This document shows, piece after piece, positions 1-64,000 of a stretch of DNA of 64,000 nt (position 1 is the stretch's first letter; every line of letters begins with the position of its first letter). A model generated the notes under the pieces. It was not told the DNA's origin and did no database searches. It saw nothing but the letters and a program-made list of their open reading frames with translations. Location: contig CM041465.1 in NCBI GenBank assembly GCA_023213395.1, positions 107,081,741 to 107,145,740 on the forward strand, given 5' to 3'. Both the position numbers and the translations under genes were made by a program. The stretch is from Cycas panzhihuaensis. Taxonomy: Eukaryota > Plantae > Cycadophyta.

Positions 1-574
1 TGAATTACAAAGACTCATTCTTAATGAATAAAAACAATGTTTATGATAAACCAATTCTACTTGTAATCTGTCTTTTGTGTTTTTTATGTTTGGTTCCTAT
101 TTCGATCTTGTTTCATTAAAGAAATCATACATTCATCTCTCCTATGCAATCAATTGGCTTGAGGAACATAGGAACTCTTGGGTGACATGCCAATGACATT
201 TATGAGTAGACTATTAGTTTGATTAGTCCACCCATCTATAATAATGGAGACATCTAATGGGCTTCAATGTGGATTCCACTAAACTCCACCCCTTCCAAAG
301 AGTGTGGTCCAAAAGCTCTTAAAATTTGGGTTCACATAGCTTTGTAGTGTTGTTTTGATGATGCACATCATGTTGCTAATATGGTGAGCAAGCCATGTTG
401 AAAGGAAGCCCACAAGCATAAATGTATTGAGCCACTTTGATGTCTAATTTATTTTTATCATGTATATTAAGCATTGATGTTTTTTAGCCAATTTGAGAGT
501 GTGCCTACTTTTTGGATTCCTTTGCTACTCTCTTCACTTTTGCTATAGGGGTTGATGGGGACCTCTTACCTTTA

Positions 575-740
575 TTGCTTTCCTTGTTAATGTTTTGACA
601 TACAATGCATCTTCCATCCCTTTTTGGTATTTCTTGATGACTGATAGGGACTCTTTCCTTTGTTGCTTTCCTTATTAATGTTTTGACATACGATGCGTCT
701 TCCACCTATTTTTGGTGTTTCTTGATGAATGACAGAGACA
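575..740. repeat. ~87-bp tandem duplication
   Basis: TTAATGTTTTGACATAC...TTTCTTGATGA occurs twice. Confidence 0.8.
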
Positions 741-1189
741 ATTGTAGGCATCAATAATCCCTTTAATTGTTTAATGAAACAAGTGGGCCTTCACTTAGAA
801 ATAGGAGCCTCAATATGGATCTATATCATAGACATTGCATTTCTAAAAAAGAGATCTTTCTCCAATGAATAAAGACATTTTCGTACATACTACCAAAGGG
901 AAGAGTCATTGATCTTTGTCTCACTATTAACATCACTACTAAAAGATTGTGAAGCCATTTCCATAATGCAAGTAATCAGAATCACTTATATGTGTATTAG
1001 AAAACAAGTAGTTAATATTACTCAAAACATTAGATATTGGGTTGAAATCAAATTCAAATTAGTGATAAAAAGGTTGTGGAGTTAGAGAACCATGGACTTA
1101 GCTCTTAATTTTTGGGCACATGGTTTTCTTGCCCATGGTTTTGGGTCCATGGTTTTACTTTTTTCCTATTTTTTTTTCTTTGAGAGTAT

Positions 1190-3735
1190 TGCTTATTTAT
1201 TTATTTATTTTTTGAGAATGGATGCTTCTTTAAGTAGAAAAATTTTTAACCAAGATATTGCCATAAAAAAAAAGTAGGGAGAGAATGTATCCTTTCCATC
1301 CTATTAATGATTACATAACACCAAAAAAAAACCCTAATATGGTGATCACAAAGGCATGCAAGACCCAACAACGAAGAACTAAGATTTCCCCTAGTGGCCT
1401 CCAACAAGGACAACATTTTGCCTTCCATCATTTCCCTTGTTAGGAGGATTTTGGTGCAGTTTCCACATTTTGTAGGTTGTGGGCTTGATGGTTATTATCA
1501 TGACTAGCTGGGTGGTTCTCTCCACAACTCTTCAGGTGGTCAGCTAGGAGGCCAAGCAATTGGGTTGTTAGGCAAAGGTGTGGCTATGTTTGGATCAACT
1601 TTGACCCTTGAAGAAGCTATGTTAGGGACCAAGGAGCCTCAAATTACCCTCCTCATTAGGGACTTAGGATATAGTACAGGGGGTTGAGCCCTAATGTTTA
1701 ATTAATTTGAGTAGGTGCCTCAACTCCACTGGGACCTTTTGCATCCAAATGCTAGTCTGCAAAGCACAAGATTGAATGATTGTTAAGATGAGATTTGTTG
1801 GAATAGTGCAAGTAGGTGTTTTCTATTGAAAAGATGTATTATGACAAAACTTCCATATTGAGTATAGAACTTCAACAAGTCTTAAAAGTTCCCATGTAGG
1901 TTGCAAGGAGGAAGAAAGGTCTTTGGCATCACCAAGAAGGACCATGTTCTAGTCGAGGGGTTTTGAGGTGGTTGAGGAATGGAACCTATTGAGTAAGTTC
2001 CACATTGAGTGAGCAAAGGGACACCACTAGAGCAGGTGGATAAATATTTCTTTTTGTTGACAAAAGGCATATGTCACATTATAATGACCCATCTTTGAGA
2101 GTCTCTCTTTGATCACTAATCCACAATGAATAAGGGATTAGCCAAAGATTTTTTTTTTCTTGGGTTCCATAGGGTCATGCCAAAGTTGCTTGAATCGTCA
2201 CTTCCACATTCTATCATTGTAGTTAGAATTTTAGTTAGCATTTAATTTGTAGGCCCTCCCATCACCCTCCATGAGATGGTAAGTGTCTGACATTGAGAAA
2301 CTTGTAAAGGACTTTAAATGATAGTAGGACTAGTCTTGCCACCATTTATTACTTCCCATCATGGCAAGATTTAGGATTAACTTAGTCTGTCAATGATTCC
2401 AAATTTCTTTGATGATATGCCTCTCAGAGCTTTTAAGATTGAATTCCCTCTTGATAGTCAACCACTCTTTCTACCATGTACGAATCTTGTTAAATAACTG
2501 CCACACCCTAGTGAGTCTTTTCTTTATATAATCTATTTGGTTCAAACCCTAGGATTTGGCCTAGACATTTATAGTCTTGTTTTAAAAGCAAGGACCACTA
2601 GATCAAGTGACCTGGAAAAGACAACTCTCTTCTTGGCTCATTAACCCTCCAATGTGGTCAAGATTTTACAACTTTCCTAGCATATTCAAATTGATTTAAA
2701 TAAGGGTGAACCCACCACCTTCACCTACACTGGTGTGATTAAGGGGTCCTGCATGGATAATGTGAATTGGTGTTTACCTAATGGATTGGCTTGTGCCACG
2801 CTATGTATGACCAAAACTTTCCAGTGCTCATCTCCATCAATTGCCTTGACAACCTATTTGACATGTAGCACTCAGCTTTGAAGTTAGATGTTGATGAGTC
2901 CTAGCCCTCCTAGATGTTTGGGCTTACAGTAGGTCTGCTCATTGACCTTGCAAAATCCTCTCTTTCCTTCAAAGTTTGATCAGAGATAAATTCTAAGCAT
3001 CTTGATAACCCTATCATAGGCCACATTGGAGGGCACCCAACATGAGTAGCTACAAGGACTTTGGAGCATATTTGTTACTTCTTTACTAGGGGTATAAACT
3101 TAGATGACTACAATGTAAGATTCTTCTTTACACATCCCAATACATAATCCCACATCTTTGTTAGGTAAGCACCAAATCCGAAAGGGATGTTAAAGAATTT
3201 GAACACCCGACCCAACTTAATCCATTATTATTCTTATGCAACCAACCAATATGGGACCTCAACTACTGATTGCATATAGCACATTGTCTCTTTCATGTTA
3301 ACTTTGGACCTTGAGGTTGCACAAAAGACATTAATTGCACTTAGTTCCTAGTTAATCAAATTGTGTTTTGCCTTAATAGTAAGGAACATATCATCTGCAA
3401 AGAGGTTGTTGGTAGTCTATCTTTTACCACCTGGAAAAAAAATGCTTCTCAATATCCTGGAGTTTGCCTTTTGTCAGAGTAAATAACTGAGCGCATCTAT
3501 AACCAACACAAAGAATGACAGGGCAAGTGGATAAACCTAGCTAATCAATCTTTGGAGTTGGATGGGTTCAAACAAGGTTCTCTTGATTGAAATATTGGCT
3601 GAAGGATTCACGAATTATGTGTTGATCATCCTTATGAATCTATTGCCAAATCCCAATGCCTGTAAGACATCTAGGAAATATCCTTGCTTTACACTATAAT
3701 AAGTCTTTTCAAACTTTAGAAGCATAATGCTTTAG
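1190..3735 (-). mobile_element. L1-type LINE, fragment 4 (3' part: RT C-terminal half, zinc finger, 3' UTR)
   Basis: Minus-strand translation gives LLKFEKTYY..GFGNRFI (~3650-3725), a degenerate RQG.PL motif, NNLFADDMF (~3385-3410), a C..C...E..H...C..A..W zinc finger (~2005-2067) and YSIWK..N..F (~1830-1870). A possible poly(A) remnant lies at ~1193-1213. The 3' boundary is uncertain. Confidence 0.85.
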
Positions 3736-4444
3736 TGTTGCAGTTATATTTGACATCATACATTTGGGGAAAGGAACAAATGAAGAATCATTGGTCATTT
3801 TAGTGGAACAGTCAATTGGCATGCATTCAAGATAGGGAATGGATAAAATAGAGCCATAAATGCAGTCCATCCCGTCACAGGAATGGATACTATGCAGTAA
3901 GAACGTACCAAGATAGAGAAAGAATGGACATTGGGTAGAAGGAACTAATGCTCAGTAGAAGGGAACACAATAAGCATATTGGAATGGTTACGATATGAAT
4001 GTGACATGTGGATAGATGTATGGATGGAAGAATGATTAAAGGATTAACAAAGTCATTAGAAATGAACAGGCATCTATTAAGAAGAACAGACAGTTGTGAC
4101 TGTAGATGCAACCTTTCTATTATAGGAATGGATAGTGTATTTAAACACATCCACCCATTGGGATGGATGTGAGAGCTGAATTAGTGATTCTAGTAGTACT
4201 TGATTTGGTATGGTTGACCAATCAGATTGAATGGACCTTATATGATGTAATCTTGACTTTTATCTAATAGAATAAAAGAGTTATGTGGAAAAGCATGTGT
4301 ACTCATTAAGGAATGCATGGTGAATGTATGTGTATGAGTTACTTGTGGACTTATGTGGCTTAATAAATGAAGAATATGTATGTTGACCACTTGAACCCTT
4401 GACAAGTGAAGATTTGCAAGAGGGAGTAATCATTTAAGTTAACA
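3736..4444 (+). repeat. Gypsy-A 5' LTR
   Basis: Starts TGTTGCAGTTATATTTGACATC, ends AAGTTAACA; colinear with 13035-13765. Confidence 0.95.
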
Positions 4445-4445
4445 T

Positions 4446-4458
4446 TGGTTCTATTGCC
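4446..4458 (+). promoter_or_regulatory. Primer binding site, probably tRNA-Glu
   Basis: TGGTTCTATTGCC right after the LTR equals TGGTTCCGTTGCC with CpG decay. The tRNA-Glu 3' end was recalled from memory, not searched. Confidence 0.7.
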
Positions 4459-4900
4459 TAAGTACGCTAAGCAAAGGGAAGAGAAATTGGAAAATTCATG
4501 TGCAAAGGATAAGTCACCTTAGTTTCCATAGTGATGATAGGGTCTAACTAAGCCTAGACAACTAGGGGGACCTTTCAATGCCACCAAAATGGCCTTTGAA
4601 GGCAGAGGAGTCATAAACAAAATATCAGGAGATAACAGAATCAAGCAGGCAGAGAGCCTTGAGATGGTCCCGAGAAAAGAGGTTAAGGAGAGCAAGGAGA
4701 TTGAGTGTCAATAAAAAAGAAGACTAAAATGAGTCATTGGAGGATCTAAGGCAAGTGGAGCCTAAACACCATGAGGAATAGAAGATAGAGGCCAAGGGGA
4801 GCCCATGACAATCACACCTGCTTTAAGGAAATATCATAATGAAGGGAAGGATATGAAGTAAGAGGAAGAAGAAATAAATAATCTTGAGACAGAACAAAGC

Positions 4901-6400
4901 TTGGACTCTACTTCGAAGGACCTAAGTGGCAATGAGGAAAACACAGAGGAAGGTCCCCAGGTATATTGGGAAAACCATTTGATCAGACAACTTTTTGAAG
5001 ATCCACCAAAGGGAAGTGGGTATCAATCATACATAATAACAACTTCGATAGCAGCAGAAATGCTAGGAGTACCAGGGATTATTCAACTAAAATCACTGAT
5101 ATGTAATCCTTTGTTTAGAAAGGAGAATAACAGGGAAGAGACATCACCAAGGAGACTCTATAAGAAGTTCTCCAAAGTGAAGGTAACAATCCCACCTCAA
5201 AGGGAAGAGAAGAAAGATAGGTCTATAATGTTACACCATAGGGAATTTGGGAAACTCATCTTTGATGATTCAACTGATGTTGCATAACATATCTATTTAT
5301 TTTAGAGATTGATCAATCTAGAAAAAATTATAGATGAGGATGAAATTAAATACACGCTTTTATATTTGCTAAGAGGTGTATCATTGGCATGGTATAAACA
5401 ACTATACCAACACAAATCATGGAGTGAGATAAAAAAGGAGTTTAAAACAAGATTTTTGAAATATACAAACAATGATATTATAGAGTTAACACTAAGGGAG
5501 ATACAACAAAATCCAAGGGAGTCTATCATGACCTATATTAGTAGAATAGACATGATCGTTGCCGCCATGATAAACAACGAGAAGATCATGGATTTAAGCA
5601 TGTGTACTTTCTTTGTGAATGGATTAAACATTAAGCTAAGAAATGCAATGACATCACATCTATTGAAATCATATAACCATGTGCGAGAATTGGCCTTGTA
5701 CTTTGAAAAAGAAATAGATACTAAGAGGATAGCCTATGACCCCTTAGTGGTAAGATTACAAGAAGAATAAATGAACTAAAGACACATAATTTGAATAGAC
5801 CTTTATTCCAAATGACTAAGACAGAGGAAAGCATGGAGATAGAAGCCCTAAGAAAAGAGGTGGACAAACTGAAATTACAACAATTGGATAACCTCAAAGA
5901 AGATTCTAATGAATATTGGGATGAAGAACCCCCAATCGAGAAATGGCATTATATTTGTGAGGAAAACACTCACACCATAAAGGAGTGTGAATGTAATGTG
6001 AGAAACTACAAACAAAATGTTTTGTGCCATATCTGTGACCAAGGAACACATAGTGCATGGGATTGCTACTTCAATACCAGAGGCTCCAACACTTGAGGGA
6101 GAGGGTGAGGGAGAAACAATGCTAATGCCCGTACAATATACACAATGAGGACTGAACTGGAGAATCTAAGAAAGAAACCTCCATTGAGTAAATGCCTGAT
6201 ATGTTTGGAATACAGACATTGGAAGTCAGATTGTCCAGTAGCAAAGATTCAGAAAGAATGCCGATACCTGTGTAAGAATTATGGTCCAAGCACTCACACC
6301 ACTGAGGAGTGCAAAGGCAAGGGTAAGGCCTTAAACGGGATAACAATTATACCCAGATCTCCAAAGAACATCAACTTATAGAATTAGAGAAATAAAGGAG
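4901..6400 (+). pseudogene. gag: Gypsy-A gag (capsid domain plus four CCHC-like knuckles), disrupted
   Basis: AWYKQ...SWSEIKKEFKTRF and IQQNPRESIMTYISR capsid motifs; knuckles CHICDQGTHSAWDC and CLICLEYRHWKSDC plus two degenerate copies. Confidence 0.9.
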
Positions 6401-6749
6401 AAAAAGATTATTATAATCCCAAAATAGAAATTGATCACTTTGCTGTTGCAAAAAAATATTGGAAGAAGTCACACAAGAGGAAGGACTCAAATCACTACCC
6501 CTAGGGAAACCAGAAGTGCAGTAAGTATACTGAAGGAGGAATAAGAAAGTAAAGTAGCAAACATTACTGAAAAACCTAAGAGGAAACCCTAAAATAGAAG
6601 AACTTCTATAGAAATTAATACTCATGGAAGATTTGGTTAACTAATTAAACTTAACCATTCCATTGAGAAAAGTCATCAAATGGATCAAAGGAGGGAAGAT
6701 ACACCTAATGGAAGCTTATAGAAGTTTATAAAAAATCAAACCATCTTGC

Positions 6750-9700
6750 GACTTGGATCGCTCAGTGGATATCAACATTTTGGGGGTAAACCTTAAAAAT
6801 ATTACTATGGATGAAGGAGTAGCTGTGAATGTCTTACCAACCCAAACATGGAAGAAACTTGGGATCCCACAATTAGCACCAATGAATTATTCATTAAAGT
6901 TAGCCAACGAACTACTAGTCAAACCAATGGGGTGGTGGAGAGTATTCAAGTGAATATGGCCAACATTATCATTTCTGTCGATTTTATAATTATGGACACT
7001 ATCAAAGACATGGTCACCTATCCAACATTATTAGGAAGACCATGGTTATATCAGACTGAGTGTTTACAAAGCTAGAAAGATGTGACATTCACCCTTACAG
7101 ATGGAGGAAATGAGGTCATTCTTCCTATGTTGGCAAAAGGAAAGTATACAGTGGAAGTTATTCCAGACGACACATCCAGTACGATGATCGCCACCCAGGA
7201 AACTTCTTCCACTTTCGATGAAGTCAATCTATATAACACAATGGAAGAGATCAATCATATAAATGATGCTCGAGAATATGAACCTAACATTTACAAAGAG
7301 TTGCCATCTGAAATGTCATCTAATGAAGAAGAGACTAACAATATAGTCCGGTATTGGATGGACAACTCGTATGAAGTTCAACCCTCTTCATTGCGTTCTA
7401 ATTTGTTATTGAAATGTTCTTCAATTGATAGTAAATCAAATAATAATAATTTAGATTATATGTATGCTAAGAACCTTAAAAAACCATTAGAAAATAGTTT
7501 AGTAAAAGTAGAATTTCAAGTAAGAAACAAAGTGTATGTAAACTTAATCACTCCTACAAACTCTCATTTACCCTATCCCCACCCTTACCCCGCATCCCCA
7601 CCCCACATACTTAGAGCTAATTCGAGAGATCTGACCAATCTTCCTTCCGATTCTAAGGATATCCTTCTAAACCCCTCTACTAAAAACCAACAAGTTAAGG
7701 TAGAATATTCCATCCCTAATTAAAATTCTTCCTTAAACTCACCAAAATCTCTTTCTCTAAACCCCCATAGCAAAACTAAACTTGAAGATAGCCTTTAAAA
7801 GGTAACAGAATTTGCCCACCGCATAAAACTTATACTGAAAGATAGAACCATAAGGCAAAAATAAATACCTACATTTTTAGGAAAGAGAATGAAGGGCACA
7901 AAACATTTAATTCAATGTATGGAACATTGGTTACAACATAAGATTTTAGATAAAACACAATGGATTATTGATTTTGTAATCTCCTTCCAAGATAATGTAG
8001 GGTAGTGGTACATAGCCCATCACCATACCTTATAGAACCATACCTTATAGACATGGGAAAACCTATAATCAACCTTTAGGCTTAGGTTTGATCCACCTCA
8101 ATACTTGATAATCGCAGGATTCTTAGTAGGGTAATGCCCTAGCAAGCATCTCCTTAGATGTAGAAGATTATGGAAACATTGGAGTATTCCCAAACTACAT
8201 TGGATCCATCTTTTCATCTATGCCTTGGGAACCTTAGTAAAAACATGGTTCCTAAAATAAGAACAACTCTGACGAATGACATGGGAATAAATAGAACATT
8301 TATTTGTCCAAGCCTTTTCATATTTTTCCAATAATTAGATCATACATAAAGTATTAAAAAACATAAGGGATATAAGTAAAAGGGTAAAAAAAAAATTAAT
8401 GTCAATTGAAAACATTAGAGGCGCAAAGGACATCGATCATGAAGGAAGGGAGAAAGAGAAAGAAGCTAGAAACCTACCTCCATGATATACAGAATTGAGG
8501 TATGAACAAAGGGATATAGAAGATATACCTATTCATCTAGTGGGGGGAGAAAAGCAATAGGGAGAACTTAAGATGACTCAAATAAACCTTGGGTCAGAAA
8601 CAAACTCTAAGAACATTATAATTGGCAACTATTGGGATGAAAAAATAGTGGCAAAGGAGCAAGCATTATTGGAAGAATATTGGGATGTTTTTGCTTGGTC
8701 CTACAAAGACCTTAAGTGAATCCCACCTGAAATCAGGATGCACCACATCGATTTAATTGAAGGGGCAAAACCTATGAAGTAAAGACCGTATAGGATGAAC
8801 CCAAGGTACAAAGAAAAAGTAAAAGTAGAGTTAGACAAGATGTTAGAAGTTCGTTACATATACAGAATCAAATATAATGATTGGGTAAGTCCCATTGTGA
8901 TTGTACCTAAAAGAATAGGAAAATTAAAGTGTGCGAAGACTACTAACAACTGAATAAAGTTACTAAAAAAGATCCCTTTCCCATTTCTTTTATAGAAGAA
9001 ATTTTAGAAACTGTAGGAGGAAAAGAAGTTGACTTCTTTACAAATGGATTTAGTGGCTATAATTAGGTGAGTATCGCACTTAAGGATCAACATAAAACCA
9101 TGTTTATAACTGAATGGGGAACATATGCATATCGAGTCATGCCATTTGGTCTCATGAATGCTCCAACAACCTTTCAACATATAGTACTCAACATATTCAA
9201 AAAACTAATTGGAGAAATGGTTGTTGTATTCTTGGATTATTGGACTTTATATAGGGTGATGAAAAACCACATGGAAAACCTAAGAACAATGTTACAAGCT
9301 TGTTGAGAAAATAAGTTGTGTTTGAACTTAGAAAAGTGCACCTTCTTGGTATCCTTCGGTAACCTTTTGGGCCATGTTGTAAGTAAAGAAGGGCTAATGA
9401 CCAATCTAACTAAGATTGTAGCCATATTATATTTTCCTCAGCCTTATAATTAGAAACAAGTAAAAGGATTTCTAGGGTTAATTAGATATTTTCAAAAATT
9501 TATGAAAGGTTATGCTCAGATAGGAGGACCACTAGAAGACCTTCTAAAAAAGGAAATGGATTGGAAATGGGGGCTAGATCAACAGAAAGCATTTGAAACC
9601 TTAAAGCATGCCATAGCATCAACTCCTATATTACATTTTTTTTATTGGAACAAAATATTCCATATGCACGTAGATGCCTCCCAGTACGCAATCGGGTGTG

Positions 9701-11348
9701 TTTTTGCACAGCCGAGGGATAACAATGTGGATAGACTGATATATTTTGCCAGTTGTAAATGAACCAAAGATGAACACAATTATACAATGATAAAGAGGGA
9801 AGGACTTGGAATTACGTATGCCTTGCAAAAATTTCACCACTATTTATTATCAAACCCTTTCATATTTTATGTGGATCATTAAACAATTATGTACCTAGTA
9901 AATAAACCATTATTGAGAGGGTGTATTAGTTACTTGTTGATGTTATTCCAAGAGTTTACCTTTTGGATTATAGTGAAGCTAGGGAAAGCTCATATTATTC
10001 TTGACCAACTCTTAAGATTACATAATGGCAAAAAGGCAGTTGGAGTTTCAAATGACTTTCCAGATGCAACAGTCTTCAACGTGGAATCAGTCCCCATGGA
10101 ATGGTATCAAGACATAATAGAATTTCTAGTTACAGGGCAATGTCCATCAACTATGGACAAAGTGCAGAGATGAAACTTAGGAAAGCAAAGCCTTACTAAT
10201 TAATCAGGGGAGAGCTATCCTGATTAGGGCCTGACAATGTTTTACGTCGATGTGTTCACCCGCACGAGATAAACCAAGTAATATCTCAAGCTTATAAGGG
10301 TGTTGCTAGAGGACACACAGGAACAAAGAATATATAGAGGAAAATCTTAACCATGGGATTTTGGTGGCCAACCATGTTTGAAGTTGTGAGAGATTGGGTA
10401 AAAAGATGTGATTATTACCAAAGGGTAGGGAAGCCCAATAAATGATATTTTAATCATTTAAAACCAATTCTCCCCTTGGCACCCTTTGAGAAATAGGGCC
10501 TCAATTTTATTAGACCCATCAAACTAGTAGCCAGACGAAGCCAAGTATGTTATATCTTGGTAGCCATAGATTACGACACGAAATGGGTAGAAGCGCGACT
10601 ACTAAGGAAAGCAGATTCAACCAATATAGCCAGGTTTCTTTATAAAGTTATTATCACCAGGTTCAGATGTCCTATCAAGTTAATCAACAATCAAGGAGCC
10701 TATTTCCTTAATGAGGTGATCAAAGAACTAATAGAAATATTTCTAATCATGCATCACAAATCTACGCTATACTACCCATGTGCAAATAGACAGGTGGAAA
10801 GTTTCAATAAAATCTTAGAGAACTGTCTATGAAAAGTATGTGACATTGGTAGATTTGATTGGGCGAAAAAACTACCATCAGTTCTATGGGCATTCTGTAC
10901 TACTTACAAGCAAGCCACATGACATACCCCATTTAAGTTGGTGTATGGGATAGAAGCCATACTCCCTATCAAATTTCAGATACCTAGTTTAAGGATTGCC
11001 TTGGCTTGTCAGTTGGATGATATAGAATATCCACGAGAATGCTTACGGTAGTTAATACAACTCAATGAAGATTAATAGAAATTGGAATAGATGCAAGAAA
11101 TTGAAAAAATGAGGCAAAAGGCATGGCATGACTGCCATCTTTGATGCCCTTAGTTCAAATAAGGAGAACAAGTGCTGTTATACGACATCAAATTCTGCAC
11201 CCATCCTAGGAAATTAAAGTTGTGATGGTTGGGACCTTATCAAGTAGAAAATATATACTAGAACAGATCAATTCAACTGAGTGACATGAATGGATACAAA
11301 CTGCCTACCCTAGTCAATGACAACAGATTGAAAAAGTATCACCATTAA
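6750..11348 (+). pseudogene. pol: Gypsy-A pol (PR, extra capsid-like modules, RT, RNase H, integrase), many stops
   Basis: PR MDEGVAVNV and LLGRPWL; RT DVFAWSYKDL, YRVMPFGLMNAP, VFLDYW; RH HVDASQYAIG; INT VAIDYDTKWVEA, YYPCANRQVE, WLGPY. Confidence 0.95.
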
Positions 11349-11619
11349 CTCCAGTATAAGTCAACTAGATGTATCATACATATTGCATGAAATTATAAGA
11401 CAACTAAAGTTGTCTTAGTGTCGATACCATGACTTTACACTGGTACATAAGCATAAAAAATCCTTAATAAAAAAATTAAAAAATGAAGAAAAACTAATTG
11501 TAACTCATAAAAATCATACATCTAGATAAAATTCTGAGCAAAACACACTTTACATCCTAGGTTGAGAATGTAACCAGGCTAGAGGAACTCTCGAAAGATG
11601 ATATGTTCCTCCTAGGGTA

Positions 11620-12935
11620 CAAATGAGACAAAAAATAGTCAGAAAAGGGAACCGTTCCAAAAAAGGAATGAATAGAGAAATATACATTCCTAAACAAGAA
11701 TGCAACTCAAATGGACAGAAAAAAAGAGATCTATAAAGGAAGAAACCCTTGAATCATTCTATTATTTGAATGCATGAACAACTTGAGATAGATACGACAC
11801 ACAAAGGAATGGATTACTCAGCCATTCAAAGAAAGGAACATATGCCCATGAAAATAAAGATTGTAGGTATCTAGGAGACCTACTTATGGAAACTCCAAGG
11901 GGAATTTAAGGGATTTTCAGATACTTTCAAGGAGAAAATTAGATAAGATGGATGGGAGGATTTTGTTATTATGCCTCCTCTATATTAGGACCATAAAATA
12001 ATGGAGGAGATCATCATAGTCATAAAATGGAATAAGTGAAAAGTGAAGATACATGCGGAAACCATCCATGAGGTTACATGGTTATCTAATGAAGGAGAAA
12101 CCCCCATAGTAACAAAGAAATTAAAAGTGGATAGGGAGATATGGACAAAAGAGCTTTATGCCCCAGACACTCAGGTTTACTTTAGTGGTATTTAGATTGT
12201 GGATATTACAGATGTAGAATTGCAATGGGTGGCCAAAGTCCTAGTCTCCAAGTTCCTTTCAAAACAAAAACATACTGACATTCCTAGAGGTTTAGTACCC
12301 TTACTATTAGAACTATGAGATGATGTTAAAATGAATTGGTACAAGCTTTTGGCCAACAACATTGAGTAGTAGTTAGGGGTTCTCCAAAGTCATCCCTTCA
12401 AACAAACATCAATGTTTCTAGCTTTGTTATTCCAGCAATGTCCAGGTATTCATCCCCCTCCTTACCTATTCAACCAGGAGAGCCGATGATAAAGAAATAG
12501 ATCAACATTATGCCGAGTAGTACCCAGGATCCATGGGTAAAATGACAAGTCAAAGTGGAGATGTCCAAAGTCTTGAAATGGGTGTAGCACAAACTTAGAA
12601 CCTCTTTTTCATATCAACAAAAGCAAACAATAAAAAGAGGTTTGAAGAGAATCAGGGAACAACAGGAAGAGGAAGAGATATCGCCAGAATGGGAAATAGA
12701 GCTTCCTCAAATAATTTCATAACTAGGGGAAGGTTCTTTACAACCACCCTTAAGTGAAAAGGGTACACATATAATTTAACTATTACAAGAATTAGAGAAA
12801 GGCTACAAAGCACAAATAGTGGAATTACAAGAAAAGCTTAAGGAAAAGGATGCAATCATAGCCACCCTTACACAAATCAATGAAGATATGTTGAGAGCTA
12901 TTGAGTCACCAGATGAACTAGGACTGCAGGGGTAG
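11620..12935 (+). pseudogene. Gypsy-A 3' accessory ORF (plant-transposon accessory domain plus coiled coil), decayed
   Basis: Mostly open frame IHAETIHEVTWLSNEG...MNWYKLLA followed by an E/K/L-rich helix, between INT and the 3' LTR. Family assignment is inferred. Confidence 0.55.
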
Positions 12936-13034
12936 CCCTAATGCCGAAAGATGGAGAGGAGAAAGCACATAATTTTTTTTTTAATTTTGACATTGAGCAT
13001 GGATGCTCAACCACTTTTGTTGATCTCGGATAGA

Positions 13035-13765
13035 TGTTGCAGTTATATTTGACATCGTGCATTTAGAAAAAGGAATATATGAAGAACCAGTGGTCATTTT
13101 GGTAGAATAGTCAATTGGAATACATTTAGGATAGGGAATGAATGGAATAGAGCTAGAAATATAGTCCATCTCGTCACAGGAATGGATGCTGTGTAGTAGG
13201 AATGCACCGAAACAGAGAAGGAACAAATGTTGGACAAAAGGAATGGATGCTCAGTAGAAAGAACACAACAAGTAGATTAGAATGGTTATAATATGGATGT
13301 GATACATGGACAACCATATGGATGAAAGAATGATTAAAGGATTCATAAAGTTATTAGGGATGAATAGGCATCCATTCAGAAGAATGGACGATTGTGACTA
13401 TAGACGTAACCATTTCGTTACAGGAATGGACATGGTATTTAAACATATTCACTCATTAGGATGGATGTGAGAGCCCAGTTAGTGATTCTAGCGGTACTTG
13501 ATTTGGTACGTTAGACCAATGAGACTGAATGGACCTTGTATGATGTAATCTTGACTTTTGTCTAATAGAATAAAAGAGTTATGTGGAAAAACATGTGTAC
13601 TCATTAAGGAATGCATGGTGAATATATGTGTATGCATTACTTATGCACTTATGTGGCTTAATAAATGAAGAATATGTGTGTTGACCACTTGAACACACCC
13701 TAGACTATAGTGGAAACCCTTGACAAGTGAAGATTTACAATAGGGAGGAATCATTTAAGTCAACA
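13035..13765 (+). repeat. Gypsy-A 3' LTR
   Basis: Same termini as the 5' LTR; carries ~21 extra bp at ~13695-13715. Confidence 0.95.
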
Positions 13766-15097
13766 CTTGGCTCTTTTTTCTAGTCCACTTTGTATTTTCT
13801 ATAAGACCAATTATGTTGTCTAGTATGAACCTTCCCTTAATAAAACTTGCTTGTTTAGGCCTAACAATCTCCATTAGTAGGCCTTAGATTTATTTGGAAA
13901 GTGCCTTTGTAAGGATCTTGTATAAAACATTTAGTAACATAATGGGTCTCTAATTGGAAATAGACTCTAGGTCTGCACCTTTGGGATGAGCTTAATGGAG
14001 TCTCTATTGATTATTTTCTTAATAGTCTCACCTTGAACTTACCCTAGTATACTTCAAGTAGGATAGGTCCAATGAAATCCCAAGTGGCCTTATAAAATTT
14101 AGAAGGTAAACCATTTGGGCCTAAGGACTTGTTATTGGCCATCACTTGAATTGCCTCTGTCAATTCCTTGAGATTGAGTGGGGCATGACATATCGCTCTC
14201 TAGGTTTTTAGGACTTCCCGCAAAATAGTCAATAAGCATTCTTTCTTGGCATCCTCCACAATTGGCAGATGGGATTGTGCTTTGAAGACCTAGGAAAAGT
14301 GATTAACCAACTCTCTAAAGTCTCTTACATGGATGTTAAGCACTTATTCTCTATATTTATAGGAGTTATTTTTTCATTGTTTTGCTTGCACTTCAAGGAT
14401 CAGAAGAAGAATTATGAACATTTATCTCCCTCTTTGATCCAATGCATTCTTTCTCTAATTTTGGCCCATTGGAAAGATTTGTGACCAACTTTTGCTTATC
14501 GTCATCAAAAGGGTTCTTCTCAAGATCTTGCCTAACCTCTGTGAGTTTCCTGGTGTTAGAGAGATATAAGTGTCTCTTAATGAGAGCCACCTGCTTACCA
14601 TACCCTCGAAGGAACAAAGTTGTGTAGTCAATAATCTTCGTCCACCAAGTAATTCAACCCTTGTCACCAATTGGCTATGGATTGAGGAGCCAAATTTGTT
14701 AGATGGTTGAGAGTCATAACTTAGATTTGAGATGTGAGGTGTTCAACTTGAAGATTGAATGACTTGGTTTGGCTCTCTCTTCCCCCCAAGTGATGCTAAA
14801 AGCGATGGGATGATGATCAGACATAAGGGTATTGTTCACCACCCTGACAGAATGAAAGTGGCCTTGCGCAAACTTAAAATGCTTGCTTGAGGATAATCTT
14901 TCCCAATTAAGTCTCTTCAAGATTCTATCCTTATTATGCATGGTGCCATCTAAAAGTCTTGCCTCCTATCTTTTCATCCAAGGGCTTTAACAAGTCCCCA
15001 TAGGCGACACATGTAACATTGGGCAAGTTTACATGCAACCAACTCTAATGGATGGTCCTTTCATTGGGAAGGTTGGGTACATAGAAAGTGAGAATGC
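13766..15097 (-). mobile_element. L1-type LINE, fragment 3 (endonuclease C-terminus, linker, RT N-terminus)
   Basis: SDHHPI and FKLNTS motifs (ORF 14714-14941), NKSLGPNG (~14105-14140), N*RPIMLLNVLYKIL (~13915-13955) and QASFIKGRFILDNI (~13805-13855). This reads directly into fragment 4 across the Gypsy-A insertion. Confidence 0.9.
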
Positions 15098-15120
15098 TGT
15101 TACGAACCTAGTTTGTAACC

Positions 15121-18100
15121 TTATTATCCTTGTTTAACCAATCCTTCAATTGAGCTAATTGATAACTGTATAATGCCTAATATGGGGCCATTTTAATGGA
15201 TGAATGGTAAGAAAAATTATACCAGGCTTTAGCTAAATGTAGCCATTTGACCCCTAAATTTTGTTTATCTGCTACATAATTCTGCAAGTAATTTTTTAAA
15301 TATTTATTAACCACTTCAGTTTATCCATGTGTTTATGGATGATAATTGGTACTCATTTCTAATTTTATAACCACTTGTCAAAACATTCTTGCTAGAAATG
15401 GATTAAGAATTTGGGATCTCAGTTGCTAATAATTGTTTATGGAAATCCATGTAATTTGTGAATTTCTTTGACAAATACTTTGACCAATTACTGGGTTTTA
15501 TAATTACATTGAATAAAATGAGCAGAGATTGTCAAACGATCCATAATCATATAAATAACATCTTTCCCTTCTGATTTTGGTAGACCGATGATAAAATCCA
15601 TGCTAATACTTTCCCATTTTTGTTGTAGAATAGGAAGAGGATGGAGCAATCCAGGAGTAGTAGTACATTCATATTTATTGGCCTGGCAAATTGTGTGTTC
15701 AGTTACAAATTTCTTAATTTCCTCTTTCATTTCTTTTTAGAAAAATGATTGTTTAGCTCAAAGATATATTTTATAAAACCCTTCATGTCCTATTGTAGGT
15801 ATTATATATGCTTCATTTATTATCTTGACACATAAGGTTGAGTTTGCGCCTAAGAATATTTATCCTTTATACCATAAAATATCATTTCTCCATTCAAATT
15901 TGTCTTCTTTACCTTATTGAATTCTTTGAATAAGTTGTTGAATGTTAGGATCTTTTATATATTCTGATTGTAATTCCATGATCCACACTGGTTCTATCAC
16001 AAAGACAGCTTTTAGTTGAGATTCTGTACTTTCTTCATCTTTGCGAGATAATGCATCAACTACCACATTATTATTACCCTTGTTGTATGTTATGTTAAAA
16101 TCAAATGCTTGAATTTTACTTAGCCATTTTATTATTCAGGAGATAACTCTTTTTATTTTAATAAATATTGTAAACTGTTATGATCTGTCTCGACTATAAA
16201 TTTGCTACCTAATAGATATTGACGCCATTTAACCAAATCATGTATAATGGCTAACATTTCCTTATCATAGGTAGATTTGGGAATTTCTCTGTTGTTTAGC
16301 TTTCTACTCTCAAATACAATGGGTTTTCCTTCTTGCATTAGTACTATGATGATTCGTGTTCTAGATGCATCACATTCTATTATAAAAGTTTTAGAAAAAT
16401 CAAGTGATGTTAGCATGAGTAATTGGTTCATTATTAGCTTAACTTGTTCAAAACACTTTATCACTTCTTCATTCCATTGGAAAGAATCCCTTTTTAATAA
16501 ACAAGTTAAGGCAGCTATTTTTTGTGCATAAATTTTAACAAAACGTTGATAATACCCTGTTAATCCTAAAAATCCTTGGAGCTTCCTAATATTTTTGGGT
16601 ATCAACCATTTTTGAATTGCCTTGACTTTCCCTGTATCAGCTCTAATTCCTTCTTTTGAGATGAGATGACCCAGATATTTTATTTCTTTCATCCCAAAAT
16701 AACATTTTTATTTATTAGCATAGAATTTTTGTTCCTTTATTCTTCCTATTTTTTGCTGAAAACTAATATGTCATCAAAGAAAATTAAGACAAATTTTCAT
16801 AGGAAGGGCTTCAGAACCTTATTCATTATAGCTTGGAATGTGGCTGGTGCATTGGTTAATCCAAAGGATATTACTTTGAATTTATAATGACCATGGTACG
16901 TACTGAAAGTTGTTTTGTACGTATCTTCTGGTTTAATACGAATTTGATGGTAATCCAACTTTAGATCTATTTTTGAAAAATATTCTACGCCTTGTAATTA
17001 ATCTAGTAATTCATCGATTCTTGGTATTGGGAATTTAGTTTTTATTGTAACTTTATTTAGTGCTCGGTAGTCTATGCACATACGATAAGATCCATCTTTT
17101 TCTCTTACTATGATTACAAGAGCTGCAAAAGGGTTTTTACTAGGAGTTATTACTCCTAAATCTAATAATTCTAGGATAATTTTTTTCAATTTCATTCTGA
17201 TAATGATGTGGTTGTTTATAAAGTAGAATAATAATCGGATTAGTACCTGCTTCAAGTTCAATTTAATGTTCAAATCCCTTATCTGGAGGTAATTCTATTG
17301 GAATATTTTAGAAAATTTCTTTATGTTTTTGAACAACTTTTTAAAGCTCATTTCCTTGTGTGGTTGGCTTTATTTTTGCCTGGATAGAAAAGAGTTGAGC
17401 CATAATACCACGATATCCTTTCTTGATTAATTTTTCCATTCGTTTATAAGATATTAGTTGGCTATTCCCTAGTTTCTCTCCTTGAAGGATAATAATCCTT
17501 CCTTCTTTCTTATATCTCATAAATAATTCCTCAAGGTTCATTTCAAAAGTTCCCAAGGTTCTCAACCATTGGCTTCCTAGCACAATATCTACTCCACCCA
17601 CATCAAGTACATAAAAATTTTCTTTAATAATAACATTGCCTACTGAGATCTTAAGGTTTTTCATCAGTCCTTATCCAGAGATAACTTGACGACCCCCAAC
17701 ACTTACTTGAAAAGGTGTTGTTTTGGATGGAAATAGTTTTAAGTGTTGAGCTGAGATTCAATTAATAAAATTATGTGTACTTCTAGGATCGACGAAGATT
17801 GCAATAGCCTAATTTTTAACAAATCCTTATACTTTAAGTGTATTAGATCTTGTAAGATCGCTCATAACTGAAAATGACATTTTTAAGATATCCTCCTCCT
17901 GATTATATTGGTCATCCTGAGTTTCTAGAGAATTTTCTTGGTTGCTTTATGTATTGTTTTCTTCTTCTTCCATTTCTTCTTTATTAGTAACTAGGGATAA
18001 TTCGATTGTATATAGCTGATTCTTTTAACATTTGTGATTCGGTATCCATTTTTTGGCACACCTAAAGCAGAGGCTTTTCTTTCGTAAAGCTTCTTGATTG

Positions 18101-18860
18101 AATCTTGTCCTCTGAAGTATCAATTTAGTTGGTCGAGTGAATCTATTAGGCACTAGACCCTGTCATATTGTTGAAGGAGGATTAGATCGCACAAAAGGAG
18201 GAATGTAGGGTCTTGTTCTTGCTTTCCATAACTCATTAACTTTTCCTTCCTATATTTTGGTAAGTTGTATGGCCTTATTCAGATCTTGAGGTTCTTGAAT
18301 TTTGACGTTTGCTTGGATTTCAATGGTTAAGACATCTATATATAATTAAGTAAGTCTATTCATGGGAATGTCTTCTAAAACGTAACTTAATTTTGTGAAT
18401 GCTACACAGTATTCTTCCACAGAGTCAGTTTGTTTTAATCTTTATAACTCACAATAATAATTGTGATTAGATATAGTTTCAAACTATTCGATGAATAAAT
18501 ACACAAACTCTTTTCAGGTTGAAAGTTGAGTATGAAAATAGGTTCGTTCGAGACACTGCTACCATTCACATGCTATTCCATCCATGTGTAGGGTGTCTAA
18601 GGGAACTTGCTTTGTTGGTTCAATCTCCACTGAGCGAAAGTAGTTTTCCATTTGTTGGATCCATACTCTCAGCTCATGTGATTTTTACTCCATACTAAAA
18701 CATTGTACAGCAATATTTTTTAAACATTTTCTTTTTCTGTATTTGAATACTTTGTAAGAAGTTGAAGTATGATTGAAAACCCATTATCTTCTATTTCTCA
18801 GGAGTTAAATTTTGGTATTTATTAAGATATTTTCTTATAGCTTTATTTTTAAAATTAATT
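15121..18860 (-). pseudogene. pol: Chromovirus-type gag-pol, decayed and truncated within integrase
   Basis: Gag WIQQMENYF; PR VDPRSTHNFIN and DIVLGSQWL; [14 protein letters not shown] and IFFDDIL; RH IECDAS; INT WESISMDFIIGLP. Confidence 0.92.
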
Positions 18861-20795
18861 AGAGACATCTGAGGACCCAATTGATTTCTGTAGTTTGATG
18901 TATGATATGTGATTGACGACTCATTTCTTCATCTTTTAAATGAGGAACAATCATATCTTCCTTTTTACTTGTTACTATGATTATTAATTTATCCAAACTT
19001 TGGTGTAAAGTATGATTCAAGAGGGTGTTTGATGTCTGGTCTGCATCATGAACTACTTGAGTAATTGGTTCAACGATATCTTTTTGGATGGTATTGTCCG
19101 CCATTTCTTTCTCACTCATTACTTTAATGATTGTGTAAGTACGATTCCACTGATTGTCTATCATGTTTAATTCTTCCAGGGAATTAGCTGGCATATACTT
19201 CTTTGGTTACCCTGCCTTATCTCCATTTTCAAGTGCATACATTTTGTAGTATAGGTGAAAATCTTGATACTCACAATAATCAATATTTTTATTAAGTTAC
19301 AGAATATAGTTTGATATAATAGTGTGGTAACCTATACTTGATAGAGGTCCAAATTAATGGAGGAGTATAGTCAAATTATATATAAAATACTTACATGAAG
19401 AGATAGTAAAAATATAAATTAATTGTATGAGCAATGTGATTTGACACGTGATTATAAATAATTTTATGTTAAATAATAATATGAATAATTATAAGATAAA
19501 TATGAAGAAATAATATATAATATATAAATACGTGATATATAAGAGTTGATAGTAATATGAAAAGGTGATTATATCATATATTTTACTGTGTATGAATGAT
19601 GGTATGGATGTTAAGTGATAAATGCGAATATTTATAAATGAATATGAATAAGCGTTGTGTAATATATTTATACTATTGAGATATATATAGTCTGTTAACG
19701 AATTATAGTGTCTATGATTTAAGCGATGATATAATATATATCATATCCCTTATGAGTAAGGGTGTGAACATTAAATAATGATATAAATAATTATAAAGTA
19801 AATGTGAAAGTTAGATATACTAAAACTATTAAAAATATATTGTGAATATGTAGGATATAGACGTTGATATTTCTTAGTATAAAGGGAAGTGTATATATAT
19901 ATGAATGAATGATATACTATGGTTTATAAGGTGATGTAGTTTATGCAATACTTCTTGATGGAGAATGACAAACCTACTGTGGGTTCAAGATGGGATGAAA
20001 GATAGGGAAAATGTTAGACTAGAAAGAAATGGCAATCCACAGAGGATGGGGGAAGTATAGAGGATGCAATAAAGGATGGAAAGGAATGTCATGCAATGGA
20101 GGATGCAACAGAGGATGGACAAGAATGTTGAAGTTGCTATTACTATGTGATTTCTAGGCGGTTATGATCTAACAACTTCAGTCACTTATTTCAACAGATT
20201 AATTAAGCAAATGTTTTGGTGGCGTACCCAACTTTTAAACCTCAAAGTTGCTCGGACATAATCTCATGTCGATGCTCACTAGATTAACTGTCATATCTTG
20301 GGGGAAACGTCACTTGTTTCCAGTCCAGATTTACTCAGTTGCCCTACTTCACTAGACTTCAACTACTGCTAAAGGAAATGCCACTCGTTGCTAGTTTGGA
20401 TTTATTCAATCAACTTAATTCACTAGACTTTAACTACGAAGCAACCAATGAGTTACTCAGCTAATGTGCTGCGATACTACGATGGTTACATAGTCATTTT
20501 CTTCTTCGGATTATTTTATTCTATGTCCAGATCACAATTGCTTTGTTCAAATAGGTCAATATATATTTTGAGGCACCTCTAATGGTAGCTTAGGTTGTAT
20601 TCTTCTTTGTCCAACTCAGTTATATTGACCTTTGTGCCGTGTGTAGATCAATGATAAGTGTTGTACTAATACCTTTAATGGATGTTATATAATTTGAAAC
20701 AAGAAGCTTGAATAACAAGGATGATATGCTCCCAAACACCAATAGTATTTTCACTTGTGCCTTTGAATGTTTATTTCCCACAGAGCAGGAAGATT

Positions 20796-20807
20796 ACTCT
20801 GATACCA
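20796..20807 (-). promoter_or_regulatory. Primer binding site, tRNA-iMet
   Basis: TGGTATCAGAGT on the minus strand, 2 nt from the LTR. Confidence 0.9.
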
Positions 20808-20809
20808 CT

Positions 20810-21057
20810 TATTATGAACCCAGTTTATAACTTGAGGATGATTATCAAATCTAGTAGAGAAACACATGAATGCACGAAAGGAATTAATAAGTAAAGACTT
20901 TATATATTCAATTGATAAAAGATAAATGATGGTTACAACATGTTGAGGGCCACATTTATAGGTATATTGGGCCCTTTGTCATCAAAAGTCATATCTATTC
21001 AACACAACCCTTTAATTGATATAATTGATTAATTAGCTCTTAAGGAGGTACATAACA
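20810..21057 (-). repeat. Chromovirus-type element 5' LTR
   Basis: Plus-strand ends TATTATGAACC...CATAACA; the left end matches TGTTACGAACCTAGTTTGTAAC at 15098; adjacent to the PBS. Confidence 0.85.
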
Positions 21058-21601
21058 AATGGCGAACAGTTTATTATCGTGCCTAACAACAAGCCACACA
21101 CACCTATTCTATGGATTTGAGCCATGCATGATGATGTGCTTACTCCACAGTGGTTTGAGCAATATATGCATGTCACCTTGTCCCTCATCATGTACTATGG
21201 AGAAAGGGATGGCATCATTCCAAATATATGTAGCCAAAAACTTAAGATTACTACTAGAACATTTAACTTCCTACAAGTGAAGGACATCTAAACCTACAAA
21301 CACTTTATAAAATTTCTTGATCACTATACATCTACATTGGTCAACTAAACTCCTGACATTCTAACTAATGATGTTTATCATGCATCTTTTTAACATCCAT
21401 GTTGTTGCCCCTCCCCATTCGAACTATTAGTTGGACTCACAGGAATTGTTGGAAGACTTGGATCGCTTAATGATCGAGTTAGAACAAGCCTTGATAGAGA
21501 CTTCTCCATTCTCCTCCTCAATATGCCTCAAAGCCTTTAGAGTTTTGGGTATATCATAGGGAGATATAGCTTTGGGTGTAATTGAAGGAGGCATTACAAA
21601 C
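21058..21601 (-). mobile_element. L1-type LINE, fragment 2 (ORF1 end and ORF2 start with APE endonuclease N-terminus)
   Basis: From ATG at 21381: MINIIS*NVRSL...DVLHL*EVK, matching the SWNVRGL / D...LQETK motifs of APE endonucleases. Confidence 0.85.
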
Positions 21602-22244
21602 TGTGCGTCTCTCTTCACATCCCTAACTAACATGCATAATTCACCACAAGAAAAGAGATATAGTATTGATGGAAACATCAATAACTAACTTTATCCATGA
21701 TATAAAGGGCATTTCATCTGGTCCTCTCACAACCAAATGTATGCCTAAGTAATTACAGCTAGAGGACAACCCACACAATGCGTGGATTCTAGCCCAGATC
21801 AACTAGACACATACACAATCGATTGATTATTGAATATATATCTATTCTATTTCTTTATATACAATTGATACATAGTTACATAACCGCTTTTTAATTTCAG
21901 TTTTGTCCTATCTCTAACTAATCTGCCCGCTACCCATCTCTGCCCAAGCTACCTTCAGTCAGCCTGAGTTGCACTCAGGTCTGCTGGTTGCACTCCCAAC
22001 AGTAGTCCTTAGTTGCAGTTGCAGTCCTCACAGTTGCAGCTACAGTCCTTATAGTTATAGCCACAATCCTCATACTTGCAGCAATAATCTTCATAGCTGC
22101 AGTTGCAATCCTCATAGTTGCAGCAGCAGTCTTCATAGTTGTAACAATAGTCTTCATAGTTGTAGCAGCAGTCCTCTCCTTAGTTGTAGCCACAGTCTTC
22201 ACATTATTGGTTACACCTCAAAATGGTTGTTTAGGCCACACACA
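21602..22244 (-). repeat. Gypsy-B 3' LTR with 21-bp tandem array (~22000-22210)
   Basis: Colinear with 27912-28532 and about one 21-bp unit longer. Confidence 0.95.
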
Positions 22245-22279
22245 TCTTCCCGACAGCCTCTTTTGAACGAGTGACATAC

Positions 22280-23040
22280 TCATTCACAAAATTTCAAAAT
22301 ATCATTTCGCTTAATTCCTCCTATGAGCTTCCATGATTCTTGCCTTTTCCCTACGTATTCTTGGGCCAATCTTCTCATTTCAACCCCAATTATCCTTGCT
22401 TCTTCCTCCCAAAATATCAAGGTGTCACTTTTAATTACTTCACTTTCCTTCGAGAGTCTAGTAACTGCTACTATCATCTCCTCTGAAATTTGTGCCATTT
22501 CAAGATATTTAGCCAACAAAGGAATGAATTACTACTACTCTCTCTGGTCTTTCTTCCCTTTCTTCCTCCTCCTCCACTAGATCTGTTTTTGGTACAATCC
22601 TGTCTTAATAATCAACTTTTTTTGTTCATCTTTTTCCTTCATGATTTGCCATTTTGCATGAATCCTTAAATCATCATTCTCTCTAATCAGTAGTGTTCTT
22701 GGCATTGTTACTAACTGTTCCCTTGTCGGCTGCAATTTCTTCCTAGGCTACAACTCCCTCACCTGTTGCAACTCCCACTTTCCTTTTATGTCATTCCACC
22801 ACCGCTAGTTTCTTACTATAGTTTCTTCTGCAACTTGTCTGCTATAACTTTTAATTGTTCCATCACTATTGGTTCTTTCTGTAGTTTCTTCAACAACTCG
22901 TCCACTGCAACTTCTAATTGCTTTTCATGCTGCGACAATTATACTCTTATTCCACCTCAAGTGCAACCTCCCACCTTAGTGCTGTAACTGCATCTTAGAT
23001 TCTATGGGCTACTGTCTTGTCCCCTACCATTGTTTTCCCA
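22280..23040 (-). pseudogene. Gypsy-B 3' accessory coiled-coil ORF, decayed
   Basis: E/K/L-rich frame (HEKQLEVAVDELLKKLQKE...LAKYLEMAQISEE) between INT-C and the 3' LTR. Confidence 0.45.
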
Positions 23041-23423
23041 TATAAATTTATTTTATAACTCCTCATATCTGTGTGCCATACTTACACTAGACTTCATCAT
23101 ATCTAGGTAGTTATTGTGGGTTGTTACATATCACATCTATGCTTCCGTTGATTTCCACCCTTCATCATTATCCACGTCTTTCTATGTCCATGTCCCTCAA
23201 TCATTCATTATCGAATTATGTTGATATATGTGCGTCAATTCATGATATCTATAACCACATCACACCTCCTTATGCACATCCACGGCCTTACTTTATGTTC
23301 ACATCATTCCATCTTCCACTAGTAATCATTACTGGTCAAATTAATCCTTGAAGCTTGTAACACCTTTACTAAGGATATTTTCCCCTTAGTTAATGATGTT
23401 CCCACTTTTTAATTTTTTTTAAA

Positions 23424-23790
23424 TTACACTCTATACAATTTTAATCTAGTAGCATTGACTAATTTAGTCAATGGTTGGCCATCCAATTGTTGTAATTTTG
23501 CTGATCCATTATCATGAATACAGTTAATTCTATATGGACCTAACCATCTTATTTTCATTTTTTTAGGTTTAAACTTAAATTTACTATCATATAACAATAC
23601 CAAATCATTTACTTTTAAATTCAGGTTTTTTAAGGTGGAAGTCATGCATGCCTTCTGCCTTTCCCTTTCCACTTTTAATTCCCACAATTCTTGTGCTTTG
23701 GTCTCGTCTAGCTTCATCAATTGAATTAATCGCTGATCATAGGAAACCTCTAGCTCTGCCCTGAGATGCTGAGCCACTCTTAAGCTCTTT
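23424..23790 (-). pseudogene. Integrase C-terminal domain remnant
   Basis: DLVLLYDSKFKFKPKKMKIRWLGPY...LVNATRLKLY (GPY-type module), matching Gypsy-C ~58400-58760. Confidence 0.9.
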
Positions 23791-24199
23791 ACTTGATCTT
23801 ATGAAGTGGCCCTTATCATAAGAGAAGCTACTTGCATTGGAGAACCCACACGCTAGGAACCATCACTTCCTGTCAGTTAGCCATCTTTACCAGTCAGCCC
23901 CCCCCTTAAAAAAACCCTCAACCTTTGGGGATCCATTTCCCCATAAATAGGAGAGCCATAAGAGGTTACATTCCCTTGTGTTTGTGCTTGGGCTTGAAGT
24001 AAGAGTTGTTGCTGTTGTTGAACCATCAGAAGTTGAAACTGTCAAAATTACTGGGGAGACTGCAAGAAAGATTTTTGTCCTTGTTGCACCAAATGTGGAC
24101 GAAGTTGATCAATACTAGTTAATGGCCAACCCTTAAGCGGTAAGGTATTAACCCCTTGATTCATACCTCCTCTACCTTGTTCCAGTTGCTGTTGATCTG

Positions 24200-26330
24200 G
24201 ACACAATTCCATAAGATAACATTTTAAGGACTTATCCCCTATTTCTTCCCGTGCAGATTACAACCAATCTAATAAGTATGCTGATGATGTTTCATTTGGA
24301 ATCTGGGGGGGAGTCTTCATGGCTTGGAATGCCATCTCTAAACAACGACTTATTGTAGTGGCCAAGGTTGTAGTAGTTGAGGACATTATATCTTCCTCCT
24401 CCACTTTTTCAATGTGCAGTCTATCTGAGCAAAGAGGTAATATAGCTTTCTTCCCCTCATAATGTAAAGTAAAGGTCAACTTCCCCTAATCTTATAATAC
24501 CTCTGTTGCTAATAGCCATGGTCGTCCCAAAAGTGTAGGGTATGCTTTATTATAGTTTTGTATTTTAACAACTATAAAATCCAAGCAAACCGTGATTCTC
24601 GCCACCGTCACTGGGATATTCAACAATGATCCCATTGGTTAGACTTGTAATTGATTTTCTAACCGAATTGTATAATCTGGGGAAACCAATTCTGACCATC
24701 ATAGTGAAATCCATGTGGATTCAGGAACTACATTCACTCCTGATCCCCCATCAACTATTGTTTTACAAATCATTATTCCACACAAAGTCATCAAAACTCT
24801 TGGATTAATTGCATCTACCTTCATCACTCGTAATACTGGTTTTTCCATATGATCCAAGATCACTTGCTGGAAATAACCATCTTCCCACCATTTGAAAATA
24901 ACAGTTATTGGAATAGTTATACCTGACTCTATTAGCAATTCCTTTATATCTTGTAATTTCTACCAAGGATTCTTTTCTGATCGCCCATCATGTGCTGGCA
25001 GTCGTCTTTGATACACTTGTCCTTTAAATCAATTTGCTTGCTCCATTTCAGTTAACTGCACCATCTTTGTTGCCTCTTCTATGGCTTCAACCACTTCTTG
25101 CAATGTTTTCTTTTCCACTGTTGGATCAAGGAAGTTCTCTTCATTTACTGCACCTGTGATCCTTCCGCTTCTTGTTTAAATATACATTGGTTTCTCCTTA
25201 TTTGGAAATTTGGTAACCAGATTTGAAGTTTGCACTTTTAGGCCAGATTTGTTTGGGCAATTTACCCACTCATGGTCTACTGGGCTACATTCTTCACAAA
25301 TATAGTCTTTCCCTTACTTCTGCAGTGGACAATCTATCTTGAAATACCCCCATCTCAAACACAAATGACAATGAACTGGCTTTGTCTTGCCTTTGTATTG
25401 TTTAAAGGAAGAATTTTCTTTCTTCTGATAGAAGGATTCTTTCACTGGATTCTTATGATAACATTCCCACATATAGTGGTTTCCTCTCTTACAAATCTCG
25501 TACCATCTTCTCTCCACTTGTTGGAATTCATTTCTAAAATGACCTAGTTATCCACAAGGGGGAGGGCACCATATGTTCTCCTAGGATTTTCCCATTTTTA
25601 ATTTAGCTATCTCAGTCCTTAATTTTTTAATTTCTTCATTCTATTGAGTTATTTCAGCATGCATTACTAAGGGTTGTTATTTTAACATCTCTACCTCCTT
25701 TCTTAAAACTTCAATTTCTGAGATTGTGGTCCATAGAGGTAAGGATGTTTGCCCAACATTATGGGTTCCATTTTGCAGGTTTGCTATCCTTATTTGATTT
25801 TCAAAATGCAATGCTAATTCTTTAACCTGCTCATAACTATTCAAAGGATGAAACATAATTTTCTCCTTCAAATGGGGTAGCAACCTCTATACAAAATACT
25901 TCAGAGACAGCATAGGATTTATTGGTATAAGAGGATCCATTTTATTTAGGATGATTTTAAGTCTACTATCAAAATCATTAACTAACTCACCTAGTACTTG
26001 TCTGATTTCTTCCAAAGCCTAGAATATTGACATTGGATCTCTTAACCACTGAAACCTATCTAAAAATTATGTTTAGACTATTTCCCAAGTCAGATTTATC
26101 TTTGCTATGTACTAGTACCATGCAATTACTGTCCCTTGCAGTGTGGAGAAGAATCTTTCCTTAATTTCCTCTAGATCTTTAATCTTCTTGATCTTCAACA
26201 TATTAGAGAATAAAGCCAAATGGTCTCTAGGATCTCCTGAGCCATCAAATTATAAATGCCCGAACATGGCATCATTCTAGACTATTACATATGGAGGAAC
26301 TGTTTGATTCCCCCCCCCCATTCCATTTTT
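24200..26330 (-). pseudogene. gag: Gypsy-B gag-protease, decayed
   Basis: F.GSGDPRDHLALF capsid motif; knuckles CKRGNHYMWEC and CHLCLRWGYFKIDC; PR TIVDGGSGVNV and LLGRPWL. Confidence 0.9.
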
Positions 26331-26949
26331 ATCTGACCTGAAGATTTTGGCCCTTCCTACCCAATTGTGTTCAATTCTCCCTCACTCCTTCCTTGCCTTA
26401 AGGGTGCACTTTATGGGCTTTCTTCCACAAATGATGAGCTTGAAAACATCTGAGTCATTCTATACAATAGATTTAGCACATAATAATGGGATTCTTTCAC
26501 CTCCACAATGTAACAGTCCCACCCTGCTGTGGTGGTACTATAAACCTCTAAATTGATTGACTTTCTTTCTTCTGTGGTAGTCTACTTTTCTTCAAGTCTA
26601 TGTAGATTCAGAACTTCTTCTTGATTTTTTGTAGGTTTCAATAGTTTGTTCCTCTAATTTTCTTCAAATTTTAGCAAATCTTTAGAATTCATTGAGTCTT
26701 TCTTTTACAGATCTTTAGAATTTAGTAAGTCTTTCTTCGATAAATCTTTAGGATTCTTTTGATTTTCTTTAGATTTTCTTCAGATTTGAAGATTTCTTCA
26801 TGATTTTCTTCAAGTTTTAACAACAAGTTTTCATGATACAATAGATATCTTCTTTGATTTTCTTCATATTTTAACAATTCTTCTTGATTTCTTTTCTGAT
26901 TCTAGTCTTTATCCTATAAATCTTCAAAATAAATTTTCCCAAAATTCTG

Positions 26950-27410
26950 GAAATATTTGTCTTCTTTTAGCCTTAAGTATTGCTAATTTTTTAGCCTTAC
27001 ATCCTGTAACCCTTCATCTTTGTTCAAACTTAAATCTTGTTGGTTTTTCAACCATGAGTCTTACTGATGTTTTAGTAAATATTCATCTCCTTTTAGGCTT
27101 AAACCTTGCTAGTCTTTCAGCCCTGAATCTTGTTGATTTTTTAGCAAATATTCATCTCTTTTCAGGCTTAAACCTTGCTGGTTTTTTAGCCTTGAGTCTT
27201 GCTGATTTTTTATAAATATTCATCTCCTTTTAGGCTTAAACCTTACTAGTTTTTCAGCCTTGAGTCTTGCTAATTTTTAATAAATATTCATCTCCTTTCA
27301 GGCTTAAACCTTGCTGGTTTTTCAATCCTGAGTCTTGCTAATTTTTCAGCAAATATTCGTCTCCTTTCATACTTAAACCTTGTTGGTTTTTTAGCCTTAC
27401 TTCTTGCTGA
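26950..27410 (-). repeat. 68-69 bp tandem repeat (at least 5 copies) in the Gypsy-B leader / gag N-terminus
   Basis: AAATATTC anchors at 27077, 27146, 27214, 27282 and 27351. Confidence 0.9.
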
Positions 27411-27911
27411 CTTTCATCTTCCTTCACAGAAATATGAGAATCATTTATTTACTTCTATGTAGAAATTTAATTTTCTCTCCTTTGTCTGGTTATTTGCATA
27501 ATTCTGGAGGTCTTTACCTTCTTCATGTCTGTCTTGAGACTCTTGCAGGTCTCCCTCTCTCACCTGTCTTAGCTCTTCTTTTTCCTCAGGAATCCTTTTT
27601 TCAGTTTTCTTTTCTTCCTTAGCTATCTCTTGTCCTCTTGGGCCTCCTCTTCTCTGTCATGTCCTGTGCATGCAACTGGGGTTTGGCTTTCTTCCTGTTG
27701 CCCCTTCCCAACTCTTTTCTTCATCGGTTTTCTTGCTACCAACTCCTTGGGTCTGCGCATCTCTTCTTGGCTTTTCTCTGCATATTAGTGTCGACTTCTC
27801 TCTTGTGTTGACTCAACCTTTCTCAACGAGTTGGCACTAGGTGGCATGGATAGCCTTTGATCTTCAACATTTCATTTTTCTTTGGTTAGGAAACCAGCAA
27901 CAGAACCAAGA

Positions 27912-28532
27912 TGTGTGTCTCTCTTCACATCCCTAACTAACATGTAGAATTCACCACAAGAAAAGAGACACAGTATTGGTAGAAACATTAATAACTAACT
28001 TTATCCATGACATAAATGGCACTACATCTGGTCCTCTCATAACTAGATGCATGCCTGAGCAATTACAACTAGAGGACAACCCACACAATGTGTGGATTCC
28101 AACCCAAATCAACCAGATGCATACATAATTGATGGATTATTGAATAGATATCTATTCTATTTCTTTATATACAATTGATACATGGTTATATAACTACTTT
28201 TAATTTCAGTTTTGTCCTATCTTTAACTAATCTACTCGTTGCCCATCTCTTCCTAAGCTGCCCTTGGTCAGCCTGAGTTGCACTTAGGTCTGCTGGTTGC
28301 ACTCTCGACAGTAGTCCTTAGTTGCAGTTATAGTCCTCACAGTTGCAACCGCAATCCTTACAGTTGTAGTCACAGTCCTTATAGTTGCAGTAACAATCTT
28401 TATAGTTGCAGTCGCAGTCCTCATAGTTGTAGCAATAGTCTTCATAGTTGTAGCAACAGTCCTCTCCTTAGTTGTAGTCGCAATCTTAACATTGCTGGTT
28501 GCACCTCAAAATGGCTATTTAGGCCACATACA
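27912..28532 (-). repeat. Gypsy-B 5' LTR with 21-bp tandem array (~28310-28500)
   Basis: Followed on the minus strand by the PBS TGGTTCTGTTGCTGG. Confidence 0.95.
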
Positions 28533-29697
28533 AAACACTAGTTCAGAGATCTTTCCCTTACCCTTCTCATCACATGATGGTTGTAACTCTTTCTTTTTGG
28601 GTTTCATCTTCACTTGCGATGATGTTTTTGTCGTTGTGGGTTGTTGCTTGGGCTTGGGTTTATTGATTGCCTCTTATTGGCGATCTTGATCTAGCCATTT
28701 GAGCTTTCTACCACATGCTTTGGACTATTAGACTTAATAGGGTTGTGAGCTTCCCTATGCTTCCTACATTGGCATCTAAGGATTGTGTCTTCTGCTTAAG
28801 GATTGTATCCCCACATTGGACATGGATATACTTGAGTAGTCTCTTTGACAGGCCAACCCTAACATAGGCCCTAATGTTTGGCCTTAAGGAGAACTCCCTA
28901 TGAGGTTTTGGGGAAACAAAGTCATCTAGTTGTTACGTGAGTTCCTTTATAAAAGGCGAGTAGTGCATCATTAGGCCTAGGACTTCCACCCACATAGGGT
29001 ATTTAAAAGCAACATCCTTAACAATAGAGAAGTCTAGATCCTAGTGGTTAAAAGTAATGAGGTTCCCTAGGCACATCTACGAGTCTCTGTACAACACTTG
29101 TTATAAGTCTTCAAGAGATTTGAAGATGTGAAAAAAAAAAAAAAAGAGATCCCTTGAACATGTTCCAAATGGATATTATTTTCAATTGGAGAACTTTGAT
29201 GGCCAAGTTAGCCTATTGTTGAATGATAGCTTTAAGGGAATTTGACTAACAAGATATGTTATCAAAGTGTGGGAGTAATCTTCTTGTATAGACTTAGAAA
29301 CATCATCGATACTCAAAGAGTCTTTTGGGAAATTTGACTCACCTCACTAAAGACCTTGGGGATGAGTTTCCTTTCTTGCTTTGGCACCATACTCCCCCCG
29401 ACAAACCAAACAAGGAAAACAAAAGTGCTTTGGACTAGTTCACTTCAATCACTCTTGCAAAGGATTGATTGCTTCTTGGGGAAGCCATATAGGCTCTCGA
29501 TTTGAAATAATCTAGCTAATCAACTTCACTAAAAGGACAACCCTTGACTCCACTAAAGGAGTGAGTAGTAGTAATGATTGCTAGAAATTAGTCATGAATG
29601 TAGGGACTTGCAAACCATGACTTCACTTGTGCCCTTTCGAAGATCTCTTGAACAAGCTCTCCCTTCAACTCCAACTTCCCCCTCGTCTTTGAGCTCT
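28533..29697 (-). mobile_element. L1-type LINE, fragment 1 (5' UTR and degenerate ORF1)
   Basis: YPMWVEVLG motif (~28975-29005), as in plant LINE ORF1, plus a degenerate Cys/His knuckle (~28740-28780). Contiguous with fragment 2 across the Gypsy-B insertion. The 5' end is approximate. Confidence 0.65.
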
Positions 29698-30940
29698 GTA
29701 TATATATCATATTGATTATGAAATAATCTTTATTTTTTAAAATTATATTTTTCTTTAAAAATCACAAAAGAAATATTAAAAATAGTAAAGAAGTTATTCT
29801 TTTAAAAATAAATGAGTGAGTTATGTGGGGCCCACTTCCCATGTGGGCCCCACAAATTTTTTGTGTAGGCTTGGAAATGACGTTGATTATAAGGAAATGC
29901 CATTGGAGATATAAGTAAGGACCATGAATGACCCAAAAATATTTTTAGTGGGCCATATTGTTTCTAGGTTGTTTTAAAGTTATTTCCAACTTGTTTTTGT
30001 GTTTCGGTTTAGAGATGGGAAATGACCTTTATTTTTCCATTTTTGGTAACTTAGGTTTTTCATGATACATGCATTTTTATCTGACTTGATATAGGATATG
30101 ACCCCTTTTGTGGAATACCCAAGTATTAAATACATATCAGGTATGGATATAGGGTTGTATATGGAATGTCTTGTAAGATAGTTATCCCAAGATGTGGGTA
30201 GAGTTTACCTTTATGGAGATTGATCTCATGACCATTAGTTGACAAATATGGCACGAATATAATTATTTATAAAAACCCATTGTCTTTTAGTTTTAAGGCA
30301 ATGCAAGTTTGACAACTAGAACCAATCAACAATTGGCTTGCATTTGATAATGAAGTTAATCATTGTCTAAATGTTTTAATGAAAGCATGTTCATTAGGAT
30401 CTGGACTATATCCTAGGGTGTATCATCCATCTCAAGTGTCTACATTAATATCTTAGTTAAAGAATTTGTGTCCCTTTTTGTAGGCATTTAAGATGAATAT
30501 TGATGTTAGGTATGTTGCATTGTGACTTAGTGGATTATTTTGAATGTATCTTGTATGATTTTAGGAAAAATAGAGAGAGACCATGCTTCCTTTGTGTTGT
30601 ATGGTGTAAACTTTTCAATCAAAGTTATTGGGTTTGTAAAGTTAGCTAGTCGGATTCATGAACTCATTTCGAATTTGAACCTAGTTTGAGGATGTCTGAT
30701 TGAGTTTGGTTGGGGTCTTGAACTAGGTTCAATAGAACTTAACTAAGTCGAACATGATGAAAGAAATGCCAAAAAAAAAAGATTTTCAAAAGCAAAGGGA
30801 TCATTGGTGGCTTTCAAATTTCAATCAATTGAGAAGTGAAGTTGAGTTATATAAACTTAATTTTAGGGTGTTGAGTTTATTTGAAAAAGTTTTTTTTTTT
30901 TTTTTTCTTTTATAAAATGAGAATTTTGAATTGGCTTTTT

Positions 30941-33900
30941 TGTTTGAATATGTTAATATATCGACTAATGTCAATGTGTGGTATATTTATGTATGGATAA
31001 TATTGGTGGGATATTGGTGAATTGATAGATGTAATTCCTATTATTTAGGACACTTTAGATCTATAAATATAGATCAAAGTCCATATCTTATGTAACATTA
31101 GATTTATAAAAAATATGAATTAATATTATTTGGTGGGTTTTACTCATAAGGGTTTCCCACAACAATTTTGGTGTCTCGTGTGCATTCATTATGCTCAGAT
31201 CTGCTTTGTGTAAAAGATTTTGTCAATCTTCTTGCATATAAGTGTTTCCTAACATGGTATTAGAGCTTGTAGGTTATGCATATGTAGAGAATTATTGTCT
31301 AGATTATTCAATCATTGGTGTTAGGTCATGTTGGCTTGCCCTTTGAGGATTGGCATATCTGATGATTTTGCAGAACTGCCATGGAGGTGCAGATGATCAT
31401 TAGAGGATCTTAGAAGTATTTTGATTTGTGTTTATAGGTATTCTAAACTCTATGGAGGAGTACAGATGAGTTGAAGTTGATTTGTAGCCCTGGTTACTTT
31501 GTTATCAGCCATTTGAGCCTATTGAAGGTGGCAGATCCTTGTTTGAAGGTGCCACTGAGTTTGCAAAGACACAAAGGTATTTTTCATGAGTTTCATAGGT
31601 GTTTGAGGCCTCCTGTGTGTGGAGAGATGTTGTGCACCCCATTACAGATGATTATTAGCTCCCTGTTGATGTTAGATGATCAATGGAAGAGTGTAGAACC
31701 CCAGTGAGCATTTACAAAGCCTGTTAGAGAATAATATGGTCAATATTTATAAAGGTATGCTCATATATACATATATTTTGAAATATATTTAGTCTTCCTT
31801 GTGTTATGTAAGCCTGAATTAATATATTCAGTTCACCCAGTTAATATTTTGTTCGCCTTTTAAAGTATTTGTGTTATAAAGGCCACCCATTTATCATTTG
31901 CAAATCCATTGATAATTGTGTGCATGTATATCATTATTGTGTGTTTATATTTTGGGCACCCTCTTGTGTATTTGTGTGCCCTACATATTAATATAGCTAC
32001 ATGTTTGATGTATACTCTACGTATGTACTGCCTTGCCTACTCCCGTTGATGTATTTTTGCTCTCCCCACCGGCTGTTATATATTTAATTATCACCCGTGT
32101 AGTTTATTATTATATCTATAGTCGCTCGTTCAATGTATAGAGTTGCCTATGATTTTGGAAGTTGTCACCAATATGATGTTGTAGATGTATATGCTTTGCA
32201 GCCTTTATTGAATAAAGTTGCCCATATTTGCAATTTGCAAGTATGATATATTTTGCCCTAAGTCGCCCGTATATATTATGTGACATTTGATAATTTTTAA
32301 CGTCTGTTGATATATTCACTTGCTATGGTTTAATATTCAATCGCTTTTTTGACATGCCTTTGCCATTCAATTTATATAGTAGAAGCCCTTTATTATAAAG
32401 GTTAAAGTGATACTATTACTTTATTTTAAGTAGACGAGTGTATATTTAATGGTGATATATGGCATGCATGAGGCATTGTGTAATTTAATGGCAAAGTGAT
32501 GATTAACAATATGAGGTGACATCAAGTCATGTTGATGTGAGTGTTTTGGCACTCTTAATTGGTGAAGTAGTGGTTGGTGATATGATGTTCTCTTGCATGT
32601 GAGTGCATGAGAGAGCTTGTGAGGCAAAATTGGTGATATGGTTGACTCTCTAGCATGTGATTTATATGGGAGAGTGGGTTGGGTGGCATATGGCAACTTG
32701 GTGCTCATTGGAATGTTATTTACATGAAGGAGCTTTATGGGCAAAGATGTCAAAGCAGTGAATTATTACTAATTGACAGAATGGGCAAGATGAGGTGTCA
32801 AGTTACCTCTTTATATGTGATTTACATAGGGGAGGGATAATAAGCAAAGGATGGGTGAGTGGTCAAGGCACTAAAGTTCACTAATTGGCTATAGGGTGAG
32901 AAAGGTGAGTTAAGCGAGATACCTTAGTTGCAAAGTATTGCAAACTCCATTATTATTGGTTAGTGTGGCATAGATCATTGCACAAGTTCATATATATGTG
33001 ATTTGTTTGAAAGTGAAATGGTGTGTTTTATTCATGTATATTCAAGTTCTGTTACATTAGATGTGTACGAGGTGATAAAAAGTTTAGAATTTATTGTTTG
33101 TATGAGTGGTTATTAGTTATGATAGATTGTTATGCTTTATTAGTTGGACTAATGATACCATGAGGGTTTATGGCCTATTTGACGCTAGTTCAACATATAT
33201 ATGTATTTGAACAAGTCTGATGTGGAACTGAGATAGAGTGTTTGATAAAAATTTGAAGTGTGAATGGAAAGTTCTATGATGAGAAGCCTTAATTTAGCTT
33301 TGCCTTTGTCATGGTATGAAATGAGAGTTGGTTAACTTGTGTACCCCTTTGAGGTTACATTGCAAGTGAATATCATGATGCAGATGGCGAGGTTAGTGCA
33401 TGCTATGGTTTGCCTCCCATAGATTTATGGCAGAAGCTGTTATGGACAGGTATTGGGTACCCTTATTATGGCTGTTTATGGTAGATATTCCCCTCGTGTT
33501 GTGTTTTAGACTAGTCAGAAACCTTCCATTTGTTTCTTTTGGTGCATTGGAGTGCATGAATTTTAGACGAAAATCATAGTAGTAGGATTGCAAAAGTTTG
33601 AAGCCTATGGGGTTGTTTAGCTTACAAATAGTGTGATTTGTAGGGGAATGCATTGTGATTAGTCTAGATATCAAGAGTTGTTGACATATCATGCTGAGTG
33701 TCATCTGATTACATGTTTTATCCTTCATTTCTTCACTTTTTTGAGCCATTATTTAACAGTTGTGGAGGTTTATTTACCTAATATTATGTTTGAGATGGAA
33801 GCAGGACCTAGTGGAAGATTGATGATAAGGAGCCATTGTTTGAAGAGACATGGATTACAACCCCATATTCCATTGATGGTTGAAGACCTGCAGGATGATT

Positions 33901-34266
33901 GAAGATCAATGATCAACATGCCAGTTAAAGCTTGTGATAGACACCAACATTTTAGTGAGTGAAGATTCACAATGGGGAGCTATATTGGAGGAGTGTTATG
34001 TGGGATTTGGGTCCCTTATCTCTAAGGAAAGCTATATTGTTGAAATATGTTAATATACTGACTAATGTCAATGTGTGGTATATTTATGTATGGATAATGT
34101 TGATGGGATATTGGTGAGCCGATAGATGTAATTCCTATTATTTATGACACTTTAGATCTATAAACATAGATCAAAGTTCATATTTTATGTAACATTAAAT
34201 TTGTCAAAAATATGAATCGATATTATATGGTGGGTTTTTAGTCGTAAGGGTTTCTTATAATAAATA
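30941..34266 (+). mobile_element. Degenerate non-autonomous LTR element (Copia-derived?), 3' LTR truncated
   Basis: LTR 30941-31254 followed by Met PBS TGGTATTAGAGC; a second LTR copy at 34038-~34266; only faint coding remnants inside. Confidence 0.8.
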
Positions 34267-34579
34267 TCCTTTGTGGAAGTATGTAATAATTGTTTACTTA
34301 AAGACAAAGGGAGGAGTGGAATTTGCAGAATTCAATGTAACTTTTGCCACTTTTTTTGGTTTATATAGGTATATTCCACATGGTTAAGGCTTATTTATGT
34401 GGTTTGAAGGGGTAGGGGGTTTTAGTTTTCATGAGGATAGATGATGTCCGATGCTAGATTTTTATCAAATGTACATATGAGGTTTAAACGCAAATGCTTG
34501 AGAGTTGCTTCTTTTGTTGTCCTATCATATGGTTTTGTTTAGGGAGGATGCTTTAATACCTCTTCTAGTCCCTTTATGT

Positions 34580-34822
34580 GCTTCATCTTTTGCACCAAAC
34601 TCCAAAATCATTTAGGTAAAGAAGGCATGCAATTGGTGCCATTCCTATACTATAGCTGTTTGAGAATAAGGCTAGGGGGGATTGACCATGTTATTGCAGA
34701 GTGTTTTTCCTTCATTTTTTGCACCCAAATCCAAAATCATTCAAGTGAATGAGGCATGCAATTGGTGTCAAACCTATATTAGAGATGTTTGATATTGAGC
34801 CTAGGAGGAGATTGACCATGTT
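34580..34822. repeat. ~129-bp tandem duplication within the hAT transposase region
   Basis: TTTTGCACC...GGCATGCAATTGGTG...GATTGACCATGTT occurs twice. Confidence 0.8.
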
Positions 34823-35187
34823 TTTATAGTGTTTATATGCATGCAAAATTGCTTTTAATGTGTGGCATGTTCACCATAATTTGGAAAAATGGTTTGTGCT
34901 AGCAATAACTGGCTTATAGAATATGTGCTTCCTTCATATGAGAGGGCTTGTGCTACATTTATGGGGGATGTGAAGGATTGTATGGAGAATGTGGTGGCAT
35001 CTATATGTAGCACATGGGCCATTACGCGAGAAGATGGTGGCACCTATATGTAACACATGGGGCATTGATGGATGCAACATCATCATGGATGATTAGATTG
35101 ATGCATGCAACTGTTGTTTATTAAATTCCATTATTTCTTGTCTTATTACATCTTATTTTTTGAGAGTTATGGATTGTTTAAGTGAGT
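34680..35187 (+). pseudogene. hAT transposase, N-terminal part (DUF659-like)
   Basis: YACKIAFN..., LPSYERA, GCNIIMDD*ID, YFLRVMDCLSE. Confidence 0.75.
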
Positions 35188-38100
35188 TGTGTGTAGATGA
35201 AAATCAAGCTTAAGAGAGAAAATCAAAGTACAATTAGAAGTGTGACCATAATTCTGATTACACCCTAGGTACAACCAAAAACGCAACCAGAGTTTCAATC
35301 GTAGCTCAAGTATGACCAAAAGTTTGATTGGAGATCCAATCGCAATTTAGGTATGACCAAAAGTATAACTAGGACCATAATTACAATTATGATGGAAGGT
35401 GTAATTATTGTTATTGTTAACAAATTATCATTAATGAGTTAGTTGGAAAACGGTTAGGGGGAAAGACTATAAAAGGAGCATTCATATACATAGAAGTGAA
35501 ATATGTGTATGTGAGAGAGAGAGAGAGAGATAGAGAGAGAGTGCATTGGGCTTTCTCTCTTTTCTTCCATTATATCTCTCATTGTGTATTGGGTTGAGGG
35601 TTCTTCATTTGTTGTACTCTGGTTTTGCATTCGACCCTTCTCGAGTCAGTGTAGTCCCCTTCATAGTAATGAAATAAGGTTTGCCTTAATAGATTGTGTG
35701 TATCATGCTTATGCTTCTAGGTCAGTAATGTGATCATTATTCTCTTGTGTGCTCCCTTTTTACATTGGCTTCTATTGGTGGCAAGTAGAGAGGACACATT
35801 TTGGTGTCGTTCTAGTGATTTGAATCCCTAAGAATCTTTTTAGAAAATCATTTATGATGCATATCTAATATGGCTGGGTGATAGAAACAACATACCAAAG
35901 GAGAGTTTTCACCATTATTATGCCAAGAAACAATTATGTTAATATCTAACAAATGGTGATGTTACAGTCAACATGTAATTGATGCTACATTAGTAATTTG
36001 TTGCCTAATCATATTATCAATTAGTGGAGACTAAGTGCCTGGAATATGTTTTAGTCGATCTTTGGAACTGGAAGAAGTTGTTCTTCAAAGTATTATTGAA
36101 GACGAAGACAATTATTTTTCATCTAGAAAGCTTTTAAATAAGGTGGTTGGTAGGTATAATGGAAAGACAAGTATATTTGTCAAAGAAGATTGTTTGCTAA
36201 AAGCTTCATGATCCAATCTACAAGACAATGGTTGTGTGAGCTTATTAGAAAGGAATTCTAAAATTGAAAAATTAAAATTGTGTAAAGTTGAAAGTTTACA
36301 AAGAGAAAAATGGAAAGAAAAGATAAAAATGGGTTGGTTGACATGGCGTAAACATGGAAGGTTGAATCACAACATTTAGAGTAAAGAAATCAAAGTAGAT
36401 AATAATTCTTATTGCTAAAGCATTTGAGGAAGGCATGGTTTTAGGCCATTATATAGCTAGAAATTTGGCCTATATCCATGCCACTGGTAGACTGAATGCA
36501 TGTAGGACCAAGAAGAGATCAAGGCATAATACACTTCCTATTTTTGAGTTACACGAGTTTGCATAAATTGACAAAGGATCATCTATTGGTTGGAGGATGG
36601 AAAATTGACCCAAGACCTAGAAAGGAAAGAGATTTTCAAGATTCTGTTTATATTTCACCCTCTAGATTATCTTTATGATATCTACCTTGAGCTTGAAATG
36701 CCTTAAAGTAGAGTTTGGATTAAAATGTCTTAAAGGGCATAGATTTTTTGAGTTAATGCATGATAAGAGGCTATTTGGGAATTATAGTTGTTCTAGTTCA
36801 AACTTGGACTATATTATCCAATAATTTGATGGAATCAAGGCAAGTTGAAATTGGAGACCTCTCTTATGGAGGGAAATCAGGTTGTTGGCCTAAACTTATT
36901 CAAGCAACCTACAAATTAATCTAAGAATATTTCACCAAGAACTTGGTAGAAGGTCCATGCAGGATTGCAACTAATGATTCTTGTAATGGAGTTAATGCTA
37001 TCATTAAGCTTCATGCGTATATGTATGGTTATACCCTATTATAAGGTAAACAAGTGTAATGCCTTGATCAACATTGCAAACTTGTATATTTTTTCCCTCT
37101 TCTTTAGGGCATTGATCAATGATTGAGCTGATTGATATTTGTACATGGCTAGTTGAAGAATGTTGCTTTTAGGTATAGGCTTGGCCAGTCGAATACTTAA
37201 CATTTTTTATAGCTAGTCATGAATGGGTTATATGTTGAGTAATTTTGAGGTGTGATCTAGATACTTCAGGTTTGTTGTAATGACCTAATATTAATTAGTA
37301 ATGTAAAATTCCCAAATAAGTAGCGATTGCAATAGGAGGCATAGTATAGAAGGAGAAGGTGACTGCAAGGTACAGTTATAAGAGGCAATGGTGGGCAAGT
37401 TTATTTTTTAGCTCTATTTTTTAAGGTTTATTCTTGTCCACAATAGGATTTTGATGGTAGTAACAAGTACATCAATAGCTTCTAGTAACAATAATGATTG
37501 CATTAACTTTCAACAATAACACATCCATTTTCAACACTTGATATATTGTCACAAAATAATCCCCAAGATTTAGTTTTCAGTCAACTGTTATGAACCATGT
37601 ATAAGAGGGATGTCCTAGCAAACCAACGGGCTCAATCGTTGATTACCCATGTGCTCTGTGAGGTGGTCATGTTTTTATGCACTTCGGGTTAATAGGATGA
37701 TGAACTATGTATTCGAGGGACATTGAAGCAATTGGTGAACACAATGGTTGGTTACCTATGCATTCCAGTTGATGTTTGTGTCCTCATATAAACTTCATTC
37801 TCATTGTGGAAAATGTTGAATTGTATCTAACGTGACCATGGTTTATTTAGTCCTTTATATGATAATGTAATTGGATCGTTTTAGTGATGATTGTTAGTTA
37901 TTCTATGACAATTTTTCTATGTAATAGATGGTGTGTATGAGGAACCCAATGATATAGTTGAGTAGGCAGGTTAACATAGCATAAAGAGGCGACTCCCCAA
38001 AATATGGAAGTAGAAAGAGGCAACTTCACAAAACATAAATTTACAAGGTATGTTAAGTGAGGATAAATGACATGTGGGAAAAATATGCCATTAATAGATG

Positions 38101-38885
38101 TTTTAGTAGATTGTGGTCATGCCATGGCATCATTGTTTTACCTAAACAGATATGGTAAGGCTTTCTTAAGAACTGGGTCACTTATATCTTAGAATATTGT
38201 TGATTTCAAAATTTTAGGGGAAAGGAAAGATGGAGAAATTTTTGAAAATTTTGGGGTTAACTTAGGACACTTGATAGTTTTGTGTTAGGGGAGGTGTGTG
38301 GAGGAAAATCAAGCTTAAGATAGCATATCAAAGTACAATCAAAAGTGCAACTAGTATTTTGATCGCAATCCAAGTATAATAAAAAATGTGACCAGAGTTT
38401 CGATCGTAGCTCAGTTATGACTAAAAGTACGATTTGAGATTTGATTATAGTTTATGTATGACCAAAAGTATAACTAGGACCATGATTGAAATTATGACAG
38501 TGGATGTAATTATTATTATTATTAACAAACTATCATTAAAGTGTTAGTTAGGAAATGGTTAACATGAAAGACTGTAAAAGGAGCATTCATGTACATAGAA
38601 GTGGAGTGTGTGTGAGAGAGAAAGAGAGAGTGCATTGGGCTCTCTCCTTTCTTTCTTTGTATCTCTCATTGTGTATTAGGTTGAGGTTTCTTCATTTGTT
38701 GTACTCTAGGCTTGGATCCAACCCTTTTCAAGTTGTTGCAGTCCCCTTCATCTTAATGGAATAAGGTTTGCTTCAATCTATTGTGTGTATTGTGCTTATG
38801 TTTCTAAGTTGGTAATGTGATCATTATTCTCCTATGTGTTCCCTTCCTAGGTTAAGTTCTATTGGTGAAAATCAGAGAGCACACA
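35188..38885 (+). mobile_element. Degenerate non-autonomous gypsy-like LTR element
   Basis: LTRs 35188-35798 and ~38293-38885; TSD TGAGT / TGAGC splitting the hAT transposase frame; PBS TGGTGTCGTT (tRNA-Asp-like, decayed); PPT AGGGGA; RT remnant EEGMVLGHYI at ~36426. Confidence 0.88.
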
Positions 38886-40175
38886 TGAGCAAAAGAATGT
38901 AAATTTTTGGGCCCAAGTATTATTTGTAGCCATTGACAAGGTTGGGTAGGTCAAAGTGGTACATGTTATTACAAGTATTGCTCTAGCTTGCAAAGCTATA
39001 GGTGTGTTGATATATGATAAATACTTTGAAAATTTTTGGACCCTTTATTGTGTGCATGAATTTAATAATGTTTTGAAGTATATTGGTAGAATAGATTGGG
39101 TGGTAAAATTGATTTTAGGTGGGAGAACCATCGACATGTTCATATGCAATCATTATCGAACATATGCAATTTATCACACCATGCATAAGTAGAATTATTT
39201 AAATCAATAGGCACCTGGTTTATATCTTACTTTATTTTCTTGTAATGGCTGGTGGAGGTAGAGAAGGCATTGACATATGATTTTTAACAAATAATTGAGT
39301 GCATGGAAATTGTTGACTTCAGAGCAAGGATTATATATCATCTCATTGTTAGACACCACAGTCTTGATTGATTTTCAATTTTGGTTGTGGTTTTTGGAGT
39401 GAATTTCATATACACTTTGCTTTGCTAATACAAATAGTCCTTGCTTGGAGAGATATTTAATAGTATGAATTTAATATGTGAGAAGACCAAAGCTATAGCT
39501 AATCTTCAAGATGTTGATTTGTACCTTTGTTTACATAGTACCATTCATTAGAGGTGGAATTCCCTCAATACACCACTTCATGTGACATCATATGCTATTA
39601 ATTCAAATTGGTATGGTATAGAGAGAACAAAGATGAGGGCTTTTAATGAGGATTTAGAGGTAGTAGTGGGGTTTATATAGACAATGAAGGACATTTATGG
39701 CATAAGTTAGGATTCTATGAGTATCTAGTAGTAATTTTCAGTATTTATTTATGCATGGGGTGCATTCCAATTTGTGGAGGTTGTATATGACATGAGTTTG
39801 AAGGACCTGACTATTGGTGGATGCTCTAAAGGTATGTGATGCCACAATTGAGGCATTTAACATGATTACTTTCTTAGGTGGCTAGTTGCTTTGTTTGCGA
39901 GAGCAATTAGAGTGCTTATGAATTTTTTTATTCTACTAGGAGAGGTAGATTGAATGTGATGGGGATAAAGAACCTTGTTTACACCCACACCACTTTTTGA
40001 TTCTTGTCTCTTAAGGACAAGGGTTGCATTGAAGGGCTATTCATAGGTTGGGATGTGTCTCCAAAAAACATCACATAGGAGCATAGACATGATGGCACTA
40101 TTGATTTACCCCTACTTGATTTAGAGGAGGATGGCCTTGCATCTTTTGATGTTGATGATGATGATGGTGATTGAG
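38886..40175 (+). pseudogene. hAT transposase, C-terminal part including dimerisation domain
   Basis: DKVG*VKVVHVIT, FWTLYCVH, RWNSLNTPLH, and decayed WW...P.L...CE.NWS.Y...LVY.H motifs. Confidence 0.85.
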
Positions 40176-40669
40176 GATGTATAATTCTCTCTTTATATAT
40201 ATACATTCAAATTTTTAATTTATGGCTTTGGTATTTGTCAATTTTTTACACGAACATCATAATGTAACAATGATAGTTCAATTGATTTTTATTATAATTA
40301 TTTTTTGTGTCATTGTAAATGTGTATATTATTTACTGATTAATGATTAATTTTAGATTTTTAATGTCTATTATTGTATTATTTTTTTAATTTTTATTTAC
40401 AAAATTGTTAAATGTATCATTGTATACATGTTCAATGATTATTTTCAACATTTATGAATTTAAAAAAATTATAATTTAAAAAAGTTGTAGAATCAAAACT
40501 TTTAACATTGTTTTGGGAGGGAGGAAGTGGGCTCTTCAAATCCACGAGCCTAACAACCTTGTTTTCCACTTTATTTGTCACAAGGTTTGAATGTTGTTTT
40601 GGAGATTATATGTGAGAGTATGGGTAGGCTATTATCTATGTAAGACTAGGGCTAAGCCCTTGTTTTTGG

Positions 40670-42095
40670 GAGGAATGGTTGAAGGTGTTATTGACCCTTA
40701 CATGAATAATGTAAAGAAAAAGTGCTTACTAGGTATTAAAGAATTTATTGGTGGGTTCTATTGAATGAATGGTATTCATTGTCCTATGAGACCAATTGTC
40801 AATACTTTCAATAGAGATTATGTAAACACTCTCTTCTATCACCTGGTGTGCACAATGGTCACTTGGAGATCACGTGAAGGTTATGGGCGAGCTTTTTAAG
40901 GGTTTAGAGTTTGAGGATGATTGAACCTATAGATTGACTATTTTGAATAAGTTGATGCAAAGCTTATTTTTTTTAATATGGTAACTACAATTTATGTATT
41001 CATTTAAATGAGAGACATACATTATGTTTGTTATATTTAGAGGGATATGGGTGCATCTTAGATAAGTAACATGATACAACACGGTCTTATCAAATGATTC
41101 AGGTGGCCCTACGACATAGAGGTGGTTGTATCCTGACTGAATGCTAAATTGGAAAGCCAATTTTGGAGGGTTGGAAGGGAATGATTTATAAATAAGGCTT
41201 GGTAATGTAAATGAGAGGGATTTTCACATGAGAAATCATGGGGTTGAGGATGGATTAATCTATTGGCTACTTTTTTGAAGATGTTCTTGATCCTTATGTA
41301 AATGATGTAAAGTGAAAGTGTTCATTGGGTTTCAAAGAACATATTGGTGGGTTTATTGGATGAATGATTTTTGTTCCTCCACAAGAACAATTTGTGATAG
41401 GTTTAATAGAGAGATTACATGAAGACTCTGTTTTGTCATCAGGTGTGCCCAATGAGCACTTTAGAGATCATGATAAGACAATGTGGTCTTTCTTTGGGCT
41501 TAGAGGTTGAGGATGATTAAAACTTTAGATTGTTGTTTGGAAGAAGATGATGCAAAGATTGATCTTTATTAATATGGGTGTAGTAATTTACATTTTTGTT
41601 TAAATGAGACAAACATATTATGTTGATATCTTCGTTTAGATGTAGATGGGTGCCATCTCAAGTAAGTGACATGATAAGACACATGGTTACTAATGGATTT
41701 AGTTGGTCTTAAGACATAGAAGCAGTCCTTGTTAAATTGGAAAGTTAGTTTTGTAGATTGCAAGCAAATTAGTTTTAAATAGATCTTGGTGTTATAAATA
41801 AGAGGGGTGTTCCCTTGGTCGATCTTAGAGATTAATAGTTTAATATATTAGAAGTTCTTTTGAAAATGTTGTAGACATTTGTTTAAACAATGCAAAGAAA
41901 AAGGTTTCAAAGAGTATATTGGTTGGTTTATTTAATGAATAATTTTTGTTACCCTACAAGACTAATTGGCAATACCTAATGTATCTAGGATAACTTCATG
42001 AGGAAATTGGCTCGACCTTGTCTAGAATGATGTTTTAAACTATTTTCTATCATTAGGTGTGCACAATGTTCCCTTATAGCCTACATGAAGACTGG
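40670..42095. repeat. Diverged ~600-bp tandem repeat, about 2.5 copies
   Basis: GGTGTGC(A/C)CAATG anchors at 40845, 41442 and 42056 with colinear flanks. Confidence 0.75.
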
Positions 42096-42260
42096 TGTCC
42101 TAGCATTTATTAAGACTAGTTTTCCACAATTTTAAAGACTTCATTCTATCCAAATGAAGTGACAGAAAGACAAGAAGTAGGAATATGGGACACATAGATG
42201 AATGTATATATGCTTTACATGTACTCATACTCAAATTTCTTGGTTAGGAGTAATGTTGAA

Positions 42261-42935
42261 TGTTGGGTTAATATTAAGGTGTCCCCCATCTCTCTCATGT
42301 AATTAAATTAGTGTCATTAAGGTGTGTGCATGTATCATCTTAGTGGTGGGCATAATGATTTTCACATATGATTGGACAATTGTGAGGTGACTATGTACTA
42401 AAAGTATGTAATAATTGGACATGTTCATTTCCCACAAGCTTTATTGTCTTATATGTTTGTATATATTTCATTCTTTGATTCATTTATAGTTTATATCTTT
42501 ATTCACTTCATGTTGTTAGATATTATTTTATGATAAACATATCTTTATCTAACATGGTATTAGAGTAGGATACTGTGATCTTACAGAGTAGAACATATCA
42601 GAGCGGGTTAGGGTTTAAACATTAAATCAATGATTCAAAGAAAGAAGAAGATAAGCCAAAGACAAATTATGCTGAGAACATGTGATCCTGTGGAATAAAT
42701 CAAAAACACGAAGATGGTCATTGCAAAAAGTTATTATGCTAGCATTCTAATTTGGATCCAAAATTTCCCTAATTAACGATAACTATTGTAGGGTGTATTC
42801 ATATCTAGATGATTCATGCATAAAGCTCAAATTAGACCTTAAGTTAGGTGTTCATACTATGGATTTTGCTTTTAAGTTGGAAATGTTGGAGGAGCATGCT
42901 GAGGAGTCAAAGTGACTAATTGGTGAGATTATTAG
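42261..42935 (+). mobile_element. Old Copia-like element, 5' part (LTR ~42261-42554, Met PBS 42555-42566, gag remnant)
   Basis: ...CTAACA followed by TGGTATTAGAGT. A decayed UBN2-type gag (LEEHAEESK*LIGEIISV) continues across the Gypsy-C insertion. The LTR start is uncertain. Confidence 0.65.
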
Positions 42936-43783
42936 TGTGTATGGCCAAAGAGGCAACTTTTATTTTAAGGGAAAAAATTGGTGCAAGTAGGTTTTAAATA
43001 GGTACAATTAGGTACAGGCAGGTATAACCAGGCTGCTGACAGGTGCAACTAGGCTACTAACAGGTATAACTAGGCAACTGATAGGTGCAACCAAGCTGCT
43101 GGCAGGTGCAACTAGGTAGTTGACAGGTGCAACCAGGCTATTAGCATCTATTATTTTGAGGGAAAAAATATGTGCAACTAGGTTTTAAATAGGTACGATT
43201 AAGTATAGGTAGGTGTAACCAGGCTACTGGCAGGTGCAACCAAGGTACTGACATGTGTAACTAGGTAGCTGATAGGTGCAACCAGGCTATTGGAAGGTGT
43301 AACCAGATTGCTGGCATGTGCAACCAGACTGCAGGTAGGTGCAACTAGATTGTTGGCAGTTGTAACTAGATCACAACAGGTGCAACCTGATTTCTGACAA
43401 GTGTAATTCAGGTAGCGTCTAGTGCAACTAGGGCAACAACTGATGCAAATTAGGGCAGTATTAGTTATGTATAAAGTAAAATGATGATAAAGAATGATCG
43501 TTACATCAAGTAGTTGTAAGTGTAGATAGGAAATATAAATAAAGTTATAGCAAGAAGAAGGGGGTGTATTGTATTATATTGTTGTATGCTCCTATGAGTG
43601 CTGTCCAATTATGGCCTTTTACACATTGATTAGCCATACGTTTGGTTGTTATAGGACTAGACATAGTGCCCTTTTGATAATGGAAGTTTAGTTCTTTGTG
43701 CTCCAATATTATGTCTCTTTTCCTTGCTTGTAACTCATGTAGAATGCATTAGAGAGGATTAAGGTATTGATTTAAGGCACACA
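42936..43783 (+). repeat. Gypsy-C 5' LTR, copy 1 (21-bp CAGGTGCAAC array, internal ~190-bp duplication)
   Basis: Matches the 3' LTR; followed by a PBS at 43785. Confidence 0.9.
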
Positions 43784-43856
43784 TTGGTTCAATTACCAGG
43801 TATCCATAATTGAAAAAGAATGAGCAGCTGAGGATGAAGGAGTAAGGGGGAATTGT

Positions 43857-44517
43857 GCAGGCAAGTGTAACCAGGCTACTAAAATGTACAACTAAGCAGC
43901 TGGCAGGTGCAACCAGGATACTGGCAGGTGCAACTAGGTAGCTGATAGGTGCAACCAGGCTACTGGCAGGTGCAACTAGGCAACCGACAGGTGCAATTAA
44001 GTTACTGGAAGGTGCAACTAGACTATTGGAAGGTGCAACCAAATTGCTGGCATATGCAACTAGACTGTAGGCAGGTGCAACTAGATTATTGGCAGGTGTA
44101 ATTAGATCGCAATAGGTGCAACCAAATTTTTGACAAGTGCAATTCAGGCAACGTCTGGTGCAACTAGGGTAGCAACTAATGCAAATTAGGGTAGCATTAG
44201 TTATGTATAAAGTAAAATGATGGTAAAGAATGATGGTTACATCAAGTAGTTATAACTATAGATAGGAAATATAAATAAAGTTATGGCAAGAAGAAGGGAT
44301 CATTTTGTATTGTATTGTTGTATACTCCTATGAGTGTTGTCCAATTGCAGCCTTTTGCATATTATTTAAGCCTATGTTTGGTTGTTAGAGGACCAGACGT
44401 AGGTCCCTTTTGATAATGGAAGTTTGGTTCTTTGTGCTCAAATATTATCTATTTTCCTTGCTTATAACTCTTGTACAATGCATTCGAAAGGGTTAGGATA
44501 GGGATTTAAGGCACACA
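43857..44517 (+). repeat. Gypsy-C 5' LTR, copy 2 (5'-truncated)
   Basis: Tandem copy with period 734 bp; PBS TGGTTCCATTGCTAGG at 44519. Confidence 0.9.
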
Positions 44518-45101
44518 TTGGTTCCATTGCTAGGCATCCAGAATTGGAAAAGAATGAGTAGTTGAGGATGAAGGAGTAAGGGGGAATTGTATAGGCAGGT
44601 GCAACCGGGCTACTGGTCGGTACAACTAGGTAGCTGACAGGTGCAACTAGGCAACTAACAGGTGAAATCAAGTTGCTGGCAGGTGCAACTAGACTAATAG
44701 AAGGTGCAACTAGATTGCTAGCATGTGCAACCAGACTGTAAGCAAGTGCAATCAGATTGCTAGAAGTTATAATTAAATCACAATAGGTGTAACCAGATTT
44801 CCAACAGGTGCAATTCAGGCACCATCCGGTGTAACTAGGGCAGTAGCTGATGTGAATTAGGGCAGTATTAGTTATGTATAAAGTAAAATGATGATAAAGA
44901 ATGATCATTACATCAAATAGTTGTAACTATAGATAGGAAATATAAATAAAGTTATGGTAAGAAGAAGGGGGCATATTGTATTGTATTGTTGTATACTCCT
45001 ATGAGTGCTATCCAACTACGGCCTTTTGCACATTGTTCAGGGCTACGTTTGGTTGTTAGAGGACTAGACATAGGGCCCTTTTGATAATGGAAGTTTGGTT
45101 C

Positions 45102-45398
45102 TAAAAAGAGTGGATCTATCCTTCATCTCCATGCACTCAACACAAAGGCAAACATGGGAGCAAGAGAGACTTGAGAGAAAGAAAGTAGCTCTCACAAAAT
45201 GGGGAGGTAAGAATGAATCTCCTCCATTGAGCTTTACTTTTATATTGAGAGAGGGAGCATTTGAGTTAGGTGAAATGAAATTACACATAATGCATATGAA
45301 AGTGCATTTCACTTAAGTGATCTAATTTAAAGTTCACTTAAGACCCTTTTTCGAAATAATCAACTAATGTAATGACCTTATGTCATTAACCCTTTTCA
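45102..45398 (-). repeat. Copia 3' LTR
   Basis: Direct repeat of 52393-52689. Confidence 0.97.
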
Positions 45399-45831
45399 AT
45401 CTCCCCCTTAATGGTAGAAGGTCATTTCATTCTATTTTATTCTATCCTATGAGGTCTTCATTTGAGCCTCTTACAAAGCAAACTAGTATGATACTTTTGT
45501 GGGAAACCCTCATGGGGAAGAAAACCCACGAATTTTCTAATCTACTAACCTGGCTCAAGCAGCTCTTTAAATGTAGCCAGATAGCCAATCAGTACAATAA
45601 ATTTTGTAGCTGAAATCTACTGAGTCTCCATATACCATTTGGTCATCCCCCATGCCCTTTCAGGTTTTCACAGGTTTCGATTTTCTAAAATGATACAACC
45701 CTTATCCTTTCGCGCCCACATGGGGTTTTCACGAATGGGATAGAGCAGAGACTTACTCTTGTCCTTCCGTGCCCACAAGGGGTTTTCACGAATGAGACAG
45801 AGTATGATGGTCCTATTATCATCTCCTTCAA

Positions 45832-48800
45832 TCAGTCAAAGATGGAGGCCCTAAGGTTGAGTTGCTTTCGGAACTGTTCAAACTTCACCCTCTTCAGTGG
45901 TTTGGTGAAGATATCGGCCACTTGATCTGCTGTGGGGAAGTACTCCAATTGAATTGTGCCATTATGAACTAGTTCTCTAATCCTGTGGAATTTTGTACTT
46001 ATATGTTTGGTACGATCATGAAATACAGGATTTTTAGCCATCTGGATTGTAGATTGATTATCTACATGTAAGCTAGTAGAACTTGTTTGGGTGGCATTTA
46101 ATGTATTCAATAATTTTCTGAGCCATATCACCTCCTTGCTTGTCTCGTATGAATGTACTCAAAGTAGCTTGAGTCTGCAACTATCTTACGTCGTGCGGAT
46201 CTCCATGATATTGGTCTTTGTTCCAAGAAATGTTACGTGCACGTAGATCTTCCCGTGTCTTTATCTCCCAAGAAAGTCCGAGTCTATGTATGCATAAAGT
46301 TTAAATTCTACATTGGGTTCATACAATGCACCATATTTGCTAGTCGCCTTTAGGTACCTCAACACTCATATTGCGACTTGCCAATGATTACGCTTAGGAT
46401 TTGTCATGAATCTTGCAAGAATGCCGACAAAGTGTGCAATATCCGCCTTGTGTTGGTAGTATAGATGAGACTACCTACAAGTTGCCTCAGAGTATTGGCC
46501 CCGCCTCTATTGTCACCATCAACTGAGAGCTTAATATTAGGCTCCATAGGTGTATCCACTGGTCGAGCACCTTCCAACTGAAACTTTGTCAGAAGATCGT
46601 TGATATATTTTTCTTGGGAGAGAAAGATTTTGCCATCCTTTTGAGTTACTTCAATTCCCAAGTAATATTTCATCAACTCGAGGTCAGACAATTCAAAAGT
46701 TTTAGCAAGGTCCTTCTTTAGCTGGCTAATTACCTGTTCACTATTCCCTGTTATAAGCATGTCGTCCATAAAGATTAAGAGGTAAGTGACTTTATCATTT
46801 TGGCGCTTGATGAATAATGTTGCATCAATATCTTGATAGTCACAAACCTCATATCCAAGTTGCCTCATTCTTTCAGACAACTTGGTAAACCAAGCACGAG
46901 GGGCTTGCTTTAGGTCAGATAAGGACTTTTTGAGCATACAAACTTTATGCTCATGACCGTCAATCTCGTATCCTTCTGGCTGAGCCATGTAAATTTCTTC
47001 TTTAAGGTCCCCATTGAGAAATGCGGTCTTAACATCGAGTTGGTGGATTTTCCAACCCTGTTGAGCAGCCAAGGCTATTAGAGTTCTGATTGTAGGCCAC
47101 TTGGTTGTAGGAGCAAAGATTTCAGTGTAGTCAATGCCTTCCCTTTGCGTAAATCCTTTTGCTACCAACCTCGCCTTGTGTTTTTCTAGGGTGCCATCTG
47201 ATCTATACTTGTTTTTGAACACCCATTTATTTTGAACTACCTTTCTTCCAAGTGGTAGATCAATAAGCTCCCATGTACCGTTCTTAATAAGAGATTGATA
47301 CTCTTCATTCATGGCATTTCTCCAAGCTGTATGCTTTACAGCTTCTTGGTACGTTAGGGGCTCTTCATTAAGAGCAAGATGCAGTTCTACTGGTTCAAGC
47401 TCAACGGAAAGTGATTCATGCATCCTTGCTCTATGGGCACTTCTAGTGCCAGTTTTGCCTACCTCATCTGGTCGCATGTCCTTGTGTAGCTGGTAGGCTT
47501 CACGAAAACCTCAAGTTGGGAATGAGGTTTTCATTTCCACAACCTCTTGATCTTCGTTTTGATCCTGAAAAGGATCATGTGAAATATTTGGCATGGAGGA
47601 AGTTGATGATGTTGGAGAAGATGGGCCAGCCACAAATGTTGGAGAAGATGATCCTTCTACTATGGCTTTGCCTTTGTCAACTTGGCTGTTCATAAATGAT
47701 GGTGCTGGATGTGTACACATTGGATTGGAGTCACAACTTGTATCCTCCGAGGCTCTATTGTTATATTCCAAGATTTTAAGCATCTGTTCAGCATCTCCCC
47801 CCCTAAATTTTGGAATCTGGACATCAAATTCAGTAGCATCATTAAATCGGTATGAAGGTGTCTTGGAGTCAAGTCTGAGTAATTGATCTTCAGTCTCTGC
47901 AAAGATAACATCTCTAGAGATGATGATTTTGCACTCTGAAGGTATAAAAACCTTGTGTCCCTTTTTGTCCATAGGGTATCCGACAAAGATGCCTTTGATG
48001 GCTCTATCTTGGAGCTTATTTCTATGTTCCTGCAAAACATGAGCATAACAAGTAGAGCCAAAAATTCTAAAGTGGGAGATATAGGGGGTTTGTCCATACC
48101 ACATTTCATGTGGAGAGGGGCCGAGCTTGGAGGGACTAACAATGTTGATGCAATACACAGCAGCCCGTATAGCCTCACAAAGATAGATATGGACATTCTT
48201 ATATACCAGCATAGCACGAGCCATATTCATGATGGTCCTATTCATACGCTCGGTAACTCCATTTTGCTGGGGTGTACCTACAACAAAGGGTCCGATGTTT
48301 GATTCCACGTTGATGTAGGTACGATTCAAACTCATTGGATGTGTACTCGCCACCATTGTCAGTCCTGAGTATTTTGATCTTGAATCCAGATTCATTTTCC
48401 ACATGGGCCTTGTAAGCTTGAAACATAGACGAAGCTTCATCTTTCTGTGCAAGAAGAGCAACCCATCCTTCCTTGGCAAAATCATCAAGGAAAGTAATAT
48501 AGTACCACTTCTGTTTGATAGAAGGGATGGGCATAGGACCGCATATATCTGAGTGTACAAGCTGCAAAGGTTGGGTAGATTTCCACTGACTACGAGGAAA
48601 GGGTTGTCTTTGAGATTTAGCAATAATACATGCTTCACATTTAAAGGGCTTGGAGGGGAACTTAGGCAAACCAAGAAGAGTGTCTTGTAGTTCTCTTAAA
48701 CGATCAATTTTGATATGGCCCATACGAGCATGCCATAGAGATGCTTGGGACAACTTTTGAGGAGTCAGGGTTGTGGTAAAAATAAATTTATCATCAACAT

Positions 48801-50334
48801 AGTTGGCTTCAGAGGATGATGAGCCAGTTAGGTGAAAAAGTTTGCCATCAAGAATTCTGGTCATAACCACAAAGATTTGAAGGAGGGTGAATGACACGTA
48901 GAGTTTGATTGTTTGCGCTACACTCGGATCAAATCCACGAGAGACAAGGGTGGACAGGGAGAGCGATTCTACTTGAGCGTGAATATATAAAACATCAACA
49001 AGTGTAAAACTGGAAGGCACAGGAGTTTCGTGCAAACTGTTCCAAGTCCTTCGACTGGCTGAGATGATTTGTCAGCCATGTGTACAACACCACGAACTTC
49101 AGAGTCAAAATCTTGAAAGAAATGGTGATGACAAGTCATGTGTTGTGTTGCTCCAGTATCCATGATCCACGATGAAGTATTTGAGGTAGCACTATTTGCA
49201 ACTCCAAGTGGTGAAGGCAAAAGTGAATAAGCATAGCCACAATGAGCCTCAATATACTTAGTGGATCTATCAACAACATTTGATGAAGTGGTCCCAATTC
49301 TTTGAAGGTGTGCATGAGCAAATTACGTTCCACCAAAAGCATCTTCAAAAGAAGTATTATCAACATTATGTGCACCATGGCGCTGTTGATAACTTGGTAG
49401 TTTGTTGGTGGCAGTTCTGCAATTTTTGGCATAATGCCCTCTTCTATTACACCTTTGGCACACGATTGTTTGATTTCCAGTCCAAGTATTAGGCTGGTTG
49501 GATTGTCTATGATTACTGGATCTAGGTCCAGGTTGATTATTTTGGCCTTGGCCTTGAGACTGTTTTTGTTGGAATTGAGGAGCCTGTTGACTAAGAGGAT
49601 GTTGTCCTTGTTGTCTACCTCTTCCTCTTCCACGGGAATTACCACCTCTACGAGAGTATTGACCTTGATTTTTGGTGTAACAAAGATCTTCTTCCACTTC
49701 AAAAGCAAAGATCAATTGGATCTGATGTAGTGGCAAAGTTGGTATCAAATGTCTTATCAAATTCAATGAACTTATCAGCAAGATCCTCAAAGTTTAGGGT
49801 CTTCAAAGTTCCACTAGATTGAAGAGTCCCTAATAGATTTTTATAATCTGGGATATGGAGACATGACTGAATCAAGAAAGCCCATGTAATGCATTGAGTT
49901 TTAAAATCTTTATCAATGGCTTGCTTGATTGGATGAAGGAGATTGATTGTCTCACTTGCATGTCCTTTCTGCATTTTCAATTTGTTCATCTTCAGCACTA
50001 AGTGAACAAATTCTAAGTCTGATTTAGTGTCAAAGTTCTTCTTAAGAACTTCAAGAACTTTCCATGATGTATCATGTATAGCTTCATCAATGAGATTATG
50101 CAGGAATAATCGGTGACAAGCGATATCCCCGCGGATTTTGTCATCATCAAGTTCCCATTGGCGTTTAGCTACAACTTGATGGGAGCGGTTGAGCACCTCC
50201 TCAAGGCTAGAAATTGTAGTCAGCAATGTGGTGGTGTTGTAAGTGATCTCTCCATAGACCTTCATACTTTGCAAAGATTTCGACACGATGAACCACATGT
50301 CCCAATTTTCTTTCCCTTTTAGAATGCAGTTCAC
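45832..50334 (-). pseudogene. pol: Copia gag-pol polyprotein, frameshifted
   Basis: CQRCNRRGHYAKNC, WIMDTGATQHM, LWHARMGH, LVHSDICGP, DNGGEY, ARLVAKGFTQ, HQLDVKTAFLNG, FMDD and DQVADIFTKPL across at least 7 ORF pieces. Confidence 0.97.
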
Positions 50335-52392
50335 ATTTTGCTTGAACTATGAAGACATTGTGTCTTTTTAGAAGGGAAGAAATGAACAAGGGACTATAAA
50401 AGTGATGGCAATAAATGACCGATCACTATTTACAAATGGGAAATGTAATGAAGTAGTGTAGAAGAAGGAAGAAGAAGTGAGAATGGTTGCTCAAAGATGA
50501 AGGAAGCAACTTAGAGAAAAGTCACCAACACTTGTGACAAATATTAACTTTGACGCAGCAGAATATGAGAAGCACTATGATAAAAATTGGCCACTAACAC
50601 TTGTGGCAAATATTAACCTCGATGCAAAGCAGGAATATGAGAAGCACTATGATTGTGATTACACTATGGATCACTTTTTACAAATAAGTAAGTGATCAAT
50701 ATACAAGATTATAGGTCAATGTAGAAGTTGACATCATTGGCTTTACACAACTTGAAACTCGAATGTAGGATGCGTAATCAACCCAATAACCTCTAACTTG
50801 TGTCCAACGTGTAGTTGAGGTTGTTGAAGGGATGCCTAGGCTTCTAGTAGAATTAATTTGGCCTTCACCCGCAATCGTGCTTGGTGATGAAATCCAAGTC
50901 ACAACGGAGCCCAGGTACTCCCAATCCTCACCCAGTTCACCAATGAGCAGCTATATACCTCCTCTAAAGAGTGGTACGTGCATACCCATAGCTATGACGG
51001 ATATTGGATTGGGTATATTTTAATCTTGTATTAAAGTTTCAGTTTTCCTGGTTGGTTATCGATGATCCACGATTGAGGCACGATGGTATGGCTAACCAAA
51101 CCTCACCAATATTAGGTTTAGTCGGTCCCAACTTGAAACCCACACCTCCTTTATGGCACTAAGATTCTGCCAACCAAGGTATCTCAACCTTGGCGAGTGT
51201 ATGAACAGGTACAAGATGGCGGAAAATAGCGTATGTGATGCGTTCCTTTTAGGAAGAGTGAAAAGATTATCGAATTGCATCAAACGTACATTTAACTAAA
51301 AATAATGTTTGCTTGGAGTGCTTTTGGAGTGCTTGCTTGAAGTGTCTTTGGAGTGCTTGCTTTGAGTGATTTTAGAGTGCTGAAATGTAATGCTAATAAG
51401 TGAGTGAGGACACCGGATATTGCTCCGATCCAGGTGTTTTTTTTTTCTCACTTTTACAATGGGCTTTTAAGCCTTATAAAAAGGAAGAAAATTTCTTCAC
51501 TTTTTTTTTTCTTTTTTTTTTGTTAATACAAAAAAAAGCACTCTTTACTAAATCTGCAATAACTTTCTCCCACGATGTCGAAATGGAGTGCCGGTTTTGT
51601 GTTGCAAACTAGACTTAGAGCTTCATCTTCAGGAAGTGGAATCAGGTCCAAATGAGTTCTGGAAAGTGTTTTATAGCCCCGCAAATTTAGGAAATTATAT
51701 TTTTCCAGAATTCTTGCTAAAAATAACTGCTGTTCACTAAAATAGCAATAACTTCCTCATACGACATCGAAATTAGGTGCCGATTTTTGTTCTGGAAAGT
51801 AGACTCAGAGCCCCATCTTTGACAATTAGAATCACTTCAATTGGATCTCTGTAGAAGATTTTGTAGACCTGTGAAGTTCAGTAATCAAATTATATTTCTG
51901 CAGAAATTTTAGCTTGCTAATATCTCATTAACACATGAGACCATATGAAATTTCCATCATTTTTTGATCACCAGGATCCCAATATGGGCAAGGTGAGAGC
52001 ATACAATGATAGATATTTTAAATGGCTCAAAGTTCTTTAAAGAAATGGGTAAAAAACTCCCCTTACAATCATTCTTCTAAATCTTTGGAAAAATTTCTAA
52101 AGATTTCCTCATAAATGGACAAAAAGGAAAAGAAAAGAAGAATGAGATAGCATGAATGGCTAGCAAAGGATTGGAATCCTTGGGCCTTACAACTCCTTGT
52201 ATTATGCTTCCAAACCTGTAAAAGAGAAAGGAAAAATAAACAATACAAAATATGCTATCATAATAACTTGAAAATATTTCTAAATTCACTTTCACAATCT
52301 CCTTCACCACATGGATTGTGGGGGAGAAGGAAGTGATGGCTCCATTGCAAGTACAAGTGGGGAATATAAAGGAAGTTTGCTCTGATACCACA

Positions 52393-52689
52393 TGAAAAGA
52401 GTGGATCTATCCTTCATCTCCATGCACTAAACACAAAGGTAAACATGGGAGCAAGAGAGACTTGAGAGAAAGAAAGTAGCTCTCACAAAATGGGGAGGTA
52501 AGAATGAATCTCCTCCATTGAGCTTTACTTTTATATTGAGAGAGGGAGCATTTGAGTTAGGTGAAATAAAATTACACATAATGCACATGAAAGTGCATTT
52601 CACTTAAGTGATCTAATTTAAAGTTCACTTAAGACCCTTTTTCGAAATAATTAACTAATGTAATGACCTTATGTCATTAACCCTTTTCA
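52393..52689 (-). repeat. Copia 5' LTR
   Basis: TGAAAAG...CTTTTCA; adjacent to the PBS. Confidence 0.97.
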
Positions 52690-53459
52690 GGTTCTTTGTG
52701 CTCCAATATTATGTCTCTTTTCCTTGCTTGTAACTCCTATAGAATGCAATCGAAAAGGTTAGGGTAGGGATTCAAGGTACACATTGGTTCCATTGCTAGG
52801 TATCCAGAATTGGAAAAGAATGAGCAATTGAGGATGAAGGAGTAAGAGGGAATTGTCCATGCCACTAAGGGTCAACTTCGTAAGAAGGGTTGAGACTAGG
52901 CAAGAACAAAGTCAATGGTGGGAGGCAGAAAGAAGCCAGGAGGGCACCTGCAAACCCAAATAACTAGTTGAAAGGAAGTAGGTCAGAAGGAGACATATGA
53001 AGGATAGATGAGAAGAAAGTCAGACCCTATGGGGATAAAGAAAAGAAACCAAAGAAAAAGAAAGTGAAGGAAAAGAAGGTATAGAAAGAACCTAAGAAGA
53101 AACCCAAGAATTGCACATGGAAGCCCTGAAGTGGATAGAGGACAAAGACCTTGAGAGCATAGAAGAAGAGAAAACCAGTTCAAAAGAAGGAAAATTAGTA
53201 AGTTTGGAAGTAGTAGCACCATCATAGCAGGGTGGGATTACTATCTTGTAGAAATCAAGTACTCCTATTCCCATGTACTGAACCCACTTTATAGTAAGAT
53301 AACAGATATGTTTTTAGGCTCAATGTTGTTGGGAGGAAGGCTAGAAAGCGCAAATAATATTCCCTCGAATCAAGGGATGAGCAAATGTGGAGGAATGAAC
53401 TCGACAATTCTAGTAAGAGGTGCAAACAAAATTGCACAGGGCATGCCAATGCCAATAGG

Positions 53460-56400
53460 ACCGACAAATCAAGCATAAGGAAATGTGACTGGGGGAGGAA
53501 ATAAGGTAAATCCTCTATATATAATAGTTGAAAATGATGCTATGCTTGGGCATTTATAGTTTGATGGCTCAAGAGACCCAAGAGACCATCTGGCCTTATT
53601 TTCTAATATGCTGAAAATTAAGAAAATTAAGGACCTAGATGAAATTAAGGCACAATTCTTCTCAACACTATGGGGAGTAGCAATAGCATGGTACCAACAC
53701 ATGGAAAAAATAAATCCAATATGGGAGGTGGTCCAAACATAGTCTAGATAGGTTCCAATGATTGTGGGATCCTATGTCTATTTTTCAAGCCCTAGAAGAA
53801 ATTTGACAAGTGCCAGGTGAGTCTGTGAATGATTTCAATGATAGACTCCAGATTATCATGAATAAAATAGATCTTGCTATAGCCATTAATCCGATGTTAT
53901 CTTTGAAACATTTTGTGCAGGGGTTGTTACCCCATTTAAAAGAAAAGATTATTTTTCATCTAATGAATAACTATGAGCAAGTCAGGGGCTTGGCTTTGTG
54001 CTTTGAAAACCAAATGAGAATGGGTTATTTGCATACGAGTATTCAGAATGCTGGGAAAATGAGTGTGTCCTAATGGTTAACAAATCCTAAAGTAGAAGCT
54101 TTGAGAAAGGAGGTGGAAATGTTACAACAAGCCTATGTTGTGCTTCCTGGTACAAGCCAATAAAATGAGGAAATTGAGAAATTAAGGGCTAAAATAGCCA
54201 AATTAAGAATAGGGAAATCCTAGGAAAACATTTAGTGCCCTCCTCCCTGTGGACAACTAGGCCATTTTAAGAATGAACATCAGTAAGTGGGAGAAAGGTG
54301 ATGGTGTGAAATCTGCAAGAGAGGGAACCATCATATGTGGGAGTGCTATTACAAAACACCAGTAAGGGAGTCATTCTACCAAAGAAAGGAAGGTAATTCC
54401 TTTAAGTAGTATAAAGGAGAAACCAAACCAGTTCGTTGTCATCTGTGTTCGAGATGGGGATACTTTTGAACAAACTTCCCACTGCAAAAACAAGAAGGAT
54501 ATTACATCTGTGAGGAATGTGGTCTGGTAGACCACGAATGGGCAAACTACCCAAAGAATCCTAGTTTGAAAGTATAGACTTCCAACCTGGTGACAAAGGT
54601 TTCAGACAAGGAGCAGCCAGTTTATATCTAGACAAGAGGTGGAAAAACCACTGCCATGCCAGTTGCTAAAATTTTTTGTAACCTAAAAGTTGCAAAGAGG
54701 AGACTATAAGAAGCTATGCAGGCCCTATAGAAGGCAACAAAGATAGTGCAAAAGGAGGAGATAAAACAAGCCAATAGATTCAAAGGCCAAGTTTATCATA
54801 GGCAAATGACATTTCATGAAGAAGAACTTGAGAAGAATCCCTGGTAGAAGATATAAGAAATGAAGTGATTATTGACTGAGATAGGAATCTATTTTCCTAT
54901 TTCTATCAATTTCAAGTGGTGGGAGGCCGGCTACTTTCAGTAGGCAATCTTGGATCAAATTGAAAAACCTGTGTTACAAGCATTGAAAATAGATTCAATT
55001 GACCGTAAGGTTCCTATGACCCTTTTTCGTACAACAATTTGCAAAACTATTGTAGATGGTGGGTCAGGAGTAAATGGACTCCTAGAGACTACATGGATTT
55101 CATTGGGACGACGATAAATGGTTTCCTCAGATTATGTGATTAGACTGGCTAATCAATTACAAGTTAGACTGATGGGGTCTTTGTTGAACATTCGAGTCAC
55201 AGTTGTAGGGATCATAGTTTGTTTACATTTTACAATTTTCATGATGCAAAATCACAACAAGGTATATCCAACACTTCTGGGAAGACTGTGGCTGCTTGCA
55301 ACAAAAGCATTGTAAGATTAGGGGAAATTGACTTTCACCTTGCACATTGCAAGAAAGAAAATAGTGTTACACCTTTGTTCGGATGGGCCTCATATCGAAA
55401 AAGTTGAAGATGTAGATATAACATCTATAACCAATGTTTCATCAGCCACTACAACCAATCCCTATTCAAAGACAACATTTCAAGATTTGAAAACTCCTCC
55501 TCATCTTTCAAGTGAGGCATCATTAACTTATTTATTAGACTGGCTACAAACAACATGGGAGGAAATGGGTGACGTGTCTTCCAACTGTTATCAATTAGAG
55601 CTGTGCCCAGATAAGCAACGACAGGATCAAAACAACATAGGTAAGCTTATATCTCACAATGAGGAAAAAGGTGAAATCGAAAGTCATGTAAAAGATTCTC
55701 TTTCTAATAAAACACAAGATTATTAGTTGTACTTGTTGCCTGATAATAAGACATGAATATAATATGATTGAGAATATTCATTTCAAAATCTTTCACCTAC
55801 CAAATTGATGTTAAGGCCACAAAATGTTTCCCCCATTGGGGAAAGGAATTGCTATCAATTATAGAAATAAGATAAAGTCCAGAATTTTCCTCAAGCATAT
55901 TTTGTCACAAAATATGGTTAGAAGGAAATCTGCCAGACCCCAACCTATGGGCTAAATCCAGATGGAAAGACAATTCAAAAGAAAGAACTTCATTTAAAAC
56001 AAATTAATATAGGAACTAAAACTGATCCTAAATGGATAAGAGTGGGGGAATACTGGGAACCAGAAGTTATGTAGTAGGTAGCAACACTCTTCTGTGAATA
56101 CAGAGATGTGTTTGCTTGGTCCTATAAGGACTTGAAGGGGATTCCCTCAAAAGTAGGAAAGCATGAAATCAAACTGCTAGAAAATGTAAAACCTGTAAGG
56201 TAGAGGCCCTACAGGATGAACCCTCGGTATAAGGAACAAGTAAAGTCAGAATTGGATAAACTATTAGAAGCGTGATATATTTTTGAGGTGGAAAATAGTG
56301 AGTGGGTAAGCCCAGTGGTGGTAGTACCCAAAAAGAATGGGAAGTTACAGGTATGTGTTGATTACATGACCCTAAACAAAGGCACTAAGAAAGACCCATT

Positions 56401-58761
56401 TCCAATTCCTTTTACCAAGTACATATTGGAAAAAGTCACAGGGGACGAGGTATTTTCATTCACTAATGGGTTCAGTGGATATAATCAAGTCTAGATAGCA
56501 TTTAAAGACTAATTGAAGACCACATTTACCACAGAATGGGGCACTTATACCTATAGAGTAATGTTGTTTGGGCTAACCAACTCCCAACAACATTTCAAAG
56601 AATAATTCTGAATATATTCTATGAATTGATAGGAAAGGCAATTGAAGTGTTTTTGGATGACTGGACTTTGTATAGTTTGTTGAAAGATCACTTGTTCCAA
56701 TTAAGACTAATGCTAGAAATGTCTAGGAAAAATAGATTATGCTTGAATCTAGACAAATGTACCTTTATGGTACCATTTGGATCCTTGTTGGGTCATATTG
56801 TCTCAAAGGAAGGATTGATGACAGATCCAACAAAGGTGGAGATAATTCTAAAATTTCATGTTCCTCAAAACCTAAAGAATCTTAAAGGATTCTTGGGAAT
56901 AACTAGATATTACTAGAAATTTATAAGGGGGTATGCTCAAATTGTCTATCCCTTGAAATCATTGCTAAAGAAGGCAAACAAATGGGAATGGATGATGAGA
57001 CAACAATTGTCCTTTAATGCTTTGAAGAAAAGGATAGTAGAAGCCTTTGTACTTAGATTTCTGGATTAGAAGAAGCCATTCCATGTACGTGTGGATGCCT
57101 TGTTGTACGTGATTGGATGCATATTGGCTCAACCTGCTAATGAAAAAGTAGATCTTCCCATTGCATTTGAAATTTAAAATTTGTCATCAACTGAATGTAA
57201 CTATATAATTATAGAATGAGAGAGGCTTGGCATGATTTATGCCTTGTAAAAAATTTGTCATTATTTGTTGGCTAACCTATTTGTATTCTTTGTTGACCAT
57301 CAGGTTCTGCAATATCTCATCAATAAGCCTATCCTCCATAGAAGGATTAGTCATTGGCTAATGCTTTTTTAGGAGTTAATGTTTAAAATTATGGTAAAAA
57401 AGGGGGACAAACATGTGATACCAGACCAACTATCTAGGATAAAGAAAGGAGAACCAGGTACTGGAATATTTGATGACTTTCTAGACCATAAACTATTTTC
57501 CATTGAAGTTGTTCCATCTTGGTATGAGGGGATTACAGAGTATTTGTCCACGGGACAAACACCTAAAGGATTAGAAAGTGCAGAAAGAAGAAGTTTTATC
57601 AAGAAAGCCTTTTCTTTCCAACTCATAGGTGGCATGTTGTATAAAATGGTGCTAGATGAAGTGCTGAGGAGATGCATATTGCAACATGAAGTGCAATTAA
57701 TATTGAGAGAGGTACACAAGGGAGCAGTTTCAACTCATCATGGGAGTGAAGCCACGGCTCGAAAAGTTTTATTACCAAGACTATGGTGGCCAAATTTATT
57801 CAAAGATGCTGAAAAATGGGTAAAAACCTGTGACATTTGCCAGCGAACAGGTAAGCCCTCTAAACAGAACTATCTACCCCTACATCCTATCTTAGCCCAA
57901 GTGCCCCATTTGAAAAATGGGGGCTAGATTTCGTAGGACCAATCAACCCTCTGACTTGTAAGGTATATATTGGTGACCATAGATTTTCTAACAAAATAAA
58001 TAGAAGCCAAACCAATGAAGAAATGTGATGCAAGGAGTACAGCCTAATTTTTATATGAAGTCATCATAGTAAGGTTTGGTTGTCCCCTGGAGATTGTATC
58101 AGATCAAGGAGGGAGTTTTTTGAATCAAATAATCAAATATTTGACCTCAGAGCTCTTAACACAGCATAGTAAATCTTCACCATACTACCCCAAGGCGAAT
58201 GGACAGGTTGAAAGTATGAATAAAATCTTGAAGATAACCCTGATGAAAATCTGTAATGTAGACCAGACATATTGGGTAGAAAAGTTACATTCAATTCTTT
58301 GAGCAGATAGAATGATGGAGAAAAGGTCGCATAAACATACTCCATTCCAATTGGCATACAGGTTGTAAGCAGTGGTTCCTTTGGAATTTCAGGCAGAAAG
58401 CCTATGAGTGGCATAACAACTAAGGCTGGAACTAGAAATTTCTTATAATCAAAGATTGATTTAACTGACGAAGTTAAATGAGACATGAGCTCGAACCCTA
58501 TGGGAGCTCCAGGTAGAGAAAAGAAGATGCAAGGCCTGGTATGATCGACATCTGAAGAAACCTGAATATAAGGTAAATGAATTAGTTTTACTATATGATA
58601 GTAAATTTAAAATGAAATCAGGTAAGATGAAAATTAGATGGTTAGGTCTTTATAAAGTCATTTACATCTATGAAAATGGAGCAGTTAGGTTAGAGCAGTT
58701 AGATGGTCAACCATTGACCAAGTTGGTCAATGGTAGCAGGACAAAATTATACAAAACATTA
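53460..58761 (+). pseudogene. pol: Gypsy-C gag-pol, decayed
   Basis: FDGSRDPRDHLALF; three knuckles; PR TIVDGGSGVN; RT DVFAWSYKDL and VFLDDWT; RH HVRVDA; INT zinc finger HHG...CDICQR, YYPKANGQVE and IRWLG. Confidence 0.95.
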
Positions 58762-58910
58762 AAAAAAAAATGAGCATAAAGAACTGAGGGGACAAGATCT
58801 CTACTTAGAAGGAGACATTCAGAGAATTCAACAAGGATAAAGTCAATGGCGTGATAGTTGTGTTTATTAAAAGTAATAATGAATAAATAAGAAAACAACT
58901 GGTATTCAAC

Positions 58911-59211
58911 TGTAACAAACCGTTACACCAAAACCCCGAGGTGTTAGTGAAGACCACCCAAGTGTGTAACAATACCTCCCCCACAAGGCATTGACGTCCC
59001 GGCGACCCACTCTTGGTGACCCACACTTGATAATTTCGCGCCCCATCGGGCCCCGGATGAACACTACTATGCCGGCGTTCTATCGAGGTCGTCCCCTCCA
59101 AGGTCGTCCCCTCCGGGACTCGAACCCGTGACCTTGGCTCTGATACCACTTGTAACAAACCGTTACACCAAAACCCCGAGGTGTTAGTGAAGACCACCCA
59201 AGTATGTAACA
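58911..59211 (-). mobile_element. TRIM / SMART-type miniature LTR retrotransposon, 301 bp
   Basis: 61-bp LTRs (58911-58971, 59151-59211; 1 mismatch); perfect TSD TCAAC; Met PBS TGGTATCAGAGCC 59136-59148; PPT GGGGGAGGTAT; no ORF. Confidence 0.97.
59116..59170 (-). promoter_or_regulatory. Putative tRNA-type RNA polymerase III promoter (A box 59160-59170, B box 59116-59126)
   Basis: TGGTGTAACGG, 33 nt, then GGTTCGAGTCC on the minus strand. Confidence 0.6.
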
Positions 59212-59629
59212 TCAACTACCAATGGGCGGTGTGACCACCTCAAGCAAAGATACAATGAAATCATGATGGAAAGATATGCAACAACCATAACTAATTATCA
59301 GCGGTGTGGTGTGACCACCAATGCGACAACTACCAAATGATGTTGGGAAACATGTAAGTGACTGGTGAAGAAATAACCGATGGCATGGTGCATACTTAGT
59401 GTGACCACTGTGAGGAATGATGAGACTTGTCAATTCAAATAGAATGTCACCATTTGGTAAGAGGGATATGGTGCAGCGATGGAAAGTTTAAGAAAGAGGG
59501 TTGAGATGGCAATTAAAACGGAGCATCGCAGGATTGTGAGCAGTAGGGAAAGCGACGCACAAGGATGACGAAGATAATTCTATTAAGGGAAAACAATGAT
59601 CCTTGGATTTATGTAGAATAGCAGTTCAT

Positions 59630-61213
59630 GGGAGATAAAGACATGCAAAAAAAATTAATGACAGAAGCAGGACTTCATAAATATATATTGGTTAGACCTT
59701 CCCATGCACAACAAAGTTTATGAGTATGGTGACCTCGTTGATAGTAGTGCAACTGGAGACGTTGCGAATCTCTGAAGACTCGATAGTAGCACTCACTGGT
59801 CTTCCCAAGGATAGAGAATTTATGAGAAGAGATAACCAAATAAATAGGGAAGAAGTGACAAGGTAGATTGGAGCAAGTGAGAAGGATGCCTCCACTTTAG
59901 GAATTCAGATTACAGGGATCCAGTGATCGGAAAAAATATTTCTAGCACATTTTATTTTCTCCAGGGTTATACTAACCTAGAAGAATTTGTTCGTACCTAT
60001 GAATCTTAGAACTATGATGAATTAGGTAGCACAAGGGAAGCACTATAACTGGGCGAACTTTGTAGCGGGACGATTATTGCAGAATCTGCAAATGGTGTAG
60101 GAGACGGTAAAGTCTATTACCTTTTATCACGTGACAATTCTGTAAGGATTATTGATTGTTCAATGACCAAAGATAGTAATGCCTGAACTAGGAGAGGAAT
60201 AGGCACCCCTAGCCTATTGGACCAGTGGTGGTATTAGCGAGGAAAAATGGACAAAAATCTAGAGTAAGGTCCAAGAATGGGTACAAAAGTGATATCAATA
60301 GAGGACACTGGTGATTAAAATTAAGGAAGAGGATGAGAATATAAAAGAAAATTCTCAGGCGGAAATCTCTTAGGGAGAGATAGATAGTAAGAAGGAAGAA
60401 CCTCTCCAAAGGGAGGTAGAAAAAGAGAAAGGGAAAAGGAAATAGGAAGAAGAAAGCAGTAAACAATAGGAGTATGTAGAAAGTGAGTTCGAAAGACAGA
60501 AAAGGATAAGACTGGCCTGGGAAAAAAGAAAACAAGAAGTTATAGAGAAAATTGAATACCAGTGATCGGAGGTGGAATATAACATGAACAAGGAAATACT
60601 CGAAGAAGGATTCAATCCTAAAAAATATGACCTGCAAAATATGTTTGGATGGAAGACATCGTTTCTAGCTTGAGTAACTAGACAACTGGTCATGGAGTTG
60701 GAAAGTAGAACCAAACCAGATGAAGAATCACTAAAAATAATTCATCAGGTGACCAAAGAAAAATTAGAGTCCTTAAAGAAATTTGTGTTGGAATGGATAG
60801 ATGATGTTGATGAGGTCACCCCTCAGCTACAAAAATTCAAGGAAAGGTTCAATCAATATATTCCAGAAGATATGCAGCCTGTTTATTATTGGCTGGGTGC
60901 ATGGATCCTGAAGTCTTACGAAGAATTAGAGTGTTGTATGAAGCTGTGGCAGGAGATGAATTCATACTAGTCAGAATTAGAATTTTCTCAGAGATTAAAT
61001 TCGGAATTGATTGAGGAAATAGAACAATTGCATTAAGGAGAATTGCCTACGCTTCCACAACTAAACATAATGCAAGATGTAGCATTATTATGTAAATACT
61101 TGAAACAAAATGGTTTGAGGTTACCTCCACACATTGCTAGACTTGATATGGAGTATATTTGTAGAGAAAGAGCAAAGATCCGGGAGGCCCAGTTGAGAAA
61201 TAAAGGAAAGTGA
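59630..61213 (+). pseudogene. Gypsy-C 3' accessory ORF (plant-transposon accessory domain plus long coiled coil), decayed
   Basis: LRISEDSIVALTGLP...NWANFVAGRLL followed by an E/K-rich helix and ORF 60692-60970. Confidence 0.55.
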
Positions 61214-61303
61214 GAAAATTTTAAGGGGAGGATAAGAAGGAGGAGAATTTTTTCTTGAAATTTAAATGAGCATGTTACTCACTTAAAATAGTCGTAGGAG
61301 AGA

Positions 61304-61833
61304 TGTGTATAGCCAAAGAGGCAACTGTTATTTTGAGGAAATAAATAGGTGCAACTAGGCTTTAAATAGGTACGACTAAGTGCAAGTAGATACAACAAGT
61401 TGCTGGCAGGTGCAACCAGATCACAATAGGTGCAATCAGATTTCCAGCAAGTGCAACTCAGGTAGCATTTGGTGCAAGTAGGGCAGCAGCTGATGCGAAT
61501 TAGGTTAGCATTAGTTATGTATAAAGTAAAATGATGATAAATAATGATCATTACATCAAGTACTTGTACCTATAGATAGGAAATATAAATAAAGTTATGG
61601 CAAGAAGAAGGGGGCGTATTGTATTGTATTTCTATATACTCCTGTGAGTGTCATCCAACTATGACCTTTTGTACACTCTTCATGCTTATGTCTAGTTGTG
61701 AGAGGACCAGATGCAGGACACTTTTGATAATGGAAGTTTGGTTCTTTGTTCTCAAACATTGTGTCTCTTTTCCTTGCTTGTAACTCTTGTAGAATGCATT
61801 CGAAAGGGTTAGGGTAGGGATTCAAGGCACACA
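61304..61833 (+). repeat. Gypsy-C 3' LTR
   Basis: Preceded by a short PPT (AGGAGAGA); contains few 21-bp units. Confidence 0.95.
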
Positions 61834-61838
61834 ATTAG

Positions 61839-62339
61839 TGTGCCCTTATATTAAAAAGATTCTTAAATTGTTGGAGCATGAGGCTGTTAGGGGTGCTCTC
61901 TAAAAGTTCCCAAGCTTTCTTTATAGTCCTTCCCATACCCTTTACATGAACTATAAGGACAAGCTCAGAATTGTTAGTGGATAAAACGATCAAAATTGAT
62001 TGAAATGACCAAAAGTGAACAAAATAGGCCCAAAAATGACCAAAATGACCTAGAAATGGCCAGAATGGCCCCACAAATGGTCAAAACAACCCAAAATGGC
62101 TAGAACGATCCTAAGAATGGCCAAAACTATCCCAAGAATAGTTAGAATGGATGTGTTTTCAAAAGAAATGCAACACAGTTTGAAATGCACAAAAGAGAAT
62201 GCATGGAATACACATCTAGATCAAAGTCGTACATTCCAAGTTTGCTCATATCATTAGTGGACATGTTTTCGTACGACTGTATGGACATAATAAAGTGTAA
62301 TGAATGAATGTTTAGTGGAATCACAATGAAAGGGTGCTT
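61839..62339 (+). mobile_element. Old Copia-like element, continuation after Gypsy-C
   Basis: Resumes after TSD ATTAG; faint protease-like remnant (AW..HLD..TFQVC) at ~62195-62240; AAAATGRCC short repeats at ~62000-62140. Confidence 0.5.
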
Positions 62340-64000
62340 TGTTATGAAATGGAATGGTTGTAACTACAAGTCACAACCATTTCCCAAAAGACATGTAAAT
62401 GGGTATTTATTGATTATTTTCCCACCATTTTGATGCAAGAGCCAAGTTATTCATTCCTATGGCATGTGCTCTAAGGTGACAATCGAGTTCATGAGTCTTA
62501 TGATATATTTCCAAGTGTGAGAGCTAAGTATTTCAATCTTGTGTCATGTTCTCAAGGGTGTGAGAATCAATTTATTATATTGGATGATATGGCTTTGTAT
62601 GGAACACATATTAAACGTTCCTTCCTAGTGATGTATAGATATTGAGAGTGATACTATTTAATGAATTAATGAGTTATGTGGATATACTATGTATCTTGTG
62701 CATGATAATTGTTAAGTTATGAATTTATATTAATATATTGATTGATATATAATATCGTGGTGATGATACATGATGATGACTTGATGTTATGATGTCTGTA
62801 TAAAGAGTGATAACATGACTATGTTGACTAAGCACTAATTAGACTATCAAATAGTGACTTCCTTAACAAGTGTACTTTCATAGGGTGAAAGCTATAAGTC
62901 AACATTGGTTTCATTGTCTACATCCACTAAGGAGGGCCTGGGCTAAAGTTTTACCAATATATTATGTTCAAAGACCAAGGGATCGTGGTTGTCATCATGA
63001 TGGCAGGCTGTAACTAAGACTTTGATAGTCAAGGGACCTTCCAATGCTACCAAAGAAGCTTTTGAAGGCAGAAGAGGCATCAAAACAAACTTCACCTAAA
63101 GGAGTAGCATAATTAAGCAGACAAAGGGCTTTAATATGGTCTAAAGAGGCAAAATTGAGAAGGGCTAGGAGGTTAAACCTAAAAAAAAAATGAAGAGATT
63201 AAGGGATAGTCCGTTGAAGGGTCTAAGAGAAGTGGTGTCCAAACACCACAAGAACAAGAAATAGAAAGACATGGAGATCAAATGGTGATAACACCTTCCC
63301 AATTGAATTTGATATATTTAACTTGAAGAAGAAAGAAGCCTTAAAAGAAGAAATTTTATAATGTAACAATATTTCAAAAAAAGATGAAACCCTAGGGAAG
63401 GAGGAAGAAATGTGGATTCTACTTTGAAGGACCTAAGTGATTTAAGAAAAAGGTGGAGGAAGGTCCCTCAATATGTTGGGGGAATTATTTGACAAAATAA
63501 TTCTTTAAGGATTCATCAGATAAAGGGTTTGAGCAATCATTTTTTATAGTGACATCGTTAACAATGCAAATACCAAGAGTGTCGGGGCTTATCCATTTGA
63601 AGGCACCTTTCAAAAATCCTTTGTTTGGAAGGGAGTGTTGGGAGAAGTACACCGAAACACCATTAAAACATAGTATAGTAGGAGAGGGATAGATACCTCC
63701 AAAACAAGAAACTGTGCCACTTAAATCCCTAGGGGTACGAAGTGCATCACTAAACTTTCCAAAAATGGATGACTTTAGGGAATTTGGCAAATTAATTTTC
63801 AATGATACATTAGATGCTTTTGAACATGTCTATCTTTTTCAAAATTTAGTAGATATAAAAAAAGTTTACATGTATTAAGGCAAGATTTGCATGTACATTA
63901 AGGGGGGTACCATCGGCATGGTACAAGGAGTTGGATAAATCAGAAACATGGGAGAATGTGAAGAAGCAATTTGAAGAATGGTTTCAAACATTTCACAACA
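62340..64000 (+). mobile_element. Ty3/gypsy element (Gypsy-D), 5' LTR ~62340-62904, PBS, leader and gag start; runs off the window
   Basis: LTR end AAGTCAACA plus PBS TGGTTTCATTGTC. Leader and gag are homologous to Gypsy-A (DSTLKDLS, REFGKLIFNDT, SAWYKEL). The LTR start is tentative. Confidence 0.85.

Follow-up and report, generated by a model that had tools for sequence, protein, structure and literature searches.

An Element of 301 bp in a Repeat-Rich Window

The window, by which we mean the whole 64-kb stretch of Cycas panzhihuaensis DNA that was analyzed, is repeat-rich, has a GC content of 36% and carries remnants of Copia and Gypsy elements. It contains one copy of the element described here. 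The features of this copy, given in the order of the minus strand, are as follows:

58911..59211, minus strand: whole TRIM, 301 bp, non-coding
59212..59216, minus strand: target site duplication GTTGA, upstream copy
59151..59211, minus strand: 5' LTR, 61 bp, TG...CA, without a match to TATA or AATAAA
59173..59182, minus strand: self-complementary 10-mer with four Watson-Crick pairs and one G-U pair, predicted start site and start of R
59170..59173, minus strand: T4 of the 5' LTR, linking the palindrome to the A box, predicted read-through
59160..59170, minus strand: A-box match in the 5' LTR, 0 mismatches to the presumed consensus
59135..59148, minus strand: primer-binding site (PBS) of the methionine type, after a 2-nt spacer
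59116..59126, minus strand: B-box match in the internal domain, the sole match, 33 nt past the A box
59086..59114, minus strand: short tandem duplication in the internal domain, 2 x 14 nt, period 15
58975..58982, minus strand: polypurine tract
58911..58971, minus strand: 3' LTR
58930..58942, minus strand: 3' copy of the palindrome with T4, predicted terminator and 3' R
58930..58933, minus strand: T4 of the 3' LTR, predicted terminator
58920..58930, minus strand: A-box match in the 3' LTR, agreeing with the presumed consensus
58906..58910, minus strand: target site duplication, downstream copy

With two LTRs, a PBS, a polypurine tract (PPT), a target site duplication (TSD), a length below 1 kb, no retrotransposon protein and an interspersed multi-copy family, the element is a TRIM. 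Its size, the 61-bp LTRs and the one mismatch between them (position 8, T/C) had been given in a preliminary description of this DNA and are confirmed by the sequence together with the 5-bp TSD. The supplement of PMC13570524 assigns the same PBS 12-mer to Methionine. The sole stop-free frame of at least 100 aa across the TRIM is 136 aa long and had no Pfam match. The tandem duplication seems to be missing from other copies of the family, and in three sequencing runs loose contig ends were observed within it, at 59101. As described before, the element is CpG-rich, with an observed/expected ratio of 0.91 compared to 0.26 in the window. It had also been called very young. At an assumed rate of 1.3e-8, the single LTR mismatch corresponds to 0.016-3.4 Myr, which establishes the element as young but not as very young.

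Several other repeats are located in the window. A Copia element with broken frames (RVT_2, SH3_retrovirus) occupies 45104-52870 on the minus strand, with a PBS at 52390 and a 295-bp LTR stretch of 98% identity; the module of palindrome, T4 and A box described below is absent from the end of its LTR. A broken Gypsy-type pol remnant (RVT_1, Integrase_H2C2) lies on the plus strand at 56557-57927, approximately 1 kb from the TRIM. Repeats with a period of ~700 bp, ~80-86% alike, were seen at 42936-45056 and 61304-61912, with a further copy near 61.4 kb. The sequences on either side of the TRIM are repetitive too, and across the TRIM a number of contigs are joined in the way expected of empty sites in paralogous repeats.

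Promoter Motifs at the LTR/PBS Junction

The A-box and B-box patterns used for matching follow what we take to be the consensus. With these patterns, the A box was found in the LTR (59170-59160) and the B box 33 nt later, past the PBS (59126-59116), as had been proposed. The second claim, that both boxes are present at the 5' end only, holds as well, the B-box match being the single one. A pair in which a B box comes 20-60 nt behind an A box arose in 7 of 20,000 dinucleotide shuffles, and there was no second occurrence of this pair in the window. As single motifs, the A box appeared in 1380 and the B box in 1379 of the 20,000 shuffles. The distance between the T of the A box and the G of the B box is 45 nt, which we take to be that of a standard tRNA, and AGGTC falls at what are presumably tRNA positions 44-48; A box, AGGTC and T loop are in tRNA register. 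T4 runs on the minus strand are confined to 59173-59170 and 58933-58930, both in the LTRs. This is in line with the preliminary description, yet 61% of the shuffles also lack an internal T4, so that its absence from the element is unremarkable.

A tRNA-like fold with D arm and T arm, which had been suggested too, is not kept. The T-stem of the element has 4 of 5 pairs, whereas among the 16 copies compared it has between 2 and 5 of 5, and the D hairpin is variable; a conserved tRNA cloverleaf was therefore rejected. ARAGORN detected no tRNA in the element, and Rfam searches of it at E ≤ 10 returned no tRNA, no 5S RNA and no ribozyme family. A bacterial promoter scan gave nothing relevant.

Variation among Copies of the Family

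Parts of the stretch are contained in 20 of 24 listed sequencing runs, covering ten organism codes, with no run containing more than 0.36 of its words. Four DNA runs were mapped on 701 bases, and three DNA runs together with one run guessed to be RNA on a 122-base junction. Between 1369 and 3040 contigs per run aligned to the junction in the three DNA runs, indicating a multi-copy family. In the mapping on 701 bases, contigs came loose at the LTR termini of the element and continued into unrelated flanking sequence. Sister subfamilies have a different 5' half of the LTR and different letters after the PBS, yet they keep the full B box.

According to the preliminary description, boxes in use should be more conserved among copies than their flanks, an expectation on which the data do not discriminate. 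Within 59121-59178, the positions covered by the junction variants, nearly all variation of at least 4% is C>T/G>A and occurs alike in boxes, PBS and spacers, and within the family no greater constancy was seen at box positions than at spacer positions. A C of the B box is missing in 4%, 23% and 10% of the depth in the three runs. None of the five high-frequency variants (59116, 59119, 59127, 59157 and 59176) falls on an essential position of the boxes or T4 (P about 0.10). The variant at 59176, the only one of these inside the palindrome, converts its G-U to an A-U pair and thereby improves pairing.

The run guessed to be RNA (X18) yielded 18 contigs on the junction; they carry no start, end, strand or level and count neither way. 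A 3-nt insertion after the A box (59159) accounts for about half of the depth of this run, the RNA nature of which is a guess, and for almost none in the three DNA runs. It may stem from one expressed locus or from another accession.

The Arrangement Recurs in Other Small Elements

Metagenomes were scanned for a PBS followed, after 0-14 nt, by a B-box core; the A box and T4 were outside this search pattern. At least 107 loci matched. The 107 listed loci and the window formed 60 clusters, of which 11, with another LTR-like repeat no more than 650 nt away, are referred to as small elements. Some of the other 49 clusters are chance bacterial matches and not retroelements. Among the matches listed, a T4 adjoining an A box (at most 1 mismatch) within 45 nt before the PBS was present in 6 of the 11 small clusters (5 of 10 if the window is left out) but in none of the 49 others; for an A box with zero mismatches, the corresponding numbers were 4 of 11 and 0 of 49. 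The Fisher P for the T4/A-box contrast is 9e-6, a value that overstates independence because the clusters may share ancestry. In two small clusters (L013, L032) T4 and A box are located in a real LTR and are shifted from the PBS by an insertion or deletion, and three (L007, L039, L054) failed the T4/A-box test. One of the six positive clusters is SMART, as the letters of L022, L031, L033, L048, L055 and L074 match SMART PARE tags (Table S2 in Gao 2012, PMC3281118). Six SMART-type copies have a TATA 41-43 nt upstream of the A box, which is ~30 nt upstream of the palindrome, and an A box with 1-2 mismatches. The sisters of the element (L057, L091) have no TATA.

The A-to-B distance was 44-45 or 54-57 nt in 16 copies among the matches listed, and AGGTC recurs in several families. 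An internal T4 or T5 was found in 4 of 13 complete relatives; the 9 without one compare to 5.7 expected, a difference that is not significant. At the level of motifs, and among the matches listed, Pol III promoter motifs are conserved across families, as in the TRIMp3 class. The split type-2 Pol III promoter proposed in the preliminary description gains support from comparison, since among the matches listed A box and T4 occur together in small elements only; its conserved tRNA-like fold does not. That description had also cautioned that B-box motifs occur in other plant TRIMs. They do, and because SMART and other plant TRIMs carry all of the arrangement, the element is not unique in having it. 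Taken alone, a B-box motif behind the PBS says little: in 64 of the 107 listed matches it lies at most 5 nt from the PBS, mostly in elements that lack both an A box and a nearby second LTR. In the module-bearing loci among these matches, it lies 7-12 nt from the PBS in 22 of 22 cases.

Scans of viral contigs gave 0 matches. A scan of genome contigs gave 58 mostly chance prokaryotic matches, which were used as a control set only; in this set we counted 1 palindrome (see below), 0 B boxes and 7 A boxes within 1 mismatch.

Three other observations were made in the survey. Positions 1-330 of L091 form a tandem array of ~65-nt units of LTR end plus PBS from a sister family, with a B box after the last unit only. 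L007 and L039/L051/L069 are larger TRIMs with a TATA ~30 nt before a palindrome and T run; their A boxes are weak, the B-box motif follows immediately on the PBS, and they may represent a connection between the module and ordinary TRIMs driven by TATA. In L142, from a contig filed under a Liberibacter MAG, the PBS is followed by an ATG frame and the locus resembles a eukaryotic retrotransposon, possibly due to host contamination.

A Palindrome Ending in T4 Precedes the A Box

In eight clusters among the matches listed, a self-complementary 10-mer spans positions -12 to -3 relative to the A box, and its last base is the first T of T4. When one well-preserved copy was chosen from each cluster, full pairing at -12 was seen in 8 of 8 clusters, compared to 0 at 38 of 41 other offsets and 3 at the best other one; the offset was found post hoc on the same loci. 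The listed LTR sites are fully paired in 30 of 38 cases, a listing that omits weak 3' sites (at least L095) and one non-LTR site, and controls in 2 of 174, 2 of 193 and 1 of 58. A looser scan found the palindrome in 20 of 27 small-element loci and in 6 of 74 others among the matches listed.

Across 19 aligned sites, 95.8% of the cells pair and two-sided changes occur in 3 of the 5 pairs. The covariation score was 0.83, compared to 0.37 for shuffled and at most 0.22 for slid alignments, while the count of changed pairs alone was equalled by 451 of 500 shuffles. As the structure was derived from the same sequences, these statistics are biased in its favour. The frequent G-U pairs suggest pairing in RNA more than a protein site. 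The TATA ~30 nt before the palindrome in the six SMART-type copies makes the palindrome the likely start under either polymerase.

We also calculated how the predicted RNA would fold. Its first 13 nt fold at -0.5 kcal/mol, and its two palindromes pair with each other at -15.5 kcal/mol and a mean probability of 0.97. In other elements, this pairing probability was 0.96-0.97 in 7 of 8 cases and 0.33 in L061. This pairing follows from the palindrome itself and is not independent evidence. For the whole element, the folding z score was -2.1, largely owing to the pairing of the two palindromes.

A Model for Transcription and Termination

Considering these results, we think it probable that transcription by Pol III begins at the palindrome and continues through the first T4, a weak one, until the second T4 ends it; there the two ends of the RNA would pair, giving an R of ~13 nt. 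Pol III would be recruited by a tRNA-type internal promoter, with the A box in the 5' LTR and the B box just past the PBS. It is known that A and B boxes recruit TFIIIC and that TATA is optional in plant tRNA genes (PMC11700998, PMC13437025). The predicted start is the first purine of the palindrome (59182), 12 nt upstream of the A box, so that 29 bp of LTR sequence lie upstream of it; a plant-type CAA start motif was not found at this site. Since the first 13 nt fold weakly, Pol III should pass the first T4. At the second T4 (58933-58930), the new palindrome would pair with the first, and the resulting 10-bp helix, similar to a tRNA acceptor stem, would aid release. In vitro, yeast Pol III is not released at T4 alone, and an adjacent RNA helix turns T4 into a moderate terminator (Xie 2022, PMC9278858). 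A precedent for a Pol III unit that starts and ends in LTRs, with an R of 18 bp, is Cassandra (Kojima 2024, PMC10886601). The predicted product is an RNA of ~253 nt, from 59182 to 58930, with the self-complementary R of ~13 nt at both ends. The palindromic R could also serve in strand transfer or dimer formation. The element would be primed by tRNA-Met, and a Copia element would probably mobilize it in trans; the search for an autonomous partner in the surveyed loci and in the window was negative. Because both boxes occur at the 5' end only, the 3' LTR and solo LTRs would be silent. The position of T4 near the start had been raised as a caveat against Pol III. The T4 is indeed there, but it rather favours the Pol III reading, since an LTR element needs a terminator just past its start to form R.

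More tentatively, and with clearly less confidence than in the model for this element, we propose that the smallest plant LTR retrotransposons, SMART and the family of the element, constitute a hitherto unrecognized Pol III class with its promoter only at the 5' LTR/PBS junction and with the palindromic ~13-nt R as a switch. At the 5' end Pol III would ignore T4, at the 3' end it would respond to it, as only there the RNA ends can pair.

The most serious alternative, which we nevertheless regard as unlikely, is transcription by Pol II, with a minimal LTR promoter that derives from a Copia element with short LTRs (Ale/Retrofit). The palindrome would then be a generic signal of R for dimerization or strand transfer, and the boxes would either bind TFIIIC as a chromatin or insulator signal or be inert. 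The TATA at about -30 in SMART-type copies suits Pol II equally well, and L007 and L039, with their poor A boxes, have it too; in the LTR of the element and its sisters, TATA is lacking. According to Gao 2012 (PMC3281118), SMART LTRs contain TATA and an 11-bp motif in common with the Copia element FRetro64, and poly(A)-derived PARE tags map to SMARTs. These tags, however, come from SMARTs within host genes and match both strands, and the same source reports no polyadenylation or termination signal for SMART LTRs. For TRIM-01 of sugar beet, which has a similar size and PPT, an LTR similarity of 97.3% to an autonomous Retrofit Copia is listed (Maiwald 2026). Should TRIM-01 have the module, the LTR half of the arrangement would not be specific to Pol III units; the LTR end of the window's own Copia has no such module. 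Pol II transcription gives no account of why, among the matches listed, small elements alone combine a B box with an A box at the distance seen in tRNA and with a T4 joined directly to that A box.

Alternatively, the B box could act in the RNA, either by extra pairing with the T arm of the primer tRNA or as a T-loop mimic for a helper reverse transcriptase, with the A box being incidental. This explanation appears improbable to us. The motif fits a PBS extended into what we take to be a near-palindromic T arm, and the recurrence of AGGTC as well as the many motifs directly after a PBS, mostly without second LTR or A box, point in the same direction. Against it stand the spacing of 7-12 nt in all module-bearing loci and the T-stem, which is not conserved; A box and T4 are left unexplained. 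The least probable reading is that a tRNA or SINE was captured long ago and that the motifs, simply inherited from it, no longer have a function: the boxes show no extra constraint within the family and the clusters may be one lineage, but motifs and geometry persist although the divergence of the LTRs exceeds the threshold used for BLAST clustering, and the letters of the palindrome have changed in compensating pairs.

If the smallest plant elements do use Pol III in this way, the module would supply the terminator missing in SMART and, more generally, answer how one short signal can act both as start region and as terminator. How elements of ~300 bp with LTRs of 60-85 bp are transcribed and terminated was left open for SMART (Gao 2012, PMC3281118). 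A widespread group of gene-associated plant TRIMs would then act as scattered TFIIIC sites and give rise to small RNA without a cap, and no promoter activity would be expected from their solo LTRs. The value of the arrangement lies in a module common to plant mini-elements and in its exact predictions, namely the 5' and 3' ends, the polymerase and the termination switch.

Comparison with Known TRIM Systems

Cassandra had been named as a precedent, but it is not the nearest one, since TRIMs of the tRNA type have already been published. Helenus (TRIMp3; Kojima 2024, PMC10886601) is also a TRIM, with a PBS, a PPT, a 5-bp TSD and A and B boxes of the tRNA type, and has one plant member, in Selaginella, in that account. 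For Helenus and the element alike, the use of Pol III is deduced from motifs. Helenus carries a whole tRNA-like unit inside each LTR (as in Helenus-1_SMo's LTR), whereas in the element the B box belongs to the internal domain, the PBS separates the two boxes, and the palindrome and T4 precede the A box. As its B box is outside the LTR, the element is not a Helenus by definition, although it likely works in the manner of TRIMp3 (Cassandra, Helenus).

Cassandra, a plant TRIM, is transcribed by Pol III; its start and terminator are near each other within the LTR, and R measures 18 bp (PMC10886601, PMC7215508, PMC12786077, PMC4079214, PMC10853983). In contrast to the element, it has a 5S-derived type-1 promoter that is complete in each LTR, measures 565-860 bp and is experimentally supported; the TRIM literature consulted presents it as the sole TRIM with validated Pol III transcription. 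The element has no 5S match at E ≤ 10 in Rfam. Retrozymes carry a self-cleaving ribozyme in the LTR, and no ribozyme family matched the element at the same threshold.

SMART (FRetro129; Gao 2012, PMC3281118) resembles the element in its length of ~290 bp, its tiny LTRs and its 5-bp TSD, and SMART loci show the same layout of palindrome-T4-A box, PBS and B box. Unlike the element, SMART occurs in grasses; its LTRs measure 85 bp and contain TATA, its A box is degenerate, and the spacing is 57 nt. Sequence similarity between the two is limited to 30-37 nt from the PBS to the B box. Judged by its sequence, the element is neither Cassandra nor SMART. In the portions of these papers at hand, Gao 2012 (PMC3281118) mentions no polymerase and found no terminator for SMART, Gao 2016 mentions neither promoter nor Pol III, and Maiwald 2026 mentions no B box, Pol III or palindrome. 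In the openly accessible papers searched, we found no report of a split promoter or a palindrome-T4 module in plant TRIMs. What is new here is the self-complementary 10-mer ending in T4, which is shared by eight clusters among the matches listed and shows compensatory changes.
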